64,000 nt of DNA from a virus. Its lineage: Duplodnaviria > Caudoviricetes. This document shows positions 1 to 64,000 of the stretch, piece by piece. The notes beneath the pieces were generated by a model. That model ran no database searches. It saw only the letters and a list, made by a program, of their open reading frames with translations, and was not told the DNA's origin. The position numbers were made by a program, and so were the translations under genes. The first letter of the stretch is position 1; every line of letters begins with the position of its first letter. The stretch spans positions 96,001 through 160,000 of the IMG/VR virus record IMGVR_UViG_3300043434_000734, one strand, 5' to 3'.

Positions 1-171
1 ACGGGAGAAAGAAAAAATTCACATCTTAAAACACATACAAAGAAAGATAATTATTCTATACCAACTAATCTAATAAAAAGTAATTCACATAAAAATTCAA
101 TATCGGCAATTAAAATAGGTGGTTTATTTGAACAAGAAATTGAAAAAATTAAAAAATTAATATCATATTAA
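1..171 (+). CDS. 3' end of truncated gene; ends LFEQEIEKIKKLISY*
   Basis: Frame 1 is open from base 1 to TAA at 169-171; C-terminal helix motif shared with other virion-associated proteins. Confidence 0.7.
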   Translation, partial: TGERKNSHLKTHTKKDNYSIPTNLIKSNSHKNSISAIKIGGLFEQEIEKIKKLISY

Positions 172-172
172 T

Positions 173-850
173 ATGACAAAATTAGACACATTATCTGAAA
201 AATTTAGATTAGACAACATCACAAGAAACCCTTATAACGATAAAAATAACTATTCATCGTTAAGTGCAAACGCTCTATCTGATAAAGATGACAAAGGTAA
301 AGGTGAAAACAATGGTAAAATTGGTTCGGCAACCGACATTATTAATCGCACATCTAACGTTACAAAAAACACTTTTAATGAAAATAATCAATACAACGTA
401 TTAAATCCAAGAGCGCTTGCCGACGGAGATGATTACGGTAAAGGACAAAAAGATAATAACGTTGCTGTTGGTAGTAAAACTGACATTAAAAGTAGAAATG
501 AATTATTATCGAAAAATACATACGGTAAAAATAAAGGATATAGTTCACTTAATCCAAATGCCCTATCTGATAATGATAACAAAGGTAAGGGAGAGAATGA
601 TGGTAAAGTTGGTTCGTTTACTGATATTAAAATGAGAACGGAAAACTTAGGTAGAAATACTTATAATTCAGAAAATGGTTATAATTTAATTAATAAAAAT
701 GCAATATCAGATGGTGACGATTATGGTAAAGGTCAAAATGGACCTAATGGAACTATCGGATCGAAAACTGATATTTTAAAACGAGTTGAAAACACCGGTA
801 AAAACGAATATAACAGTAAAAAGGAATATAATAGACACCCAAAAGTATAA
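173..850 (+). CDS. Tandem-repeat protein (4 x 47-49 aa, ALSDxDxxGKG...GSxTDI)
   Basis: Repeats visible in the translation. Confidence 0.85.
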   Translation: MTKLDTLSEKFRLDNITRNPYNDKNNYSSLSANALSDKDDKGKGENNGKIGSATDIINRTSNVTKNTFNENNQYNVLNPRALADGDDYGKGQKDNNVAVGSKTDIKSRNELLSKNTYGKNKGYSSLNPNALSDNDNKGKGENDGKVGSFTDIKMRTENLGRNTYNSENGYNLINKNAISDGDDYGKGQNGPNGTIGSKTDILKRVENTGKNEYNSKKEYNRHPKV

Positions 851-851
851 A

Positions 852-1565
852 ATGATAATAAATAACACATTCTTTAAAATTCTTGAAGAACAAAATATAT
901 TAAAAACGACAAAAACAAAACCTATTGTTGATGCAATAAAAAATAGGAATAAGATTTCGTTTTATTATTCAGGACCAAGAAAACCTAAAAAAGATAGTGT
1001 AAAATCAGGTTATAGAGTAAAGGCGGAAGTAGTTGCGTTAGGGTTAAGTAAAAAAGGTAATCTAATCATTAGAGCATACGTACAGCCACCATCAACAACC
1101 AAAACCGGTTTTGCTAAAGGTGGATGGAGAACTTTTATGGTCGGTAGAATGGGAAGTGTTCAAATAACTGACGAAAAATTTGACGAAAAAAGACCCAATT
1201 ACAAAGAAGGTGATGACAGTTCGATGTCAGTGACTTATGTAACGGCAAATTGGACTAAACAACCTAAAAAAGTTAAATCAATTGAAAAACCAACAGTAGA
1301 ACCACCACAACAAATCTCTCCAACGGTGCAAGTAACAAAACCCGAAGTAAAAGATATTAAAGTAAGTCCCGAGGAACTTCCTCAACCAAAACCTGAGGAA
1401 AAACCACAACCCCAAGTTGAACCTACAGATGTTAATTTAAAAACTGATGATGAAGAGCTTCCTCAACCAAAACCTGAGGAAAAACCACAACCTAACCCAG
1501 ATGATGAGGAAAATGTGGAACTTAAAGAAAGTATAAAGAAAATTAAGAGTTTAATGTTTTCATAA
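852..1565 (+). CDS. Stand-alone WYL-domain protein with Pro/Glu-rich tail
   Basis: AIKNRNKISFYY...ALG...IRAY...WRTFMVGRM matches the WYL pattern; ATG at 852 follows the upstream stop. Confidence 0.7.
   Translation: MIINNTFFKILEEQNILKTTKTKPIVDAIKNRNKISFYYSGPRKPKKDSVKSGYRVKAEVVALGLSKKGNLIIRAYVQPPSTTKTGFAKGGWRTFMVGRMGSVQITDEKFDEKRPNYKEGDDSSMSVTYVTANWTKQPKKVKSIEKPTVEPPQQISPTVQVTKPEVKDIKVSPEELPQPKPEEKPQPQVEPTDVNLKTDDEELPQPKPEEKPQPNPDDEENVELKESIKKIKSLMFS
1377..1492 (+). repeat. Exact 35-bp direct repeat (1377-1411, 1458-1492) encoding LPQPKPEEKPQP
   Basis: cttcctcaaccaaaacctgaggaaaaaccacaacc occurs twice. Confidence 0.95.
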
Positions 1566-1598
1566 AAAACGTTATTATTATAAAAACAAATTAGAATT

Positions 1599-2171
1599 AT
1601 GGCACAAGGTCAAGGAAGTATTACGTCAAACGATTTAATGTTAAAATTAGTACAAGCGAAGAAAGTAATGAACAAAGTGGATGGTGGTAATTTTGAAAGA
1701 GGTCACGTTAATGAATCTATGTTATTATCTGACCCATCAGAATTTTTAAATTCACAAGAACCAATACAGACTTCAACAAAACCTGTCGGAGTACCTAATG
1801 CTGACAAAATACAAAATTCTAAATTACCTGACGCAATTAAAAAGGCAATGATGGAAAACCCAATTCAACAAATTTCACTTAATGATACCCTAGATATGGA
1901 TTTTGTTAAGGGTGCAAAACGTTTAATGGAACAAGAAGGTGTATCCACAAAGAAACAAACACAACAACCACAAAGACAATCTTCTGGTGTTAATATCGAT
2001 ATGAATGCAATCGCAGTTTTAATCGAAAATACGGTTCGTAAAGTTATGGATGAGAAATTAAATCAAATTCTAACGGCACAAACAACCTCAACAATTAACG
2101 AAAACTTAGTATTAAAGGTTGGAGACTCAATCTTTAAAGGAAAAATTACAGGGGTAAATAAAGCAAAGTAG
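1599..2171 (+). CDS. Hypothetical protein
   Basis: 190-aa ORF with A-rich start context. Confidence 0.8.
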   Translation: MAQGQGSITSNDLMLKLVQAKKVMNKVDGGNFERGHVNESMLLSDPSEFLNSQEPIQTSTKPVGVPNADKIQNSKLPDAIKKAMMENPIQQISLNDTLDMDFVKGAKRLMEQEGVSTKKQTQQPQRQSSGVNIDMNAIAVLIENTVRKVMDEKLNQILTAQTTSTINENLVLKVGDSIFKGKITGVNKAK

Positions 2172-2222
2172 TTTTGTTTTTTCATTTTTTTTTGTTATAT
2201 TTTTCTTATATAACTTAGATTA

Positions 2223-3449
2223 ATGTCAAAAATTAAAATTTTAGCAATCCCATCAGACAAACACGGTGTTGGGAAATTTAGAATGATGGACCCGTATAAA
2301 TTTATCGGGGAAAACCATTCTGATGATGTGCACGTTGATATCACATTCAACGCCGAAGATAAAGACGAATATTTTTTAAATTACGATATTGTAGTTTTTC
2401 ACTCATTTATTCACCAAACAAATCACGATTCTAATATAAAGAGAATAAAATGGTTACAATCAAAAGGTATTAAGGTTGTAATGGACATTGATGATTTATG
2501 GTTTGTTGATCAAAGACACCCAATGTATTATCAAATTAAAGTTTCAGGTATTGCTGAAATGAAGATTGAAATGTTAAAGTTGGTCGATTACGTTTCAACA
2601 ACTACATCCATTTTTGCACAAACAATTAAAGAACGATTAGGTGTGAAAAATGTTGTTATTTTTCCTAATGCAGTTAATGAAGACGAACCACAATTCAAAC
2701 GTGAAACCGTCAAATCTGATAAAGTTAGATTTGGTTGGTTAGGTGGGTCTTCTCACTTATACGATATTGAATTAATGTCAAGTGGTATTGCTACAACTCA
2801 CAATTTATTTAAAGATAAAGTTCAGTTTGTTTTATGTGGTTTTGACATAAGAGGGTCGGTAACTGAAATTGACCCAAAAACTAAGCAACAAAGACAACGA
2901 CAAATTAGACCCATTGAAACAGTTTGGTATAAGTATGAGAAATTCTTTACTGATGATTATCGAGCTGTAAGTCCTGAATATAAATCATACCTTAATACAT
3001 TTGTTGAAACATCTTACGATGATATTAATTTACCATATAGAAGAAAATGGACAAAAGAAATTAATTCATATGCAACAAATTATAATACTTTTGATGTATC
3101 TTTGGCACCGTTAGTGGAATCTATGTTTAATGCTAATAAGTCACAATTAAAAGTTATCGAGGCTGGTTTTCATAAAAAGGCAATTATCGCAAGTGAAACT
3201 CAACCATATACATTAGATTTAATATCTGCAGTTGATGAGGGTAAGTTTAACAATAAAGGAAATGCATTATTCGTTAACCCAAAAAGAAATCATAAAGATT
3301 GGGCAAAACATATGAAACGTTTAATTGAAAATCCTAATATGATTGAGGATTTAGGTGAACGTTTATATGAGACAGTAAAAGACACGTATTCATTAAAAAA
3401 AGTATGTGGAGATAGATTAGAATTTTTTAAAACAATTATAAATAAATAA
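2223..3449 (+). CDS. Glycosyltransferase (GT-B/GT4-like)
   Basis: MDIDDLW, FGWLGGSSH, DVSLAPL..SMFNANKSQLKVIEAG motifs. Confidence 0.85.
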   Translation: MSKIKILAIPSDKHGVGKFRMMDPYKFIGENHSDDVHVDITFNAEDKDEYFLNYDIVVFHSFIHQTNHDSNIKRIKWLQSKGIKVVMDIDDLWFVDQRHPMYYQIKVSGIAEMKIEMLKLVDYVSTTTSIFAQTIKERLGVKNVVIFPNAVNEDEPQFKRETVKSDKVRFGWLGGSSHLYDIELMSSGIATTHNLFKDKVQFVLCGFDIRGSVTEIDPKTKQQRQRQIRPIETVWYKYEKFFTDDYRAVSPEYKSYLNTFVETSYDDINLPYRRKWTKEINSYATNYNTFDVSLAPLVESMFNANKSQLKVIEAGFHKKAIIASETQPYTLDLISAVDEGKFNNKGNALFVNPKRNHKDWAKHMKRLIENPNMIEDLGERLYETVKDTYSLKKVCGDRLEFFKTIINK

Positions 3450-3460
3450 AACAAACAATT

Positions 3461-3691
3461 ATGCACTACACAGTAACAGTAGGATACGAATCCGAACAAT
3501 TAGACAGAGAGGGTAACCCACGTTTAACAAAATCAAATATCATAGTACAAGCCGAGTCAAATGCTGAAGCTAATATTACGGCATCTAAATTTTTAGCTGG
3601 AGATATTCGATCAAGTCAAATTATCGATGTTAAAAGATTAAAAATCGATTGTGTGATTGATGAAAAAAATACACCAGAATATTACAAATAG
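3461..3691 (+). CDS. Hypothetical protein
   Basis: 76-aa ORF in operon context. Confidence 0.75.
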   Translation: MHYTVTVGYESEQLDREGNPRLTKSNIIVQAESNAEANITASKFLAGDIRSSQIIDVKRLKIDCVIDEKNTPEYYK

Positions 3692-3715
3692 AAATAAGTA
3701 AACACCAACTGTACA

Positions 3716-3937
3716 ATGGAATTTTATAGTAAAGATATACAAATTATGCGCCAATCTCAAAGTAAGATGGCGTTAGAATACCTAACTACAGTTGGTGTTC
3801 AAGTTACTTTTGAAGAGTTTCAACGTGTAACTGATGTGTTTGTTGAGTGTTGTTTACGACCTCAAGATAACGACTTAAAAGAGAGAATTAAGAAGTTAGA
3901 TAAATGGATTTTAGAAAAAAAGAATAACAATGGATAA
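3716..3937 (+). CDS. Hypothetical protein
   Basis: 73-aa ORF overlapping the next start. Confidence 0.75.
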   Translation: MEFYSKDIQIMRQSQSKMALEYLTTVGVQVTFEEFQRVTDVFVECCLRPQDNDLKERIKKLDKWILEKKNNNG

Positions 3938-4559
3938 GGGTGAAGCGGAAGAGTATTTAAAAAAATTAGAGAATTTAGAAAAAAACATAAATTCTGATGA
4001 TGGTGATGAAGATGGTATTGATTTAAATTTTATTGGGGAATTAAATGAACTACTATCTAAGTTAGAACAAGAATTTAAAGTAGACCAATCAAAAACACAA
4101 ATGAACAATAATGGTACAATTATTGATAATGGTGTTATGGTTAAGGTTAAGAAATTACAACCGAATGCGGTGATACCATCCTACTCAAAAATTGGCGACG
4201 CTGGAATGGATTTAACAATAACAAGGGAAATTGAAAATACATCTTTTAGTGTTTCATACGGTTTTGGCATTGCAATGGAAATTCCTAAAGGTTATGTCGG
4301 TTTAGTTTTCCCTCGTTCATCAGTACGTAACCAAGATTTGATTCTATCAAATTGTGTTGGTGTTATCGATAGTGGATATAGGGGGGAATTACAGGCAACA
4401 TTTAAAAAAACTAACGGACTCGACTCTCAAAAGTATAAAGTAGGCGAGAGAGGTGCTCAGATTATTATATTACCTTACCCTCAAGTATTTATGACTGAAG
4501 TTCCAGAATTATCTGATTCCGAAAGAGGAGAAGGTGGATTCGGTTCAACTGGAAAATAG
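3930..4559 (+). CDS. dut: Trimeric dUTPase with acidic N-terminal extension
   Basis: AGMDL, PRSS, GVIDSGYRGE, RGEGGFGSTG. Confidence 0.95.
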   Translation: MDKGEAEEYLKKLENLEKNINSDDGDEDGIDLNFIGELNELLSKLEQEFKVDQSKTQMNNNGTIIDNGVMVKVKKLQPNAVIPSYSKIGDAGMDLTITREIENTSFSVSYGFGIAMEIPKGYVGLVFPRSSVRNQDLILSNCVGVIDSGYRGELQATFKKTNGLDSQKYKVGERGAQIIILPYPQVFMTEVPELSDSERGEGGFGSTGK

Positions 4560-4599
4560 TATATTTATAATAAATAATTAGAATTTAAAATAGAAAATT

Positions 4600-5337
4600 T
4601 TGGCATTAAAACCTAAAGTCGGAAAATCACACCAACAAACCACCACCCTTACACCCGATGAAAAGAAAATTTCTCATAAAGAGAAAATTAGACAAATAAT
4701 CAAAAAACCAAAGGAAAAGTTTCTTACAAAAAATCAAGAAGAATACTGGAAAACATTAGGTGAAAATCAAATAACATTATGTTTTGGTCCTGCCGGTGTC
4801 GGTAAATCGTACATTGCTATGAAAAGGGCCGTGGACTTACTTTGGGACGATACCAATAAGTATGAGAAAATAATCATTGTTAGACCAGCTGTCGAAGCAG
4901 AAGAAAAATTAGGTTCACTACCGGGTGGTTTAGAAGAAAAATTAGACCCATATATCTACCCATCTTATTATCTTTTAAACAAAATAATTGGAAAAGAGGC
5001 GAGAGAAAGTTTAAAAGATATGGGTTATATCGAAGTTGCTGCACTTGCTTATATGAGAGGTTGGAACGTAGATAATACCATATTAGTATTTGAAGAAGCA
5101 CAAAACGCCACACCATCACAAATAAAGTTACTTTTAACTCGTATTGGATTCAATTCCAAGTTTTTTATCTCGGGAGATTTGGAACAATCTGACAAATATC
5201 GTGATAAAACTAAATCGGGTTTATATGACGCGAAAAAAAGATTAGGTGATGTAAATGGAATTGGTATTTTTGAATTTGATAATTCGGACATTGTTAGAAA
5301 TCCAATCATTGGTGAAATTTTGAATAGATACGATTAG
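4600..5337 (+). CDS. phoH: PhoH-family ATPase
   Basis: GPAGVGKS, RPAVEA, LPG, YMRG, EEAQN, GDLEQSD. Confidence 0.95.
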   Translation: MALKPKVGKSHQQTTTLTPDEKKISHKEKIRQIIKKPKEKFLTKNQEEYWKTLGENQITLCFGPAGVGKSYIAMKRAVDLLWDDTNKYEKIIIVRPAVEAEEKLGSLPGGLEEKLDPYIYPSYYLLNKIIGKEARESLKDMGYIEVAALAYMRGWNVDNTILVFEEAQNATPSQIKLLLTRIGFNSKFFISGDLEQSDKYRDKTKSGLYDAKKRLGDVNGIGIFEFDNSDIVRNPIIGEILNRYD

Positions 5338-5374
5338 GGTTTACTTATGGACCGTTTAATGTTATATTTCATAT

Positions 5375-6028
5375 ATGGAAATATTCATTAGTATAGATGG
5401 CGTATTAAGAAACACAATACAAAAATTTGATTATCATTATAACGAAGCCTTTTTAGCTGAAGACGTTGTACTTGAAGATAACACCTTTGAATATGGTGTA
5501 ACCGAACCTATTGAAAACGATAAGTTAATTAACTCATACAAATTCCAGTCAAAGGAAGAGTATGAGTTTTTTATGTTTATGGAATACCCAATTGAAATTT
5601 TCGGTCACGCCGGATTAAGTTATTCAACAACATTTACGGATTTACATAAAATAATTTTTGATAATCAGGAACACAACATCACATTAATAGGGTTAGATGA
5701 ACTTGGTAAAGCCAAGCCAGCAACGCTGTTCTTTTTATCTAAAAATGGATTCTTAGGTAACAAGATAAAATTTGCTAAAAGTGACGAAATTGAGAAGTTA
5801 TGGAACGAGTGTGATGTATGGGTTACAGATAGTAAATATGTTTTAGATAACTGTCCAGAAAATAAAACTGGACTCAAATTCATCACTAAGTACAACACAC
5901 ACTTTACTTATAAAAAAGAAATATCTAAATTAACTGAAATACAAGATTTATGGTCGAACTCTTCGGAAAAAACTACTACATTGATCTCGATGGAATCACA
6001 GAAAAATGTAGAACAGGAAACAAAATAG
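5375..6028 (+). CDS. HAD/5'-nucleotidase-like protein with degenerate motif I
   Basis: IFISIDGVLRN resembles hhhDhDGVL with the first Asp replaced by Ser. Confidence 0.55.
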   Translation: MEIFISIDGVLRNTIQKFDYHYNEAFLAEDVVLEDNTFEYGVTEPIENDKLINSYKFQSKEEYEFFMFMEYPIEIFGHAGLSYSTTFTDLHKIIFDNQEHNITLIGLDELGKAKPATLFFLSKNGFLGNKIKFAKSDEIEKLWNECDVWVTDSKYVLDNCPENKTGLKFITKYNTHFTYKKEISKLTEIQDLWSNSSEKTTTLISMESQKNVEQETK

Positions 6029-6234
6029 AAACGGAAGAAACTGATGAAGACACTTTAGAAATTAACATCTTTAAATATGAAATTATTAAGATGTGTTTGG
6101 ATAGGGTTTTATCAGAATATGAGGAAGTTGATGATGCGTTAGGTGCATTTGGTAAAAATGCACAATCATCATCATTTAAAATAGCATTTAACACTTTAAT
6201 AAAATACGAAATATTAATCGAAGACGATGAGTAA
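5950..6234 (+). CDS. Hypothetical protein
   Basis: 94-aa ORF coupled to the next gene. Confidence 0.7.
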   Translation: MVELFGKNYYIDLDGITEKCRTGNKIETEETDEDTLEINIFKYEIIKMCLDRVLSEYEEVDDALGAFGKNAQSSSFKIAFNTLIKYEILIEDDE

Positions 6235-7291
6235 ACAAGAAAACATAGAAAAATTAGAATCTGCAATTAGTAGATTACAAACAAATGAGAATGTCGTATA
6301 TTTTTTATCATACGACACCAAAAATAATGCCAGAGCTTCTGTAAAACATATCTATGATATGGCGTTAACTCTTAAAAATAACGGAGGAAATGTTAAAATT
6401 TTAGTTGAGGATAACACATACAGCGGTGTAAGTGGGTGGTTAGATGAAGAATACACTAATCTACCAATAGTTTCAATTAAAGATGATAAAATTGAAATTT
6501 CAATTGACGATGTGATTGTGGTACCCGAATACTACTCAAACGTATTACAACAATTATCGAATTTAAAATGTACTAAAGTTATGTTAGTACAACAAAAAGA
6601 TTACATTTTTGAAACATTACCAATTGGTAGTAGATGGAGTGATTATGGTTTTGATAAAGTTATCACTACAACTGAAGAATCTAAAAAATATATTTTAGAT
6701 GTATTTCCAGAATCGTTAGTTCATATTATTCCACCAATTATCGGAGATAATTTTACACATAGTGATGGTATTATTAAACCGTACATTGCTATTAGTTGTA
6801 GAGACAGAGTAATACACAGGAAAATAATTTCAGAATTTTATATCAAATACCCACATTTACGTTGGATATCATTTAGAGATATGGTTCAATTACCATATAG
6901 TGAATTCTCTGAAGTATTAAAAGAATGTGCTGTTTCCGTATGGGTTGATGATGAAAGTACATTTGGTACATTCCCATTAGAATCGATGAAGTGTGGCGTA
7001 CCCGTTGTTGGCAAAATCCCAAATACTGAACCTGATTGGTTAACTGAAAATGGTATGTGGACGTATGATGCAAATAAAATTGTTGACTTATTGGGTACAT
7101 ATGTTTTAGCTTGGTTAGAAGGGGTTGAACTAACTGATGAAGTTAAAGATAAGATGAAGGAAACTTTATTACCTTATAACACTGAAATCACAAAGAATAA
7201 CATTACGTCTGTCTTTAATTCTTTCACTAATAAAAGAATCGAAACAATAACAAAGGCATTAGAAAAATTAAAACAAGAAGAGGAAGCATAA
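6227..7291 (+). CDS. Glycosyltransferase-like (GT-B)
   Basis: VWVDDESTFGTFPLESMKCGVPVVG resembles E-x-F-G-x-x-x-x-E-A-M-x-x-G-x-P-V. Confidence 0.75.
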   Translation: MSKQENIEKLESAISRLQTNENVVYFLSYDTKNNARASVKHIYDMALTLKNNGGNVKILVEDNTYSGVSGWLDEEYTNLPIVSIKDDKIEISIDDVIVVPEYYSNVLQQLSNLKCTKVMLVQQKDYIFETLPIGSRWSDYGFDKVITTTEESKKYILDVFPESLVHIIPPIIGDNFTHSDGIIKPYIAISCRDRVIHRKIISEFYIKYPHLRWISFRDMVQLPYSEFSEVLKECAVSVWVDDESTFGTFPLESMKCGVPVVGKIPNTEPDWLTENGMWTYDANKIVDLLGTYVLAWLEGVELTDEVKDKMKETLLPYNTEITKNNITSVFNSFTNKRIETITKALEKLKQEEEA

Positions 7292-7292
7292 T

Positions 7293-8072
7293 ATGAAAAA
7301 TATAACAGTATTATTACCGGTACACACAATCGAGGGAAGTTATGAAGAAATGTTAAACAATGCGGTTAAATCCGTTGAAGATTTTCACAACGACGTGATT
7401 CTTTCAATTGTTTGTCCAAAAAACGTTGCAGATAACTTAGGTACACTATCGGATAAATTAGAAATTAAAATTGTGATTAATGAAGGTCAAACTGATTTTT
7501 GTTCACAAATTAATTTAGGTATAGACAAATGTGAAACTGAGTGGTTTACAATTTTAGAAATTGACGATGAATTTAAATCAGTTTGGTTAAAAACTGTAAA
7601 TCAATATACTAAGGCAAATACCGATGTGGACGTATTTTTACCAATAGTTCGTGACATTAATGAAGAAGGTAAGTTTATTTCATTTACAAATGAATCTGCT
7701 TGGGCTTATGGATTCACGGAAAAACAAGGTTTTATTGATAATGAAGTTTTATTAGATTTTCAAAATTACCAAATTAGTGGTGGATTATATAAAACGTCTG
7801 TCATCAAAGAAAATGGTTCCTTAAAAGAAAATATTAAATTGACCTTTGGTTATGAATTCTTATTGAGATTAACACATAATGGTGTTAAAGTAATGACAAT
7901 GCCAAAGATTGGATATCAACACCTTAACTTTAGAGAAGATTCATTATTTTGGAGTTATAAAAATAATGAGACAACTAAATTGACCGAAGACGAAGTTAAG
8001 TTTTGGTTAGAGGCGGCGAAGAAAGAGTTTTTCTTCAAAAATAAACGAGATGTAAATTATGAAGTAGTTTAA
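7293..8072 (+). CDS. Glycosyltransferase family 2
   Basis: ITVLLPVH start, N.GID.CETEWFTILEIDD (DxD-like). Confidence 0.8.
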   Translation: MKNITVLLPVHTIEGSYEEMLNNAVKSVEDFHNDVILSIVCPKNVADNLGTLSDKLEIKIVINEGQTDFCSQINLGIDKCETEWFTILEIDDEFKSVWLKTVNQYTKANTDVDVFLPIVRDINEEGKFISFTNESAWAYGFTEKQGFIDNEVLLDFQNYQISGGLYKTSVIKENGSLKENIKLTFGYEFLLRLTHNGVKVMTMPKIGYQHLNFREDSLFWSYKNNETTKLTEDEVKFWLEAAKKEFFFKNKRDVNYEVV

Positions 8073-8770
8073 TGCCAAGACCAAGAACCCAAAAGATATA
8101 CTTTGGGGAGGATCAAGAACAAGCGGTAGTACGATATTTAGAGTCCGAATCCGATGATGAAAGAAATAAGATATTCAATGAATATTTAAGAGAACCCCTA
8201 ATTATAATGGTCGAATCAATTATTCGACGTTATAAATTATACAGAAAAGATATGGAATTCGAGGAAATCCATACAGATACTATGTCTTTTCTAATTACGA
8301 AAATTAATAAATTCGACCATACTAAAAACACCAAGGCCTATTCGTATTTTGGTACCATTTGTAAGAATTATCTTATGGGGGCAATACAAAAAGATACGAA
8401 AGAACAAAATCGAAGTGTGTCGTATGATGACATTTCTTCCGATATGGAAGAGAGTCCACATTTATCATATGTCATCGATGAACACGTGATTGATTATCGA
8501 GATGTTATAATAAAACTCACGATGAATTTAGAGGATTTTGTTGAAAATCAAAACCTTACAGATAACGAGAGAAAATTAGGATATGCCTTACTTGAAATTT
8601 TCAGTAATTTCGATAAAATTTTTCAAGTCGGCGACGGTAATAAATTTAACAAAAACCTGATTTTACTCTCATTAAGAGAAATGACATCACTATCAACCAA
8701 AGAAATACGAGTTTCATTAAAACGATTCAAAAAGTTATATGACGGTATTTTAGGTGGATTTTTAGAATAA
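8072..8770 (+). CDS. Sigma-70-like factor (T4 gp55-like late sigma)
   Basis: Region-2-like PLIIMVESIIRRY...FLITKINKFDHTKNTKAYSYFGTICKNYL. Confidence 0.7.
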   Translation: MPRPRTQKIYFGEDQEQAVVRYLESESDDERNKIFNEYLREPLIIMVESIIRRYKLYRKDMEFEEIHTDTMSFLITKINKFDHTKNTKAYSYFGTICKNYLMGAIQKDTKEQNRSVSYDDISSDMEESPHLSYVIDEHVIDYRDVIIKLTMNLEDFVENQNLTDNERKLGYALLEIFSNFDKIFQVGDGNKFNKNLILLSLREMTSLSTKEIRVSLKRFKKLYDGILGGFLE

Positions 8771-8784
8771 ATCTATTTATAGGT

Positions 8785-9165
8785 ATGAGAGAAAGAAAAA
8801 ACAATATTACTTTAGATGTTGACTCTGCATTAGCATTGATGCAGGAAATATACAACGATGTTGTTGAAAACAGAAACACTGCGTCAATCATTATGAAAAA
8901 GATGATGAGTTTTATGAAAGACGCTGAGGATATGAGTGTTATTGGTCCTGTCATTAAAGAACAACAAAAAATTCTAAACGATTGTACTGAAAAGAAAATT
9001 TCGTTAGTTAAACTGCAAGGAGCATTGTTAAAACAGACGCAAGGTACTGGTAACGGTAAGGGAGGACCAATGGGTAAATTAAGTCTTTCTGATGAAGATT
9101 TAGATTTAATTGACAAATTGGTTAAACACGACCAAGATAAGAAAAGTGATAATTATATACTATAA
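8785..9165 (+). CDS. Hypothetical helical protein
   Basis: 126-aa ORF preceded by TATTTATA. Confidence 0.8.
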   Translation: MRERKNNITLDVDSALALMQEIYNDVVENRNTASIIMKKMMSFMKDAEDMSVIGPVIKEQQKILNDCTEKKISLVKLQGALLKQTQGTGNGKGGPMGKLSLSDEDLDLIDKLVKHDQDKKSDNYIL

Positions 9166-11114
9166 TGAGTGTTAAAGATACCATCTCAAAACTTAAGGCA
9201 AAAATTGATGTCATTCAGAAAACTTCGGATGACAATAGGAAAGATCTTGAGAAAAAAATAAATGAGATGGACTTTAGTGGTTTACCTGACTTTAATAAAA
9301 AAGGTAAACGTTTGGAAGGTTTAAAATCTAAAAAAAAGAATACAAAGTTAAAAAAACAAAATGACAAAAACATTTTTGAAGAGTTAATTAGTGTATTTGA
9401 TAAAATTTTAGAATCCGGTCGTAAGGTTGAAGAAGTAGGGATTAATCAATCCAATCAAAGATTGAAACAACACGTTTTAGATTCAATCGAGGTAACTCGA
9501 CACTCCGCAAGACAAATCGTGATGGATTGTGTTAAAGATGCGTTTTTTGCCAACGACGGTATTTGCGGAGGTAATTCTGTATTATCGGGTTCTACTATGG
9601 ACTCCGTTAATATAAGTCCCAAGGAAATTGATTTCTTAAATATGTTAAGAGTTGACCCTAAAAGTGACTACGGTAAAATAATGTATGAATTACCTAAAAT
9701 AGTTAATAACAAAGAAAAAGTTAATTTAGGACTATACAACGCGTTTACTTCTCCGTATTATCAATACGACACCCCAAGTAATAAAACATTGTTCAGAGCA
9801 ACTTGGAAGCCCGAAAATCAATGGTTTGAACTTACTGGTTTAACTCAAGGACCAAGTTTTGGTCAATATGGTACTGTTAATGTTTATGATTTTTTTAACG
9901 ATTATTACTCAAATATTGAAATGCCTAATTTGGGTCATATCATTAAAAATGCTATGTTATTAACACTTAAGGCTTGTGATATTACTGCGGATAAAAACGG
10001 TATATCAGTTGGAGGTAATGTAACGGGAATGGACTCTTCATTAAATTGGGATTCATCTTTAGATGAAGCAATTAATAATTTAGAAAGAATGATAAATAAA
10101 ATTTTTGCATTCTGTAATAATAACGGTAACCCTGGACTCAAAGTTCAAAATGCGTCTAAGTTATTTAATGAAAATGAAGAAAACCAAGATTTTTATTTTG
10201 ATTTTGACGATGTTGAAGGTATCGATTTAGAAGATGAGGACGCTAGACGTAGAAAAGTTTTGAGATTTAAAGATTGTAATAATTATGAGGTCCCGTATAA
10301 TCCGAGTCATATGGAAGATTTTGTTTATTTGGAGAACCGAATCAATAATCGAGATTGGATTGACGGTGCACTAAATAAAGCGGCGTCCGACGCATATGAA
10401 CAATCTGATTTTAGTATCGATTTACCTAGTTTTAAAATTTCATTAAATCTATCATTTATTATTAATTTACCTAAGGCGTTGGTTATGAGTATAATATCAC
10501 CAAAAATGTTTATACCGATTGTTGCAATTTATAAATTATTTGCGGCAACGTCTAAAGACGTAATTGTAGATGTTAAAGTTCTAATGAAAAAATTAAAGAA
10601 ATTATTTCTGTGTATTATCGATAAGTTATTTTGGAAATTCATTAGAGAATTTTGGAAAAGAGTTAAGGCAGATTTAAAAAACTTCTTAGAAAAAGTAATT
10701 AAAAGAATCTTAAGAGAAAAATTAAAAAGGTATTATATTGTAATTGCAGCCTTGGTTGCACTACTTAAAAAAATAATTGAGGACGGTATTGACAATTGCC
10801 AAGATTTATTTGAGGCAATATCGATGGCGATAGATGCTGCGTTGGATGCGTCAGGTGGTCTATCGATACCATTTCCGTTATTATCATTAGCGGGTGCTTT
10901 ACCTGGATTTAGTTCAGTAAAAACACATATGGATACTGTTGAAAGAATGTCTAAAATGGGTATACCTACAGGTGACGTTAATGGAGAGGCAAATTATCAC
11001 TTATTATCACACGCAGCAGCAACCGAATCTATGGGGATGGCGTTAAGTAAGGCACCGATTATTGTTGCAACAACATTTAGTGGATTACCGTCATATGGAT
11101 TATTAAAACCTTAA
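9165..11114 (+). CDS. Hypothetical, probable tail/baseplate protein
   Basis: 649-aa ORF directly upstream of the gp5-like gene; function inferred from context. Confidence 0.6.
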   Translation: MSVKDTISKLKAKIDVIQKTSDDNRKDLEKKINEMDFSGLPDFNKKGKRLEGLKSKKKNTKLKKQNDKNIFEELISVFDKILESGRKVEEVGINQSNQRLKQHVLDSIEVTRHSARQIVMDCVKDAFFANDGICGGNSVLSGSTMDSVNISPKEIDFLNMLRVDPKSDYGKIMYELPKIVNNKEKVNLGLYNAFTSPYYQYDTPSNKTLFRATWKPENQWFELTGLTQGPSFGQYGTVNVYDFFNDYYSNIEMPNLGHIIKNAMLLTLKACDITADKNGISVGGNVTGMDSSLNWDSSLDEAINNLERMINKIFAFCNNNGNPGLKVQNASKLFNENEENQDFYFDFDDVEGIDLEDEDARRRKVLRFKDCNNYEVPYNPSHMEDFVYLENRINNRDWIDGALNKAASDAYEQSDFSIDLPSFKISLNLSFIINLPKALVMSIISPKMFIPIVAIYKLFAATSKDVIVDVKVLMKKLKKLFLCIIDKLFWKFIREFWKRVKADLKNFLEKVIKRILREKLKRYYIVIAALVALLKKIIEDGIDNCQDLFEAISMAIDAALDASGGLSIPFPLLSLAGALPGFSSVKTHMDTVERMSKMGIPTGDVNGEANYHLLSHAAATESMGMALSKAPIIVATTFSGLPSYGLLKP

Positions 11115-11116
11115 AA

Positions 11117-11320
11117 ATGGAAAGTAAAAAATTAATAGAAATAGCCGAAGATGTTGAAAATAAATCAAATAACGATTTATTAACAGTGGCAAATGAGTTA
11201 TACGAAGAATTTGAAAGTACTAAACAATTAATTGTGGATTTAACCAGACATTTAGACGGTGTAGAAAGTTTATATAATAAGGTTAATAAGGAAATAAAAA
11301 AAAGAATAGAAGGTAAATGA
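11117..11320 (+). CDS. Small coiled-coil protein
   Basis: 67 aa with heptad pattern. Confidence 0.7.
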   Translation: MESKKLIEIAEDVENKSNNDLLTVANELYEEFESTKQLIVDLTRHLDGVESLYNKVNKEIKKRIEGK

Positions 11321-12852
11321 AGATAGTAGATATTGGTAAATGTATTGACAATGTTGACCCAAAGGGAATGGGTAGAATACGTGTTAAACGTTACAACGAT
11401 ATGGGTGGTCAGATTGAAAATGCAATAGATTATGAACCTTGGAGTGAACGTGATTTATTTGTTGCTTCACCATTTTTACCAACAAATATTAATTTCATAC
11501 CTGAAATTAATCAATCGGTTAAAATTATCACATACAATACCGAAAAAAGTACTGTCAACGTTGAATACATTGCTGGTCCGTTTACAACGATGTATGATTA
11601 TCATTCTCAGACATTTTCACAACAAGTTACTAACACAACATACGGTAATAGTGTAAAAATAAAACCGGCAATTCGTAATTCAAATGGTCAATATATTAAC
11701 GATAAATCTGAAAATGTATTTGCAAATGAAACTGATTATGCAATATATGGTAAATTTGGGTCCGATCTTTTATTTACGGAAAACGGATTACAATTAAGAG
11801 GAGGTAAATTACTTTCAAAAGAGGCGGCAAGTGAATTAAACAGACAAACAATGGTCGATTATCCATTGTTGGCAAAAAAAGCTGCTAAAATTTATCTAAA
11901 GAAATTTCCTAAAAAAATGACTTTAGATAGTAAGGTGGTTAAAAAAACTGTAGTTGAGAATAAAGACTTATCATACATTGTTGAGTATGAAGTTAATAAT
12001 GTTTCACCAACAACCGGAAATACGTCCACGATTAGTTTTTATGTTTATAAAGTGACAAATCCAAATGGTGACACATTTAAAACTAATTTTTTTACCGAAT
12101 TTTCAAGTGCACCTAATTCTTCAGTTAAATTAATTAATATAGATAACAGCAGTTCAACACCAACATTTCAAATTACCGGTGTTACAGATGTGAGTGATGT
12201 GTATCGTGAGATTAGAGATAAAATCTATAATTTGCACGAAAAAGGATTAAAAGGTTTTGATTTTTTATATGATATTGCCGATTTACCTGAAGACATACAC
12301 CCATTCTTTTTTAGACCGACTAATGTTTTTAAAAATAAAACTTATACGAACACAGGTGAAACCTTTAATAAGAAAGTAATTTTAAGAAACATTAACGTTA
12401 GACGGATTGGACCATCAAGTGGTTTGATTTGGTCGAAAGAAAAGGCAAGAATTGAATCGAAAGAAATTGAAAGTGTCGAAGAATATATAAAATTAGACCC
12501 TAATAGTCCCGAACAAACATTTGGTGCAATAACTGCGGATAAGGTTTATTTATTATCCACCGATTTGGGTGATAACGACACTTCAACACCTGTTCCATTT
12601 TTAGATTTAAATGGGTACGATTATAAACAAGAAGATTATATAAATCTAATTGAACCTAATACATTTTCGACGGTTAGAGGTGAAAACCTTATTGCCGTTT
12701 TAGAGGCTATTATTAAAGTTCTTTATTCACACGTACACAATCCCTTAATGCCTATTTCAGGACAATCTGATTATCAAGATGGTAACTCATTATTAAACTT
12801 AGTTAAAACGTTAGAAAATGACATTTTAAATAAATCGATTAGAATCAACTAA
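11317..12852 (+). CDS. Baseplate hub/spike (gp5/VgrG-like)
   Basis: N-terminal G.CIDNVDPKGMGRIRV OB-fold signature; C-terminal VRGENL...SHVHN (HxH). Confidence 0.75.
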   Translation: MKIVDIGKCIDNVDPKGMGRIRVKRYNDMGGQIENAIDYEPWSERDLFVASPFLPTNINFIPEINQSVKIITYNTEKSTVNVEYIAGPFTTMYDYHSQTFSQQVTNTTYGNSVKIKPAIRNSNGQYINDKSENVFANETDYAIYGKFGSDLLFTENGLQLRGGKLLSKEAASELNRQTMVDYPLLAKKAAKIYLKKFPKKMTLDSKVVKKTVVENKDLSYIVEYEVNNVSPTTGNTSTISFYVYKVTNPNGDTFKTNFFTEFSSAPNSSVKLINIDNSSSTPTFQITGVTDVSDVYREIRDKIYNLHEKGLKGFDFLYDIADLPEDIHPFFFRPTNVFKNKTYTNTGETFNKKVILRNINVRRIGPSSGLIWSKEKARIESKEIESVEEYIKLDPNSPEQTFGAITADKVYLLSTDLGDNDTSTPVPFLDLNGYDYKQEDYINLIEPNTFSTVRGENLIAVLEAIIKVLYSHVHNPLMPISGQSDYQDGNSLLNLVKTLENDILNKSIRIN

Positions 12853-12876
12853 TTTGATATTTATTAATAAAAAGAG

Positions 12877-14247
12877 ATGTCATATTTCCGTTCATATTTC
12901 GAAAAAAATAATACGATAATCAAGGATTCCTTGGTTAACACTGCCAAAAACCCAACCACTGAGATTTTTTATGGTACGGGATTTTCTAAATTCTTATTTA
13001 AAATTGATTTCACCGATTTATTAAGTAAAGTAAATAATGGTGAATATGTGATTGATGAGAATACAAAACACACATTAAATTTAACAAATTGTATTTTTGG
13101 TGATGAAGGTTTTAAAGGTCAAAACCGCGCAACGAGTAGGGATAGGGCAACGTCATTTGATTTAATTTTATTTAAAGTACCTGAATTTTGGGATGAGGGT
13201 GTGGGATTCGATTATTCCGACGATGGATTTGATTATACGAGGGGAAATAAAACATACGACCAGAGACCATCGAATTGGTACAATAGAACAACAACTAACA
13301 CTTGGACTGATGTTGGTGTTTATACCACATCTCCTGAGATTATTTCAACAATAAGTTTTGACAATGGAAATGAAAATATAAACGTTGATATAACCGATTA
13401 CGTAAATGGTATTTTAACAGGCGATACTGATAATGGATTAGGGTTGGCTTTTAGTTTAATATTTGAATTACTATCACCTGATAATGACCAATCCGTTTCA
13501 TTTTTTACAAAATACACACAAACATTCTTTGAACCTTTTGTTGAGTCATTTTTTGATGATAGAATAGAAGATAATAGAAGTCAATTTGCGGTAAATATAA
13601 GTCAAAATTTATACTTATACGTAACCAAGGGAGGTAACTTTTATGATTTAGATACTTTACCTACAGTGGATATCACTGATTCGTTAAATAATCCAATATT
13701 TGGTTTAGATGAACTATTTGTCACAAAAGTTAAAAAGGGTGTGTATAAAGTGTCATTTGGAATACCGATTAATCTTTGTGACGGTAAAAAATTCTATTAT
13801 GATAATTGGTATAATTTAAATATTGATGGGGTTTCGATACCTAACGTCACACAAAAATTTGTACCTAAACCTTATACATCACAATATACGATTGGTACAA
13901 ATCAAACTGAGATAGAACGTTATAAAATACAATTCTTTGGGGTAAAACAAAATGAAAAGATTAAACGAGGTGAAAAGAGAAAAATTGTAGTTTTATTTAA
14001 ATCTATTAATGACCCTAAAACGGTATTATTTAATGAGGTATATTATCGAATGTATATTAAGGAAGGTAGAACTAATGTTACAATACACGATTGGACCCAA
14101 GTGGATATGACAAATGAAAATTCATTTACTTTGGATACGTCAATCTATATCCCTAGAGAATATTTTATTGAAATTAAAGGTAAAACTCACAATGAGGAAA
14201 TATTCTATAACAACGAGATTCAATTTGAAATTATCTCGGAAAAGTAA
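12877..14247 (+). CDS. Probable virion structural protein
   Basis: Beta-rich 456-aa ORF after the spike gene with a late-motif upstream. Confidence 0.6.
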   Translation: MSYFRSYFEKNNTIIKDSLVNTAKNPTTEIFYGTGFSKFLFKIDFTDLLSKVNNGEYVIDENTKHTLNLTNCIFGDEGFKGQNRATSRDRATSFDLILFKVPEFWDEGVGFDYSDDGFDYTRGNKTYDQRPSNWYNRTTTNTWTDVGVYTTSPEIISTISFDNGNENINVDITDYVNGILTGDTDNGLGLAFSLIFELLSPDNDQSVSFFTKYTQTFFEPFVESFFDDRIEDNRSQFAVNISQNLYLYVTKGGNFYDLDTLPTVDITDSLNNPIFGLDELFVTKVKKGVYKVSFGIPINLCDGKKFYYDNWYNLNIDGVSIPNVTQKFVPKPYTSQYTIGTNQTEIERYKIQFFGVKQNEKIKRGEKRKIVVLFKSINDPKTVLFNEVYYRMYIKEGRTNVTIHDWTQVDMTNENSFTLDTSIYIPREYFIEIKGKTHNEEIFYNNEIQFEIISEK

Positions 14248-14260
14248 ACTATTTATAACA

Positions 14261-14866
14261 ATGGAATTAAATGAATTAATTAAAAAACACTTAAAATCTA
14301 TCGTTAAAGAAAACGAAGATAACGGTGGTAACTATATGTTCTTTAGTAATTTAGAACAAATCAAAAGACAATGTGATTTATTATTGAGTTTCGACCAAAA
14401 TATGATAAATCAGTTGTTAAATAATGGTCACGATTGGGCTGATGATCACATATCGACAGCAAAAGAAAATATGGACCAAGTATTCGACTTCATAATGAAT
14501 GAAAAAGAGAAGGGTTCTTCCCAAGAGGGTGATATGAATGAAGAATGTTGGAAAGGTTATAAACAAGTTGGTGGTAAAGTAAAAAACGGTAAAAACGTTC
14601 CAAATTGTGTACCAACAAATGAAGCAAATAACCCTACACAACAGGCGGCAATTGCCATCAATATGAAGAAAAAAGGTGTTGAACCTAAAAATGAATCTGA
14701 GGGAGAAATTAATGAAAGTAAAAATAAACCGACTAATCCAAAATTATGGGCTCAATGTTTAGCGTGGGCCAGGTCAAAATATGACGTTTGTCCAAGTGCT
14801 TATTGTAATGGTGCTGCGGCTAAACGGTACAAATCTAAAGGTGGTGGATGGAGAAAAGAAAAATAA
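14261..14866 (+). CDS. Probable head-associated protein with CWKGY..VPNCVP and PSAYCNG modules
   Basis: ATG at 14261 three bases after TATTTATA; modules recurrent in large phages (recalled). Confidence 0.7.
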   Translation: MELNELIKKHLKSIVKENEDNGGNYMFFSNLEQIKRQCDLLLSFDQNMINQLLNNGHDWADDHISTAKENMDQVFDFIMNEKEKGSSQEGDMNEECWKGYKQVGGKVKNGKNVPNCVPTNEANNPTQQAAIAINMKKKGVEPKNESEGEINESKNKPTNPKLWAQCLAWARSKYDVCPSAYCNGAAAKRYKSKGGGWRKEK

Positions 14867-14867
14867 T

Positions 14868-15629
14868 ATGAATATTATAGTATCTAAAGAAGATAAAGAT
14901 TATATTAACGAATGTCTTGAATCAGGTGAAGTTTTGAAAGAAGATTTAAGAAGATGGTTTAAAGAAAAATGGGTTGACGTTAGTAGAAAGGTAAAAGGAA
15001 AACACCCTCCTTGTGGAAGAAAAGATGCCAACGGTAAATCATATCCTAAATGTAGACCATCAAAAAAAGTATCGAAGGAAACACCAAAAGTTGCATCTTC
15101 ATATGACAAAAAAGAAAAAAGGGCAATGACAAGTCAAAAAAGAAGAGCCGAAAAAAAAGAACCTAAAGTGGGTAAAGGTAATAAACCTACTATGACACAC
15201 TTTGATGAACAAAACAATAGTTTAAAACGTAAAAATATGATTATATCAATCACAGAAGAACAATTTCAAAGATTATTTGAATTTAATGAAGAAACACCCG
15301 TTTTAATATATGAAGATGAATATGGTTCCGTTGAAAAAACAAACTTCGAATCTAATAATATGTTAAACGAGGCCGAATATCAAGGACGTAAAGTACAACT
15401 TGGTAAAATAATGCAAGGTGATGTTAAGAAATTTAAAGTTTACGTTAAAAACGATAAAGGTAAGGTTGTAAAGGTGAACTTTGGGTTTGGTGGAAAGTCC
15501 GCTAAAGGTAAAAGAATGGTTATCAAAAAGAACAACCCTAAAAGACGTAAATCATTTAGGGCTCGTATGAATTGTGATAATCCGGGCCCTCGTTGGAAAC
15601 CGAGATATTGGGCTTGTAAAACTTGGTAA
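14868..15629 (+). CDS. Probable head-associated basic protein (LRRWFKEKWVD and FRARMNC..YWAC modules)
   Basis: ATG at 14868 after the upstream stop; modules recurrent in large phages (recalled). Confidence 0.7.
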   Translation: MNIIVSKEDKDYINECLESGEVLKEDLRRWFKEKWVDVSRKVKGKHPPCGRKDANGKSYPKCRPSKKVSKETPKVASSYDKKEKRAMTSQKRRAEKKEPKVGKGNKPTMTHFDEQNNSLKRKNMIISITEEQFQRLFEFNEETPVLIYEDEYGSVEKTNFESNNMLNEAEYQGRKVQLGKIMQGDVKKFKVYVKNDKGKVVKVNFGFGGKSAKGKRMVIKKNNPKRRKSFRARMNCDNPGPRWKPRYWACKTW

Positions 15630-15639
15630 AAAAATTAAT

Positions 15640-16413
15640 ATGAACTTACAAGAGAATATACAAAGAATTAAAGAAATGATGATTTCTGAGGAGATGGTAC
15701 AATCTGATGCTTGGAAATCACTAAAAAGCACGTTAGATATTCTTAAAACAAAGAAAAAAGTTTTACTATTAAGTTGTTCAAATAGACACAATTGGGATGA
15801 TGATAATATTGACATACCCAAGTCTAAAATGATTGCTATGTACCTTAATGAAGAATTGGGTAATAAATCGACCTTAATTGATGTATCCGAACTAAATATC
15901 GTTCCTTGTGAGGGTAATGTATCGAGAAAGGACGGTAACGGTTGTGGGGTTTTAAAATCCAAACTAAAAGATAAAGATAAAAACCCATCGGGTCAACATA
16001 GATGTTGGGCTAGTTTTAATAATCCAAAAGACGAACTTTGGAAAATAAGTAAAGAATTATTTGAATCGGACGTGGTTATATTTTTTAGCTCTATCAGATG
16101 GGGACAAACAAATATGTTTTATCAAAATCTAATTGAACGTTTAACTTGGATTGAAAATAGACACACAACATTAGGTGAATCTAATTTAGTTAAAGATATT
16201 GAGACAGGTTTTATTTGTGTGGGACAAAATTGGAATGGATCAAATGTAAACGATTTACAAAAGAAGGTACACGAATTCTACGGATTTAAAATAAATGATA
16301 AGTTATATTGGAATTGGCAGTATTCTAAAGATATGAATGATGAGACGGAAAAGTCATATAAAGATTCATATGTAAAATTTTTAAAGGACACTAAACTATC
16401 TGATTTTCAATAA
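15640..16413 (+). CDS. Flavodoxin-fold FMN reductase / Fe-S flavoprotein-like protein
   Basis: VLLLSCSNR, IDVSELNIVPC, SDVVIFFSSIRWG..QNLIERL. Confidence 0.7.
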   Translation: MNLQENIQRIKEMMISEEMVQSDAWKSLKSTLDILKTKKKVLLLSCSNRHNWDDDNIDIPKSKMIAMYLNEELGNKSTLIDVSELNIVPCEGNVSRKDGNGCGVLKSKLKDKDKNPSGQHRCWASFNNPKDELWKISKELFESDVVIFFSSIRWGQTNMFYQNLIERLTWIENRHTTLGESNLVKDIETGFICVGQNWNGSNVNDLQKKVHEFYGFKINDKLYWNWQYSKDMNDETEKSYKDSYVKFLKDTKLSDFQ

Positions 16414-16871
16414 TAAATAACATTGATTCCACACTCACTCAGAAGTTGTTTGGCTTTACTTTGTGATTCTTCCCATTTTTCTTTATTTTTTGTGGTACAA
16501 ACCTCCTTACAATACACTGTCTTTATACCTGAATTAACAATTCCCCTTGCACAATCCATACAAGGTAATCCAGATGTTAAATAAATTGTTGAATTTTTAA
16601 GGGACACACCTTCTAATGCCGCGTTATAAATAGCATTACGTTCTGCGTGTTCTATCCAGAAGTATTTTTCAGGTCTTTCCTGACGTCCTTGTAATGAATC
16701 ATCTAAACCTCTTGGGAATGAATTATAACCCGTAGAAAGAACGTTATTACCTTCGCCCACAACTACTGCACCTATCTGTGTAGATTGGTCCTTAGATTTA
16801 AGTTTAACCACTTCTGCAATCTCTAAAAAATATCGTACCCAATCCATTATATTAATTTTTGTTTTGACCAA
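16407..16871 (-). CDS. dCMP deaminase
   Basis: STGYN, HAERNAI, PCMDC zinc motifs. Confidence 0.92.
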   Translation of the reverse strand: MVKTKINIMDWVRYFLEIAEVVKLKSKDQSTQIGAVVVGEGNNVLSTGYNSFPRGLDDSLQGRQERPEKYFWIEHAERNAIYNAALEGVSLKNSTIYLTSGLPCMDCARGIVNSGIKTVYCKEVCTTKNKEKWEESQSKAKQLLSECGINVIYY

Positions 16872-17167
16872 TAATAAACTACTCCGTTAGCGAATCTCAT
16901 TAAATTTCTTGCCTCTTTTTTTAACATTAGGTTACCGGCTTGGATTAAATGTGAACGATTATGTAAATCAATCCCAATAACATACCCACCATCAAATTTT
17001 TCATATGTGGTTTCTTTTATCGGAATTTGATATTTCCCCTCATCATCGAGTTTTAACATCTTTATCATTTCGTCTTTTTTCGTCTTACATTCTATACCTC
17101 TAGAATATACTAACTTTTCTAAGACGTCTAACCTTAATTTACTGTAATCTACCTCGGCCATATGCAA
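16847..17167 (-). CDS. Hypothetical protein
   Basis: 106-aa ORF. Confidence 0.7.
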   Translation of the reverse strand: MHMAEVDYSKLRLDVLEKLVYSRGIECKTKKDEMIKMLKLDDEGKYQIPIKETTYEKFDGGYVIGIDLHNRSHLIQAGNLMLKKEARNLMRFANGVVYYWSKQKLI

Positions 17168-17189
17168 ATATACTAAATTTTTGACAAAT

Positions 17190-17221
17190 AAAAAACCCCC
17201 GTATTTCTACGAGGGTTTTTA
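17190..17221. terminator. Intrinsic terminator after the major capsid gene
   Basis: GC stem flanked by A- and T-tracts. Confidence 0.75.
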
Positions 17222-17239
17222 TTATGATAAATCCTAAGA

Positions 17240-18982
17240 TTATCTTAAAGTTCCCATATCAAATGTAGTAATACCCGCTACGTCAATGATACCAAAGTAA
17301 CGGTTGTTAACCATTTTCTTCGCGTATCTTGTCATAATTCCTTTGATAGGAGTCATATTGAACGGATTGTACATTGTTGGTGTTAACTGTAATGGCACAT
17401 ATGGTGCGTATACATAACCTGCATCTAACAAAGATTTACCTTTGTGGCCGATTAAGATTTTTCCAGCTGGGAAGTAAGGATCACGATACACTTGGTAACG
17501 ACCTGCTACTGAACCGATTTTCTCGATACCCATATTGTACTGATCTTGCTCTGGTTCTGCGTTAGAAACGTGGAAATACTCTAAATCATCGAATACTGCA
17601 GATACTTCTGAAGAAACAACAATCCAGTTTGCTCCACCTCTTAACGTAGTTTTATGAATTTGTGCAGAAATTTGGTTGATTTTAGTAACCAAAGTTTGGT
17701 TCCAATCTTTTTGAGTGTAACCTTGTAGAGTTGCTCCACTAGTTCCACCGTACTTCCAACCATTGTAATCCCACTTAGCTTTCCAAGCCGCACCTTTACG
17801 TAAATCACGTAAAATTTCACGGTCAACTTCAGCAGCAATTTGCTCAGATAATAAAGCTGTTAATTCAGCTTCAGCATCGATATTGTGGAATGCACTAACG
17901 TCTTGTGCTAATTCTGGAGACCAGCTAGCTCTTAATTTTCTCTCAGTTACAGAAACCGTTACTGATTCTAAATCAAAAGAAACTTCACCAATCATATCTT
18001 CAAACTCTAAAGATGCGTATTGACGATAAGTCGCTGCGAAGTCACCTTTAGCAAGTGTTGAACTTTCAACAGTGTATGGTGAAAATCCTGCAGTTGCACT
18101 GTACTTTTCTAAATCAACTTGAACGTAAATTTTACCTTCGATATCACAAACGTCATAGTATGAACCTGTGTTACCAGCCGCTTTAGCACCATATTCAACA
18201 ATACCTTTACCGTATTTGTTAGTAACTAAGTTGAATGGTAATGTTGCTGAACCTGTGTGACCAGTGATTGCTGCGTCTGCAGTTGTGATTTGTAATGAAG
18301 CTAAGAACTCTTCAGTGTCCATTTCGTTACCGTTAGGACCTGCTAATTTACCAGCACCTGCTTGTGTAAATCCTGTTAATACTAATACGATAGAACTAAC
18401 TGAACTACCAGTTGCAATTGGGTTAACTGAAGTAGTTTGGCCGTTTGCAAATGTAACGATATCAGCAACCGTTAAAGATTGTGAAGTGAAAGAACCTTTT
18501 GAATAATCGAAAAGACCTTGATCGTTAGCATCTGAATTTTCGTAGAAACGATCATAAAGATTTTTTACACCTGTATCGTAACCAGCGGTTGCTGAATCAC
18601 TATTACCTGGCATCTTATAAGGAGCATAATGGTCTGCACCATTTCTCTCTTGAATTTTAGGTACAAAGTAGAATAATTTACCAATTGGTAAGTTCATTGC
18701 TTGTACTGAAACGATATCGTTCGCTAATAATTTAGAGAACACACGACGAATGATAGGGAATACCACAGTCTCGAATGAACCTGAAGCGTCACTTGTAGCC
18801 GCTTCGTTGATTAAATAAGACGCTTGGTTTTCATATAATTGCGCGATGTTATCTTTTTGGTGACCGTCAAGACCTTCTAAAAAGCCTAACTCATCCCATT
18901 TTTTGATGGTATCTTCTTTAATAACACGAAGGTGCTTAAGACCGATGTTACCTACCATACCTGATTCTAATAATGCTCCCAT
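17240..18982 (-). CDS. gp23: Major capsid protein (T4 gp23 family)
   Basis: VSVQAMNLPIG, RKLRASWSPELAQD..A.H.IDAEAELTALLSEQIAAEVDREI, YAPYVPL, GIMTRYA. Confidence 0.97.
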   Translation of the reverse strand: MGALLESGMVGNIGLKHLRVIKEDTIKKWDELGFLEGLDGHQKDNIAQLYENQASYLINEAATSDASGSFETVVFPIIRRVFSKLLANDIVSVQAMNLPIGKLFYFVPKIQERNGADHYAPYKMPGNSDSATAGYDTGVKNLYDRFYENSDANDQGLFDYSKGSFTSQSLTVADIVTFANGQTTSVNPIATGSSVSSIVLVLTGFTQAGAGKLAGPNGNEMDTEEFLASLQITTADAAITGHTGSATLPFNLVTNKYGKGIVEYGAKAAGNTGSYYDVCDIEGKIYVQVDLEKYSATAGFSPYTVESSTLAKGDFAATYRQYASLEFEDMIGEVSFDLESVTVSVTERKLRASWSPELAQDVSAFHNIDAEAELTALLSEQIAAEVDREILRDLRKGAAWKAKWDYNGWKYGGTSGATLQGYTQKDWNQTLVTKINQISAQIHKTTLRGGANWIVVSSEVSAVFDDLEYFHVSNAEPEQDQYNMGIEKIGSVAGRYQVYRDPYFPAGKILIGHKGKSLLDAGYVYAPYVPLQLTPTMYNPFNMTPIKGIMTRYAKKMVNNRYFGIIDVAGITTFDMGTLR

Positions 18983-19016
18983 TTTAAAATTGTATTTTGT
19001 TTTTTGTTTAGTTTAT

Positions 19017-20234
19017 TTATTTTATTTTACTCATCATTTCCTTAATTCTTCTAAACTGAGGATTCTCATACGCTTTAGACTCAGATAAAACTTCAGTAGA
19101 TGAAGAAGATGATGGAGTATTAGAGATTTTTGTCGCAACTGATTCGGTAACTGTTGTTTTTGAACCTAATTCAGTTTTGATTGTTGCGAATAAAGACTTT
19201 GCCTCATTCATTGTAGAAACTGTATCGAATCTCTTTAAGATATTCAATTTCTCTTGTTTTGTTGTAGAATGTTCTGTAAACAAACGAGTAGCGTAAGCTA
19301 AGTTTGCATTAAATACGGCAACTTCGTTAAGTTTTTCCTTGAATAAAACTAATGCTTTCTTATATTCAGCGTTTTGCTTTTTTAAGTTTTCAACTTCTTC
19401 ATTCATTTCGTGACGACCCGCCTTGTATTTCATACCTTGACGTGGACCTTCACCTCTAACGTCATTTGCTTGTGTTCTTGCAGCTTCGGTAGTCTCAATT
19501 TCTTTAGAATCATCTTCTTCAGAAACCTCTTCTTCCTCTTCTTCTTCCTCGTCCAATTCAATTTCGTAAATTGTTTCTTCCTCTTCTTCAGAAACATCAC
19601 CCGCCATATCGTCAGATACAGGTGGGAAATCGGTGTCATCATCTTCAGAATCTAAACCATCAACGGGTAATTCCATTGTGTCTTCAGTTTCTAATGAATC
19701 TTCACCATCTAATTTAATGATGTATTCGTCTTCACCAGTATTGAAATCGATATTATCACCGTCTTTCTTAACTACAATACCATCTTCTGGTTTCATAGCC
19801 TTGAAAACCTTTAAAACTTCATCATCTGAAGCTGTGGTCATATCCATTACATCATCGTCATCCTCAACATCTGTATTATCTAAATCAGGTAATTCTAATG
19901 AATCCCCTTCTTCGTCATTAATACCTCCGTCAAGACCTTCGATGTCTTTACTTGGCTCATTATCGAGGTCTGTGTCATTTTCAGTATCGTCAGCCGTAGC
20001 TTCCTCATCTGACATATCGTCTTCCTCTTCTTCAGGTGTTGGTTGTTCGTCGATAGGAGTTTCTTCCTCCTCTTCTTTCGCAACTTCTTCCTCTTCTTCC
20101 AATGATTCTTTAAGCAAATCTTTAAGTTCTTCCTTCATAGTTGAAGCAAGTATACCTTTTGCATTTTGCTTTACTGCTTCTTCAAGATTCTGTACTTGAA
20201 GTAACGCTTGTTCTAAAATAGATTTTTCAGTCAT
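19017..20234 (-). CDS. Prohead core/scaffold protein (acidic)
   Basis: Between protease and MCP; acidic centre and coiled-coil C-terminus. Confidence 0.8.
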   Translation of the reverse strand: MTEKSILEQALLQVQNLEEAVKQNAKGILASTMKEELKDLLKESLEEEEEVAKEEEEETPIDEQPTPEEEEDDMSDEEATADDTENDTDLDNEPSKDIEGLDGGINDEEGDSLELPDLDNTDVEDDDDVMDMTTASDDEVLKVFKAMKPEDGIVVKKDGDNIDFNTGEDEYIIKLDGEDSLETEDTMELPVDGLDSEDDDTDFPPVSDDMAGDVSEEEEETIYEIELDEEEEEEEEVSEEDDSKEIETTEAARTQANDVRGEGPRQGMKYKAGRHEMNEEVENLKKQNAEYKKALVLFKEKLNEVAVFNANLAYATRLFTEHSTTKQEKLNILKRFDTVSTMNEAKSLFATIKTELGSKTTVTESVATKISNTPSSSSSTEVLSESKAYENPQFRRIKEMMSKIK

Positions 20235-20322
20235 TGTGAAAATTTGTTGTTTTATTACCTTATAAATAGTGTGAAATGTTGAAAAATTCTCTTTTTCAAT
20301 ATAATCACCCCCATAAAATTTA

Positions 20323-21006
20323 TTATTTAGATAAAAAAGTGTCTAAATTACCCATTAATTTTTTCATTCTATCTTCCATTGCGGGTTTCTTAATTTCAGA
20401 TTCTTGATATTGTTCTCTATCCGATGGATCACTAAAAATGTAAGCACCAGGAGTAGATGGGGAGGATACTAAATCAAAACAAACTAATTCAAAGTCCTCT
20501 TGTACGATGTTTTGACCCTTTACATTCTTCAATGAGCCAACACCACGAGAAGAAATACCCAATGTTGCACCGTTCATTATTAACATTGCAGCTTGGTCTC
20601 CTTTTGTTGAAACGATTCCCATCTTCTTCCAACCTGGAGAAGTGAATAATTTTATTTTACCCATAAGAATTTTTCCGTCCCACCAAGTTTCAAGAATTGA
20701 GTGTGAGACCCTATCTAAGTCGATAAGTGAAGATGATGGGTGATTAAGCTCATTTAACGCACTACCCTTCCTAATTAGAGTTTGATATTTTTCGTTTTCT
20801 CTCTTTAATAGAACTTCGGGATAAATTCTTCCATTCTTATTTGGAGTGTCGTATTTTTGTAAAACGGCATAAAGAATAAGGTCTTGTGAAAAGTCCATAT
20901 TCTTCATTTCCGATATAATTTGTTTGTTGTCGTCTGGAGATACGTGTCCTGCGTCGTATTCAATTAAAATCCCGTGTCCAGTTTCCTTTGGTCCTAATAT
21001 CTTCAT
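20323..21006 (-). CDS. gp21: Prohead protease (T4 gp21 family)
   Basis: NKNGRIYP, ELNHP, GISSRGVGS, FDLVSSPSTPGAY. Confidence 0.95.
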   Translation of the reverse strand: MKILGPKETGHGILIEYDAGHVSPDDNKQIISEMKNMDFSQDLILYAVLQKYDTPNKNGRIYPEVLLKRENEKYQTLIRKGSALNELNHPSSSLIDLDRVSHSILETWWDGKILMGKIKLFTSPGWKKMGIVSTKGDQAAMLIMNGATLGISSRGVGSLKNVKGQNIVQEDFELVCFDLVSSPSTPGAYIFSDPSDREQYQESEIKKPAMEDRMKKLMGNLDTFLSK

Positions 21007-21044
21007 TTATAGATTTTATTACTATAAATACATCAATATCTAAG

Positions 21045-21470
21045 TTATTTTTTTGATTTGTAAAAATTGAATAATTTTTTATTGGAAAGACCCTCCTCAA
21101 TAACCGTTAATAAAATATCTTTTACATTATTTTTGGTTTCTTTTGACTTAACATCGAATTGTTTATCGACATATAAAGTCACCTCTAAGTTCATAAAAGA
21201 CCTTTTTTCTAATTTTATTCCTTTTGTTCTTACATCTAAATCAACAATTGATTGTTGTTTAAAATTGGGACTATTAAGATTGTAAATAATTTCTTTTACT
21301 TTTCTTCTGGTTTTACTAATCGTTAAATCAAAATCGTCGGTTTCATTATCAGCTTGAATCCAAGAATTTAATTTAAGATAAATGGTTTTTAAATTTTTAA
21401 AATCTACGGTACCATAACCGATTTTTACGTTTTGGTATGTCCCTAATGGGATATACTTACCTGTCTTCAT
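21045..21470 (-). CDS. Hypothetical protein
   Basis: 141-aa ORF in the head module. Confidence 0.75.
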   Translation of the reverse strand: MKTGKYIPLGTYQNVKIGYGTVDFKNLKTIYLKLNSWIQADNETDDFDLTISKTRRKVKEIIYNLNSPNFKQQSIVDLDVRTKGIKLEKRSFMNLEVTLYVDKQFDVKSKETKNNVKDILLTVIEEGLSNKKLFNFYKSKK

Positions 21471-21547
21471 TAATTTTTCATATTATTTCATTTTATGGTG
21501 TTAATAAAAAATAACAAAAAAAAATTACAATACCAAAAATATTTTTA

Positions 21548-21555
21548 TATATTTG
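21548..21555 (+). promoter_or_regulatory. Bacteroidota-type -7 element (TATATTTG) upstream of rpsU
   Basis: Matches TAnnTTTG, 17 nt before ATG. Confidence 0.7.
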
Positions 21556-21572
21556 TAATATACTTATATATT

Positions 21573-21764
21573 ATGATTATAATTGACTTATCTAAAGAAA
21601 AAAGCATAGAGAGTGCGTTAAGGACTTACAAACAGAAAGTTCAAAAAACTAAACAGATTCAAAAATTGAGGGAAAGAAAAGAATTCACCAAACCTTCAGT
21701 TATTAAAAGAAATGAAAAGTTGAAGGCAGTCTATGTACAACAAATAAAAAATGGTCTTAATTAA
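21573..21764 (+). CDS. rpsU: Ribosomal protein bS21
   Basis: IESALRTYKQKV.KT.....LRERKEFTKPSVIKR (F.KPS..R signature), 63 aa. Confidence 0.92.
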   Translation: MIIIDLSKEKSIESALRTYKQKVQKTKQIQKLRERKEFTKPSVIKRNEKLKAVYVQQIKNGLN

Positions 21765-21776
21765 GACCATTTTTTA
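21745..21776. terminator. 32-bp perfect palindrome / bidirectional terminator spanning two convergent stops
   Basis: taaaaaatggtcttaa|ttaagaccatttttta. Confidence 0.85.
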
Positions 21777-22506
21777 ATTCTGTCAATCTATAGTAATTAT
21801 ATCTTGAAGTTTCCATTTCGTCTACTTCATTTTTTACTTTATTTAATTTACTTATCATTTCACTATCATTTACCACTGACTCGTTTAAAAGTGTATTGAC
21901 TTGATTTGTAATTGATTCTTTTAATTCAATTGTTTTAGATTCCAATTCTTCACTTGGGATTGATAATATGTTTTTCAACTCTTCTTGTTGTGACTCAGAT
22001 AATGTATTTGAATATAATATATTAAAATTATTTGCTAATACTGCGTGTAATAGATTTTCGTTTTGAGAATAAACGACTTGCTTAGATTCGTTTACATCTT
22101 TTTTAGTTATTAAATGGTCGACCAATTTCTTTTTAGCAATCACTTTATTTTCAATATTTGAAAGTGAATCTTTTAACGTTAATTGATCTAACGATTCATA
22201 CAATTGATTAGTTTTAATTTCAACATCACCTAATTTATTATTTAATGATTCACAAAAAACTGTTAAGTCATCTTTAGTCATTAATTGTGATAACATTGTG
22301 CTCACCCCCTCAACGTATAATTTTGCAGTTTCTTTATCCTCAATATACTTGTTTTCAATTTCTTCATAGAACAAATACATTTCTTTAAAGTCTTTATTTT
22401 CTTTAATTGTTTTTAATATATCTTTAACTTCTGTCTTATTTTCTTTTGTGTAAGACTCAGTTAATTTTGTCAACATTTTGGATTTTAATTCCCCGAATTT
22501 GTTCAT
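21757..22506 (-). CDS. Hypothetical head-module protein
   Basis: 249-aa ORF immediately downstream of portal. Confidence 0.8.
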   Translation of the reverse strand: MNKFGELKSKMLTKLTESYTKENKTEVKDILKTIKENKDFKEMYLFYEEIENKYIEDKETAKLYVEGVSTMLSQLMTKDDLTVFCESLNNKLGDVEIKTNQLYESLDQLTLKDSLSNIENKVIAKKKLVDHLITKKDVNESKQVVYSQNENLLHAVLANNFNILYSNTLSESQQEELKNILSIPSEELESKTIELKESITNQVNTLLNESVVNDSEMISKLNKVKNEVDEMETSRYNYYRLTELKNGLN

Positions 22507-22508
22507 TT

Positions 22509-24320
22509 TTAGTCGTTTAATATGTCTTTTATTTTTGTTTCTATTTCATAAATATTCTTTTGTGCTCTTTCCATATCAAATAAGATATTGAAATCTTCGT
22601 TTTCCTCACCCAACATACCTAATATTTTTGATTTTTTTGTTTCACTTAGTGGTTCTTCACCTCCACCACTCGATGGTGGTGGGCCTCCACCCATATCCAT
22701 ACCACCTCCTTCGGCACCCTCACCTGATGCGGCATCCATTGCCTTTTCTCTTTCCTCCTCAGGTATACCATACTTCTTATCCACCTCATCAAATACTCCA
22801 GAACGTTTGATAACCATTTGAGAATTTGTTAATTCGAATCCCATTGCTCTTTCTAAACGTTGTTGTTGTAAATCAAGTAACACTTCACTATCACTCATAC
22901 CTAAGATATTTTTCTTGGCCCAAGTGTGTGAAACAGGTAAGATACCAACTTGTGATTGGTCAGACGTAGCGTCTTTATATAATGTAATTTTTTCTTTCCA
23001 CTGCTCAATACGTAATAAATCGGATTGTGCGGATGGGTTTGTTAATGATAATGTGAAGTTATTTAATTCATCTTCCATACCTAAAAGGTATAGTTGAATA
23101 AGTGCAATTTTATTTAATTCCTGTATTAACGATTTTTGAATTCTGTTAATTGTACGTGCAAAACGAATATCCATTAATGCTAAACTCTTACCCTCGCCAA
23201 CAACCTCCTCAAATCCTAAGAATGCCTTTGGGATACGTAAAGCGGCTAATAACTTTTTTTGAATATATTCAATATCCGCAATCTCACCTAAATTTTGAGC
23301 CCCCGGTAACGTTTCAATTGGGTTGGTTTGTGATGGGTCTCGAACAGGAATAAAATAATCTTGGTCAACGGCCATTTGGTTGTACCTCATATCCACTTGT
23401 CCATTACGTGGGTCGGAAATTTGGTCTCTCTTAAATTTGTTAGCCACACGTTGTACATATGGTTCAATATCTTTATCGTCCATATTACCAACAAATACTT
23501 TAAATACACGTCTTTCAGGTGCTCTCGACGTTCTATAAATTAACATAGCATCTTCAGCAAGTAAAAGTTGTTTCCATATTCTTCTAATCTTATCTAACAT
23601 AGATGTACCATATGGTAATTTTCTATCGTCACCTAATAATCTAAAATGTGCAATTTCCCAAGCTTGGAATTCCATATCTTTGTTCTTCCAAGTAAATCTC
23701 AATTCCCTTGATGGTACTTTTGAATCTTTATTTATGACTCCACCTGCGGTTTTACTTGTTGCGCCCTCTAATCTTTCTATTTCTATATTCGGTAATTGTT
23801 GTACTCCAACAATTCCTTTTTCGGGGTCAATTTTTAGATACACAAAATCATCACCGTACTTACACATACCACGAGCCCACATTTGTAAGTTCGTATTTAT
23901 ATCTAATTGATTATTAAATAAATCTTCTAATATGTTTTTAATTCTATCAGATTCTGAATATATAGTCAATATTTGACCTTTTTCGGACATAGTTGTCGAC
24001 TCTTCAGCATAAATGTCAAGTGCAGCTGAAATCTCAGGTGTAAACTCCATAGATTCAAAATCGTAATATGCAGCCAATCTATTTGGTTCATAATATACCG
24101 ATTGGTTATATAGTGATTGGTCTAACTTGGTCCACTTATCAGCAATGTATTGACTTTGTTGTGCTTGTAACATTGCCTTTTCATACTCTTCTCTACTATC
24201 TGTTTTTAATAATTCATCCTTATTGAAATTAAACGAAGGTGTGTTATCCTGTTTCACACGATTAGGATAACCAAACATTCTGGTCATTTTTTGGAATACT
24301 GTTAAATTTTGATTTGCCAT
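22509..24320 (-). CDS. gp20: Portal protein (T4 gp20 family)
   Basis: YRTSRAPERRVFKVFVGNM, DYFIPVR, LPGAQNLGEIADIEY.QKKL..ALRIP. Confidence 0.95.
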   Translation of the reverse strand: MANQNLTVFQKMTRMFGYPNRVKQDNTPSFNFNKDELLKTDSREEYEKAMLQAQQSQYIADKWTKLDQSLYNQSVYYEPNRLAAYYDFESMEFTPEISAALDIYAEESTTMSEKGQILTIYSESDRIKNILEDLFNNQLDINTNLQMWARGMCKYGDDFVYLKIDPEKGIVGVQQLPNIEIERLEGATSKTAGGVINKDSKVPSRELRFTWKNKDMEFQAWEIAHFRLLGDDRKLPYGTSMLDKIRRIWKQLLLAEDAMLIYRTSRAPERRVFKVFVGNMDDKDIEPYVQRVANKFKRDQISDPRNGQVDMRYNQMAVDQDYFIPVRDPSQTNPIETLPGAQNLGEIADIEYIQKKLLAALRIPKAFLGFEEVVGEGKSLALMDIRFARTINRIQKSLIQELNKIALIQLYLLGMEDELNNFTLSLTNPSAQSDLLRIEQWKEKITLYKDATSDQSQVGILPVSHTWAKKNILGMSDSEVLLDLQQQRLERAMGFELTNSQMVIKRSGVFDEVDKKYGIPEEEREKAMDAASGEGAEGGGMDMGGGPPPSSGGGEEPLSETKKSKILGMLGEENEDFNILFDMERAQKNIYEIETKIKDILND

Positions 24321-24374
24321 TGTATATAAATACTTTTCTTTACAATATAAACTAAATAATTAGCAATGGGAAGT

Positions 24375-26150
24375 TTATCTCGGTTTACCAAATAACCACA
24401 TATGGTCACGATAAACTTCTTTCGACACATTCATTGAATTATTTTGATGATAAATGTTGTTAGTGTCCATACCCATAGAACCAATTTGGTCAAAAGACGT
24501 ACCATATGAATAAAATGTTTTATTCGGTTCATATGTTCTTTCTGTCATAGTCCAAGATTCCAACATTGCCTTATTTGCGTTTTCATTTTTTTGTAATTGA
24601 TTAAACGACATATCCGCCACATAAAGGGCCATTGACATACTCATAATGGCATCATCGTGAGCACCCTTCATATGGTCGGGCCTACCATTTATGTAAACAA
24701 ATGTATTTAACTCGTTTAGTAATCTATTTGACCTAACTTGAAATCCTTTTCTTAATTGTTCTTCGAACGCTGCCACAATTTGAGTTCGTTTATTATTAAA
24801 ATTAAGTCCGGGTATTTTTTCCATAGCTTTTGAATTATACTCCCATATATTTTTGGTGTTAATTCCATCAATATATAAGTTTTTATAATTCATTTCTTGT
24901 AATTTTCTTGAAGTTGCCACACCCATACCTCCGGTAATATCAATCACAATAAACGCCTCATATAAAATCCCCCACTTATAACAAATGGATGCCAAATCAT
25001 CTGGAGGTATTTTACCGATATATTCTGCAACTTGTTCACGCTCATCAAAATCGATTACACATATAGACGAAAAGTCTTCACTATCACCCCTACTTACGTC
25101 AACTCCCATAATGTATCTATGTCCTTGAATTGGTTCTTTCCATTGCCAAAATGTACCTTGCATATACTTTTCTTTAGGTACACGAATCATATTTTTGGCA
25201 ATATTCTCTTGTACATCACCGGGAATTACACCATCTCCCGAACCTAAAAAGTCACATTCTAACTCTTGAGCAATTTTACGTCTATCGTATTTAAACTTTT
25301 TAGACATAGATTCAAACCAAGAAGAATATGGTTTATAACCTTGTTCTTCTAATTCCTGATACTTTTCAATATCAAAATCAGTTATTACAACCTCATCATC
25401 ATTATATTGTTCTCTATTTAACATATAGTGACAAATATCTTGACATTTTACCCAACGTAAATCTTTGGTATATCGAGGGTCTTTAAACCATCTTAAATCA
25501 GTAATATGAAAGTCGTTTAACCCACGAATTGCTTGGTCATAAACACCGTAATATATGGGGTCATAACCATTTGGGGTAGATACTAATATAATCTTACCAC
25601 CCGTAGATAAGGACGCCATTGAAGCTGCCCAAAAATCTTCGCCCGCCTCAATATAGGCTGCCTCGTCAAATACAAGTATGGTCGGTGTATAACCTCGCAA
25701 AGCATCTGCGGATGTTGCCACCGCCTTAACTTCACAACCATTGTTTAATCTAAATCTACTTTCTGAGTTTTTATCTGGTGAAAATCCGACATTTAACCAT
25801 TCGGGCCATTGTTCTAAAAAGTGACGAACTTTGTTCGCCATTTCCACTGCGGTATCTTTTTTATTTGCAATTAATAAAACTCTTTCAGGTTCATCAGGTT
25901 TTGCTGTTTGTAATTTTTTTGAAATCCAAGCGGCGGTTACTGTTGTCACGCCCGCTTGTCTATATTTTCTTGTGATATTTTCGTTATAGACCTCATAATC
26001 TTTTATTAATTGAACTTGGTCTGGAAATAACTCTAACGGTACATATTTTTTTTGTGTATTATCATATGTTGTTAGATATGTTCTTAATGCATATGGAGCG
26101 TCCTTTATGATTTTAGCGTACTCCATTAATTGTTCTGCTCTCGTATTCAT
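24375..26150 (-). CDS. terL: Terminase large subunit (T4 gp17 family)
   Basis: KYRQAGVTT, ILVFDEAA, STPNG, GVDVSRGDSED, HDDAIMS. Confidence 0.96.
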   Translation of the reverse strand: MNTRAEQLMEYAKIIKDAPYALRTYLTTYDNTQKKYVPLELFPDQVQLIKDYEVYNENITRKYRQAGVTTVTAAWISKKLQTAKPDEPERVLLIANKKDTAVEMANKVRHFLEQWPEWLNVGFSPDKNSESRFRLNNGCEVKAVATSADALRGYTPTILVFDEAAYIEAGEDFWAASMASLSTGGKIILVSTPNGYDPIYYGVYDQAIRGLNDFHITDLRWFKDPRYTKDLRWVKCQDICHYMLNREQYNDDEVVITDFDIEKYQELEEQGYKPYSSWFESMSKKFKYDRRKIAQELECDFLGSGDGVIPGDVQENIAKNMIRVPKEKYMQGTFWQWKEPIQGHRYIMGVDVSRGDSEDFSSICVIDFDEREQVAEYIGKIPPDDLASICYKWGILYEAFIVIDITGGMGVATSRKLQEMNYKNLYIDGINTKNIWEYNSKAMEKIPGLNFNNKRTQIVAAFEEQLRKGFQVRSNRLLNELNTFVYINGRPDHMKGAHDDAIMSMSMALYVADMSFNQLQKNENANKAMLESWTMTERTYEPNKTFYSYGTSFDQIGSMGMDTNNIYHQNNSMNVSKEVYRDHMWLFGKPR

Positions 26151-26162
26151 ATATATAAATAC

Positions 26163-26188
26163 AAAAAAAGGGAGTTAAACTCCCTTTT
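26163..26188 (-). terminator. Intrinsic terminator
   Basis: aagggag ttaaa ctccctt with A-tract on +. Confidence 0.75.
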
Positions 26189-26191
26189 AAA

Positions 26192-27511
26192 TTAATCTTT
26201 CGATGTTGTGATACCAAGTGAACCTAAAAAATCGTCCAAATCGTCACCGCCATCTTCATCGTCATAATTATCCATTTCTCGATTATATTCGTCCTCTTCC
26301 CAATCTTCATTTCTTAAACTTTCCTCAATCTCACGTACCATTCTTTCTATAACCTGTTTTGCTCTTGGGTCACCTTTAACAACCATATTCATTAATTTAG
26401 CAAAATCCTTAGTTGATAATTTTGAAATTCTTGAAAACAAGTAATTTTGAATATGTTTTAAATCGTCTTCATATAATCTATCAGGATATGTGGATAATAA
26501 TTTTTCCCATATATACGGTCCAAATCGTAAATCCCATATTTCCATAGGTAAAGTATCCGTAACACCCATTACCATATCAGCCTGTCTTTTTTCATCAGGT
26601 AATCCCTGTGTTGCTATGATTTCCATTGTACCCTTAATTAATTCGTGAACTAACACTGGGAAAAATACTCCACGTGCTCTAACTGTAGGTGGTTCCGTTT
26701 CGGGGTCAATCTCTTCTTTACCGGCTTTAGTTCTTCCATCACCACCTAACATCATCTCATCAGGGAATATCCAATATAACATATCGTTAACGGACATTAA
26801 AATACCGTATAATGTAACAATGTTTGGTTTAAGCGCCACTAATCTTTCAGATACCAATTCAAACATATAGTGGCCCTTTTTTGAAGATCCCTGAATGAGT
26901 GCATTCATCACCTTTCTTTTTGCAACTTCGTCATTGAATATCTCAACTGCACTCATAAATTCCTCAACGTCATCACCAGCTTCTTCCGGATTAACACCAA
27001 ACTCTTGTTCAATTTCTTCTTCAGTTGGGTTCTCAGATTGATTTGCAAACCCCTCATTACTAATATCACCAATGCCGACCAACTTAGCGTCATATTGAAC
27101 TACCCCCTCAGGAACGGCTAATTCTTTCTTAACCAATTCAATCGCTAAGTTTTCTAACATTTCCTTATTCTCAGATTCAAATGATAACACTTCTCTCATT
27201 GCCCCCATCATAGACATTTGTAACTGTCTAAATGTGTTACCGTCGGTCACATTACCTTGTTGTCCTGTGTAATGTTTAACTTTATTAACCACATCAATAA
27301 AACGTTTTGAAGCGATTAATTCTTCAAAATTAGAAGGAATTCCCTCTGGTTGGTCCTGTGGTATGGATGGATTATCCTTATAAGGGGTCTCCTTATCTGC
27401 TAATTTTCTTTCCAAATCAGGATTCATCCTCTCTGGATTATTACCGTAGTCTATTGGCATCTCATTCAATGTTTCTTGAATTAAAGATAACAATTTTTTC
27501 TTGGAAAACAT
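26192..27511 (-). CDS. Hypothetical, probable virion protein
   Basis: 439 aa; N-terminal LIQETLNEM motif. Confidence 0.7.
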   Translation of the reverse strand: MFSKKKLLSLIQETLNEMPIDYGNNPERMNPDLERKLADKETPYKDNPSIPQDQPEGIPSNFEELIASKRFIDVVNKVKHYTGQQGNVTDGNTFRQLQMSMMGAMREVLSFESENKEMLENLAIELVKKELAVPEGVVQYDAKLVGIGDISNEGFANQSENPTEEEIEQEFGVNPEEAGDDVEEFMSAVEIFNDEVAKRKVMNALIQGSSKKGHYMFELVSERLVALKPNIVTLYGILMSVNDMLYWIFPDEMMLGGDGRTKAGKEEIDPETEPPTVRARGVFFPVLVHELIKGTMEIIATQGLPDEKRQADMVMGVTDTLPMEIWDLRFGPYIWEKLLSTYPDRLYEDDLKHIQNYLFSRISKLSTKDFAKLMNMVVKGDPRAKQVIERMVREIEESLRNEDWEEDEYNREMDNYDDEDGGDDLDDFLGSLGITTSKD

Positions 27512-27513
27512 AA

Positions 27514-28203
27514 TTAGTTTTGGTCTTTAAATTTAAAACCTAAATTTTTGAATTTCATAAACTCAGGCATTTTATTTTTTTTATCACCCTCTTCACCCAA
27601 TGCTTTAGGTTTTGGTGTGTGCTTCGGCTCAAAAGGATTTTCTCTTTTTGGTTTACCTGGTTTTGTTGTTGGTTTTTCTCTAACAGGGGTATCAGTATCA
27701 GGTTTTGAAGGTTCCCCCTTGTTTTCGGTTATTTTAACTTTAATGAGTTCCATAATTTCATTTTTTGAAGTGAAACTATGAAATTTTTCATTTTCAACCA
27801 AACCTTTTATCCATTTTTTTATTTGACTTTCCTTTAACTTTTTCGAATCCATAAATTCAGGAATATTATTATGACCCTTAGTGATTTTTTTACCAAAGCT
27901 AGGAGATTCTTCTAAATGTGAATGATCACATTTACAATTTTTAATTGTTTTACCACAATCTTCACATTTTTTAACATCATCATTTTTCTTTTCTCTCAAT
28001 TCAACATTAAGACCTTGATCTGTTAATTTTTTAACGTCATTTGGGTTTGAAGTTACTTTTGACATAACAACACTACCCTTTTTTACTTGTTCACTTAACA
28101 TTCTTTCCGCTAAATTCACAAGTTGTTTATCGTTTAATTTAACTAATGTTTTTTCTGATAAACCCTCGGCAATCAATTTACCTACTATAACGTCTCTTTT
28201 CAT
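27514..28203 (-). CDS. Hypothetical, probable virion protein
   Basis: 229 aa; Pro/Lys-rich C-terminus. Confidence 0.7.
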   Translation of the reverse strand: MKRDVIVGKLIAEGLSEKTLVKLNDKQLVNLAERMLSEQVKKGSVVMSKVTSNPNDVKKLTDQGLNVELREKKNDDVKKCEDCGKTIKNCKCDHSHLEESPSFGKKITKGHNNIPEFMDSKKLKESQIKKWIKGLVENEKFHSFTSKNEIMELIKVKITENKGEPSKPDTDTPVREKPTTKPGKPKRENPFEPKHTPKPKALGEEGDKKNKMPEFMKFKNLGFKFKDQN

Positions 28204-28601
28204 ATATTCTTGAATTTTATTTCTTCATTTAAAAGAATGTAACTTCTTTGTTTTAATTTTTTAGTGACACTTTCAATAGACTCACCAAATTTAAAAGTAA
28301 GTCTTTCATTTTCAGATTCAAAATCAAACTTCTCCCAAGCCATTGCAATTACACCATCTACAGCATCAATAACTCCGAAATAATCGGAGTTTTGAATAAG
28401 TTCTAATTGTAAATCTGTATTTTTTAAAAGTCCCACTAAATCAATATATTCAATATCTGGTGATTTTGGTTCTACACTTAAAGATGCTGGAACCTTGAAC
28501 CATACGTCCATATCTATTTCAGTACTATTGCTGAATATAAATTCGTATTGTTTTTGTCCTTTGTAATCTTCACCGATTTCATTGACATATATCAAATGCA
28601 T
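28200..28601 (-). CDS. Hypothetical protein
   Basis: 133 aa, translationally coupled. Confidence 0.75.
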   Translation of the reverse strand: MHLIYVNEIGEDYKGQKQYEFIFSNSTEIDMDVWFKVPASLSVEPKSPDIEYIDLVGLLKNTDLQLELIQNSDYFGVIDAVDGVIAMAWEKFDFESENERLTFKFGESIESVTKKLKQRSYILLNEEIKFKNI

Positions 28602-29611
28602 TAGTTGAAATGTTTACTTAAAATCTCGTTTGTCATTTTATTGATTTCATCCTTAATTTCATCCAAATCAAGTTCTTTTATTTCATCTTCGTCATTTACC
28701 GATTCAGATGAAACCTCTTCGTCAGTCTCTTTAATTGAATACTTACTTAAGTTAATTTCATCAGTGTCCATTGGAGTACTAATAAATTCTTCCAATGCAT
28801 TAATTCCCACATATTCATCAATATCAGATTCAGGTTCATCAGCCGGCTCTTCAGAAGGAAGTTCATTTGGTACATCTTGACTACCTTTTTCATCTTCTTC
28901 TCTTTCGAATTTTTTACCGATTTCTTCGATATCTTCGTCATCTAATTTATCCAAATCGACAGCGGAGATTATCATATTTAAAATGTATTTAATATCATCA
29001 CTCTCCATCTTATCTTGTAAATCTCTCAATTCCTGACCTAATTTACCTGCATATTTTTGTGCCTCGGCCATATATGACGATCTTTTACCTTCATCTTCAC
29101 CACCTTCTTGAGATATTGAGTCTGATGGTACATCTGACGGTAAATCATTACCAATTGACGTGTCATCACTCATATCAGGCACCTCCTCACCTGAATCGTC
29201 AGGTGTTGGTACAGGTGGTAAATCCATTGATGGTTCCGCAATTGGAGCTTCCGCTTGTGGCTTAGTTTGTTTTAAAACATACTTTGTGGCTTCTTGTAAT
29301 TCTTCTTGACCTTTTAACAATTCAAGTCTTTTATAAGCTTCAGCGTACGACGAGAATTTGTTTTTATTCTTCATAAACATACCACCAATATAATCTAATG
29401 ATGATTCATTTAAACCTCTTTTAACGTAGTATCCGTCTTTTTCTTTTACTACACCATAAACTCCACCTGTTTTAGATTCTTTCACTAATTCAGTTGTTTT
29501 TGAGGAATTACTTTTATTATTGTTGTTTTTAAAGTAAGTAAGTTCAAGGATTCTTTTTAATTTGTCGTCCCCATTTAATTTCTCACTACCTAGTGGTTTT
29601 AAATCTCCCAT
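28601..29611 (-). CDS. Hypothetical acidic protein, probable head-associated
   Basis: 336 aa with late motif upstream. Confidence 0.7.
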   Translation of the reverse strand: MGDLKPLGSEKLNGDDKLKRILELTYFKNNNNKSNSSKTTELVKESKTGGVYGVVKEKDGYYVKRGLNESSLDYIGGMFMKNKNKFSSYAEAYKRLELLKGQEELQEATKYVLKQTKPQAEAPIAEPSMDLPPVPTPDDSGEEVPDMSDDTSIGNDLPSDVPSDSISQEGGEDEGKRSSYMAEAQKYAGKLGQELRDLQDKMESDDIKYILNMIISAVDLDKLDDEDIEEIGKKFEREEDEKGSQDVPNELPSEEPADEPESDIDEYVGINALEEFISTPMDTDEINLSKYSIKETDEEVSSESVNDEDEIKELDLDEIKDEINKMTNEILSKHFN

Positions 29612-29682
29612 TTTATAATTTTGTTAAGATATACTTATTCTTATCCTATAAATACATTGATATATAGAAAAAATAAGGTTCT

Positions 29683-30456
29683 TTATTGTGTTATAGACAA
29701 TTTCCTGTCTACGATGTCCGTTTTAAGCTTTAATAACTTTCCAATATAATTATTCCTTCTTAATAATTTAAATGTAAGGTTTTCATATGAATATTCACCA
29801 CCCGAATCTAAACCACTTTGTCTGAATTTTTTAAGTTTCTTTCTCAAGTCATCAATTTTAGTTAACACATCAACACCTTTATTTGACAATTCAATTAATT
29901 TATCAATTTTATCTCCGTATTCAAGACCCTTCTCAATGATAAGTCTATCATCAATATTCGGTTGATTTTTTTCAGGTTTTATTAACCATTGATTGTTAAG
30001 TATAGAGTAAACTCCCGATGAAATATGATCTTCGTCCACATCTTGAACATAAACCTCAACATCATATCCTTTAATGGTGATATTGTGTGTTTCATTCCAA
30101 ACATTCTTTTTTGCATCAAAAAACTCTTTCACAATTTTATTTACACCCGTAAGTTTTTTATCAACAATTTCGTCAAAATCAATAAGAATATGTAAATCTA
30201 CGTCAGAAAAATTAGACCAATTGTAATTTGCTAATGAACCGGTTAATACTATGTCGTGTATAAAGAATTCCACCCCTAACGAATCGATAAAATTATCCGA
30301 TATTTCTATTAATTTTTTTCTAATATCCTCGTGCATTTTAAATTCATCCCCTTCAACATCAAATATTTGATTAGAAAGGGAGTCTTTAGATTTAAAAGAT
30401 TTAACGATTTTATCGTCCAATTCTTTATCTTCAATCAATTCTTCAAATAAACTCAT
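29683..30456 (-). CDS. Pol-beta-superfamily nucleotidyltransferase
   Basis: LTGSLANYNW..SDVDLH (GS..DxD) plus downstream VEVYVQD. Confidence 0.8.
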   Translation of the reverse strand: MSLFEELIEDKELDDKIVKSFKSKDSLSNQIFDVEGDEFKMHEDIRKKLIEISDNFIDSLGVEFFIHDIVLTGSLANYNWSNFSDVDLHILIDFDEIVDKKLTGVNKIVKEFFDAKKNVWNETHNITIKGYDVEVYVQDVDEDHISSGVYSILNNQWLIKPEKNQPNIDDRLIIEKGLEYGDKIDKLIELSNKGVDVLTKIDDLRKKLKKFRQSGLDSGGEYSYENLTFKLLRRNNYIGKLLKLKTDIVDRKLSITQ

Positions 30457-30698
30457 TATAATTTCTTATAGTTATGACTTCTAGCGATATTTTCGTTGAA
30501 GTGTTTTCCTTGAGATTCGGACATTCTGAATTTAGTGAACTTATTCCAAGGAACTTTATTATATTCATAAATACTCCCATTGTTGAAAGTCACCGTTAAA
30601 TCCTCTGTTTCGGTATTGTATGTTGCTTCTTTTAAATTAGAAGATTGGATGGTGACAGTTATTAGTTTACCATCAATTTTTTCTGATATGATTCCCAT
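30456..30698 (-). CDS. KTSC-domain protein
   Basis: SSNL..ATY......LTVTFNNGSIYEY..VP......F....SQGKHFN. Confidence 0.9.
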   Translation of the reverse strand: MGIISEKIDGKLITVTIQSSNLKEATYNTETEDLTVTFNNGSIYEYNKVPWNKFTKFRMSESQGKHFNENIARSHNYKKL

Positions 30699-30739
30699 AA
30701 TATTTTATTTATACTATATTATACACAATAAATTTTAAA

Positions 30740-30766
30740 TAAAAAACCCCGAAAAATCGGGGTTTG
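30740..30766 (-). terminator. Intrinsic terminator after hsp20
   Basis: aaccccg aaaaat cggggtt with A-tract on +. Confidence 0.8.
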
Positions 30767-30768
30767 TA

Positions 30769-31125
30769 TTAATTTAATGAGACTAAACGCTCGATTGATT
30801 TTTTCCTATCAATCGGAAGGACTAACTCTAAAATACCGTTTTCTACTTTTCCTTCGATATCTCGTTCTTTAACGTCCTCAGGAATGTCATATGACTTGAC
30901 AAAACTATCGACAAAATAATATGATTTATCACTTTCAGTTTTATCAAATGAAATCTTCAACACCCCTTCTTTGGTGGTAATTTTTATATCCTCCTTAGTT
31001 AAGCCAGGAATACTTATCGAAACCTTATATTCGGTTTCACTTTTCATAATTTTAGTTTCAGGAGTTGATAGAAATCTGTTTCCGTCAAAACTCTTAAAAA
31101 ATGGATCGTTAAATAATGTTATCAT
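30769..31125 (-). CDS. Small heat-shock protein (Hsp20)
   Basis: ISIPGLTKEDIKI, FVKSYDIPEDV, IEGKVENGILELVLP. Confidence 0.92.
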   Translation of the reverse strand: MITLFNDPFFKSFDGNRFLSTPETKIMKSETEYKVSISIPGLTKEDIKITTKEGVLKISFDKTESDKSYYFVDSFVKSYDIPEDVKERDIEGKVENGILELVLPIDRKKSIERLVSLN

Positions 31126-31167
31126 AGTTTTGTGTTTTTTTGATTTATATTTTACAAATTGTAAACC

Positions 31168-31225
31168 AAATGTCTAAAACTGACATTTAGACATTTGTTA
31201 GATATTTTTTTAGACATTTTGTCTT
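31168..31225. promoter_or_regulatory. Array of (TA)GACATTT repeats between divergent hsp20 and clpC
   Basis: Copies at 31168 (inverted), 31181, 31188, 31199, 31211. Confidence 0.6.
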
Positions 31226-31282
31226 TTATTTGTTTTTTAGAATGAAAAATGTTATGTTTGTATTCAACTAAACTTATGTAAA

Positions 31283-33301
31283 ATGTCTGTAGATTTTTTT
31301 GAAGAAGGACCAACCACAAATCCTAAAAAAGTAAGAAAAGGGTCTAACACCCCAATTCTTGATAATTTTTCTCGTGACCTTATTAAAATGGCCGAGGAAG
31401 GTAAAATTGACCCTGTTGTTGGTAGGGACAAGGAGGTAAAAAGAATTGCTCAGATTCTTTCTCGAAAAAAGAAAAATAATGCCGTAATTGTTGGTGATGC
31501 TGGTGTTGGTAAATCAGCATTGGTTGAAAAATTAGCAATTATGATTTATAAAGGTGAATGTCCATCTAATTTGTTAGATAAAAGAGTTATGTCTCTTGAT
31601 TTAACTTCATTAGTTGCGGGTACAAAATACCGAGGTCAATTTGAGGAAAGAATTAAAGCAATTTTAAATGAATTACAAGAAAATCCAAATGTAATTGTTT
31701 TCATCGATGAATTACATACAATGGTGGGTGCGGGTAATGCAAGTGGTGCAATGGATGCGGCTAATATCCTTAAACCCGCCTTAGCTCGTGGAGAAATTCA
31801 ATGTATCGGTGCAACCACATTTGACGAATTTAAAAAACACATTGAAAAAGATGCCGCGTTAGTTAGACGTTTTCAAAAGGTGATATTAAAAGAACCAACA
31901 CAAGAAGAGACAGTTGAAATCTTACGTAATTTACAAGAATCATATCAAGAGTATCATAAAGTATCATATGATGAGGGTGTTATTGAATCGATAGTAAAAC
32001 TTTCACATCGTTATATTACGGATAGACAATTTCCTGATAAGGCAATTGATGTATTAGACGAATTAGGTTCAGAAAAACGAGTATCGAGTCGAACACCTGA
32101 ATCGATTGAAAAATTAAAACGTGAAGTTGACGAAATTAAGGAGAAAAAAATACAAGTCGTAAAAAATCAAAATTATGAACAAGCGGCAAAACTTCGTGAT
32201 GAAGAAAAGAAAGTAATTACCAAACTTGAAGATGAAAAATTAAAATGGGTCGATAAACAAAAGAATAATAAAACACCTGTTAGTGTCAGTGATGTTTACG
32301 ATATCATTTCTGATATGACAGGGGTACCTATTACAAAATTAGACACTAAAGAAACTCAAAAGTTATTGAAATTAGAGTCTATTTTATCTACTAAAGTTAT
32401 CGGTCAAAATGAAGCAATCACTTCTATTTCAAAATCAATTAGAAGAAATCGAGTTGGTATAAAAGACGGTAATAAACCAATTGGTTCATTTATCTTCATT
32501 GGTTCTACCGGTGTTGGTAAAACATTTTTAGCGAAATCAATTGCGGATATTTTATTTGGGGATTCAGAAAAAATTATTCGTGTAGATATGAGTGAATTTA
32601 TGGAGAAACATAATGTATCTAAATTGATTGGTTCCCCTCCAGGTTATGTTGGTTATGACGAGGGAGGACAATTAACTGAAAAAGTTAAAAACAATCCATT
32701 TTCAGTAATTTTATTTGACGAGATTGAAAAGGCACATAAAGACGTTTTCAATTTATTATTACAAATTTTAGATGAGGGTCATTTGACTGATTCGTTTGGT
32801 AGAAAAGTAAACTTTACCAATACAATCATTATTATGACATCTAATATTGGGGCAAAACGAGTTTCCGAATTTGGGGGAGGAGTTGGATTCTCAACTTCAT
32901 CAAGCGAACAACAAAAGTATGAAGTCAAAAAAACGATGATTCAGAAATCATTAAAACAACAATTTAATCCTGAATTTTTAAATCGTATTGATGATGTTAT
33001 TTTGTTTAATTCGTTAGATACTGAAACACTTAAAAAAATAATCACAATTGAAATGAGTAAACTAAATTCTCGTTTAATTGACAAGAATTATAAAATTACC
33101 TTTGATAAAACAGTTATTAATAGAATATTCGAATTGAATAGTCAAGAAGAATATGGGGCTCGTCCACTTAAACGAATTATCCAAAATCTTTGCGAAGACT
33201 TTTTAAGTGAAGAAATATTAAAAGGTAATATTGTTGAAAATCAACTATATACCATCAAATATAAAAACGACGAATTAACGATTATTAAAAATTCTAAGTA
33301 G
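31283..33301 (+). CDS. clpC: ClpC-type AAA+ unfoldase lacking the N-terminal Clp-repeat domain
   Basis: Two NBDs (GDAGVGKS, GSTGVGKT), UVR-like M domain, VGF ClpP-docking loop; TATGTTTG promoter at 31253. Confidence 0.88.
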   Translation: MSVDFFEEGPTTNPKKVRKGSNTPILDNFSRDLIKMAEEGKIDPVVGRDKEVKRIAQILSRKKKNNAVIVGDAGVGKSALVEKLAIMIYKGECPSNLLDKRVMSLDLTSLVAGTKYRGQFEERIKAILNELQENPNVIVFIDELHTMVGAGNASGAMDAANILKPALARGEIQCIGATTFDEFKKHIEKDAALVRRFQKVILKEPTQEETVEILRNLQESYQEYHKVSYDEGVIESIVKLSHRYITDRQFPDKAIDVLDELGSEKRVSSRTPESIEKLKREVDEIKEKKIQVVKNQNYEQAAKLRDEEKKVITKLEDEKLKWVDKQKNNKTPVSVSDVYDIISDMTGVPITKLDTKETQKLLKLESILSTKVIGQNEAITSISKSIRRNRVGIKDGNKPIGSFIFIGSTGVGKTFLAKSIADILFGDSEKIIRVDMSEFMEKHNVSKLIGSPPGYVGYDEGGQLTEKVKNNPFSVILFDEIEKAHKDVFNLLLQILDEGHLTDSFGRKVNFTNTIIIMTSNIGAKRVSEFGGGVGFSTSSSEQQKYEVKKTMIQKSLKQQFNPEFLNRIDDVILFNSLDTETLKKIITIEMSKLNSRLIDKNYKITFDKTVINRIFELNSQEEYGARPLKRIIQNLCEDFLSEEILKGNIVENQLYTIKYKNDELTIIKNSK

Positions 33302-33966
33302 TGAATAGTAAAAGAAATCTTTGGGTATTTGGTGATTCATTTTCGGTTCCTTTTAAAAAAATTGAAAATGAACATCCTTATGTCCCTTACAAAGGATATT
33401 GCCCAAAGATTTTTTCGAATATTTTATCCGAAGAATTGGATTTAAACTTAATGGATATGTCAATGGGTGGATGTTCAAATCAATCGATATTCCACACCTA
33501 TATAAAAAACATTAATAAGATAAATGATAATGATATTGTCATTTTTGGTTGGACTCAACCAATTAGATTTAGAATTGCATCTAAACGTAATGATTTTTAT
33601 GATGTAATAATTGCGGTTGCACCTTATATGAGGGAATTTATCGACATATCAATAGATACGTTAAATGAAATAACAATTAATAGATTAACATACTCAATCG
33701 TTTGGGACGAACTAATCGATTACATTAACATAATAGGTAAGTCATCACCCGGATCTCAAATTTTTCATTGGACGTGGGTTGAACCAACAAATAATATCGG
33801 TGTCGACATATACGAACGTAACTTCTTTGAATTATTATTACCCTTCAAAAAGTACAAAACTGTAAAAGAAGAAACTAATGGTGATGTGGACGATTTTCAC
33901 TATGGTGAAATTGGTCATCGTGAATTGGCCAATGATTTATTGATTGAAATTAAAAAAATGTCATAA
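33301..33966 (+). CDS. SGNH-hydrolase-like protein
   Basis: VFGDSFS ... DDFHYGEIGH. Confidence 0.65.
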   Translation: MNSKRNLWVFGDSFSVPFKKIENEHPYVPYKGYCPKIFSNILSEELDLNLMDMSMGGCSNQSIFHTYIKNINKINDNDIVIFGWTQPIRFRIASKRNDFYDVIIAVAPYMREFIDISIDTLNEITINRLTYSIVWDELIDYINIIGKSSPGSQIFHWTWVEPTNNIGVDIYERNFFELLLPFKKYKTVKEETNGDVDDFHYGEIGHRELANDLLIEIKKMS

Positions 33967-34005
33967 ATACTTTACTTTTTGTTAAAAATATATATATTTA
34001 TATTC

Positions 34006-34108
34006 TCAGAGGTTCTCTTTGTCGATTACCTTTTCGTTTTTTTTCATAAGTAAGTGAAGTTGAATTCACCGAAAGACCTTAAAACCCCGACAAATCGTTG
34101 GGGTTTTT
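34006..34108 (+). ncRNA. Putative sRNA A
   Basis: TATTTATA at 33995-34002, internal hairpin, terminator 34082-34108; sequence blocks shared with 61656-61713. Confidence 0.5.
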
Positions 34109-34152
34109 ACTGCATTTTGTTTTCTCAAAATTATTTAGTATATTTACTTTAT

Positions 34153-34368
34153 ATGAAAAAAGTAACATTTATTTTGACCATTGGTGTATTATTTACATTG
34201 ATGTCTTGTGGTTCAGAGTCTACCACAACTCAAACAACTGACTCCACTACAGTTCAATCTGACACCACCACGGTATCGACTGATTCTACAGTATCGGGAG
34301 TACCGGTAGAAGCAACTGAATTACATTCAGATGTAGAAAACCCAACTTCTAATCAAGAAGTAAAATAA
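34153..34368 (+). CDS. Small Thr/Ser-rich lipoprotein
   Basis: MKK-hydrophobic-LMSC lipobox. Confidence 0.8.
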   Translation: MKKVTFILTIGVLFTLMSCGSESTTTQTTDSTTVQSDTTTVSTDSTVSGVPVEATELHSDVENPTSNQEVK

Positions 34369-34421
34369 GAATTTGGGTCGGTTAATCCGACCCTATTTTC
34401 TTTTCATTTAAATTTAAAGTA

Positions 34422-34844
34422 ATGGAAAATGTATTTACAGGAGATTTAATTTTATTAAGAGGTGTGCCTGGTTCAGGTAAAACCACATTAGCAAATGTTA
34501 TTTTACAACAACCAAATAATAATCCACAAGAAGTTTTGTCTGCGGATGATTTTTTTATAAATAAAGAAGGTGAATATATTTTTGAACCTTCAAAAATAAA
34601 AGAAGCACATAACTATTGTCAATTTAGATGTTCTGAAAGGATGAGACAGGGAATTGGTAGAATAGTCATTGCAAATACGTTCACACAAGAATGGGAAATG
34701 AAAACTTATTTTGATATGGCCGAAAGATATAATTATAGAGTCCATACGGTTGTCGTTGAAAATAGACACGGTAATAATAATGTTCACGGCGTTCCCGATT
34801 TAAAACTTCAACAAATGAAAGATAGATTTGAAATCAAATTGTAA
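34422..34844 (+). CDS. P-loop polynucleotide-kinase-like protein (AAA_33 type)
   Basis: RGVPGSGKTT, SADDFF, HNYCQ, IANTF, HGVP. Confidence 0.85.
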   Translation: MENVFTGDLILLRGVPGSGKTTLANVILQQPNNNPQEVLSADDFFINKEGEYIFEPSKIKEAHNYCQFRCSERMRQGIGRIVIANTFTQEWEMKTYFDMAERYNYRVHTVVVENRHGNNNVHGVPDLKLQQMKDRFEIKL

Positions 34845-34901
34845 ACGGATAATTTTATTTTAAAATCAACTCAATCATAAAAAAAACACTAATCAAATAT
34901 T

Positions 34902-35972
34902 GTGTTAACTACCTTAGAAAAATATCACAAAGATGGTTTGTTACATAAACAAACACACCCGACTCTTGATTTAACTATTTGGAATTACACCCCAAAAGTT
35001 CAGTATGAAAAATTATGGGATGAAATCACAATACAATGTCGTGGATTGGTAACTAATTCTAATGGTGACATTGTTGCTCGACCATTTAAGAAATTCTTTA
35101 ATTATGAAGAACATAAACCAGAAGAGATACCAAACGAAGAATTTGTTGTTTATGAAAAATTAGACGGTTCATTAGGTATTTTATTTAATTACCAAGGGGA
35201 ATGGATATTGTGCACTCGTGGATCATTCACATCACCCCAAGCAATTAAGGGTAAAGAGATTCTTAATAGACACGATATAAGTGCGTTAAGAAAAGATAAT
35301 ACACTTTTATTTGAAATTATTTATCCTGAAAATAGAATTGTTGTTGATTATGGTAACGAAGAAAAATTAGTGGTAATTGGTGGTATACATACTGAAACCG
35401 GCGATGAAATATCCGATGAAGGTTTATCTTTTTTACAACAAGCTGGGTTTGAAGTTGTAACAACATATAAAACTTGGGGTGAAGGTTATGATTTACTTAA
35501 AGAGGATATAAGTAAAGATAAAGAAGGATATGTAATTCGTTTTAAAAGTGGTTTTCGTATGAAAATCAAAGGAGACGAATATGTAAGACTTCATCGTATT
35601 TTAACAAACATATCTAATAGGGATATATGGGAGTATTTAAAGGACAATAGACCGTTTGATGAATTACTCGAAAAAGTACCTGATGAATTTAACGATTGGG
35701 TTAAAAAAACCGTTAGTGATTTAAGATATGGATGTTACCAATTAAGAGAACGCGCAGGTAAATTACACGATGGTTTTAGATATGGTAAATTTGGAGACAG
35801 AGAGGTCGAACCATCTAAAAAAGAATTTGCGGAATTTGTAATGAAACAACAAGAAGTCCTACACGGTATTATGTTTGCTATGTGGGACGGTAATAATAAA
35901 AAAGTAGACGAAATAATTTGGAAATTAGTGAAACCAAAATATTCAAAACCATTTAAGAAAGATGAAAATTGA
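34902..35972 (+). CDS. RNA ligase (T4 Rnl1-like)
   Basis: CRGLV, ARPFKKFFNY, EKLDGSLG, FEIIYPENRIVV, EGYV, KIK. Confidence 0.92.
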   Translation: MLTTLEKYHKDGLLHKQTHPTLDLTIWNYTPKVQYEKLWDEITIQCRGLVTNSNGDIVARPFKKFFNYEEHKPEEIPNEEFVVYEKLDGSLGILFNYQGEWILCTRGSFTSPQAIKGKEILNRHDISALRKDNTLLFEIIYPENRIVVDYGNEEKLVVIGGIHTETGDEISDEGLSFLQQAGFEVVTTYKTWGEGYDLLKEDISKDKEGYVIRFKSGFRMKIKGDEYVRLHRILTNISNRDIWEYLKDNRPFDELLEKVPDEFNDWVKKTVSDLRYGCYQLRERAGKLHDGFRYGKFGDREVEPSKKEFAEFVMKQQEVLHGIMFAMWDGNNKKVDEIIWKLVKPKYSKPFKKDEN

Positions 35973-36441
35973 AAAAAAAAGAATATATCTCGATGATGTA
36001 AGAACACCATTACAAGATGATTGGGTAGTTGTCAGAAACTATGATGAATTTGTTAGTAAGATTCGTTTAGTGGGGTTAGAAAATATTGAGGTTATTTCAC
36101 TAGATCACGATTTAGGTGATAGTGCAATGATTGAATATTACAATAATGTAAAGGATAATTATGAATTAGACTACTCAAACATTACAGAAAAAACCGGATA
36201 CGACTGCTGTAAATTTTTAGTTAGTGAGAGTATGAGTAAAAATATCCCATTACCCCAAATTTATGTACATTCCGCAAACCCAATTGGGAGTGCAAATATG
36301 ATGGGGTACATAAATAATTATTTTATGAATTCTAAATTACCACAAACTTGTATTCGTGTCAATATTCAACACACAATTGGAGAAGAGTTTATCTTATCAC
36401 CTGAACTTAGAGAAAAAAAATGGAAAAGAAAGGATAATTAA
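35962..36441 (+). CDS. Receiver-like cyclic-phosphate-processing domain protein
   Basis: YLDDVR, ISLDHDLG, TGYDC, HSANPIG; adjacent to RNA ligase. Confidence 0.75.
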   Translation: MKIEKKRIYLDDVRTPLQDDWVVVRNYDEFVSKIRLVGLENIEVISLDHDLGDSAMIEYYNNVKDNYELDYSNITEKTGYDCCKFLVSESMSKNIPLPQIYVHSANPIGSANMMGYINNYFMNSKLPQTCIRVNIQHTIGEEFILSPELREKKWKRKDN

Positions 36442-36497
36442 TTTTTTTTATTCAAAAAATGATATATTTTTGCTAACCATTTAACTAACTAAACTTT

Positions 36498-36833
36498 ATG
36501 ACTAAAATTGATAACCCAACTAAACAAAAGTACTTCAAAGAATTGAAACTGGAGGGTAAATACAAAGATTTTACGGACTTTTATGATGAAAACAAGGAAA
36601 CCATCTATAAATCAATAATCGACGTTTTTAAAGAGTTTAAAGAGACTAAAAAAACAAAATTAACCTTGAACATATCGGCTAAAATAAAAGGTCTCGAATG
36701 GGATACCGAATTTAATTTCGATAGGTCTGAAACAATAGTTTTAAAAAGAGATGTGATGCCGTATTTTGAAGAAATTGAAGATTACGAGACTTGTGGTGAA
36801 GTATTAAAATTATATGATTGCTTGACTTTTTAA
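36498..36833 (+). CDS. Hypothetical protein
   Basis: 111-aa ORF. Confidence 0.75.
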   Translation: MTKIDNPTKQKYFKELKLEGKYKDFTDFYDENKETIYKSIIDVFKEFKETKKTKLTLNISAKIKGLEWDTEFNFDRSETIVLKRDVMPYFEEIEDYETCGEVLKLYDCLTF

Positions 36834-36860
36834 AGAAATTTAACTATTATAGTATTGTAT

Positions 36861-36923
36861 CAGGAGAGAGGTACATTTATTTTTGTCATATCCCCGTGGG
36901 TTTTTAATCTTCGGGGATTTTTT
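36861..36923 (+). ncRNA. Putative trans-antisense sRNA C
   Basis: 5' 30 nt nearly identical to + strand 46397-46426, so antisense to that mRNA start; ends in atccccg...cggggat-T6 terminator. Confidence 0.65.
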
Positions 36924-37170
36924 ATGAATTAAAAATTTAATTGTACTATATAAAGAACTTCTTGTTATTATTATATTTTTCTTGGTATTCTGATATTTTT
37001 GTTGTATTTTTCTAATAGTTATATAAAAAAAATACAATATGTTAAATTTAATTATAGGTTTATTCGTCTTATGTTCCTCATTTGGAATTACACTTTCTAA
37101 AACACAAACTCATTACGGGTTTCGTAAACAACGTCAACACGTTAAACCTTTAACGTTAGATAAAGATGTG

Positions 37171-38478
37171 TTAAAGCATAACTCTTGATCCGACCAAGAA
37201 GTTACTTAACATTGGGGTATTCGGTTCGGTATTTAAATTCAATTTGTAATTAAAACTGAATCCAAAACGTTTAGTTATTTTATAATCAAAACTACTACCC
37301 AATAAAAACCCAATCTGTCTTCCTACCATAGTACCACCAGTAAAGGTGTTGTAACCTAACGGTGACCACATTGTAAAAACTTGTGGAGATATCGTTAATT
37401 TCTTATTATACTGATACGGTTTTGTCCAAAATACTACTGTGGATGTTGACAAACTAGTTGTGTAGGATTCTTCACCTTTCATTAGTAAGGTAATCAACCC
37501 AACATTATATCCGTAAGTCCCCAATTTAGGGTGAGGTTTAATCCAAGTATAACCTAAGAGACCCATATATGTTCCTTTTAAGTACGCTGAGGTAAATGAA
37601 TAACTATTTAATGAATTCAATTGTCCTTTATTTGTCAATTTCATTACAGTTACTCCCGATGAAATTGCAAATTGGTCAAATGTTGAGAAAGCCATTCCAT
37701 TTAAACTATATGATTTATCACCCATCAAAGATGATTTAGACATTCCTACGGTCATAGCTAAAGAATATGTACCGTCGGCCGATTGTGCGGTTGTTAAATC
37801 CGATGCTATTAACATAGGATTTAAATTTTGTTGTTTTCTTTTCTCTTCTTTTTTCTTTTCTTCCTCTTTTTTCTCTTCTTTCTTAGACTCGGATTTTGAC
37901 TCGTCTTTCTTCTTCTCAGTCTTACTTTCTGATTTTGATTCACTCTTACTTTCTGTTTTTGAATCGGTTTTAGATTCTGACGAAGATGAGGTGTTATTTT
38001 TATTATCCGACGATGAGGGTGGTGTTCCACTATTTGATGATGAGGTTGATGGTTGTGTACTTGTTGTTGCACTTGAACTGACGGCTGACGCAGAATTACT
38101 TGCAGCATTCGATGCTGAATTACTAGCAGCATTGGATGCGGCGGTCGATGCTGCCTGACTTGCCGCAGCAGTTGCAGCCGCTGCAACTTGTTGTGTAATT
38201 GTTTGTTGTACTACGGTATTTGTGGGACATCCCATACTATTATATGCCACATATGTTTGTTGTAACCAAACTTGTAATGAACCACCTTGTACTTGTGCTG
38301 GGGTGAATGTTTTTATTTGATTGTAAAATGAAACTACGGCATTACCATTAACATACGTTGTGGTGGCAATTTTAATCTCACCAGAACATTTATCAACAAA
38401 TGTTTGAGTCATAATTGATTGACCCTTTGTGGTAAAACTAAAAAATAATATTAGGAGAGAGATAATTATTTTTTTCAT
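37171..38478 (-). CDS. Exported protein with Ser/Ala and Lys/Glu linkers and predicted C-terminal beta-barrel
   Basis: Signal peptide; amphipathic beta-strands to the C-terminus (FSFNYKLNLN...NFLVGSRVML). Confidence 0.65.
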   Translation of the reverse strand: MKKIIISLLILFFSFTTKGQSIMTQTFVDKCSGEIKIATTTYVNGNAVVSFYNQIKTFTPAQVQGGSLQVWLQQTYVAYNSMGCPTNTVVQQTITQQVAAAATAAASQAASTAASNAASNSASNAASNSASAVSSSATTSTQPSTSSSNSGTPPSSSDNKNNTSSSSESKTDSKTESKSESKSESKTEKKKDESKSESKKEEKKEEEKKKEEKRKQQNLNPMLIASDLTTAQSADGTYSLAMTVGMSKSSLMGDKSYSLNGMAFSTFDQFAISSGVTVMKLTNKGQLNSLNSYSFTSAYLKGTYMGLLGYTWIKPHPKLGTYGYNVGLITLLMKGEESYTTSLSTSTVVFWTKPYQYNKKLTISPQVFTMWSPLGYNTFTGGTMVGRQIGFLLGSSFDYKITKRFGFSFNYKLNLNTEPNTPMLSNFLVGSRVML

Positions 38479-38488
38479 TATGTTATTT

Positions 38489-39220
38489 CTATTCCATCAA
38501 TTTTAAGTTGTAGTCGTTTATTGTGAATGGACTATATATTGAGTATCTAACATTATTAGATATATTTTTTGTCACTTCGTGAGTGTAATTATATTTTTGA
38601 TGTTCAATTAAAATACATTTTCTAAAATCGGGTAAAAAATCAATAATACCGTTGTTAGTGTATAGCTTTAAGATTGATCCGTCGTCATAACTTCTTTTGT
38701 CGTTTAAAAAAAATAGGATAGTAAATAAACGATTTCCATCTGGATCATTATCCGTATGTTTTCTAATAAACGAACCATTTGGGTAGACGTTAATGTTACC
38801 CATTAAATTTTGTTTAAATTCTTCTTTTACTTTTTTATAAAATAAATCATTTATTATACCTTCATATACCTTTAATAAAATATCATAAATTCCCACATCT
38901 TTTAGGTATTGTATTGGGTGAGTGAGAAAAAAATTAAAATAGTCTTCATCGTAGAATCCAAACTCATCATTTAAATTCTTTAAGAATTGAAAATCGTCAT
39001 ACTTTATTCGATAATTTGAATTGATTTTATTAAATCTTGATAAATCGATTTCTTTTACTTTATTCTGTACATTATCTGACCATTGTAAGAACCCTAATGA
39101 ACTATCTATTTTATTTAAATCAATATTGAAATTATTCACCAACTCACCTAGCCGTGTAAATTCGTCAATATTAAGTAGTTCTTCTAAATTATATATTTTA
39201 TAGTCAAAATTTAAATTCAT
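38489..39220 (-). CDS. 2OG-Fe(II) oxygenase
   Basis: NVYPNGSFIRKHTD, TILFFLN, HEV, RYSI. Confidence 0.85.
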   Translation of the reverse strand: MNLNFDYKIYNLEELLNIDEFTRLGELVNNFNIDLNKIDSSLGFLQWSDNVQNKVKEIDLSRFNKINSNYRIKYDDFQFLKNLNDEFGFYDEDYFNFFLTHPIQYLKDVGIYDILLKVYEGIINDLFYKKVKEEFKQNLMGNINVYPNGSFIRKHTDNDPDGNRLFTILFFLNDKRSYDDGSILKLYTNNGIIDFLPDFRKCILIEHQKYNYTHEVTKNISNNVRYSIYSPFTINDYNLKLME

Positions 39221-39233
39221 AATTATAAATATA

Positions 39234-39257
39234 AAAAAAGGGGTAATTAACCCCTTA
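39234..39257 (-). terminator. Intrinsic terminator
   Basis: aagggg taatta acccctt hairpin with A-tract on +. Confidence 0.7.
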
Positions 39258-39282
39258 ATTTAATATTGTTTTAATTGTACGA

Positions 39283-40002
39283 TTATTTTGTAAAAATCCC
39301 CTTTTTAATCATTCTATCAAGAATGTTGGCACAAGCAATATCAAGTGCTTTCTTTGTTGCAATTGATATTGTTGATTGGTTAAATTTAATTGGGTCAATG
39401 GATGCGTCGGATAATAGAGTTAACTCTCTTTTTGTTGTTGCTTCACCTAAACCCGAGGCACCAAACAAAACACCAGTTTCAGCGTCGGTAAACCTAACTT
39501 GTAAACCAATACGAGTTACCATATTATCTTTAATTCCATCTTTAAGATTAATAGTTTCATCTTCAGAAATTGAATAGTCATAACATTCGATAGTCACAAA
39601 GTATTTTGCTAAATTAATTTTACCACGACCATCTAATTTATTTTCGGAAATACCTGATTGAGATGCTTGAAATTGCTTCACCATACGGTTTTTAATTTCG
39701 GTTTTATCTTCAGTAAACTTAAAACGATTTAAATTCTCTAAATACTCCATTGATATGTTGGCAACACCCAAACCAACACGCTTTTCTTTTAGTTCGGGAT
39801 ACATTTCATAAATTTCATCTGAAATACCACATTTAAGAATTTGAATGGGAATTTGTGGACCTTCGTAATCCATATATTGTGAAATGTCTTTTTTCTTCTC
39901 AAAATCGGCTTTATATTGTTCAGTTTTAGTTGACCCTATTGTTTGTGCGTTTCCTAAAAAACCAATTAGGATTAACGATAATAAAAGAAATATTTTTTTC
40001 AT
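39283..40002 (-). CDS. CsgG/HfaB-like exported protein
   Basis: Signal peptide; GVANISMEYL..LNRFKFTE, GLQVRFTDAETG. Confidence 0.7.
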   Translation of the reverse strand: MKKIFLLLSLILIGFLGNAQTIGSTKTEQYKADFEKKKDISQYMDYEGPQIPIQILKCGISDEIYEMYPELKEKRVGLGVANISMEYLENLNRFKFTEDKTEIKNRMVKQFQASQSGISENKLDGRGKINLAKYFVTIECYDYSISEDETINLKDGIKDNMVTRIGLQVRFTDAETGVLFGASGLGEATTKRELTLLSDASIDPIKFNQSTISIATKKALDIACANILDRMIKKGIFTK

Positions 40003-40005
40003 AAA

Positions 40006-40236
40006 TTATTTTGTTTTTGGTTTTTCATACCAAATATTATTTGGGTTATTTTTAAATGTCCCATCTATTTTCCAAGCAATACGGTTTGAAATGTCTAAAG
40101 CTCTGTTTTCTTGATTTGTGAAGTGTAAATAAATGCCGAATCCCTGAAAGGATAGGGCAAAACCTATCCAAATAACTATTAAAATTAAATATACTTTAAA
40201 GAGTGACTCCCCGACGTTTTTTAATGATATTGTCAT
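40006..40236 (-). CDS. Small membrane protein
   Basis: One long hydrophobic segment. Confidence 0.7.
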   Translation of the reverse strand: MTISLKNVGESLFKVYLILIVIWIGFALSFQGFGIYLHFTNQENRALDISNRIAWKIDGTFKNNPNNIWYEKPKTK

Positions 40237-40262
40237 AATCTATTTTATATATAAATACATCG

Positions 40263-40290
40263 AAAAAAAAAGGAGTCATTTGACTCCTTT
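40263..40290 (-). terminator. Intrinsic terminator
   Basis: aaggagtc attt gactcctt with A-tract on +. Confidence 0.8.
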
Positions 40291-40293
40291 ATA

Positions 40294-40542
40294 TTAACCT
40301 TCAGTTTCTTCTTTCTTTTTATGTGAGAATTTATCCAAAGTATCGGCTCCCATCCCAATACCCGTAATTAACATTACTGCGTTTACCAATTCAGGTGACG
40401 GTGCAAAATCCGAGTGAGAGAACGAATTTAAAACCATTGTTACACATAGGAATAACGCACCTATCATTGCGATTACCGGTTTTACCGATATTGATCCTCT
40501 TTCGTCTTTGAAGAGTTCAATTAACCATTCTTTAAATTTCAT
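40294..40542 (-). CDS. Small 2-TM membrane protein (holin-like topology)
   Basis: Two hydrophobic helices, basic C-terminus. Confidence 0.65.
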   Translation of the reverse strand: MKFKEWLIELFKDERGSISVKPVIAMIGALFLCVTMVLNSFSHSDFAPSPELVNAVMLITGIGMGADTLDKFSHKKKEETEG

Positions 40543-40568
40543 AGTTTTTTATTTTTGTCATTTGTTTA

Positions 40569-41180
40569 TTATCCTTCCATATGTATTTCTGCGTATTCAT
40601 CTTTTACTTTACCACACTTCAAACATTCTTCACTTCCGTCACCATCTAAATCCCCCCAAACGTGTTCACATTGTCTATGAGTAAAGTATTCGTCGATTTT
40701 ACCGTCACCATCAAAGTCCAAACCATCCATTACCCCATCACCATCTTCATCAATTTCAGTACCCTTCTTTTCAATTTTTGTTGTCTCATCAATTTCTATT
40801 GTATTTTCAGTTGTCAATTCTGGTAATACTAAAGGAGATACGGACATCGGTACTATCGGATTGTTTGGTCCGTCATTAGTATTACTTAACGATATGCCAT
40901 CTTCCTCATCCATTTTTTGAACTAACATTTTATCTTTATCCGTATCACTAAACCAATAATCAATAATTTTACCGTAACTACCGATAAAGGCACCCAACAA
41001 TAATAAAAGAAGTTCTTTCCACTCTCCCTCTATTGCTGATTTATTTAAAATCGCACCAAATATCCCCATTATAATTATCATAAAACCACCCAATACGATG
41101 GCCGTGATGAACCATCTACGCTTCATCATACTACTCAATAATTCCTTAAATCCACTTGGTGGTTGTTGTTGTTCACTCAT
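40569..41180 (-). CDS. 2-TM protein with DxDxDG Ca-loops and Cys/His cluster
   Basis: DEDGDGVMD, DFDGDGKID, DLDGDGSEE; CEH...CLKC. Confidence 0.7.
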   Translation of the reverse strand: MSEQQQPPSGFKELLSSMMKRRWFITAIVLGGFMIIIMGIFGAILNKSAIEGEWKELLLLLLGAFIGSYGKIIDYWFSDTDKDKMLVQKMDEEDGISLSNTNDGPNNPIVPMSVSPLVLPELTTENTIEIDETTKIEKKGTEIDEDGDGVMDGLDFDGDGKIDEYFTHRQCEHVWGDLDGDGSEECLKCGKVKDEYAEIHMEG

Positions 41181-41263
41181 CTTTTTTTTTGTTTTTTAAA
41201 AGTATGTCTTATTAAGAACGTTAGTGAACATATAAAGAGCACTAACGTTCGAATTTGATAAAA

Positions 41264-41578
41264 TTACCACTTAGGTGCCTCTTCCTTAAACTCATCACCC
41301 TCCTTTTTCTTAGGTTTTGGTTGAGGTTGTGTCGGCTCTGACGATTTTTCTTTAATTATTATAGTCTTTCCACCTGCAGCTTGTTGTTGAGCTTGTTGAT
41401 TTGAGTTTGTAATATTAATCACCGGCGCAGCCTGTTGTACTGGTGTTTCTTCTTTATCACCACCCGTTAATTGTGTTGTGAACCAACCACCTACACCTAG
41501 TGTAATTGTTGATACTAACCCTAATAGAATGTTCTTTAACGAACCTCCTGTACTTTCTGATTTTTCTTCTTCTGCCAT
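41264..41578 (-). CDS. Single-TM protein with Gln-rich tail
   Basis: ILLGLVSTITLGVGGWF. Confidence 0.75.
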   Translation of the reverse strand: MAEEEKSESTGGSLKNILLGLVSTITLGVGGWFTTQLTGGDKEETPVQQAAPVINITNSNQQAQQQAAGGKTIIIKEKSSEPTQPQPKPKKKEGDEFKEEAPKW

Positions 41579-41597
41579 TGTATTTGTTTTTATATAA

Positions 41598-41978
41598 TTA
41601 TTGTATTTTATTAAAATCTGTTATTCCTAATTGTCTATTGTCGGAATTAAATAATCCAATTCTGTATGCTGATTTTGGGAGGGCATTAGTATATACCTTT
41701 AATACATTATCTCCGGCAACAACATTCATAGTTTCTTTTGAGACTACTCGATTTGCGATATCAAATATTTTAACCGTAACCGAACCAGAGGTTTCCATTT
41801 TAAGGTTCATTGCAACTTCTGAAGTTACAAATGCAGTCTGTAATTTAATACCAACTGAGTTATTAATTTTAAGTTCTTCAGATACTGATTGTGGTATTGG
41901 TACAATATCTTCTTTATAACATCCCGTTAATATTGTCGACACAAGTACCAATAAGAGAATTTTTTTCATTTTTGCCAT
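41598..41978 (-). CDS. Lipoprotein with T9SS C-terminal-domain-like fold
   Basis: LTGC lipobox; VKIFDIANRVV...GDNVLKVYTNALPKSAY. Confidence 0.6.
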   Translation of the reverse strand: MAKMKKILLLVLVSTILTGCYKEDIVPIPQSVSEELKINNSVGIKLQTAFVTSEVAMNLKMETSGSVTVKIFDIANRVVSKETMNVVAGDNVLKVYTNALPKSAYRIGLFNSDNRQLGITDFNKIQ

Positions 41979-41980
41979 TT

Positions 41981-42325
41981 TTAATTTACTATTATTGTTG
42001 TCTTTTTTAATTCTTTCCTATCCACATCTTCGAGTACCAAATATAAATATCCCTTGGGTAGTGAATTAGTGTAAATCTTCTTTACATTTTCACCATTTTG
42101 TCCAATAAATTTTTCTCGACCTATTACCTGATTTGTGTTTTTATCTATTAGTGTTAAATAATGAATAGTATTCGATGTTAAATCAAAGTGTATAGATTGA
42201 CCATTTGAAACACTACTTTCGGTTACACTAAATATATCATCTTTGGCCATAACCTTTGGGTACGGTATTTCAGGTTTAGTACACCCCCAAAGTAAAATAA
42301 CCCATATAAATAATATTCGTTTCAT
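41981..42325 (-). CDS. Lipoprotein, paralog of 41598-41978
   Basis: LWGC lipobox; GENVKKIYTNSLPKGYLYL. Confidence 0.6.
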   Translation of the reverse strand: MKRILFIWVILLWGCTKPEIPYPKVMAKDDIFSVTESSVSNGQSIHFDLTSNTIHYLTLIDKNTNQVIGREKFIGQNGENVKKIYTNSLPKGYLYLVLEDVDRKELKKTTIIVN

Positions 42326-44262
42326 TATTTTAATTTTACTTTTAACTGTGTCCCACCCTTATTTACGGCATCTGTTGTTGATATCGATGTCAACCCCAAA
42401 ATACTACTTAATCCCATTTTCGGTAGAAATGTTATTTTGTATTCCGTTGTCTTATCTAATATAGTTGAACCATCAGTAATCAATGAACCTAACGTTATAT
42501 TATCACCTTTATCGGTCCCAAAATTAGTAGGATTACCTTTTGTTGTGAATTCTATTTTTTGAAATTCTAAAGCCGCATTATCATAGTTTAATTGAAATTG
42601 TGTACCAACTAATTCTTGTTCTAATGGGTCTACCGAAAGTGTTACAATCAACTTATTACCTACATTTTCGCTCATAACTAACACATTTACTTCATTGGTG
42701 GTTGTTTTACTTACCAAACTCATAGTTCTAATCGAATTACTACCAACACTACTTACACTTTGTTGTGCGGAATGTGATAGATTTATATCCCCTAACCAAG
42801 TGCCTGATATATTAAATACATCCGTTGAATTTGTGGTATTGATATCAAATACATAAGTGTTTCCTATGTATTTTGGAAACGTATTCCAATTGGATTTACC
42901 AATTGTATTATAAGTTTGCGTTGGTACTAATTTCACTAAATTAGGAAAGGTAAATGTATCTACTATATTATTAAATCCTGTCAAATGTTGTAATAATCGA
43001 TATGTATCTGATTCATTAAAAATTCCATCTCCGTTTACGTCGGCATTCATATATTGAACGCCATTTGTGAATTCCAGTCCATTTTGATTTCCTAAGATTC
43101 CACCATTTGATAATTCTTTAAATGCCAAATACACGTCCGATACCGTCACAACACTATTATATAATGTAGATAATGAATTTGTTGTCATTATCACTGATTG
43201 TGGTTTGTATTGTTGAATTTGATTAAATGTAAATTCGGCTTTTGTTCCATACCAACCATTTTGTAAACGAAGATATGATTGATATGTGGATGACGTAATT
43301 TTAGTTGAAATATTTGGAACGATTCGGAATATCTTCCAACCGCCAGCATCTTGTACATAAGTTATTGGTCCGTCGTATATATCAAATAATTGAATTGATT
43401 TAACATCTGATGGTGAAATACCCGTACCATCAAACTCTCTCGCATCTATGTATAATCGATGTCCACCAAATGATGTGGAATACACATCTATAATTGCCCA
43501 TTCAACTGAACCTGGAGTTGTTAGTGATTTGTATCCGTTTGGTATTTTGGTAGTATCTAATGAGTTCGTAACATCCACCACACCAGTTGAACTTAATGTA
43601 GTTCCACTTACTGATAATTTTGTTTTATCTAAATTACTACCAAAATCAAAATTGATTTTTGCTTGTTTGGTTGGAACACTTGCCACATTGGTTACTTCAT
43701 TTGTCCAATATGAATATACTTGTGGTGCGGAAGGTTTTGACCAATGTAAGTAAAATGCTTCTCCACCACCATATTCCTGAAATCTTGCAACCACCGAATA
43801 TCTTCTTCCGGCAATTAAATTTATCTGACCATATTGATACCCACTTGCCCCGTGTCCACCATAATATGATGTTACCACAACCCCATCAATTAATAAATCA
43901 GAAGCATCGTCTGAATTCACACCAAAGGTATATGTTCCGGTTTCTTGTGGTATAAAAAAGAATTCAAATTTATACCCAAAGTAATCACTAGCCCAACGAG
44001 GTACATTAAATGAACCGGTTGCAATATTTTGTAAAGTGGTTTCTCCTGTTCTGAATATTGTTGTGTTTGAATTTGTTGTGTTAAACATCGTAACAAAATC
44101 GGATGAAGTATTGGCAAATGCACTATATTGATTTGTTACACCGTTTCCATTGTGGGTTTTGTAAGAAGTATAATTAACATATCCCCAACCCGATTGAGCT
44201 AAGGATATGTTATATGTTAATACCAATAATAAAAGTACAAGTAATTTTTTCATACTACTCAA
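42325..44262 (-). CDS. Exported PA14 + dockerin-like + cohesin-like protein
   Basis: PA14: TGTYTFGVNSDDASDLLIDG; ADVNGDGIFNESD; GTQFQLNYDNAAL. Confidence 0.75.
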   Translation of the reverse strand: MSSMKKLLVLLLLVLTYNISLAQSGWGYVNYTSYKTHNGNGVTNQYSAFANTSSDFVTMFNTTNSNTTIFRTGETTLQNIATGSFNVPRWASDYFGYKFEFFFIPQETGTYTFGVNSDDASDLLIDGVVVTSYYGGHGASGYQYGQINLIAGRRYSVVARFQEYGGGEAFYLHWSKPSAPQVYSYWTNEVTNVASVPTKQAKINFDFGSNLDKTKLSVSGTTLSSTGVVDVTNSLDTTKIPNGYKSLTTPGSVEWAIIDVYSTSFGGHRLYIDAREFDGTGISPSDVKSIQLFDIYDGPITYVQDAGGWKIFRIVPNISTKITSSTYQSYLRLQNGWYGTKAEFTFNQIQQYKPQSVIMTTNSLSTLYNSVVTVSDVYLAFKELSNGGILGNQNGLEFTNGVQYMNADVNGDGIFNESDTYRLLQHLTGFNNIVDTFTFPNLVKLVPTQTYNTIGKSNWNTFPKYIGNTYVFDINTTNSTDVFNISGTWLGDINLSHSAQQSVSSVGSNSIRTMSLVSKTTTNEVNVLVMSENVGNKLIVTLSVDPLEQELVGTQFQLNYDNAALEFQKIEFTTKGNPTNFGTDKGDNITLGSLITDGSTILDKTTEYKITFLPKMGLSSILGLTSISTTDAVNKGGTQLKVKLK

Positions 44263-45904
44263 TTATTAAATCGACTTTATTTCCTTTTGAGTCGACAGCA
44301 TCGGATAATACAAAATAGAATAATCCGGCGGTATTTGTTAAAGATGTTTTTGGTGTAAATATTAATTTGTAAGGTGTACCAACTTTAATTCTTGATGTTT
44401 TTAATTGGTCAATGGAACCAAATGTCAATCTACCATTTTCGTGTGTTGAGAAGTTAGTGATTGTCGAACCCGAATCAAATATTACATTATCCAAAGTTAA
44501 TTTAGATTCGTCGTAATTCATTACAACTTGTAAACCCGCTAATTCCGATTTGGTTAATGTTGTTGTTAAAATAACTTTTCCATTTTCTAAGGTAGAAGTG
44601 ATACCCAATGTTACCTTCTCGAGTGATGTTGTTTTATAAGACATTGGTGAAGTGCTCATAGTTTTTAATGAATTGGTGTTTTTATTACTCACCGAATTAG
44701 TATATTGTCCGTCACTTATTTTAGTTGCAATTACTGACGGGTCGGATGAATGTGACCAATTTAAATCCCCACCCCAAGCAAAAACGGCATATACTTCTTT
44801 AATTGGAGAATCAATTATTACCTTATTTTTAACCATACCATCTAACCAACTTTGATTTAATAAACCACTATACCATCTGACCGATGTTGAGGTACTTGTT
44901 GGAATCATAGCCAATGTTGACATATCTTGACCCATTACGTGAGCAAATAAAGTATATGAATCACTTTCACCAAATGAATTACCATTTAGTGTAACCTTAC
45001 CTATCTTTTTTTCTAACTCAGGTAAAGTAAAGTAATTTCCGGTTCCACTAATATCAGTTTGTGAATGACCTAAAAATGCTTTATATGCGTCCGATACCGT
45101 CACAATATTATTCATCCAACTTTTCTGAAATGCTGCACCAACGAATACACCAACTGAATCACCCACTTTAACTTGTGTGGTAAAAAGTACTTCACCACTG
45201 GCATCTAATGGTAATTGTGCAATAGGTTGTTGTGACCAATCAATATCACCACTACCATCCGATTTTAATTTCATCAGTTGAACATTATGGTCTGTGATGT
45301 TATATCCCTGTGGATATAACACTTTTACTTTAAATTGAGAAGTGTTACCTGTCACACTATTCAAAGATGACCACCCACCACCATAAATAGTTCCCACATT
45401 TGAACCATCGATATCGGTACCTGTAGCTAAATCTATTTTGAAAATATTATTGTATGTATTTTGATCTTTTAGAATATATTTCTGAGTTGCAATCAAACCA
45501 CTAATCGAAGCATCCGCTCTTTGAACTGTTAATTGACCAACATTCCAATCTGCATTAACCACATAATTCCAAGGCGTTAAACCATATTGAACATCTAAAT
45601 CATTATCACTTGCACCACCATTGAAATTAAATTTGTAATTGTTCCAACCTGTATAAAAAGTTTGAGCGGAGGAACCTTGATTAAATGTCGTTGAAATATA
45701 TGACAGTGCTTTGTTATTGTACTGATATCTAAACCAAAGATAACGAGGATTTTTAATCACTTGTCCTTTTGATAATGTATATTTGACAGTAATCGTGTCA
45801 CCAACCTTTAATCCGGTTGTGGGTGTTAGTGATTGACTAATTGTTAATTGACCAAATGATGTTAGACTTATTAATAGTAAACATAAGGAGAGAAGTTTTT
45901 TCAT
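44255..45904 (-). CDS. Exported cohesin-like/dockerin-like protein, paralog of 42325-44262
   Basis: VGDTITV..RYQYNNKAL; shared VTVSDAY.AF, W.GD.N.SHS, GLQVVMNYD. Confidence 0.7.
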   Translation of the reverse strand: MKKLLSLCLLLISLTSFGQLTISQSLTPTTGLKVGDTITVKYTLSKGQVIKNPRYLWFRYQYNNKALSYISTTFNQGSSAQTFYTGWNNYKFNFNGGASDNDLDVQYGLTPWNYVVNADWNVGQLTVQRADASISGLIATQKYILKDQNTYNNIFKIDLATGTDIDGSNVGTIYGGGWSSLNSVTGNTSQFKVKVLYPQGYNITDHNVQLMKLKSDGSGDIDWSQQPIAQLPLDASGEVLFTTQVKVGDSVGVFVGAAFQKSWMNNIVTVSDAYKAFLGHSQTDISGTGNYFTLPELEKKIGKVTLNGNSFGESDSYTLFAHVMGQDMSTLAMIPTSTSTSVRWYSGLLNQSWLDGMVKNKVIIDSPIKEVYAVFAWGGDLNWSHSSDPSVIATKISDGQYTNSVSNKNTNSLKTMSTSPMSYKTTSLEKVTLGITSTLENGKVILTTTLTKSELAGLQVVMNYDESKLTLDNVIFDSGSTITNFSTHENGRLTFGSIDQLKTSRIKVGTPYKLIFTPKTSLTNTAGLFYFVLSDAVDSKGNKVDLIIE

Positions 45905-45906
45905 TT

Positions 45907-46425
45907 TTACTTTTTGTTAAAAAATGTTTTATTAATTAACGATTCACACGTTTTTTTTATGGCAGACGATAACGCTTGTTGATTAACTTTATCACTACCC
46001 TCATCAGTAATTAACGTTGAGGTGGATATTTCCGAACTGGATTCTTCTGAGGTCGACTCTTTAAGTTTCTTACCTGTGTTATCGGTAAGAATCCCTTTCA
46101 TAATAACCAAAGTTTCCTCAACGTCTGAATGAAATACTGACACATTACGTTTTGTTCTATTAACGTCAAAGTATAAAATAACAGCACCAAATATTAAATC
46201 GGCCTGACTTTTGTCCTCCACGATGAAAAACTCCTTGTCTTGTAAAATTTCTTGAAAAATGTTTTTAACACCAAAAGCGAAGTTTCGGTTACCGGTAAAT
46301 TTACCAATTTTGATTTTGTTCTCAACCTCACCAATATATACTTTTCTCGTTTCCTGAGCATATGAAGAGAGTGCTAGGAATGAAAGTAATAAAAGGAGGA
46401 GAGAGGTTCCCTTTATTTTTGTCAT
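45907..46425 (-). CDS. Exported CsgG-like protein, distant paralog of 39283-40002
   Basis: Signal peptide; C-terminal NQQALSSAIKK aligns with NQSTISIATKK; ATG 3 nt after TATTTATT. Confidence 0.55.
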   Translation of the reverse strand: MTKIKGTSLLLLLLSFLALSSYAQETRKVYIGEVENKIKIGKFTGNRNFAFGVKNIFQEILQDKEFFIVEDKSQADLIFGAVILYFDVNRTKRNVSVFHSDVEETLVIMKGILTDNTGKKLKESTSEESSSEISTSTLITDEGSDKVNQQALSSAIKKTCESLINKTFFNKK

Positions 46426-46535
46426 ACCAATAAATACTCCGCATTTAAGTACTGACAAAAATCATATTTAAAAAAATTACTAATATTTTGTTTTGTTATT
46501 AAAATATTGTATATTAGACATATAAACATAAAAAT

Positions 46536-47318
46536 ATGAGTAATTTTAAACATCTTACCGAATTGGAAATCCAACAAATGACATTTGATTGGAGATATAG
46601 AGGTTTCACAGTTTTGGAACTTTTAACCGAAGAAGAATGTGATGAAATAAATGATGAATTGGAAGGATTACGTCAAGCACGTATCGGTACGACTACCGAA
46701 GACGGTAAAGCTTGGGGTGAGTGGGACCCATTCGCATATCCACACAAACTATCTGATAAATTAGCAAAATTATACGTTCACCCTAAACTTATTGAGGCTT
46801 GTGAGTTTTTGATGGAAGGTGAAATCGTAGGTATGCAAAGTTGGGCATATTTTAAACCACCTGGACAATTGGGTAGAGATCAACACCAAAACGCATTTTA
46901 TACTGGATGTAAACATAATGAAATTATCAATACCGCGTTAGCTTTAGATAATCACGACGAGGGTAATGGTGCGGTTTGGAACTATGAGGGTTCACACAGA
47001 TTACCGACATTACCTATTGAGGTGGATGAAGAAAGAACGAAAACGAATCCATCGTTTTGGAGAAATGAAAGAGGTAAACCTTGTATTATGCCCGAAGGAC
47101 ACGATTTCCGTAAAGTGGAAGGTATTTTGAAAAAAGGACAAGTCGTTTTACTTCACTCACACTGTGTACACGGTTCCGAAGCTAACAATTCAAATAGAAT
47201 GAGAAGAAACTATTTGGGTGGATTTTTAAAGAAAGGGGCTTATTACAATCAAGGAAGTCATATGAAACGTGAACCAATTGACGTTTATGAATTAAGAGAT
47301 AAACATTGGGGGAAATAA
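46536..47318 (+). CDS. PhyH-family 2OG-Fe(II) dioxygenase
   Basis: YFKPPG..HQNAFY, GSHRLP, HCVHGSEANNSNRMRR. Confidence 0.85.
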   Translation: MSNFKHLTELEIQQMTFDWRYRGFTVLELLTEEECDEINDELEGLRQARIGTTTEDGKAWGEWDPFAYPHKLSDKLAKLYVHPKLIEACEFLMEGEIVGMQSWAYFKPPGQLGRDQHQNAFYTGCKHNEIINTALALDNHDEGNGAVWNYEGSHRLPTLPIEVDEERTKTNPSFWRNERGKPCIMPEGHDFRKVEGILKKGQVVLLHSHCVHGSEANNSNRMRRNYLGGFLKKGAYYNQGSHMKREPIDVYELRDKHWGK

Positions 47319-47321
47319 ACT

Positions 47322-47708
47322 ATGAAAAAACCAAATGTCATAAACGTTCACGAATGTCCTGAATGTAAAGTACCCAAAGGATGGGGTGAAGAAATTATTA
47401 TTTGCAATCACGAATTATATTGTGGTAAATTAATGTGTTTCAAAAAGGGTGCAATGTTTTCAATGCACTACCATATGATTAAAGATGAGACTTGGTACGT
47501 AAACGAGGGTGAATTTTTATATCGATGGATTGATACTGAGACAGCAGTGGTAAACGAACAACATTTAAAAGTAGGTGATGTTGTGAGACAACTACCAGGA
47601 CAACCTCATCAATTAGAGGCATTAACTGACGGTGTGGTTTTTGAAGTTTCCACGGAACACTTTGATTCTGACTCATATAGAGTTTGGAAAGGAGATTCAC
47701 AAAAATAA
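47322..47708 (+). CDS. Cupin-domain protein
   Basis: KGWGEE, SMHYHMIKDETWYV, PGQPHQLEA, EVST.HFDSDSYR. Confidence 0.85.
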   Translation: MKKPNVINVHECPECKVPKGWGEEIIICNHELYCGKLMCFKKGAMFSMHYHMIKDETWYVNEGEFLYRWIDTETAVVNEQHLKVGDVVRQLPGQPHQLEALTDGVVFEVSTEHFDSDSYRVWKGDSQK

Positions 47709-47748
47709 AATATATTTAACTTTTCTTGATTATATACATATTTATATG

Positions 47749-47756
47749 TATCTTTG
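47749..47756 (+). promoter_or_regulatory. Bacteroidota-type -7 element TATCTTTG
   Basis: TAnnTTTG upstream of leader peptide 1. Confidence 0.75.
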
Positions 47757-47786
47757 TAAAAAGAAACAAACATTAATAAAAATTCA

Positions 47787-47885
47787 ATGAGACAATTTAC
47801 ACATACAATGTCGTTTACAATCTGTTCAAAATGGGCGGATGAAACTCGTATGTCCAATAGTCTCAGAGATATTAATCACGGTTAA
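47787..47885 (+). CDS. Putative attenuator leader peptide 1 (MRQFTHTMSFTICSKWADETRMSNSLRDINHG)
   Basis: A-rich start; carries an 8-nt complement of the downstream terminator arm. Confidence 0.65.
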   Translation: MRQFTHTMSFTICSKWADETRMSNSLRDINHG

Positions 47886-47911
47886 ATGTAAGTTTAACTA
47901 ATAGAATTAAG

Positions 47912-47945
47912 AAACCCTGAGACTTCAAAATCTCAGGGTTTTTTG
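47912..47945 (+). terminator. Terminator/attenuator directly before tRNA-Ala
   Basis: aaaccctgaga-cttcaaaa-tctcagggttt plus T-tract. Confidence 0.9.
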
Positions 47946-47950
47946 TTTAT

Positions 47951-48023
47951 GGGCCTGATGTCAACGGCAGACCATCTGATTTGCAATCAGAATGAATGGG
48001 TTCGATTCCCACAGCGTCCACCA
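47951..48023 (+). tRNA. tRNA-Ala(TGC), bulged acceptor stem, encoded CCA
   Basis: tctga-tttgcaa-tcaga; G3:U70. Confidence 0.8.
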
Positions 48024-48026
48024 AAT

Positions 48027-48099
48027 TGGAATGTAGCTCAATGGTGAGAGCATCCGCCTGATACGCGGAAGGTTATAAGTTCGAGTCTTATCATTCCAA
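48027..48099 (+). tRNA. tRNA-Ile(GAT)
   Basis: tccgc-ctgatac-gcgga; full cloverleaf. Confidence 0.95.
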
Positions 48100-48104
48100 C
48101 ATTG

Positions 48105-48177
48105 GGAACTTTGGTATAGCCGGTGCGTACGTTGGACTGAAAATCCGAAGGAACAAGTTCGATTCTTGTAGGTTCCA
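48105..48177 (+). tRNA. tRNA-Phe(GAA)
   Basis: ttgga-ctgaaaa-tccga. Confidence 0.9.
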
Positions 48178-48240
48178 CAAATAAAGTAAAATTTGAACGA
48201 TAAAGTTAATCACTTTATTAAACAGAAATAACTTTATTAT

Positions 48241-48314
48241 GACCTCTTAGCTCAGTTGGTTAGAGCACCTCACTTTTAATGAGGGAGTCCCGCGTTCGAG
48301 TCGCGGAGGGGTCA
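48241..48314 (+). tRNA. tRNA-Lys(TTT)
   Basis: cctca-cttttaa-tgagg. Confidence 0.95.
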
Positions 48315-48319
48315 CACAC

Positions 48320-48392
48320 ACGGGTATGGTGAAAATGGTTATCATTTTAGTCTCCAAAACTAAAGTTCCTGATTCGAGTTCAGGTATCCGTG
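48320..48392 (+). tRNA. tRNA-Trp(CCA)
   Basis: ttagt-ctccaaa-actaa. Confidence 0.92.
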
Positions 48393-48453
48393 CAAATGTT
48401 CGATTTTTTTAGTCCGTTTCGAACTTTCGTGATATTTATAAATAAAGAACATT

Positions 48454-48993
48454 ATGAAAGAAGAAATATTAAAATTAAGAAATGAAGGTAAAACATTTAA
48501 CCAAATAAAAGAAATAATAAAATGTTCTAAATCTACAATTTCATATTATTGTAGTGAAGGGCAAAAAGAAAAAACAAAAATTAGAACTAAAAAGAGGAGA
48601 GAAAACATTATAATTGATAAATTAGAAAGATTTAAATATAGAAAATCTAAATCGAATAAAGAACGAATTAGAAAATTCAATAAAAGAGATAATCAAATGG
48701 ATGGATTAGTTAACAAAAAAATAGAAATTACATTCACATTTGAAGATGTTATCAAGAAGTTTGGTTATAGTACTGTTTGTTATCTTTCCGGAGAAAAAAT
48801 AAATTTAAATGAAAACACATACCATTTTGACCATATTTTACCATCAAGTAGAGGTGGTGATAACACATTAGAAAATTTAGGTGTTACACACGAAATTGTA
48901 AATAAAATGAAAGGGGACTTAACACCAAAGGAACTTATTCTTTGGTGTGAAAAAATTTTGAAATATAATGGATATGATGTAAATAAAATTTAA
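48454..48993 (+). mobile_element. HNH homing endonuclease with N-terminal HTH
   Basis: CYLSG...HFDHILPSSRGG.NTLENL...VNKMK. Confidence 0.88.
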
Positions 48994-49039
48994 TATTATG
49001 AAAAAAGAATTCGATATGCATTAGTTAAACTAATCGCAT

Positions 49040-49243
49040 ATGACAAACAAAGAGTACAGAGTAAAGAGAATGAAACAATCACACGATTATTGTTTCATAT
49101 GTCAGAAGAGAAATGGAAGTTGGTATTATGATTGCTCCCCAACTTTTGTTCACGGAAGACACGGTAATGGGAAACCGATTGAATCTCATAAAAGAAGAGA
49201 GTATAGAAGTTGGAAGTACAACAGAAAAACTCAATGGAAGTAA
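49040..49243 (+). CDS. Small basic hypothetical protein
   Basis: 67 aa with CxxC. Confidence 0.55.
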   Translation: MTNKEYRVKRMKQSHDYCFICQKRNGSWYYDCSPTFVHGRHGNGKPIESHKRREYRSWKYNRKTQWK

Positions 49244-49272
49244 TGTTTACTATTAACAGTAAACAGTAAACG

Positions 49273-49344
49273 GGTCTCTTGGTGTAACGGATAGCACGAA
49301 ACACTACGGATGTTTTAGTAAGGGTTCAAATCCTTTAGAGACCT
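49273..49344 (+). tRNA. tRNA-Arg(ACG)
   Basis: aaaca-ctacgga-tgttt. Confidence 0.92.
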
Positions 49345-49405
49345 CAATGTTCACAAATTTTTAATGTTCACGTTCCGTGAACAAACAAAAAAAGTGAACA
49401 AAAAA

Positions 49406-49476
49406 GTCAGGTTGGCCGAGCGGCTAGGTGAAGGTCTGCAAAACCTTTAAGATAGGTTCGACTCCTATACTTGACT
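49406..49476 (+). tRNA. tRNA-Cys(GCA)
   Basis: aaggt-ctgcaaa-acctt; U73. Confidence 0.93.
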
Positions 49477-49481
49477 CTTAT

Positions 49482-49553
49482 GGTGTTTGAAGCTTTAAGG
49501 TGAAGCACGAGTTTGTGGAGCTCGGGAAGACGGTTCGATACCGTTCATACACC
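49482..49553 (+). tRNA. tRNA-His(GTG)
   Basis: cgagt-ttgtgga-gctcg; G-1:C73. Confidence 0.92.
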
Positions 49554-49558
49554 CATAT

Positions 49559-49629
49559 TGCGGGGAGGAAGGTTCCCGACCAGTCTCATAAGCTGTGTCT
49601 CCCGAGTTCGATTCTCGGCCCCGCAACCA
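49559..49629 (+). tRNA. Atypical tRNA-Met(CAT): initiator-like acceptor, short D-arm
   Basis: tgcgggg/ccccgca-acca; ctcataa loop. Confidence 0.7.
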
Positions 49630-49680
49630 AAAAGTTTTAAAAATAATTTGAAATAATTTCGGATATTCGTATTTATTTCT

Positions 49681-49688
49681 TACATTTG
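49681..49688 (+). promoter_or_regulatory. Bacteroidota-type -7 element TACATTTG
   Basis: Same tacatttgtaaaacaataa context as 56016. Confidence 0.75.
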
Positions 49689-49709
49689 TAAAACAATAAT
49701 GACAGAAAA

Positions 49710-49838
49710 ATGGCGAAAGCACCGAGAACATCGAAAAGAGTTGGTAAAGTGGCAAGTAAAGCATTAAGAAGTAAAAAAAGTAGCAAGACAACAAAAACTC
49801 TTGCGGGAAGTTCTTTGAGACAACGGAGAAAAAAGTAA
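49710..49838 (+). CDS. 42-aa highly basic peptide (MAKAPRTSKRVGKVASKALRS...)
   Basis: Below the ORF-track cutoff; promoter and A-rich start upstream. Confidence 0.65.
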   Translation: MAKAPRTSKRVGKVASKALRSKKSSKTTKTLAGSSLRQRRKK

Positions 49839-49843
49839 AATAA

Positions 49844-49915
49844 GCCTCTTAAGCATTGCAGGCGATGCGCCAGATTTGTAATCTGGATAACTCGGTTCGA
49901 TTCCGGGCGGAGGCT
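49844..49915 (+). tRNA. tRNA-Thr(TGT)
   Basis: ccaga-tttgtaa-tctgg. Confidence 0.9.
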
Positions 49916-49916
49916 C

Positions 49917-50375
49917 AACAAGTGACGACTGTGGTGTAACCCCACGGTATATAAATCCCAAAGAACTGTCTTGATTCGCGATATCAGAGCAGTGAGGGTA
50001 GAGTTTACTATAAGCGGGGAGTAATTAACCCAATGCGAAAATGTAACCACCAAGTGTAGAGATATATTTGGTTATGATGTACAGAAGGGTACAAAAAACT
50101 TGTTAATTTATTAATTTAGATTCTGATAACTTATAACTAAAGTTTTACTTAAACAAAGGTTATGGAGCAATTTGAGAAATGTTGTTATCACTAAGAATGT
50201 AAATTAATAAAGTTTGATTACGTTAGGTATGTAGTTTAAAAAGAACAATGTCCTAATAGATGAAGGTGTGAGTAATCACCTTACTTAACGTAATTTAAAT
50301 TTAAAACTAACTCAACGAGGACTTTGTTAACCAGAGCAAGACTTGGATGGTGCAACTTAAGGTGAGTTAGAATTT
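49917..50375 (+). ncRNA. Putative ~460-nt structured RNA of unknown class
   Basis: No + strand ORF; helices 50217-27/50284-94, 50263-68/50277-82, 50307-14/50363-70. Confidence 0.5.
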
Positions 50376-50376
50376 T

Positions 50377-50448
50377 GGTCCTGTAGTTAATCGGCTATAA
50401 TATTGCCCTGTCACGGCAAAGTGCCGGGTTCGATTCCCGGTGGGACCG
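50377..50448 (+). tRNA. tRNA-Asp(GTC)
   Basis: ttgcc-ctgtcac-ggcaa. Confidence 0.93.
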
Positions 50449-50672
50449 CAATGAGTAAGAGATACTCAATAGTCTTTAATCCAAGACTCATTTAACAATG
50501 GATGGTGGTTTGTAGTATCAACCTTAACGACTGCATATTGGGAACAAGGATTGTGGACCTACTCTCCCCCAAGTATTAGGTTGACGTTTTAACAGAGGGA
50601 TGCCTCGCAGGTTTTTGAGACAGACAAAAAACCGAAGTAACTACTCATCAGGAATCTCAAGGTGGGGAAAAT

Positions 50673-50760
50673 GGAGAGATGGTAGAGTTGGTCTATTGCA
50701 CCTGACTTGAAATCAGGAGTACTCGTGAGGGTACCGTGGGTTCGAATCCTACTCTCTCCG
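50673..50760 (+). tRNA. tRNA-Ser(TGA)
   Basis: cctga-cttgaaa-tcagg; long variable arm. Confidence 0.95.
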
Positions 50761-50876
50761 CTGTAGAGTTTGCCCGTGGTAACGGTCTGATAAGATACTT
50801 TCAGACTTCTCGCGTCAAAACCCAAAACACTGACCTACTGGTGCTTGGGCTAAATGTAGAAAAAAAACGGGATATT

Positions 50877-50964
50877 GGAGAGATGGCAGAGTTGGTCGAT
50901 TGCGTCAGACTTGAAATCTGAAGAACGGGAAACTGTTCCGTGGGTTCGAATCCTACTCTCTCCG
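50877..50964 (+). tRNA. tRNA-Ser(TGA), second copy
   Basis: tcaga-cttgaaa-tctga; long variable arm. Confidence 0.95.
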
Positions 50965-51063
50965 CGAACCAAAAGTCCAATGGGGAGGATCCACTACACG
51001 ATTAGCAATCGGAAGAGTAGATTAAGACTAAGGTTGCTTGACACTCCGGAAAGACGAGAAAAC

Positions 51064-51202
51064 AATCAAGTAGAGTGGTGGTACACTCACTATGTATGCA
51101 TCGTAAGATGGACGCCTTCTTCCCGCAGAGCACATAGATATGTCGTTTAGTGATATGGAAGAACACGGGAACGATTTGTAGGTTCGAATCCTATCTTGAT
51201 TG
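51064..51202 (+). ncRNA. Oversized tRNA-like RNA 1 (139 nt)
   Basis: Perfect 7-bp acceptor, D-arm and T-arm; 38-nt anticodon loop; 40-nt variable region. Confidence 0.7.
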
Positions 51203-51317
51203 CCTTTCCTTTCAGGGTAACGACCTGATAAATTTTGAGATACTAAAGTTGTAACACCAGGGACTCAACGAAAGAAAGTCGGAAACTAAACTTGACTGAT
51301 GGAAAGACATCAAATTT

Positions 51318-51447
51318 GGGAAGGTAGCAGAAATGGAAGATGCGTTATACGAAAGCTACGTATAAGACGCGATGACGGACACAAAAGTACAATGTGTTGA
51401 ACTAAAGATTACGCATCGTTATGGGTTCGATTCCCACTCCTGTCCCA
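51318..51447 (+). ncRNA. Oversized tRNA-like RNA 2 (130 nt)
   Basis: Bulged acceptor, D-arm, 7-bp anticodon-like stem, 55-nt variable domain, T-arm. Confidence 0.6.
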
Positions 51448-51648
51448 CAGGTCGTCTTTTTATATTGCTCAGTTTGTGGAGTTAACTTTAGAGACGTTAA
51501 ACTTAAAGTAATGAATCCAAGCCCTTTTAAAGTTGTGGTACAACTGGGTCCATTTCCTTACCGAAGGAGGTTTCCGGACCTAAAATAGAAGCCTCAAACG
51601 ACTGAAAAAAGTAGGGACATATGAGACTACCTAATCTCGTCCCGAAAT

Positions 51649-51720
51649 GGCCCTATCGACAAGCGGTTAAGTCACGTCCCTTTCACGGATGAGTCACGGG
51701 TTCGAATCCCGTTGGGGCTA
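51649..51720 (+). tRNA. tRNA-Glu(TTC)
   Basis: cgtcc-ctttcac-ggatg. Confidence 0.95.
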
Positions 51721-51735
51721 CTAAATGGTTTTACT

Positions 51736-51894
51736 ATGAAGAAGATTGTATTTTTATTGTTAGTAATGGTTACAATGAGTAGTTGTTTATATACAACATA
51801 TAGACGACCTTATTATCAACGATATCCGACTTATCAGAAACATTATCAACCAAATAAAAAATATAAACCTTACTTTAGACCAGGTCGTTGGTAA
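51736..51894 (+). CDS. Small Tyr/Arg/Pro-rich lipoprotein
   Basis: MKK-hydrophobic-MSSC lipobox. Confidence 0.75.
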   Translation: MKKIVFLLLVMVTMSSCLYTTYRRPYYQRYPTYQKHYQPNKKYKPYFRPGRW

Positions 51895-51948
51895 AAAATA
51901 TTTACTATTAAATTGAATTTTTATATATTTGTATATACTTATTAAGAA

Positions 51949-52053
51949 ATGAAGAACATAAATAACATATTGTCACTTAGTACTAGACCATTAAATAATG
52001 GTAACGGGTATGGTGTGCAACCCGTGAATTTATGTTCGGATACTCATATTTAG
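51949..52053 (+). CDS. Putative attenuator leader peptide 2 (MKNINNILSLSTRPLNNGNGYGVQPVNLCSDTHI)
   Basis: TATATTTG promoter at 51924; tgttcgg complementary to the terminator 5' arm. Confidence 0.55.
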   Translation: MKNINNILSLSTRPLNNGNGYGVQPVNLCSDTHI

Positions 52054-52075
52054 AAATTTAATTAATTAAAATATA

Positions 52076-52111
52076 GACCCGAACGACTTAAAAAATTGTT
52101 CGGGTTTTTTT
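52076..52111 (+). terminator. Terminator/attenuator before the second tRNA block
   Basis: gacccgaacga...ttgttcgggtt plus T-tract. Confidence 0.88.
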
Positions 52112-52142
52112 ATGTTATTTTTTTTCTTTATATTTGAAATGT

Positions 52143-52155
52143 AGTTCTTTGACAT
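52143..52155 (+). promoter_or_regulatory. boxA-like element AGTTCTTTGACAT
   Basis: Follows TATATTTG (52129-52136); similar copies at 49809, 56042, 59421. Confidence 0.6.
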
Positions 52156-52169
52156 TGTGGAAATGATTT

Positions 52170-52254
52170 GCTCGGGTGGTGTAATGGTAGCCACGAGGGA
52201 CTTAAAATCCCTTGGACAGAAACGTCCGTGCCGGTTCGAGTCCGGCCCCGAGTA
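52170..52254 (+). tRNA. tRNA-Leu(TAA)
   Basis: aggga-cttaaaa-tccct; long variable arm. Confidence 0.95.
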
Positions 52255-52369
52255 CAATGTAATGACTTAGAAATAAGTGACGGAACAGACGCTATGTATG
52301 AAATGGAAACGTTTGAAACATTTTAAAGATGTTGATTCGACACAAACCGTACAGACATTACATTAAATT

Positions 52370-52443
52370 GGTCCAATAGCTCAGCTGGATAGAGCAACTC
52401 TCTTCTAAAGAGTAGGTCTCAGGTTCGAATCCTGATTGGATCA
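52370..52443 (+). tRNA. tRNA-Arg(TCT)
   Basis: actct-cttctaa-agagt. Confidence 0.95.
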
Positions 52444-52588
52444 CGAAGATAATGGTTTTCACCACCTTACGGATGTCGACAATCCACGGTGGAATCTGAA
52501 AACAGCACCCTCTGCCGAGCGCTCGTAAAACTACGATTAAGCAGTTAAGATTGGAACGAGACGGGTATTCCAACATTATCTTTATTTT

Positions 52589-52661
52589 AGAGTAGTTGAC
52601 CAATCGGTAGGTCCCTTGCTTTGGGAGCAAGTGTGTGTAGGTTCGAGTCCTGTCTACTCTA
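52589..52661 (+). tRNA. tRNA-Pro(TGG)
   Basis: cttgc-tttggga-gcaag. Confidence 0.9.
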
Positions 52662-52668
52662 CAAAAAC

Positions 52669-52740
52669 GTTGGTATAGCTTAATGGTGAAGCATTCGGCT
52701 GTTAACCGAAAGACTGTAGGTTCGAGCCCTACTACCAACG
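52669..52740 (+). tRNA. tRNA-Asn(GTT)
   Basis: ttcgg-ctgttaa-ccgaa. Confidence 0.95.
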
Positions 52741-52747
52741 CAAAAAT

Positions 52748-52824
52748 ACCCGTATGGCGGAATTGGCATACGCGTCAGATTTAGGATCTGAATTTTGTAG
52801 GTTCGAGTCCTACTATGGGTACCA
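52748..52824 (+). tRNA. tRNA-Leu(TAG), short variable loop, encoded CCA
   Basis: tcaga-tttagga-tctga. Confidence 0.88.
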
Positions 52825-52870
52825 GGGATTGGTTGACACTAAACAACAAAACCAAAAGGAAGTGTAAAAT

Positions 52871-52954
52871 TGGAGGATGGGTGAGTGGCTAAAACCGGCA
52901 GACTGTAAATCTGCTCTCAGAACGGGTACGGGGGTTCGAATCCCTCTCCTCCAA
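52871..52954 (+). tRNA. tRNA-Tyr(GTA)
   Basis: gcaga-ctgtaaa-tctgc. Confidence 0.95.
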
Positions 52955-52968
52955 CAAAAACAAAAACT

Positions 52969-53616
52969 ATGGCAACATTAGAAACACAGTACAAGAATTA
53001 CTTAAAGTTGAATCCAGATTCAACATTCACATTTGAAGAATGGAAAGAAGATTTCGGTGGTAACGTGCTTAGACAAATGTCCGATATCTTAAAAGAAATC
53101 AAAACTCCTGAATATAAAGAAAGACGTATTAAGGAACACGAAGAACGTCTTAAAAATATTACAATGGATTATCAATTGGGACAATACGTTGGTGAGTACA
53201 TTGTAAGTCACAATCTTCCAACATTATCGACCGATATGATTCACTCTAATCGTGTGATTAAAGTGTCTGACGAAGAACAAACTGAATGTGAAAGATTGGA
53301 TGGTGAATATGTTAAATCATTGGAAGCCAATCAATGGAAAAATGGTGATAGTGAATTATTTGAAGCGTGGAAACAATATCGTAAGGTATTGGAAAAGAAA
53401 TATCTTCCACAAGTTTTAGAGTGTCATCTTAGTTTAATAAGAATTGATGACATAGTAAAATTTAAAGAAGGTTTATCTGATTGTCTTTGGAATTGTGATA
53501 TGTGTTCTTATGACATCAAAGAAGAAAACATCACAATTGAAAATGATTTACTTAACGGATTTACAATTATCAAATTTCAATATGATTCGAGTTGTAATGA
53601 TGAAATGAAAAAATAA
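52969..53616 (+). CDS. Hypothetical protein inside the tRNA array
   Basis: 215-aa ORF with A-rich start. Confidence 0.8.
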   Translation: MATLETQYKNYLKLNPDSTFTFEEWKEDFGGNVLRQMSDILKEIKTPEYKERRIKEHEERLKNITMDYQLGQYVGEYIVSHNLPTLSTDMIHSNRVIKVSDEEQTECERLDGEYVKSLEANQWKNGDSELFEAWKQYRKVLEKKYLPQVLECHLSLIRIDDIVKFKEGLSDCLWNCDMCSYDIKEENITIENDLLNGFTIIKFQYDSSCNDEMKK

Positions 53617-53667
53617 AATATCGTTTAAATATACGATATACGATTTTATCGTCTTAATAAACGATAT

Positions 53668-53741
53668 GGACTTGTAGCTCAGTAGGTTAGAGCAACTGAC
53701 TCATAATCAGTAGGTCCCTGGTTCGAGCCCAGGCTGGTCCA
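53668..53741 (+). tRNA. tRNA(CAT), elongator Met or Ile2 (lysidine)
   Basis: actga-ctcataa-tcagt. Confidence 0.9.
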
Positions 53742-53802
53742 CAAAGAGATTAGGATATTCCTTACCCGTCGCCTCGGGATGACATCGTCAGTCTCTTTAC
53801 AT

Positions 53803-53877
53803 AGAAGATTAGTTCAGTCGGTTCAGAGCATCTGTTTTACACACAGAAAGTCGGGGGTTCGAATCCCTCATCTTCTA
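53803..53877 (+). tRNA. tRNA-Val(TAC)
   Basis: tctgt-tttacac-acaga. Confidence 0.93.
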
Positions 53878-53946
53878 CAAAAAAATTGGGATTGGGTTAA
53901 TACTGATATGGAGGCAATTCCTGGTATTATCGCCGCCCAATTAAAT

Positions 53947-54022
53947 GCGAAAGTAGCTCAGTCGGTAGAGCACAACCTTGCCAAGGTTGGGGTCGCGAGT
54001 TCGAATCTCGTCTTTCGCTCCA
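53947..54022 (+). tRNA. tRNA-Gly(GCC), encoded CCA
   Basis: caacc-ttgccaa-ggttg. Confidence 0.96.
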
Positions 54023-54025
54023 TAT

Positions 54026-54098
54026 GCGAATATAGCTCAATTGGTAGAGCACTAGTTTTCCAAACTGGGGGTTGCAGGATCGTTCCCTGTTATTCGCT
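54026..54098 (+). tRNA. tRNA-Gly(TCC), atypical T-loop ATCGTTC
   Basis: ctagt-tttccaa-actgg. Confidence 0.88.
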
Positions 54099-54192
54099 CA
54101 ACTCAAGTACCCATACCGCTAACGATGGGCTAAGTAAGATACAAATTCGTACCACATTATTGTGGAGGCGGGAAGTAGAATGCTTGAGACAC

Positions 54193-54263
54193 TGTCCTTT
54201 GGTGTAACGGTAACACAATCGTTTTTGGTGCGATTATTTTAGGTTCGAATCCTAAAGGGACAA
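54193..54263 (+). tRNA. tRNA-Gln(TTG)
   Basis: atcgt-ttttggt-gcgat. Confidence 0.88.
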
Positions 54264-54278
54264 CTTAAATTTTTAAGT

Positions 54279-54509
54279 ATGAGTATTTTTGCAATTTACT
54301 ACGTAATATGTATTGCGTATTGTTTCTATCAATTAAATAAAAAATATAGAAACAGAGGTGTTGATTATGGAACATCACCAGAGTTAGATTCCATAATGGT
54401 TTTGGTTATGGCTTGGATTTTAGTGCCAATTGATGTGTCGATAACTTGGATACGAATGGTGAAAGAAGCAGAGGAGTCTAAAAGAAGACAAGAGAAACAA
54501 GTACTTTAA
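54279..54509 (+). CDS. Small 2-TM membrane protein
   Basis: Two hydrophobic segments. Confidence 0.7.
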   Translation: MSIFAIYYVICIAYCFYQLNKKYRNRGVDYGTSPELDSIMVLVMAWILVPIDVSITWIRMVKEAEESKRRQEKQVL

Positions 54510-54570
54510 CTAGTGGGCCACGGTGGTAGGCCAAAAGAAAAATAGATGTTTTTCATCCACCAAATTTTAT

Positions 54571-54656
54571 AGAGAGTTACCCAAGTTGGTGAAGGGGCCT
54601 GTTTGCTAAACAGGTAGGATGTTAAAGTCGCAAGGGTTCGAGCCCCTTACTCTCTA
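54571..54656 (+). tRNA. tRNA-Ser(GCT)
   Basis: cctgt-ttgctaa-acagg; variable arm. Confidence 0.9.
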
Positions 54657-54661
54657 CACAT

Positions 54662-54811
54662 TGTAGTGTGACGAAACTTGGCAGACGTGCCCTCCTGTCT
54701 CGGGGGTGTGGAACAAGAAATAGGTTAATAATATGGGGTAGACCACCAGCCGGCCGGCGAAGTGTTATTAACTGAATCTCCATTTAAGTGGTTCGAATCC
54801 CTTCACTACAG
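54662..54811 (+). tRNA. Oversized tRNA with Asp(GTC) anticodon and 79-nt variable arm (150 nt)
   Basis: tgtagtg/cactaca acceptor; ccctc-ctgtctc-ggggg; 10-bp helix in the insert. Confidence 0.65.
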
Positions 54812-54848
54812 CACTAATAAACCAATAATTATAATAAATGAAAAAGTA

Positions 54849-55310
54849 ATGAAAAAATTCAGAACTCTCCACGGAACCCCAATTCCAGATGTAATCAATT
54901 ACATTAGAGAGTATATTTCAACAAGAGAGGATGTGGAAATTCTCATAGGATCAGATTCACAATCATATTCAAACAGGAAAACTGTTTATGGTGTTGTTAT
55001 TGCCCTTTATACAAAAGGTAAGGGTGCACACGTATTATGTACACGTGAGACATTACCTATGGAATATAATGTGGCATCGAGATTACTTGGTGAAGTTTGG
55101 AAATCAATTGAGATTGCTGAATTTTTAAAAGAGAATGGTTTACCAAAACCTACTTGGATTGATATTGACTTAAATCCCGACCCAAAATACAAATCAAATA
55201 ATGTTCTTAGACAAGCAGTTGGTATGGTTGAGGGTATGGGTTATAAAGTAAGGTACAAACACGTAGGTGCGTTAATGACATATGCCGCAAATCATTTAGT
55301 TAGGTTATAA
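54849..55310 (+). CDS. RNase H-like YkuK-family protein
   Basis: ILIGSDSQ, RLLGEVWKSIEIA, IDIDLN, AANHL. Confidence 0.8.
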   Translation: MKKFRTLHGTPIPDVINYIREYISTREDVEILIGSDSQSYSNRKTVYGVVIALYTKGKGAHVLCTRETLPMEYNVASRLLGEVWKSIEIAEFLKENGLPKPTWIDIDLNPDPKYKSNNVLRQAVGMVEGMGYKVRYKHVGALMTYAANHLVRL

Positions 55311-55347
55311 TTTTGTTTTTTAAAATAATTCAATTACTTTTTATTAT

Positions 55348-55701
55348 ATGGTAAAACAACAAATTATAAATTTAACATATTCTTTAATGTTATTTTTACT
55401 CGGTTCGATAGGACATTGGTACATTATGTATTGGCAATTTAAAATGCCGAATTGGGTTAAGACCCCGTGGCCGTATTTGATATCAGTGGGTTGTACTTTT
55501 TTATGGATTACAGCATCCCATTATGGTGTTAAAGCATTCAACGGTGAAATGTGGAGTAATAGGTTTTTGTTCTTTGTAACAGGTATCATTATTGCGGCAA
55601 TGTTATATCCGTACCATTTCGGTCAACCATTTACAGTTAAAACGATGGTACAATTAATATTGGCATTTACCATAATATTAATTTCACTTTTTTGGAAATA
55701 G
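55348..55701 (+). CDS. 4-TM membrane protein
   Basis: Four hydrophobic segments. Confidence 0.75.
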   Translation: MVKQQIINLTYSLMLFLLGSIGHWYIMYWQFKMPNWVKTPWPYLISVGCTFLWITASHYGVKAFNGEMWSNRFLFFVTGIIIAAMLYPYHFGQPFTVKTMVQLILAFTIILISLFWK

Positions 55702-55752
55702 ATTTTTTTATTTGATTTTTATTTCTTATATTTTAATTATAAAGACAACAAT

Positions 55753-55980
55753 ATGAAATGTATTAAGGCAATTAAAGAAACTAAATCCTATTCATTAGGT
55801 GAAATTCGTAGAACTGATGACGTTGATGCTGACCAAAAAGTGGCTAGTGGTGTATGGACGTTTATTCCTAAATCAGAATGGAAAGTAAGTAAGAAAGGTA
55901 AAAAAGAAGAAGTGGAAATTACTCACGATATGGGTGGTTCTATTGAAGTAAAAAAAGAAAAGAAAAAAAATAAAAAATAA
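55753..55980 (+). CDS. Small basic hypothetical protein
   Basis: 75 aa. Confidence 0.7.
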   Translation: MKCIKAIKETKSYSLGEIRRTDDVDADQKVASGVWTFIPKSEWKVSKKGKKEEVEITHDMGGSIEVKKEKKKNKK

Positions 55981-55992
55981 TTTAATTAATAT

Positions 55993-56023
55993 TTTGTTTT
56001 TATAAAAAGTATTCGTACATTTG
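55993..56023 (+). promoter_or_regulatory. Bacteroidota -33/-7 promoter (TTTG-N19-TACATTTG)
   Basis: Both consensus elements at consensus spacing. Confidence 0.8.
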
Positions 56024-56063
56024 TAAAACAATAAGAGAAAAAGTTCTTTGATTTAAAAATATT

Positions 56064-56870
56064 GGCCGCCTATGGTCGATTAAAATAAACCACGAAAGTG
56101 GGATAAAGTGACGAGTCCTTGGTTGGGACAAGTTGCGGTTTCAGTAATGGAACTTGAGTAGGCAAGTGGAGTATCGTTGAACCTTAAGTACTGAGGGTAA
56201 CACTTTAGGGAAAGTGGTTTGATGACTGAGCAATCCGAGTTGTTTGGTTGAGGTGGGAACACCAATAAGAATAATCCATAGAGTTATTGTGAGAAATATG
56301 GTTATCCGACTATATGATTACGTGATTCAATATGATGGGAATCTTAAAACCGAAAGGTATGGTGAAGTACGAGTGGTGTCGTTATCATCCTTTATTAAAC
56401 TCTACCAAGGGTTTAGTTTTGAAGGGGTCCAAAAATATGGTAGCAGGGATGTTACAGAGAGTAGTTTAGTATCGAGTCGCTCAAAAGGTGGCTTGGCTAG
56501 GTGACGAACCACTACTTTCCAAATTCGGATAACTAAATTTTGTTAATTTTGGTTTAACAACTTAAAATCATACAAGAAAAAGTGTTCGTCAGTCGTTGTA
56601 GACAGGTGGCTACATAGTCGTGAGGGGTTCACGGCCACAAAGGGTCTCAAGCCCAATGTGATTTTTAAAAAAGTTCTCTAAACCCGCAAGGTTGAATCAG
56701 GGAGGCATCTTTGATGAGTAATGAGTATTAAAAGAGTATATAACGACTCAAGGATTGGTTAATCTAATTGACCGCCGCTGATTGGTACTACTCAAAAGGT
56801 AGTGGATATGGGAAGAATCAAATAATGTCCCTAAGTCAATCAAAAAATGGTGTAATCTCAGCCCTTTCTT
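56064..56870 (+). ncRNA. ~800-nt structured RNA, GOLLD-like candidate
   Basis: GC-enriched, no credible ORF, many hairpins, long-range 5'/3' pairing, next to tRNAs. Confidence 0.65.
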
Positions 56871-56943
56871 TTTTCAATTTTGTGTAAAATTGAATGGTGG
56901 AATTAAGTACGATATTAAAAAACCGTGCGGCCCTCAACAAAAT

Positions 56944-56970
56944 TAGTCAGGAGAAATTCTGACTTTTTTT
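56944..56970 (+). terminator. Intrinsic terminator
   Basis: agtcag-gagaaatt-ctgact plus T-tract. Confidence 0.85.
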
Positions 56971-56988
56971 ATGCTCTATTTATTATAT

Positions 56989-57624
56989 ATGTTTGAAGTT
57001 AAAAAAGTAAAATCCTTAGACAATCAGTGTGTTAGTAACATAACAAATTTTTTAGATTCTTATGAATGGGATTCTAATGTTTTTAGTGTTGCAAACAACG
57101 ATACTGTTTATGTGAACAATAACAGAAAATCAGATGGTATAAACACCTTACGTGATTTATCAGAAACTGAAATAAATAAATTCGGTAATTCCGAATTATT
57201 AAACTGTTTAAGTGAAACGATTGAAATCATAAAAAATAATTTTAATCCTTCAATTATATGGTTAATGACATACCCACCTCACACTCGATTAAATTTTCAC
57301 GTAGATGATTCAAAAGAAAGACATATATTAACATTTAACGAAAATAATCGTTTTTTTAATTATGAATATGTACGTAAAATAATTAAAATAAATTCTTTAA
57401 TTTATGTAAATGAAAGCTATCACGATAAAGAACAAGAATTTAATGATTTATTAAAAACTGAGAATTTAAATCTTGATTCTTTTAATGATTACTTTTCCAA
57501 ATTGGATAATACCCAAATAATCAATTTAGAAAAAAATTCAGTCTATTCGTTTGGTGATTCTTTACATAATTTCATAAATGGATCTAACAAATTAAGGATG
57601 ATTTTAGTTTTTGAAAATCTATAG
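56989..57624 (+). CDS. Probable 2OG-Fe(II) oxygenase-fold protein
   Basis: LMTYPPHTRLNFHVD...HNFINGS..RMIL; ATG 4 nt after TATTTATT. Confidence 0.55.
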   Translation: MFEVKKVKSLDNQCVSNITNFLDSYEWDSNVFSVANNDTVYVNNNRKSDGINTLRDLSETEINKFGNSELLNCLSETIEIIKNNFNPSIIWLMTYPPHTRLNFHVDDSKERHILTFNENNRFFNYEYVRKIIKINSLIYVNESYHDKEQEFNDLLKTENLNLDSFNDYFSKLDNTQIINLEKNSVYSFGDSLHNFINGSNKLRMILVFENL

Positions 57625-57665
57625 TTTTATTTTGAATATTAAATTATAATTCGTATATTAGGGGT

Positions 57666-58418
57666 ATGAGAATAATTTGCATTTCCGACACACACAGTCT
57701 TCAAGATTTAATGACTCACCCGATACCCAAAGGTGATGTGTTAATCCATTCTGGTGACATTTCAAATAAAGGTGGTGAAAAAGATGTTACCAATTTTGTA
57801 CATTGGTTTCAAAATATTGAGGGTTTTAACTCTAAGATATTCATCGCTGGTAATCACGATTTTTGTTTTGAGAGAATTAATCAACCTTACCATAAAGGTG
57901 ATTACGATTGGTTAAATAATTTAATGTCACCAGAAAATTTATCACAATCAAACGTAACGTATTTGGAGGATAATGAATTAGTTATTGAATCACCCGAGTT
58001 TTCTAAACCAATCAAGTTTTATGGTAGTCCTTGGCAACCTAATTTCTGGGATTGGGCGTTTAACTTACCAAGAATGGGTGATGAAATAAAAAGTAAATGG
58101 GATATGATTCCTGACGATACTGACGTATTGATCACACACGGACCACCAAACGAAATTAGAGATTTTGTAAGTAATTGGAGACAAGGTGATACGAACGTTG
58201 GTTGTGAATTATTAAGACACCAATTAGAGAATAGACTAAAACCATCTTTACACGTATTTGGACATATTCACGGAGCGTATGGTGCCGCGTTAATTAAAGA
58301 TACACTTTATGTTAATGCATCAATTTGTACTGAAAGATATGAACCATCAAATAAACCAATCATTGTTGACTTAGAAGAAGTCGAAGGTAAAATAATTGCA
58401 AGTTATGTCGAAGAATAA
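57666..58418 (+). CDS. Metallophosphoesterase (MPPED-like)
   Basis: ISDTH, HSGDI, IAGNHD, THGPP, HVFGHIH. Confidence 0.93.
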   Translation: MRIICISDTHSLQDLMTHPIPKGDVLIHSGDISNKGGEKDVTNFVHWFQNIEGFNSKIFIAGNHDFCFERINQPYHKGDYDWLNNLMSPENLSQSNVTYLEDNELVIESPEFSKPIKFYGSPWQPNFWDWAFNLPRMGDEIKSKWDMIPDDTDVLITHGPPNEIRDFVSNWRQGDTNVGCELLRHQLENRLKPSLHVFGHIHGAYGAALIKDTLYVNASICTERYEPSNKPIIVDLEEVEGKIIASYVEE

Positions 58419-59085
58419 TGAAGTGGTTAGTGTTGTAATATCAACACGTAAAATAGACGAGACTTATGTTAGTCACGTTAAAAAAATGTTTTCACACCCA
58501 AAGACCCAAATTCTCATTTATGAGAACGACGGAGAGAAATCATTAACCCAAATGTATAATATTGGATTAAAAGAATCGGTAAATAATATTGTGGTGTTTA
58601 TGCACGATGATCTTATTTTGGAAACGACCAATATAACTCCAAAGATTACTAAGATGTTCGAAAAACATCCCGAATATGGTATTATCGGTATTGCTGGCAC
58701 CGATAAATTAACCAGCGGGATGTGGTGGCAAAATAGGGATAATATGTTTGGTGTTGTTGGTCATCTACATCAAGGTAAACGTCACATTAATCGGTATTCT
58801 AAGGGGGTTTTTAACGACGTTCTTAAAGATGTGGTAGTTGTGGACGGTTTATTCTTTATTGTTCATAAGAATCGAATTAAGAAGGAATTTAACGAAGAGT
58901 TTGAAGGATTTCATTTCTATGATATCTCATTCTGTGTTGAAAACCATTTAGAAGGGGTTAAAGTGGGTTTAACCACTAAATTTGAAGTAACTCACAAGTC
59001 AATTGGAGAAATCAATAAGAAGTGGGAAAAGAATAAATTATTCTTTGAGGCATTATATAGTAAATCCTTACCGTTAACCACTTGA
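58405..59085 (+). CDS. Glycosyltransferase family 2-like protein
   Basis: YNIGLKES...VFMHDDL, DGLF, FHFYD. Confidence 0.8.
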   Translation: MSKNNEVVSVVISTRKIDETYVSHVKKMFSHPKTQILIYENDGEKSLTQMYNIGLKESVNNIVVFMHDDLILETTNITPKITKMFEKHPEYGIIGIAGTDKLTSGMWWQNRDNMFGVVGHLHQGKRHINRYSKGVFNDVLKDVVVVDGLFFIVHKNRIKKEFNEEFEGFHFYDISFCVENHLEGVKVGLTTKFEVTHKSIGEINKKWEKNKLFFEALYSKSLPLTT

Positions 59086-59134
59086 TAATTTACCAAATTT
59101 TGTATATATTTATATTATATAAAAAAACTAATTT

Positions 59135-59347
59135 ATGAAAAAAATTATCGAACTTATTAAGAAACTTTTGGGTAAAGGTACTATGGCGGAAAAGTCAGTA
59201 GTATTGAATGAACTTCAGGTTGAGGTAAAACAAGACATTGAATTGATTCAAGAAGTTGTTAAGGAAGTTAAAGCTAAAAAGGCTAAAGCACCGAAAACAT
59301 CGGCAGAACCAAAAGCACCAAAAGCTAAGAAAACAGTTAAGAAATAA
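59135..59347 (+). CDS. Small protein with Lys/Ala/Pro-rich tail
   Basis: KAKKAKAPKTSAEPKAPKAKK. Confidence 0.7.
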   Translation: MKKIIELIKKLLGKGTMAEKSVVLNELQVEVKQDIELIQEVVKEVKAKKAKAPKTSAEPKAPKAKKTVKK

Positions 59348-59371
59348 TTTTTTTCTTTTGGTAACATAATT

Positions 59372-59403
59372 GAGGGTTAAAATTAGTTTTTTAACCCTTT
59401 TTT
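59372..59403 (+). terminator. Intrinsic terminator
   Basis: agggttaaa...tttaaccct plus T-tract. Confidence 0.8.
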
Positions 59404-59406
59404 GTT

Positions 59407-59433
59407 TACCTTTGTTTTATAGTTCTTTAACAT
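59407..59433 (+). promoter_or_regulatory. -7 element TACCTTTG plus boxA-like AGTTCTTTAACAT before tmRNA
   Basis: Direct sequence match. Confidence 0.7.
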
Positions 59434-59435
59434 AT

Positions 59436-59836
59436 GGGGATGTCTGGTATTGATTTCAGGTATCAGGGATAAATGGCACGTAGTCAGAATTCATCTATGA
59501 CTTAAATCCACGGTGAAACATTTTAGACGGCAACGTTTACAACAATATGGAAATTGCAGGTTTACTTGCAACTTCTAAAGTAGCGGCCTAACCAAGTTAG
59601 CACTACACTCGGGTCGATGTACATATAACCTAGGAACAGAAGTACTTAAGGTGTGATACCACCTAAGAGTGTCAAAGGTCTCGTTCAGAGGGCTACCTTA
59701 AAGTGAACTCGACACAGTTATAGGGAACGATGTTAAAATAGGAACCTTTTATTTGTCTGTTGTGAACTAACAGAATAAACGTGTAGTCATTTATTGTTGA
59801 ACAGGAAAGACACGGGTTCGACTCCCGTCATCTCCA
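59436..59836 (+). ncRNA. ssrA: tmRNA; tag GNVYNNMEIAGLLATSKVAA* (59529-59591)
   Basis: ggggatg/catctcc-a acceptor with G3:U70, T-arm acggg-ttcgact-cccgt, tag ending VAA. Confidence 0.93.
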
Positions 59837-59839
59837 CAT

Positions 59840-59870
59840 AAAAAAACCCACCTAAATGGTGGGTTTTTTA
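59840..59870. terminator. Bidirectional terminator after tmRNA
   Basis: aaaaaacccacc-taaat-ggtgggtttttt. Confidence 0.88.
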
Positions 59871-61603
59871 TTTTCTATTAAACTCATTAGGTGTTCGGCT
59901 AATTCCATATGTCCCACTCTTCCAGTGTGACCGTCCATAACTCCACCATTGGTTTCATCTTTAATTAAACTATATTTCTTATAAGGTATCATATTGTCAA
60001 AACATTTCTTCTTGTGATTGACGGAACCAAAATGTTTAATATTAAATTCGTTGTGTGCGAACCTTTGTCTCTCAGGTGTTCCGTATTCAATGTTGACAAT
60101 TGCAATTTTTTTACCATTATCCGCCAATTTTTTCATCTCAACTAAATCAACGTCGGTTTTTAAATCAACAACATAATCACAATTATTGTTAATCACTTCT
60201 TTTAATTTATCATCGGTATCTCTCCAATTTGGTACCATTAAAGAATGTTTTAAATCAATACTTTCTTGTGACCATATGTTATTTGATACCACAATTTCAG
60301 GATCAACCCAAGTCCAATGGTATATTTTATTTTTGGGTAATAAATTTTTAATCACATCCATAAATTGACTTATTTCTGTCCACCAAATTGAATGAGTGTC
60401 TCTATTAATCGACAATTGTTGGGTACTCGATAAATCTACATCGTCGTTTTGTTTTGGATGTGGTGTGTTTGGTAAGATATCAACAAAGGAATTTACATTA
60501 TTCGCTAATTTAAATCTATTGATTGCTGTCCAACCAAATACCAAAATATCATTTGGTTTTATGGATTTGTAATTGTCCATAAATTTATCAAATATAGTGT
60601 AGTTAGAACATCCACCTATACCGTAGTTATGTAATTCAATGTCATATTTTTTAGAAATTATTTCACTGTAAGTTTCAGGTATGTCACCTAAAAAATCAAA
60701 ATAGTTTTTTGCCCAAACCGTACCAGCATCAAAGTGCGATTTAAATGTTTTTGTATGTGAATCACCAAACGCAAATAATCTCGGTTTTAATCTATCCTCA
60801 ATCATTTTAATTATTTTTTCACCATACATCTTATTACCAAAATAACCGGGATGTTTATCATCGGTAATACCGGGTACCTCATCTTTAATTGTTTGACCGT
60901 TGAATGTGCAGAACTGATTAACACAATTATATTCACCAAATTTTAAATTTTTTTTTGGGTCCAACAAAGAATAAAACTCATCGTATGGATTTTTCATACT
61001 CTCATCGTCAAACCAATAAAAGAATTCAATATTATTTTTTTCTAAAAAACTAAACAACCCAACAAGTTCACCTCTGTATCTATCAACATAGGCAACCGGA
61101 TTGTGATATTTTGATAAATATTCTTTAGTTTCGTCGGTAATTCTACCCTCAAAAAATTCACGTGAATACTTTATTTTATCTTTAGTGATAACTTCTTGTA
61201 TCTGTATTCCTGATAAATTACCAATATTTCTGTCATCGTCATATCTCACATTTGTAATTGCATAATCACCAATTTCATTATAATATTGGTCGACCCTATG
61301 TACTGGACTTGTAATCTCCAATAAGAATAAAGTTTTTCTTGCTTTCTCAATACCAATCTCTTCAATATGTTCATACGTTCTTCTAACTAGTCTTGGTGCT
61401 CCCGAACCCGAAAAAGCATCGTGTATTAATGAAACACCAAAATGGTTGGCGATGTATTTTGGATATGTGACATCTTTTTCATTATCCCATTCTATATTAT
61501 ATAATCTCTTATACTCATTTTTAATCATCCCTTGGTCTAAACCACCACCCGCAGTTAGTGAAGAACCATTAACATATATTCTTGTAAAGTTGTAATATTT
61601 CAT
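59852..61603 (-). CDS. Tandem SGNH-like domain protein, paralog of 33301-33966
   Basis: YVNGSSLT..DDKHP and FAFGDSHT..DGH. Confidence 0.65.
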   Translation of the reverse strand: MKYYNFTRIYVNGSSLTAGGGLDQGMIKNEYKRLYNIEWDNEKDVTYPKYIANHFGVSLIHDAFSGSGAPRLVRRTYEHIEEIGIEKARKTLFLLEITSPVHRVDQYYNEIGDYAITNVRYDDDRNIGNLSGIQIQEVITKDKIKYSREFFEGRITDETKEYLSKYHNPVAYVDRYRGELVGLFSFLEKNNIEFFYWFDDESMKNPYDEFYSLLDPKKNLKFGEYNCVNQFCTFNGQTIKDEVPGITDDKHPGYFGNKMYGEKIIKMIEDRLKPRLFAFGDSHTKTFKSHFDAGTVWAKNYFDFLGDIPETYSEIISKKYDIELHNYGIGGCSNYTIFDKFMDNYKSIKPNDILVFGWTAINRFKLANNVNSFVDILPNTPHPKQNDDVDLSSTQQLSINRDTHSIWWTEISQFMDVIKNLLPKNKIYHWTWVDPEIVVSNNIWSQESIDLKHSLMVPNWRDTDDKLKEVINNNCDYVVDLKTDVDLVEMKKLADNGKKIAIVNIEYGTPERQRFAHNEFNIKHFGSVNHKKKCFDNMIPYKKYSLIKDETNGGVMDGHTGRVGHMELAEHLMSLIENKKPTI

Positions 61604-61643
61604 AATAGAAATATAAATAAATAAAATTAAAAAGGGAATGTAT

Positions 61644-61739
61644 TTAAACGAACAAAGAGGTCTTTAGGACCCCCTTGTCGAGATTAAGAACACCTCCTTT
61701 TCGTTTATATAAGTTATCGTTTAATGGCGACCAAACCAA
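61644..61739 (-). CDS. Possible 31-aa TTG-start leader peptide containing an extended SD
   Basis: (M)VWSPLNDNLYKRKGGVLNLDKGVLKTSLFV*; TATTTATA motif at 61751-61758. Confidence 0.35.
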   Translation of the reverse strand: MVWSPLNDNLYKRKGGVLNLDKGVLKTSLFV

Positions 61740-61762
61740 TTAAACTCTCTTATAAATATCGT

Positions 61763-62371
61763 TTATTTTTTAATTAATCGTTCTTTTAATATATTTTTTA
61801 CAGTTTCTTTTACTATAGATTCTTGTAATTTAACGTAACCTTGTTCTTTACCCAATTTTAAAACTTCATTGTAAATATCCTCAGTTATTTTAGTGTCATT
61901 CGGAGCCAAATACCTTATGTTTCTTAATTTACTTAATAATTCTGGTCCATAAATTTTACCATATTCGTCACCAAACAAAATAGTGTTCATTAAACCTATT
62001 TTGTTGTTTTTACAACCATAATCCCAATCATAGACTTTTTCATCACAATCTTTATAATTAAACGGTTTTGTTGGATTTTGTGCGGCTGGGTATCTTACTT
62101 TATAGTCAATAGTTGTTACAGATTTTTGTGGTTCGGTACTATTCGCTGATTGTTGAGTTGTTGACGATAATGTATCAGTTGTTAGATTCTTTTCATATGT
62201 TACATAATCACCCAAATCGATTTTATTATGAAACATATTCCAAAATTTCTTTCTACCCTCCGGACTTTGCATATTTGTTTTGAAATAATCATATGTAAAC
62301 TGTTTTCTTTGGTCAGAAAATTTTTCACCTAACTTATCCCATATTTTTTTTAATTCTAATTCGTTTACCAT
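61763..62371 (-). CDS. Hypothetical, probable virion protein
   Basis: C-terminal LQESIVKETVKNILKE motif. Confidence 0.7.
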   Translation of the reverse strand: MVNELELKKIWDKLGEKFSDQRKQFTYDYFKTNMQSPEGRKKFWNMFHNKIDLGDYVTYEKNLTTDTLSSTTQQSANSTEPQKSVTTIDYKVRYPAAQNPTKPFNYKDCDEKVYDWDYGCKNNKIGLMNTILFGDEYGKIYGPELLSKLRNIRYLAPNDTKITEDIYNEVLKLGKEQGYVKLQESIVKETVKNILKERLIKK

Positions 62372-62379
62372 AATTTCAT

Positions 62380-63606
62380 TTATTGTTTAAATGGGTCGAT
62401 AATTTGTTCTTTACCTGCACTATCTAATTGATTAGGTTTATTTGGTGATATTTTATTTTTTAATGTTTGAGTCAAACTATCAACTTTAGGTTGATATTCT
62501 TGGTTTAAAGAATCTAATTTAGGTGAGATTTTTTTTATTAAAGTGTCTGCTTTATTTTTGATATATTCTTTAGTCTTCTGTACATTAGTTTTATCATTTT
62601 TCTTATTTTTAATAAAAATCGCATATCGAACAATACTGTCTAATGTTAATCCTATGTAAATAAAAAGAGCATATGGGTTAAGTGACACTATCACCTTTCC
62701 AATATATTGTGCGGCCGCCTTAACCCCAAAAGTTGTGTAACCATCTGCACCCAATGGTCCCTTAAAAGGACCATCTTCACCAGATGCCCTTACAAGGTCC
62801 AACGCACCACTAATAGTCGTTGACCCAATAATAACCATACTGGTGTATTTTGAATCTTTTATATTACGAAGAAAATCAACAATTCCATCATTTAATCTGT
62901 TAATTATTTTTTGTGATAAATTTTTTTCTTCTCCTAATTTTTTCATATTATCCCTTACCTTGACTAACATTTCTTTCTGTTCTGTTGGTGATAGTCTGTC
63001 ATATGATTTTTTTAGATTATTTAGGTGAATTTCAAATTTAGGTGATATTTTTGCAATTTCTTTCTGTACTGCTGAACGTACTTCAAGAATAAATAATTTA
63101 CGGTCAGTTGGTCGAAACTTTTTTAAAAGTCCAAAATTTTTCATTTCATCACCAAAAAACGACCATAATTCATCAATATTCTGTGTAAGTGGAGTGACTC
63201 TTGGAGTTTTCGGTATTTTTAAATTTACCACGTCGTTAGCAAATGCGTTTTTAATACCTAATCTATTTGCAATGTTGGCTTTAGCTTGTTTTATTCCCTG
63301 TGTGGTTGTTAAATCTGATACTCTTAATATTAACTCAATTTCCCTTTCTTTATTTGCAATTATTGATTTAGCAATAATCTGTCTATATTCCTTAAACTCG
63401 ACCCTTAGTAACGCTTTTGATATTTCCTCGTCGGTGGCTCTAGTGAGTTGTCTAACTGACGGATTAATTTTTTGAACCGCACTTAAAAGTGCCCCGTTTG
63501 CCTCACCAACACCCTTTCCCGCAGCTCTTAATGCAAATTCAAAGGCGGCTAAGGGACCTTTTATTGCTTCGTTTAACACCTCACTGTGAATTTCCTCTAA
63601 TTTCAT
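62380..63606 (-). CDS. Hypothetical protein with hydrophobic segments
   Basis: 408 aa; N-terminal VLNEA. Confidence 0.75.
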   Translation of the reverse strand: MKLEEIHSEVLNEAIKGPLAAFEFALRAAGKGVGEANGALLSAVQKINPSVRQLTRATDEEISKALLRVEFKEYRQIIAKSIIANKEREIELILRVSDLTTTQGIKQAKANIANRLGIKNAFANDVVNLKIPKTPRVTPLTQNIDELWSFFGDEMKNFGLLKKFRPTDRKLFILEVRSAVQKEIAKISPKFEIHLNNLKKSYDRLSPTEQKEMLVKVRDNMKKLGEEKNLSQKIINRLNDGIVDFLRNIKDSKYTSMVIIGSTTISGALDLVRASGEDGPFKGPLGADGYTTFGVKAAAQYIGKVIVSLNPYALFIYIGLTLDSIVRYAIFIKNKKNDKTNVQKTKEYIKNKADTLIKKISPKLDSLNQEYQPKVDSLTQTLKNKISPNKPNQLDSAGKEQIIDPFKQ

Positions 63607-63629
63607 AATAATAAATATTGTTTTAGTGA

Positions 63630-64000
63630 TTAATCTTCAAAATCCTCAGGTTTCGCAATTTTTTCGTTTGACCCTCTATTAATCATTTTATCTTCTTCTT
63701 TTTTTTCTTTATATTTAAGACCACCATACATCACAAAACCACTAGCCAGTATATCAAACCCAAATCTTTGTAAATTTAAATTTTTATAAAACGCGGCGGC
63801 AGATGCCTTAGGTAATTTACCACTTTTAAGTAAATTATTAATTTGAGTGGCAACTCTTAACGCTTCTTGTTTAGTTGCTACCTTACTCATTACAATCCCC
63901 TTAATTATATTATTTAATGTATTGGGGTCTTGTTTTAATACTTGCTGTACAATATATTGTTCTTGTTTAGTTAATTTTGATATTGCAGATAAAACCTGTT
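63630..64000 (-). CDS. 3' part of a gene truncated by the window edge
   Basis: Frame is open from 64000 through the ATG at 63890 to the stop at 63630. Confidence 0.7.
   Translation of the reverse strand, partial: QVLSAISKLTKQEQYIVQQVLKQDPNTLNNIIKGIVMSKVATKQEALRVATQINNLLKSGKLPKASAAAFYKNLNLQRFGFDILASGFVMYGGLKYKEKKEEDKMINRGSNEKIAKPEDFED

What the first reader, a model, noticed from the sequence alone, without database searches (positions are those of the whole stretch)
61644..61758. 13-nt copy of the Bacteroidota 16S rRNA 3' tail in an intergenic RNA element (extended SD on the minus strand)
+ strand 61688-61700 reads GAACACCTCCTTT, matching the Bacteroidota 16S end GGAACACCUCCUUU (recalled; E. 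coli has GAUCACCUCCUUA). My hand estimate of a chance hit in this window at ~30% GC is ~1e-3. On the minus strand, downstream of a TATTTATA motif, it reads AAAGGAGGUGUUC, a maximal SD with no start codon at SD spacing, inside a possible 31-codon TTG uORF. Other genes here lack SDs. Known: Bacteroidota ribosomes hide the anti-SD with bS21/bS18/bS6. Inference: a sensor or sponge for ribosomes with a free anti-SD, or (if + strand) an anti-SD mimic that silences SD-bearing host mRNAs such as rpsU. Either would functionally link to phage bS21 and sRNA A.
Basis: partly seen in the sequence, partly recalled or inferred. Interest (0 to 1): 0.8.

Follow-up and report, generated by a model that had tools for sequence, protein, structure and literature searches.

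The report
Phage small RNA mimicking rpsU ribosome-binding site
A large freshwater phage that carries its own ribosomal protein bS21 also encodes a conserved, roughly 100-nt non-coding RNA whose exposed sequence is the exact complement of the 3' tail of its host's 16S rRNA, so it probably acts as a decoy that grips host ribosomes.

Summary
The 13-mer is real and unique in the window. It lies in a discrete non-coding RNA gene on the minus strand (61645-61760), not in a leader or uORF.

- **Family:** a covariance model finds 63 copies (42 distinct) in IMG/VR phage contigs, 17 more in metagenomes and 2 in Flavobacterium-type MAG bins. Flanks are unrelated, covariation is strong, and Rfam 15 has no match.
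- **Host tail:** Flavobacterium 16S genes end in GGAACACCUCCUUUCU, so the RNA can pair with G1530-U1542.
- **Key result:** the RNA comes in three variants, GGAGGU-GUU, -AUU and -GAU. Each is the exact complement of one of the three 16S tail variants seen in sampled Bacteroidota genomes (AACACC, AAUACC, AUCACC). Host rpsU leaders track the tail likewise in the two classes read.
- **Context:** the RNA resembles the host rpsU extended-SD site but has no start codon. Phage genes, including phage bS21, lack SDs.
- **Partner:** a second conserved sRNA (33995-34108) is complementary to both flanks of the SD.

Best reading (about 0.5): a decoy of the rpsU ribosome-binding site that binds the freed 16S tail and helps phage bS21 take over. 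Expression and binding are untested. Other readers of this scan flagged this same stretch.

The parts
61645..61760 (-). Whole conserved element: the box plus an RNA of about 100 nt (SD-RNA), new family, model R1
   Evidence: R1 scores 127 bits here. There are 63 full-length copies in IMG/VR loci (42 distinct), and the flanks are unrelated between contigs.
61752..61760 (-). Invariant box GATATTTAT, a putative phage promoter. The RNA is inferred to start at the conserved GAG 4-6 nt downstream.
   Evidence: The box marks the sharp 5' limit of conservation. In the window, TATTTAT-N4-5-ATG precedes many long ORFs, and the same box precedes sRNA A. The promoter role is inferred, not shown.
61719..61745 (-). 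P1 hairpin with invariant UUGGUC hexaloop
   Evidence: 8 of 10 pairs show changes on both sides and 97.8% of cells are paired.
61714..61718 (-). Invariant GAUAA after P1, function unknown
   Evidence: Conserved in all 42 distinct sequences.
61692..61706 (-). Invariant AAACGAAAAGGAGGU: the SD core plus an upstream AAACGA that resembles host rpsU leaders
   Evidence: Alignment A4. Host leaders read ..UUAACGAGAGGAGGUGU...
61688..61700 (-). AAAGGAGGUGUUC, 13 nt complementary to 16S G1530-U1542 (E. coli-type numbering)
   Evidence: The predicted duplex with the tail is -22.6 kcal/mol, against about -22 for host rpsU leaders.
61680..61696 (-). Weak SD hairpin GAGGU / AUCUC with a variable 5-9 nt loop
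   Evidence: Predicted by RNAalifold and in most single folds. Both arms are invariant, so covariation cannot test it. The SD is about 43% unpaired in the ensemble.
61649..61680 (-). P3 terminator-like hairpin (CGACAAGGGGGUC..GACCUCUUUGUUCG) followed by UUUA
   Evidence: Compensatory changes include a switch between UUCG and UAAAG loop types. Its last bases can alternatively pair with AAACGA as an outer helix.
33995..34108 (+). Partner RNA 'sRNA A': same box, hairpin, strong terminator. Blocks 34015-34025 and 34029-34039 are complementary to the SD-RNA at UCGACAAGG(GG) and AAACGAAAAGG.
   Evidence: Found in 9 of 11, then 2 of 5 further, related records. The one variable inter-RNA pair is A-U (9 phages), G-U (2) or G-C (2).
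21573..21764 (+). Phage bS21 gene with a host-type TATATTTG promoter and no SD
   Evidence: PF01165, 43 bits. Upstream sequence read directly.
59436..59839 (+). Phage tmRNA, convergent with the SD-RNA (1.8 kb away here)
   Evidence: tmRNA lies convergent 30 nt to 2.5 kb downstream in 13 of 16 sampled loci, and in 16 loci by a pattern search.

Best explanation
The element is a free-standing phage gene for a structured small RNA of about 100 nt, transcribed from the minus strand.

**Anatomy.** It has a 5' hairpin and a linker. Then comes an extended Shine-Dalgarno sequence that copies the ribosome-binding site of the host bS21 gene (rpsU) but has no start codon, followed directly by a stable hairpin.

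**Proposed mechanism.** In Bacteroidota the 16S 3' tail is normally buried by bS21, bS18 and bS6. Only ribosomes lacking bS21 can use an extended SD, and they use it to make more host bS21 (established by Jha 2021 and McNutt 2023). I propose that the phage RNA pairs with the freed tail (G1530-U1542) and traps those 30S subunits in a dead-end complex, or helps pull the tail out of its pocket. Host bS21 is then not replenished, while the SD-less phage bS21 mRNA is still translated and phage bS21 takes over the ribosomes. A second conserved phage sRNA, complementary to both flanks of the SD, probably switches the decoy on or off.

**Shown here:** the RNA family, its structure, its complementarity to natural tail variants, and its genomic company.

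**Inferred:** transcription, 30S binding and every downstream effect.
For: 1. It is a discrete conserved RNA gene: 63 + 17 + 2 copies with unrelated flanks.
2. Covariation is strong: 97.6% of cells paired, 11 pairs changed on both sides, and 0 of 500 shuffles reach the observed values. Many G-U pairs fix the strand.
3. Indels exclude a conserved ORF.
4. The host tail is confirmed in 11 of 11 Flavobacterium 16S genes.
5. Three RNA variants each complement one natural tail: 21 distinct RNAs of GUU type with AACACC, 20 of AUU type with AAUACC, and GAU-type RNAs with AUCACC. All 42 IMG/VR RNAs give 11 or more contiguous Watson-Crick pairs with one tail, and conservation stops where the single-stranded tail meets h45.
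6. Host rpsU leaders track the tail in the two classes read: GGAGGUGU in AACACC hosts and GGAGGUAUU in AAUACC hosts. They share ACGA(G/A)A upstream with the phage RNA.
7. Predicted duplex energy equals that of host rpsU leaders.
8. The phage is otherwise SD-free and phage bS21 has no SD.
9. bS21 is present in 9 of 10 held RNA-bearing phage records over 100 kb, in both near-complete genomes, and on the phage-like contig of MAG G003.
10. Literature: only an extended SD engages bS21-free ribosomes, and the authors speculated that phages disturb bS21 exchange (PMC9976891).
Against: - No transcript is shown. The runs laid were assembled contigs only. One metatranscriptome contig (depth 3) runs across the box from the upstream ORF, which fits read-through as well as DNA carry-over.
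- No individual phage could be tied to a host, so the match between RNA variants and tails is a correspondence, not a paired covariation. G/A is a common transition, and the tree allows anywhere from 1 to 6 switches.
- The invariant stretch extends 5' (AAACGA) beyond what the tail can pair with. That part instead pairs with sRNA A or with the RNA's own 3' end.
- Some members pair over only 11 nt (GAA and GUG types).
- The SD is about half sequestered in predicted folds.
- Co-occurrence with bS21 is within one phage clade, so it is not independent evidence.
Confidence: 0.5

Rival explanations
1. The RNA is a protein sponge or chaperone for bS21. Its small hairpin (GAGGU paired with AUCUC) would imitate an SD/anti-SD duplex and bind host or phage bS21 directly, as the P6 region of OLE RNA binds bS21 in Halalkalibacterium.
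For: GGAGGU and AUCUCG are both invariant while the loop between them varies in length and sequence, which is the pattern of a conserved hairpin. OLE P6 is a published SD-ASD mimic that binds bS21 (PMC12054373). The RNA occurs in bS21-encoding phages.
Against: - The helix is only 5 bp, and its second strand is AUCUC, not CCUCC.
- It cannot explain why positions 3' of GGAGGU, which lie in the loop, follow the host tail variants.
- Bacteroidia bS21 holds the single-stranded tail rather than an SD-ASD helix (PMC7797042).
Confidence: 0.12
2. The RNA is an ordinary base-pairing regulator whose main partner is another RNA. It would be one half of an sRNA/anti-sRNA (sponge) pair with sRNA A, or it would target mRNAs, and its likeness to an SD would be secondary.
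For: - Two colinear complementary blocks (11 nt, and 9 to 11 nt) link the two conserved RNAs.
- The seed is the best conserved part of sRNA A.
- The one variable inter-RNA pair stays compatible in all 13 phages read: A-U, G-U or G-C.
- The invariant AAACGA is explained by this pairing.
Against: - It does not explain the invariant AGGU, or the tail-matching variants outside the sRNA A footprint.
- The G-C state is seen only in two related phages.
- A scan of host rpsU loci with the sRNA A seed gave no signal above background.
- This reading is compatible with the decoy model rather than exclusive of it.
Confidence: 0.15
3. The element is only a cis element: the terminator or 3' UTR of the upstream gene, or the leader of the downstream 583-aa gene.
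For: It ends in a hairpin followed by U's, and one metatranscriptome contig bridges from the upstream ORF into it.
Against: Upstream and downstream genes differ between phages while the 115-nt block stays constant. In most phages the next gene is a convergent tmRNA. The downstream gene here has its own TATTTAT motifs. The covarying 5' hairpin and the invariant single-stranded motifs exceed what a terminator needs.
Confidence: 0.04
4. The element is a tiny coding gene: an SD-driven micro-ORF or a type I toxin mRNA, with sRNA A as its antitoxin.
For: It has a strong SD, and a trans antisense RNA covers the flanks of the SD, as in some type I toxin-antitoxin systems. An invariant AUC lies 5-9 nt after the SD.
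Against: No AUG, GUG or UUG lies at SD spacing in any of 52 distinct sequences. The frame after AUC runs through the covarying hairpin and gives unrelated peptides. The TTG uORF is broken by indels.
Confidence: 0.02

Closest known systems
Extended Shine-Dalgarno site of rpsU (bS21 autoregulation) in Flavobacteriales; Jha et al. 2021, McNutt et al. 2023
   Same: Both show 12-13 nt of complementarity to the 16S 3' tail in an organism that otherwise avoids SDs. Both have the same upstream ACGA(G/A)A context and the same tracking of tail variants.
   Different: The phage version has no start codon or ORF. It is encoded by a phage as a free RNA between two hairpins. It pairs two bases deeper (A1531, G1530) and not with C1543.
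P6 region of OLE RNA, an SD/anti-SD duplex mimic that binds bS21 (PMC12054373)
   Same: Both are non-coding RNAs that carry ribosome-binding-site-like sequence and are functionally tied to bS21.
   Different: OLE carries the anti-SD strand in a long Bacillota RNA and binds the protein. Here the RNA carries the SD strand, is about 100 nt long and phage-encoded, and its variants follow the rRNA tail.
Decoy RNAs that imitate a machine's substrate (6S RNA for RNA polymerase, CsrB for CsrA) and ribosome-bound tRNA fragments that displace mRNA in Haloferax
   Same: The logic is the same: an abundant small RNA imitates the natural ligand and titrates the machine (from my own knowledge).
   Different: The target would be the 16S anti-SD tail of a subset of 30S subunits, and the maker is a virus. 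No such case turned up in the paper library.
Phage-encoded bS21 of lake Bacteroidota phages (Chen et al. 2022, PMC9723584)
   Same: It is the same phage clade: bS21 antisense in the head module, genomes up to about 330 kb, freshwater.
   Different: In a term search of its main text, that paper has no occurrence of 'tmRNA', 'non-coding' or 'UTR'. The text was not read in full and the supplements were not searched.

Membership tests
rpsU-type extended SD translation initiation region | At least 11-13 nt of complementarity to the 16S 3' tail of the organism | tested here: met
   13 contiguous pairs with the Flavobacterium tail. All 42 IMG/VR variants give 11 or more pairs with one natural tail.
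rpsU-type extended SD translation initiation region | A start codon 5-10 nt downstream that opens the bS21 ORF | tested here: not met
   No AUG, GUG or UUG and no conserved ORF follows. Phage bS21 lies 40 kb away without an SD.
rpsU-type extended SD translation initiation region | Preferential engagement by bS21-deficient ribosomes | not testable with these tools
   This needs 30S binding or reporter assays.
Any Rfam 15 family | Score at or above the family's gathering threshold | tested here: not met
   No hit at gathering threshold. The best sub-threshold hit is Yfr11 at 21.7 bits against a threshold of 44.
Structured non-coding RNA gene | Conserved secondary structure supported by compensatory changes | tested here: met
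   11 of 20 pairs have changes on both sides, 97.6% of cells are paired, and slid controls give 44-64%.
Structured non-coding RNA gene | A discrete transcript with defined ends | tested here: inconclusive
   Only assembled contigs could be laid, so starts, ends and strand are unknown.
Type I toxin-antitoxin | A small conserved toxin ORF on the SD-bearing RNA | tested here: not met
   There is no start codon, and frames are not conserved.
OLE-P6-like SD/anti-SD duplex mimic | An intramolecular helix pairing an SD-like strand with a CCUCC-like strand | tested here: inconclusive
   A 5-bp GAGGU/AUCUC helix is predicted. Both arms are invariant, so there is no covariation test, and the second strand is not CCUCC.
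sRNA / anti-sRNA pair | Conserved intermolecular complementarity between two independently transcribed RNAs | tested here: met
   Blocks of 11 nt and 9-11 nt are kept in all 13 phages where both RNAs were read. The single variable pair is A-U, G-U or G-C. Transcription was not tested.

The most novel reading that the evidence does not exclude
This would be the first virus-encoded RNA aimed at the anti-Shine-Dalgarno tail of host 16S rRNA. The start-codon-less copy of the host rpsU ribosome-binding site would capture bS21-free 30S subunits or strip the tail from its protein pocket. It co-evolves with host tail variants. Together with phage bS21 and an antagonist sRNA, it would form a three-part ribosome takeover module.
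Probability: 0.4. Interest if true: 0.92.

Novelty: new variant of a known kind. Interest (0 to 1): 0.85.

Why it matters
How phage-encoded bS21 displaces host bS21 is an open question, and so is why Bacteroidota keep a hidden anti-SD at all.

This RNA gives a concrete, testable handle. A short synthetic RNA, existing F. johnsoniae bS21 mutant strains and rpsU reporters would be enough to test whether a phage disarms the host's bS21 feedback loop by RNA mimicry.

If true, it adds a ribosome-directed decoy RNA to the ways phages take over cells. It also shows that variation in the 16S tail shapes phage-host specificity. Whatever its function, it is a new, widespread RNA family of lake and marine phages, with about 80 copies found here.

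Tried and rejected
- **16S 5'-end likeness.** AGAGTTTAAT resembles the start of 16S (AGAGTTTGAT), but it is lost in divergent family members, so I treat it as chance.
- **Other 16S contacts.** No other part of 16S is complementary to the conserved loops.
- **sRNA A targeting host rpsU mRNA.** A sliding duplex scan over 21 host loci gave no signal above the A/U-rich background.
- **Expression.** The look-up of sequencing runs gave only small shares. Read laying showed contigs of many relatives piling up on the conserved block, with no ends or strand. It gives no evidence for or against transcription.
- **Known phages.** A megablast of the locus against GenBank phages found nothing.
- **Neighbouring proteins.** Pfam and PHROGs found nothing for the three neighbouring proteins.
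- **bS21 contigs without the RNA.** Two gave 31-bit model hits that proved to be an unrelated terminator. These contigs are 25-65% complete, so absence means nothing.
- **Box frequency.** GATATTTATA is not over-represented in the window as a 10-mer. The signal is positional: TATTTAT sits 4-5 nt before ATG.
- **tmRNA adjacency.** A strict pattern search under-counted it. Rfam corrected the count.

Full report
**1. Observation.**
The plus strand at 61688-61700 reads GAACACCTCCTTT. This is the only match in the window even when one mismatch is allowed. The genes around it are all on the minus strand: 62380-63606, 61763-62371 and 59852-61603. None of the three has a Pfam or PHROG match. On the minus strand the 13-mer is AAAGGAGGUGUUC.

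The window is a large phage. It has 24 tRNAs, a GOLLD RNA, a tmRNA and a bS21 gene (PF01165). It fits the bS21 phage clade of freshwater Bacteroidota described by Chen et al. 2022 (PMC9723584).

**2. It is a gene for a structured RNA, not a leader.**
An exact 24-mer and then a 19-mer from the region recovered many IMG/VR contigs. About 115 nt are conserved in them while both flanks are unrelated.

A covariance model (R1) found 63 full-length copies, 42 of them distinct, in IMG/VR loci. It found 17 more in metagenome contigs, some marine. It also found 2 in MAG bins labelled Flavobacterium and Flavobacteriaceae. One of those two lies on a 248-kb contig that also holds a phage-type bS21 and sRNA A, so it is a binned phage.

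Rfam 15 has no family for it.

Structure support:
- 97.6% of cells are paired.
- 11 of 20 pairs have changes on both sides.
- 0 of 500 shuffles reach the observed values, and slid controls give 44-64% paired.
- Frequent G-U pairs would be C-A on the plus strand. This fixes the RNA strand as minus, in agreement with the fold z-scores of -3.8 (minus) and -1.9 (plus).

Indels in the linker and loop destroy the 31-codon TTG frame, and no start codon follows the SD in any member.

**3. Anatomy (minus strand).**
- An invariant box, [G/C]ATATTTAT.
- 3-6 variable nucleotides, then a conserved GAG.
- Hairpin P1 with an invariant UUGGUC loop.
- An invariant GAUAA, then a variable linker.
- An invariant AAACGAAAAGGAGGU.
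- Three tail-tracking bases, then a variable loop of a few nucleotides.
- An invariant AUCUCG.
- A covarying terminator-like hairpin, then U(U)CGUUU.

Folds predict a weak SD hairpin (GAGGU/AUCUC). They also predict an outer helix, AAACGA/UCGUUU, as an alternative to the base of the last hairpin. The SD is about 43% unpaired in the ensemble.

In the window, TATTTAT lies 4-5 nt before the ATG of many long ORFs. The same box precedes sRNA A. I therefore read the box as a phage promoter, but this is an inference.

**4. The 16S tail.**
All 11 complete 16S 3' ends read in the genus of the Flavobacterium MAG are GGAACACCUCCUUUCU. The RNA can therefore pair with G1530-U1542. That is the whole single-stranded tail from the foot of h45, except the last two bases.

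A sample of 401 genomes of the phylum gave three tail variants among the 97 genomes that matched:
- AACACC, about 35 genomes. All 25 of these that also appear in the order sample of the Flavobacterium MAG have this tail.
- AUCACC, about 55 genomes.
- AAUACC, 6 genomes. This tail was seen in 1 of 401 sampled genomes of that order.

The RNA family shows the matching variants:
- GGAGGU-GUU: 21 distinct RNAs, 11-13 Watson-Crick pairs with AACACC.
- GGAGGU-AUU: 20 distinct RNAs, 12-15 pairs with AAUACC.
- GGAGGU-GAU, found in metagenomes: 12 pairs plus one G-U with AUCACC.

Some members are imperfect and pair over 11 nt only (GAA and GUG types).

Host rpsU leaders follow their own tail in the two classes read (the leaders of AUCACC hosts were not read):
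- ..ACGAGAGGAGGUGUC..AUG in 21 Flavobacterium genomes.
- ..ACGAGAGGAGGUAUUU..AUG in five AAUACC genomes.

The phage RNA shares with these leaders the ACGA(G/A)A stretch upstream of the SD. Predicted duplex energies with the tail are equal, about -22 kcal/mol.

I could not link any phage to its host, so this is a correspondence between two sets of variants. On the short RNA tree the G/A switch needs between 1 and 6 changes.

**5. Company.**
- The phage avoids SDs: 2 of 64 ORFs have even a 4-mer core.
- Phage bS21 has a host-type TATATTTG promoter and no SD.
- bS21 is present in 9 of 10 held RNA-bearing phage records over 100 kb. It is also in both near-complete genomes and on the phage-like contig of the Flavobacteriaceae MAG. 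This is clade linkage, not independent evidence.
- A tmRNA gene lies convergent just downstream in most loci, and GOLLD and the tRNA array lie beyond it.

**6. A partner RNA.**
It has the same box, a covarying hairpin and a strong terminator.

Its best conserved stretch, CUCUUUGUCGAU-UACCUUUUCGUUU, is complementary to two parts of the SD-RNA: AAACGAAAAGG and UCGACAAAGGG. These are the two flanks of the SD hairpin. The only variable pair in that duplex is A-U in nine phages, G-U in two and G-C in two related ones. Pairing would cover the AAAGG part of the SD and open the last hairpin, so sRNA A looks like an antagonist or a switch. The locus looks like an inverted partial copy of the SD-RNA gene.

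**7. Mechanism.**
*Established background.* Bacteroidia ribosomes hide the tail in a bS21/bS18/bS6 pocket. Only bS21-free ribosomes use an extended SD, and in many Flavobacteriales rpsU is the one gene that has one. The result is autoregulation of bS21. Those authors also speculated that phages encoding bS21 perturb its exchange (PMC7797042, PMC9976891).

*Inference.* A start-codon-less copy of the rpsU site, followed by a stable hairpin, would hold bS21-free 30S subunits in a dead-end complex. Alternatively it would help dislodge the tail, since it pairs across A1534, the base that bS21 Tyr54 stacks on. Either way it would block replenishment of host bS21 while the SD-less phage bS21 mRNA is unaffected. 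I put about 0.5 on this family of mechanisms.

The rivals are direct bS21 binding by an SD/ASD-like hairpin, as in OLE P6 (PMC12054373), a purely RNA-RNA role with sRNA A, a cis element, and a micro-ORF. They are weighed in their own sections.

**8. Novelty.**
Keyword searches of the paper library found no description of such an RNA. I file it as a new variant of a known kind: the rpsU-type extended SD, recast as a free phage RNA. The more novel reading, the first viral RNA aimed at the host anti-SD tail, is not excluded. Other first-stage readers of this scan flagged this same stretch independently.

Noticed in passing
window 33995-34108 (+): 'sRNA A' is a real conserved RNA gene with an ATATTTATA box, a covarying hairpin (34054-34069) and a strong intrinsic terminator (34081-34108). 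It sits about 12 kb from bS21 in every relative read.
   Followed up: partly
window, e.g. 8774, 14250, 56977 (+); 63617, 46436, 39231, 26161, 24332 (-): TATTTAT lies exactly 4-5 nt before the ATG of many long ORFs, including head-module genes. This suggests a phage promoter that gives leaderless or near-leaderless mRNAs, or else a phage-specific initiation signal.
   Followed up: partly
Bacteroidota genomes G059, G221, G269, G301, G345, G441, G493 (loci L259-L263): A minority 16S tail variant, GGAAUACCUCCUUUCU (U1533), exists. In the five of these genomes whose rpsU leaders were read (L259-L263), the leaders carry the compensating GGAGGUAUU. The taxa could not be named with these tools.
   Followed up: partly
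G003:C1 (loci L125, L130, L173): Contig 1 (248 kb) of a Flavobacteriaceae MAG is a bS21 jumbo phage binned with a bacterial genome. That genome's own rpsU (L128) has no SD.
   Followed up: partly
window 59436-59839 (+), 56457-56864 (+), 47951-54657 (+): The window holds an RNA gene island: a 24-tRNA array, a GOLLD RNA, and a tmRNA with tag peptide GNVYNNMEIAGLLATSKVAA. The order GOLLD, tmRNA, SD-RNA recurs in relatives.
   Followed up: partly
L035:1942-2158: A group I intron (66 bits) lies next to GOLLD and the SD-RNA in one related contig.
   Followed up: no
window 51564-51571 (+): AAGGAGGT sits inside the tRNA array (ccgAAGGAGGTttccggacc), just upstream of tRNA-Glu. No ORF is obvious, so it may be part of another structured RNA.
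   Followed up: no
L268, L270, L273, L274, L276 and others (metagenome contigs): A divergent subclade of the RNA (P1 stem GAGGUCAGUAC.., variants GAA and GAU) occurs in marine metagenomes, including a TARA scaffold. The family is therefore not limited to lakes.
   Followed up: partly

What the first reader, a model, noticed from the sequence alone, without database searches (positions are those of the whole stretch)
61644..61758. 13-nt copy of the Bacteroidota 16S rRNA 3' tail in an intergenic RNA element (extended SD on the minus strand)
+ strand 61688-61700 reads GAACACCTCCTTT, matching the Bacteroidota 16S end GGAACACCUCCUUU (recalled; E. coli has GAUCACCUCCUUA). My hand estimate of a chance hit in this window at ~30% GC is ~1e-3. 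On the minus strand, downstream of a TATTTATA motif, it reads AAAGGAGGUGUUC, a maximal SD with no start codon at SD spacing, inside a possible 31-codon TTG uORF. Other genes here lack SDs. Known: Bacteroidota ribosomes hide the anti-SD with bS21/bS18/bS6. Inference: a sensor or sponge for ribosomes with a free anti-SD, or (if + strand) an anti-SD mimic that silences SD-bearing host mRNAs such as rpsU. Either would functionally link to phage bS21 and sRNA A.
Basis: partly seen in the sequence, partly recalled or inferred. Interest (0 to 1): 0.8.

Follow-up and report, generated by a model that had tools for sequence, protein, structure and literature searches.

The report
Phage small RNA targeting 16S tail
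A conserved ~100-base small RNA gene of giant bS21-encoding Bacteroidota phages carries, with no start codon, the same extra-long ribosome-binding sequence that hosts use only on their own bS21 gene, so it probably targets the hidden 3' tail of host 16S rRNA to help the phage take over ribosomes.

Summary
GAACACCTCCTTT occurs once (61688-61700, +); chance expectation is 0.001-0.002 per window. It equals the Flavobacteriaceae 16S 3' tail. The functional strand is the minus strand.

It lies in a free-standing ~100-nt RNA gene: a phage promoter-like RTATTTAT motif, a covarying 5' hairpin, the invariant string AAACGAAA(A)GGAGGU, a small hairpin, and a covarying terminator hairpin.

I recovered 77 copies (55 unique), almost all from phage contigs up to 335 kb. 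It was not found in 201 sampled Bacteroidia genomes, in Rfam or in GenBank phages. It sits tail-to-tail with the phage tmRNA gene. All 5 near-complete carrier genomes searched encode bS21.

- Bacteroidia 16S tails come in two forms, ...GAACACC... and ...GAAUACC....
- The RNA comes in two matching forms, ...GGAGGUGUUC and ...GGAGGUAUUC.
- 51 of 55 unique copies have 12-16 contiguous Watson-Crick bases to one form.
- Host rpsU leaders show the same rule and share the AACGA flank.

Best reading: a start-codon-less mimic of the host rpsU initiation region. It pairs with the 16S tail, a helix shown in 2026 to eject bS21, favouring the phage's SD-less bS21. Pairing and function are inferred, not shown. 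The plus-strand anti-SD mimic and the TTG uORF are rejected.

The parts
61752..61759 (-). Promoter-like motif ATATTTAT (family consensus GATATTTAT), about 7-10 nt before the conserved AGAG at the inferred RNA 5' end
   Evidence: Invariant in all 55 unique family members. The same RTATTTAT motif occurs 23 times in the window. Sixteen copies are intergenic and 11 lie 12-29 nt before a start codon on the same strand. Promoter function is inferred.
61645..61748 (-). The inferred ~100-nt small RNA (ends inferred from promoter motif and U-rich tail)
   Evidence: The minus strand folds at -30.7 kcal/mol, z -3.6. The 159-nt spacer folds at -39.3, z -3.8, against -27.5, z -1.9 for the plus strand. Model R1 finds one copy in the window at 126.6 bits. 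No Rfam family matches at E<0.1.
61719..61745 (-). 5' hairpin P1 with the apical sequence GGUUUGGUCGCC
   Evidence: Six of 9 pairs show changes on both sides and 95.5% of cells are paired. The apical 12-mer was required by my search patterns, so its invariance is partly by construction. It has no significant complement in 16S, tmRNA or GOLLD.
61688..61706 (-). AAACGAAAAGGAGGUGUUC. The extended SD is the 13-nt core at 61688-61700, a perfect complement of 16S tail GAACACCUCCUUU. The AAACG flank is shared with host rpsU leaders.
   Evidence: Predicted duplex with the tail is -22.6 kcal/mol.
61680..61696 (-). Small hairpin P3: GAGGU / AUCUC with a 7-nt loop GUUCUUA. It partly masks the SD. The first four loop bases continue the complementarity to the 16S tail.
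   Evidence: 99.6% of cells are paired, with no change on both sides. Loop length varies from 5 to 8 nt between the conserved arms. The mean unpaired probability of the SD segment is mostly 0.3-0.6 (range 0.23-0.92).
61646..61678 (-). Terminator-like hairpin P4 (61653-61677, extending to A61678-U61652), then U-rich UUCGUUU. That tail can also pair with AAACGAA (P2) to close a three-way junction.
   Evidence: P4 has 3 of 8 pairs with changes on both sides and 97.9% of cells paired. Apical loops are swapped among lineages (CUAAA, UUCG, GCAA). P2 is only 80% paired and broken in 23 sequences.
59436..59839 (+). Phage tmRNA gene, the conserved convergent neighbour of the small RNA gene
   Evidence: In 42 of 77 family loci a tmRNA gene lies downstream on the opposite strand. 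It is 26-84 nt away in 20 loci and 0.5-2.5 kb away in 22, including this window at 1.8 kb.
59852..61603 (-). 583-aa gene of unknown function, inserted between the small RNA and the tmRNA in this lineage. It is not part of the element.
   Evidence: No Pfam or PHROG hit. Many family loci lack it and have the tmRNA directly after the small RNA. A 47%-identical homologue (L001) has no such element upstream.
21573..21764 (+). Phage bS21 gene (63 aa, Tyr54 kept). It has no SD and a host-type TAtaTTTG motif upstream.
   Evidence: Pfam PF01165 at 3e-11. Upstream sequence. bS21 is found in 5 of 5 near-complete carrier genomes, and none of those genes has an SD.
33994..34110 (+). It holds CCUUUUCGUUU, the exact complement of the conserved AAACGAAAAGG.
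   Evidence: It is 83-93% identical in 4 of 5 related genomes. The relation to the SD RNA is a lead only.

Best explanation
The element is a free-standing, phage-encoded small RNA of about 100 nt, transcribed from the minus strand. It has its own phage-type promoter and its own terminator hairpin.

Its conserved centre is a start-codon-less copy of the extended Shine-Dalgarno region that Bacteroidia hosts place only on rpsU, the bS21 gene.

Proposed mechanism (inferred, in steps):
1. The exposed A-run and the loop bases RUUC(C) nucleate on the single-stranded 16S 3' tail, UGGAAYACCUCCUUUCU.
2. The weak 5-bp hairpin P3 opens and a 12-16 bp helix forms.
3. As on rpsU mRNA, this helix cannot coexist with bound bS21. 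It occupies the only known essential use of the anti-SD in these hosts.
4. The RNA therefore competes with host rpsU mRNA for bS21-free ribosomes, displaces host bS21, or both.
5. The phage's own bS21 needs no SD, so it escapes this block and repopulates the ribosomes.

The base opposite 16S nt 1533 is G or A. It would tune the RNA to hosts whose tail has C or U there.
For: Shown by tools:
- The 13-mer is an exact, unique match, with 0.001-0.002 expected by chance. The host-family tail is confirmed.
- It is a conserved family: 77 loci and 55 unique sequences, with flanking genes that differ.
- The minus strand is the RNA. Both outer hairpins covary and use G-U pairs.
- Of 55 unique members, 51 have 12-16 contiguous Watson-Crick bases to a Bacteroidia tail. 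Three of the four exceptions (L090, L101, L143) differ by an A-to-G change or an inserted G that I read as keeping G-U pairing. L137 keeps 9 nt.
- The site after GGAGGU is G or A in 54 of 55 unique members. The two tail forms GAACACC and GAAUACC both occur in Bacteroidia.
- Host rpsU leaders obey the same rule: 5 of 5 C-type hosts have G and 3 of 3 U-type hosts have A. They share AACGA(R)A(R)GGAGGU(R)U with the phage RNA.
- A Flavobacterium MAG that holds a G-type phage contig has a G-type rpsU leader.
- Predicted duplex energies are -13.6 to -23.3 kcal/mol. That is within the range reported for rpsU SDs.
- No canonical start codon lies at SD spacing and no ORF is conserved.
- bS21 is present in 5 of 5 near-complete carriers, always without an SD. 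Eight of the 80 best bS21 contigs are also carriers.
- It is syntenic with tmRNA and tRNA genes.
- It was not found in 201 sampled Bacteroidia genomes.

From papers:
- rpsU carries an extended SD of 9-13 bp, and bS21-free ribosomes translate it (PMC9976891).
- A 13-bp SD-ASD helix sterically excludes bS21 (PMC13000457).
- The growth defect of anti-SD ablation is largely rescued by rewiring rpsU (PMC13000453).
- The authors of PMC9976891 speculated that such phages encode a product that aids bS21 exchange.
Against: - There is no expression, end-mapping or binding evidence. Promoter, ends and pairing are all inferred.
- The SD core GAGGU is predicted to pair with the invariant AUCUC (P3). The same bases could therefore be conserved for structure. 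P3 shows no covariation either way.
- The AAACGAA flank can pair with the 3' tail of the RNA (P2) or with the second RNA at 33994-34110.
- Host assignment of G-type and A-type phages is untested apart from one MAG co-binning.
- The family was collected with patterns that fix the P1 apex and AUCUCG, so variation at those sites is under-sampled.
- Five fragmentary bS21 contigs (25-65% complete) show no copy.
- Phage bS21 keeps Tyr54 and should itself be excluded by the helix. The RNA would have to leave before phage bS21 can bind.
Confidence: 0.6

Rival explanations
1. It is a bS21-binding RNA. The small hairpin GAGGU/AUCUC imitates an SD/anti-SD duplex and binds bS21 protein directly. It would act as a sponge for host bS21 or a holder for phage bS21, as reported for stem P6 of OLE RNA.
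For: OLE RNA P6 carries an SD/ASD mimic that bS21 binds (PMC12054373). P3 is invariant and 99.6% paired. The RNA co-occurs with phage bS21.
Against: - A 5-bp stem does not need 12-16 nt of complementarity to the tail, yet the loop bases continue it.
- It does not explain the G/A dimorphism that matches the host tail forms.
- In Bacteroidia, bS21 holds the single-stranded tail and is sterically excluded by the helix.
- AUCUC is not the host CCUCC.
Confidence: 0.12
2. It is an ordinary base-pairing small RNA whose purine-rich seed targets another RNA. The target could be the second phage RNA at 33994-34110, or phage or host mRNAs. Its likeness to an SD would be incidental.
For: An 11-nt exact complement lies in a conserved, promoter-driven intergenic RNA. 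The full predicted duplex is -44.1 kcal/mol, against -31.0 +/- 4.6 for shuffles, and 3 of 500 shuffles reach it.
Against: - That complement covers AAACGAAAAGG only, not GGAGGURUUC.
- The partner sequence does not change between genomes with G-type and A-type RNAs, or with 3-A and 4-A forms.
- A single exact 11-mer match is weak evidence. With up to 1 mismatch, 2.9 copies are expected and 3 are seen.
- It does not explain the likeness to rpsU leaders.
Confidence: 0.12
3. It is a genuine SD that drives translation of a tiny peptide from a non-canonical start. One candidate is the invariant AUC, 5-8 nt after GGAGGU.
For: The invariant AUCUCG lies at start-codon spacing in all members.
Against: The reading frame after AUC is not conserved. 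It is 6 codons in the window type but has no early stop in the UUCG-loop type, where it would run through the terminator stem. AUC is a very poor start codon (general knowledge).
Confidence: 0.03
4. It is only a terminator-promoter junction. An A-tract plus G-rich stem happens to resemble an SD, and the 13-nt match is chance.
For: Other junctions in the window read AAAAGGGAG...CTCCCTTTTTTT followed by TATTTATA. P4 is terminator-like.
Against: - About 60 nt upstream of the terminator is conserved with covariation across 55 unique sequences in different gene contexts.
- The chance expectation is 0.001-0.002.
- The SD lies outside the terminator stem.
- The window-specific long outer stem is not conserved.
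Confidence: 0.02
5. The plus strand is transcribed and acts as an anti-SD mimic that sequesters SD-bearing host mRNAs such as rpsU.
For: The + strand literally carries the tail sequence.
Against: - Invariant or frequent G-U pairs in P1 and P4 would be A-C mismatches on the + strand.
- The + strand folds far worse.
- The promoter motif and the U-tail are on the minus strand.
- Only 13 nt of 16S are matched, and the flanks are unrelated to 16S.
Confidence: 0.02

Closest known systems
Extended Shine-Dalgarno of rpsU (bS21) mRNA in Flavobacteriales and other Bacteroidia: the bS21 autoregulatory initiation region (PMC9976891, PMC13000457, PMC13000453)
   Same: It has 12-16 nt of complementarity to the 16S 3' tail and the same AACGA(R)A(R)GGAGGU(R)U string. 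The base opposite nt 1533 follows the tail variant. The spacer after the SD is A/U-rich.
   Different: It has no start codon and no ORF, and it is not next to rpsU. It is embedded in a structured ~100-nt RNA with its own promoter and terminator. It is encoded by phages whose own bS21 gene has no SD.
OLE RNA stem P6, an SD/anti-SD duplex mimic bound by bS21 (PMC12054373)
   Same: It is a non-coding RNA that carries SD-type sequence paired within the molecule and is linked to bS21 biology.
   Different: OLE carries the anti-SD sequence itself and is a ~600-nt cellular RNA of Bacillota. Here only the SD side matches the host, complementarity extends far beyond the stem, and the RNA is phage-borne.
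Molecular-mimic decoy RNAs: 6S RNA for RNA polymerase, CsrB/RsmZ for CsrA, and prophage anti-sRNAs such as AgvB (from my own knowledge, not tested here)
   Same: The concept is shared. A small RNA copies the nucleic-acid ligand of a cellular machine or regulator and titrates it.
   Different: The proposed target is the ribosome's 16S 3' tail and bS21 occupancy. I found no described example of that in the searched literature.
Other RNA genes of the same phage module: tmRNA, the tRNA array and GOLLD RNA
   Same: Genomic neighbourhood, the phage promoter motif and the translation theme are shared.
   Different: There is no sequence or structure similarity, and no Rfam match.

Membership tests
Functional Shine-Dalgarno translation initiation site | Purine-rich complement of the 16S anti-SD | tested here: met
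   13 nt are exact in the window. Complementarity is 12-16 nt in 51 of 55 unique members.
Functional Shine-Dalgarno translation initiation site | ATG, GTG or TTG 5-10 nt downstream, opening a conserved ORF | tested here: not met
   No canonical start lies at that spacing. Indels of 1-3 nt occur downstream and no ORF is conserved.
rpsU (bS21) autoregulatory leader of Bacteroidia | Extended SD of 9-13 bp or more, dG below about -13 kcal/mol, matched to the organism's own tail | tested here: met
   Duplex energies are -13.6 to -23.3 kcal/mol. The G/A forms match the C/U tail forms.
rpsU (bS21) autoregulatory leader of Bacteroidia | Lies directly upstream of, and drives translation of, rpsU | tested here: not met
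   The phage bS21 gene is 40 kb away and has no SD. The element is followed by a terminator and a convergent tmRNA gene.
Any Rfam 15 RNA family | Covariance-model match at or near the gathering score | tested here: not met
   The best hit is Yfr11 at 21.7 bits against a gathering score of 44, E 0.25. Nothing reaches gathering at this locus.
Free-standing small RNA gene | Conserved sequence and structure that do not depend on flanking genes | tested here: met
   The upstream gene differs (177-328 aa, unrelated sizes). The downstream feature is either the 583-aa gene or tmRNA. Covariation is seen in P1 and P4.
Free-standing small RNA gene | Own promoter and terminator; a discrete transcript | not testable with these tools
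   A promoter-like RTATTTAT motif and a terminator-like P4 with U-rich tail are present. No transcript data are available.
Intrinsic terminator only | GC-rich stem-loop followed by a U-tract, with no further conserved sequence | tested here: not met
   P4 fits a terminator. However, about 60 nt upstream, including P1 and the SD string, is conserved.
OLE-type bS21-binding SD/ASD mimic | Intramolecular duplex of an SD-like strand with the organism's anti-SD sequence | tested here: inconclusive
   GAGGU pairs with AUCUC, which is not the host CCUCC. Protein binding cannot be tested here.

The most novel reading that the evidence does not exclude
The RNA is a trans-acting ribosome remodeller. It forms a 13-16 bp helix with the normally hidden 16S tail and so ejects host bS21. 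It also blocks the host's only SD-dependent mRNA, rpsU. Together these hand the ribosome pool to the phage's SD-less bS21.

Its single G/A specificity base, read against 16S nt 1533, would then be a host-range determinant written in RNA. The second conserved RNA at 33994-34110 may act as its antidote or timer.
Probability: 0.35. Interest if true: 0.95.

Novelty: categorically new. Interest (0 to 1): 0.88.

Why it matters
Bacteroidia ribosomes keep a perfect anti-SD yet hide it. The only essential use shown so far is autoregulation of bS21. Why so many aquatic phages carry bS21, and how a phage copy could displace the host protein, are open questions. The authors of the autoregulation work speculated that phages encode an unknown exchange-promoting product (PMC9976891).

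This RNA is a concrete candidate for that product. It is small, conserved, and predicted to act through a helix whose structure and bS21-ejecting effect were solved in 2026. The question therefore becomes directly testable with existing F. johnsoniae reporters, ribosome preparations and cryo-EM.

If true, I know of no other natural RNA that manipulates ribosome protein composition by pairing with rRNA. It would also be an example of phage-host co-variation readable at one base.

Tried and rejected
- **Rfam:** gathering and permissive scans gave no family.
- **GenBank phages (INPHARED):** neither the 3.9-kb region nor the 124-nt RNA matched, so no cultured carrier was found.
- **5'-UTR or attenuator of the 583-aa gene:** rejected. 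Many copies are followed by a terminator and a convergent tmRNA gene instead. A 47% homologue lacks the element.
- **Window-specific long outer stem (AAAAGGAGGUGU with ACAUUCCCUUUU):** its 3' side is not conserved.
- **Anti-terminator pairing of the SD with the 3' arm of P4:** I considered this by eye from alignment A2. The pairing is not kept in the UUCG-loop lineage, and the context rules out cis-regulation.
- **The 202-aa upstream protein:** no relatives in IMG/VR.
- **Model R1 on further bS21 records:** two weak hits (27.5 bits) are only a promoter motif plus a terminator with the central 34 nt missing, so they are not members.
- **R1 on the 7.1-Mb MAG holding a bS21 contig:** found nothing, but only 150 of 2063 candidates were scored, so this is uninformative.
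- **Host typing by bS21 similarity:** the phage bS21 proteins closely resemble one another, so I judged a tree uninformative and did not build one.
- **Host typing through further NCBI records:** both contigs come from a bulk metagenome assembly, not a MAG, and lack the element. The Chitinophaga-like MAGs lack 16S genes.
- **A partner for the P1 apical sequence:** no partner stronger than expected from shuffles was found. The 16S best site is weaker than the shuffles' best sites. tmRNA and GOLLD were not separately shuffled.

Full report
**1. The observation**

The + strand at 61688-61700 reads GAACACCTCCTTT. It is the only copy in the window on either strand, even with two mismatches allowed. 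From the window's base and dinucleotide composition, 0.0012-0.0023 exact copies are expected.

A Lutimonas 16S gene ends ...GCGGCTGGAACACCTCCTTTCT. Every match listed among the 75 of 121 sampled Flavobacteriaceae genomes with a hit reads ...CTGGAACACCTCCTTT.

The window is a piece of a large phage. It is 32% G+C and holds 24 tRNA genes, a tmRNA gene (59436-59839), a GOLLD RNA (56457-56864) and a bS21 gene (21573-21764). Its genes have A/T-rich leaders without SDs, as expected for a Bacteroidota host.

**2. Where the element lies and which strand matters**

The 13-mer sits in a 159-nt spacer between two minus-strand genes: a 202-aa ORF (61763-62371) and a 583-aa ORF (59852-61603). Neither has a Pfam or PHROG match.

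The minus strand of the spacer folds at -39.3 kcal/mol (z -3.8). The plus strand folds at -27.5 kcal/mol (z -1.9). No Rfam family matches.

**3. It is a conserved, free-standing RNA gene**

Homologues of the 583-aa protein at 59-89% identity all have a ~150-nt upstream spacer holding the same element. The gene further upstream differs among them.

Two IMG/VR pattern scans added many more copies. In all I recovered 77 loci and 55 unique sequences, on contigs up to 335 kb.

The shared part runs from an invariant GATATTTAT to a U-rich tail:
- **Promoter-like motif.** RTATTTAT occurs 23 times in the window. Sixteen copies are intergenic and 11 lie 12-29 nt before a start codon on the same strand. 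It looks like this phage's promoter element, and the RNA has its own copy at 61759-61752.
- **Hairpin P1** (61745-61719). Six of 9 pairs change on both sides.
- **A linker with conserved GAUAA.**
- **The invariant AAACGAAA(A)GGAGGU.**
- **Small hairpin P3.** GAGGU pairs with AUCUC around a loop of 5-8 nt. It is invariant, so there is no covariation either way.
- **Hairpin P4** (61677-61653). Three of 8 pairs change on both sides, and apical loops are swapped among lineages.

Many of the pairs are G-U. They would be A-C mismatches on the other strand, so the RNA is the minus strand.

In most sequences AAACGAA can also pair with UUCGUU after P4, closing a three-way junction. That helix is broken in 23 sequences.

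Downstream context varies. In 20 loci a tmRNA gene converges on the RNA gene 26-84 nt away. In 22 more, including this window, it lies 0.5-2.5 kb away, always downstream and on the opposite strand. The element is therefore not a leader of the 583-aa gene. That gene is an insertion in this lineage.

The window has one copy. The defining pattern was not found in 201 sampled Bacteroidia genomes or in GenBank phages.

**4. The SD string is selected for the 16S tail, not only for structure**

P3 needs only GAGGU. Yet 51 of 55 unique members have 12-16 contiguous Watson-Crick bases to a Bacteroidia 16S tail. The match runs through the P3 loop and reaches GAAAGGAGGUAUUCCA, which covers 16 of the 17 bases that I infer, from the sequence and general knowledge of helix 45, to be single-stranded. 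Two of the exceptions (L090, L143) carry an A-to-G change and L101 an inserted G. By my reading of the duplex, each keeps a G-U pair at the changed site. The fourth, L137, keeps 9 nt.

The position after GGAGGU is G in 22 and A in 32 of the 55 unique members. The exception, L137, reads GGAGGGGUCC.

Sampling 16S tails across the class showed two common forms...GGAACACCUCCUUU and ...GGAAUACCUCCUUU. GUUC is the exact complement of the first and AUUC of the second.

Host rpsU leaders follow the same rule:
- Five of 5 C-type hosts with a strong SD have GGAGGUG.
- Three of 3 U-type hosts have GGAGGUA.

These host leaders read AACGAGAGGAGGUGU, AAACGAGAGGAGGUAUUU or AACGAAAGGGGGUGA. They share the AACGA flank, and even the GGGGG variant, with the phage RNA. 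Lutimonas-type leaders read GAAAGGAGGUG.

One host link exists. A Flavobacterium sp. MAG that contains a phage contig with a G-type RNA has the rpsU leader AACGAGAGGAGGUGUC. Co-binning is weak evidence and n = 1.

Predicted duplexes with the C-type tail are -13.6 to -23.3 kcal/mol. That lies within the range reported for rpsU SDs.

**5. Link to bS21**

All 5 near-complete carrier genomes that could be searched encode bS21. Eight of the 80 best bS21 contigs in IMG/VR are also on my carrier list.

Five fragmentary bS21 contigs (25-65% complete) show no copy, which is uninformative.

The phage bS21 genes have no SD, in the window and in 5 relatives. The window's protein keeps Tyr54 (sequence).

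**6. Mechanism**

Established by others:
- In Flavobacteriales the anti-SD is buried by bS21, bS18 and bS6.
- rpsU alone has an extended SD, and ribosomes lacking bS21 translate it (PMC9976891).
- On rpsU mRNA a 13-bp SD-ASD helix forms that is sterically incompatible with bS21. Of wild-type complexes, 65% had lost bS21 (PMC13000457).
- The growth defect of anti-SD ablation is largely rescued by giving rpsU an SD-less leader (PMC13000453).
- The authors speculated that bS21 phages encode something that promotes bS21 exchange.

My inference is that this RNA is a start-codon-less mimic of the rpsU initiation region. It would pair with the tail. That would compete with host rpsU mRNA for bS21-free ribosomes, displace host bS21, or both. 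The phage's SD-less bS21 is made regardless.

The unpaired A-run and the loop bases would serve as toeholds to open the weak P3. P4 begins where a start codon would sit, so the RNA should not enter the mRNA channel.

None of these steps has been shown. An unsolved point is how phage bS21, which keeps Tyr54, rebinds unless the RNA leaves.

**7. Rivals**

- **OLE-like model.** P3 would act as an SD/ASD mimic that binds bS21 protein (PMC12054373). It does not explain the long complementarity or the G/A match.
- **Ordinary base-pairing RNA.** A second conserved, promoter-driven intergenic RNA at 33994-34110 holds the exact complement of AAACGAAAAGG. That site does not cover GGAGGURUUC and does not vary with the RNA's forms.
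- **Tiny ORF from AUC, plain terminator junction, plus-strand mimic.** Each is contradicted by the family alignment.

**8. Known or new**

I found no Rfam family, no GenBank phage match and no paper describing such an RNA.

The closest known thing is the host rpsU leader. This RNA works like that leader but is not a member of the class, because it has no start codon and is not at rpsU. As a kind, a phage RNA aimed at the 16S tail and at bS21 occupancy, I found no precedent.

**9. Limits**

- The family was gathered with patterns that fix the P1 apex and either AAAAGGAGGT or ATCTCG, so invariance at those sites is partly by construction.
- The flank AAACG, the R site and the loop were free to vary.
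- By the rpsU rule, the Chitinophaga-like genomes (GGAGGUAA) would be U-type. This is an inference.

Noticed in passing
window 33994-34110 (+): A second promoter-driven (ATATTTAT) intergenic RNA candidate with its own terminator hairpin. It is 83-93% identical in 4 of 5 related phage genomes and lies about 12.4 kb from bS21 in the window and in G125. Its 5' part (…CUCUUUGUCGAUUACCUUUUCGUUU…) resembles the 3' arm of the SD RNA. It holds an exact 11-nt complement of AAACGAAAAGG. The predicted duplex is -44.1 kcal/mol, and 3 of 500 shuffles reach it.
   Followed up: partly
window, 23 sites, e.g. 24333(-), 26162(-), 39232(-), 46437(-), 63618(-): The motif RTATTTAT lies 12-29 nt before many start codons, often only 4 nt from its end to the ATG. 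This suggests a phage-specific promoter class and leaderless or near-leaderless mRNAs. Other genes, including bS21, carry the host-type TAnnTTTG motif instead.
   Followed up: partly
Bacteroidia genomes G139-G227: 16S tails in the class are dimorphic at nt 1533 (GAACACC vs GAAUACC), with rare GAUCACC, GAUUACC and GACCACC. In the 8 sampled hosts that have a strong rpsU SD, the SD base opposite nt 1533 covaries with the tail. Many sampled hosts of both tail types have no rpsU SD at all.
   Followed up: partly
window 59436-59839 (+): The phage tmRNA has an unusual predicted tag peptide, GNVYNNMEIAGLLATSKVAA. The gene is the constant convergent neighbour of the small RNA across the family.
   Followed up: no
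window 56457-56864 (+): A full-length GOLLD RNA (314 bits) lies next to the tRNA array, about 2.6 kb upstream of the tmRNA gene.
   Followed up: no
window 59852-61603 (-) and homologues P0001-P0099: A 583-aa protein of unknown function is widespread in these phages. A few homologues carry a precomputed GDSL lipase/acylhydrolase hit (PF00657). In the window lineage it is inserted between the small RNA and the tmRNA.
   Followed up: partly
window, minus strand (e.g. 22703, 16501, 29180): AGGAGG occurs 13 times on the minus strand against 4 on the plus strand. I estimated about 5 expected per strand by hand from base composition. AAGGAGGTG at 22703 and TAAGGAGGT at 16501 lie inside coding regions. 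I did not examine whether any has a function.
   Followed up: no
L137 5673-5799, L090 222-344, L143 10081-10205, L101 1586-1707: Rare family variants of the SD string: AAAGGAGGGGUCC, AAAGGGGGU and AAAGGGAGGU. The GGGGG form also occurs in a host rpsU leader (G149).
   Followed up: partly
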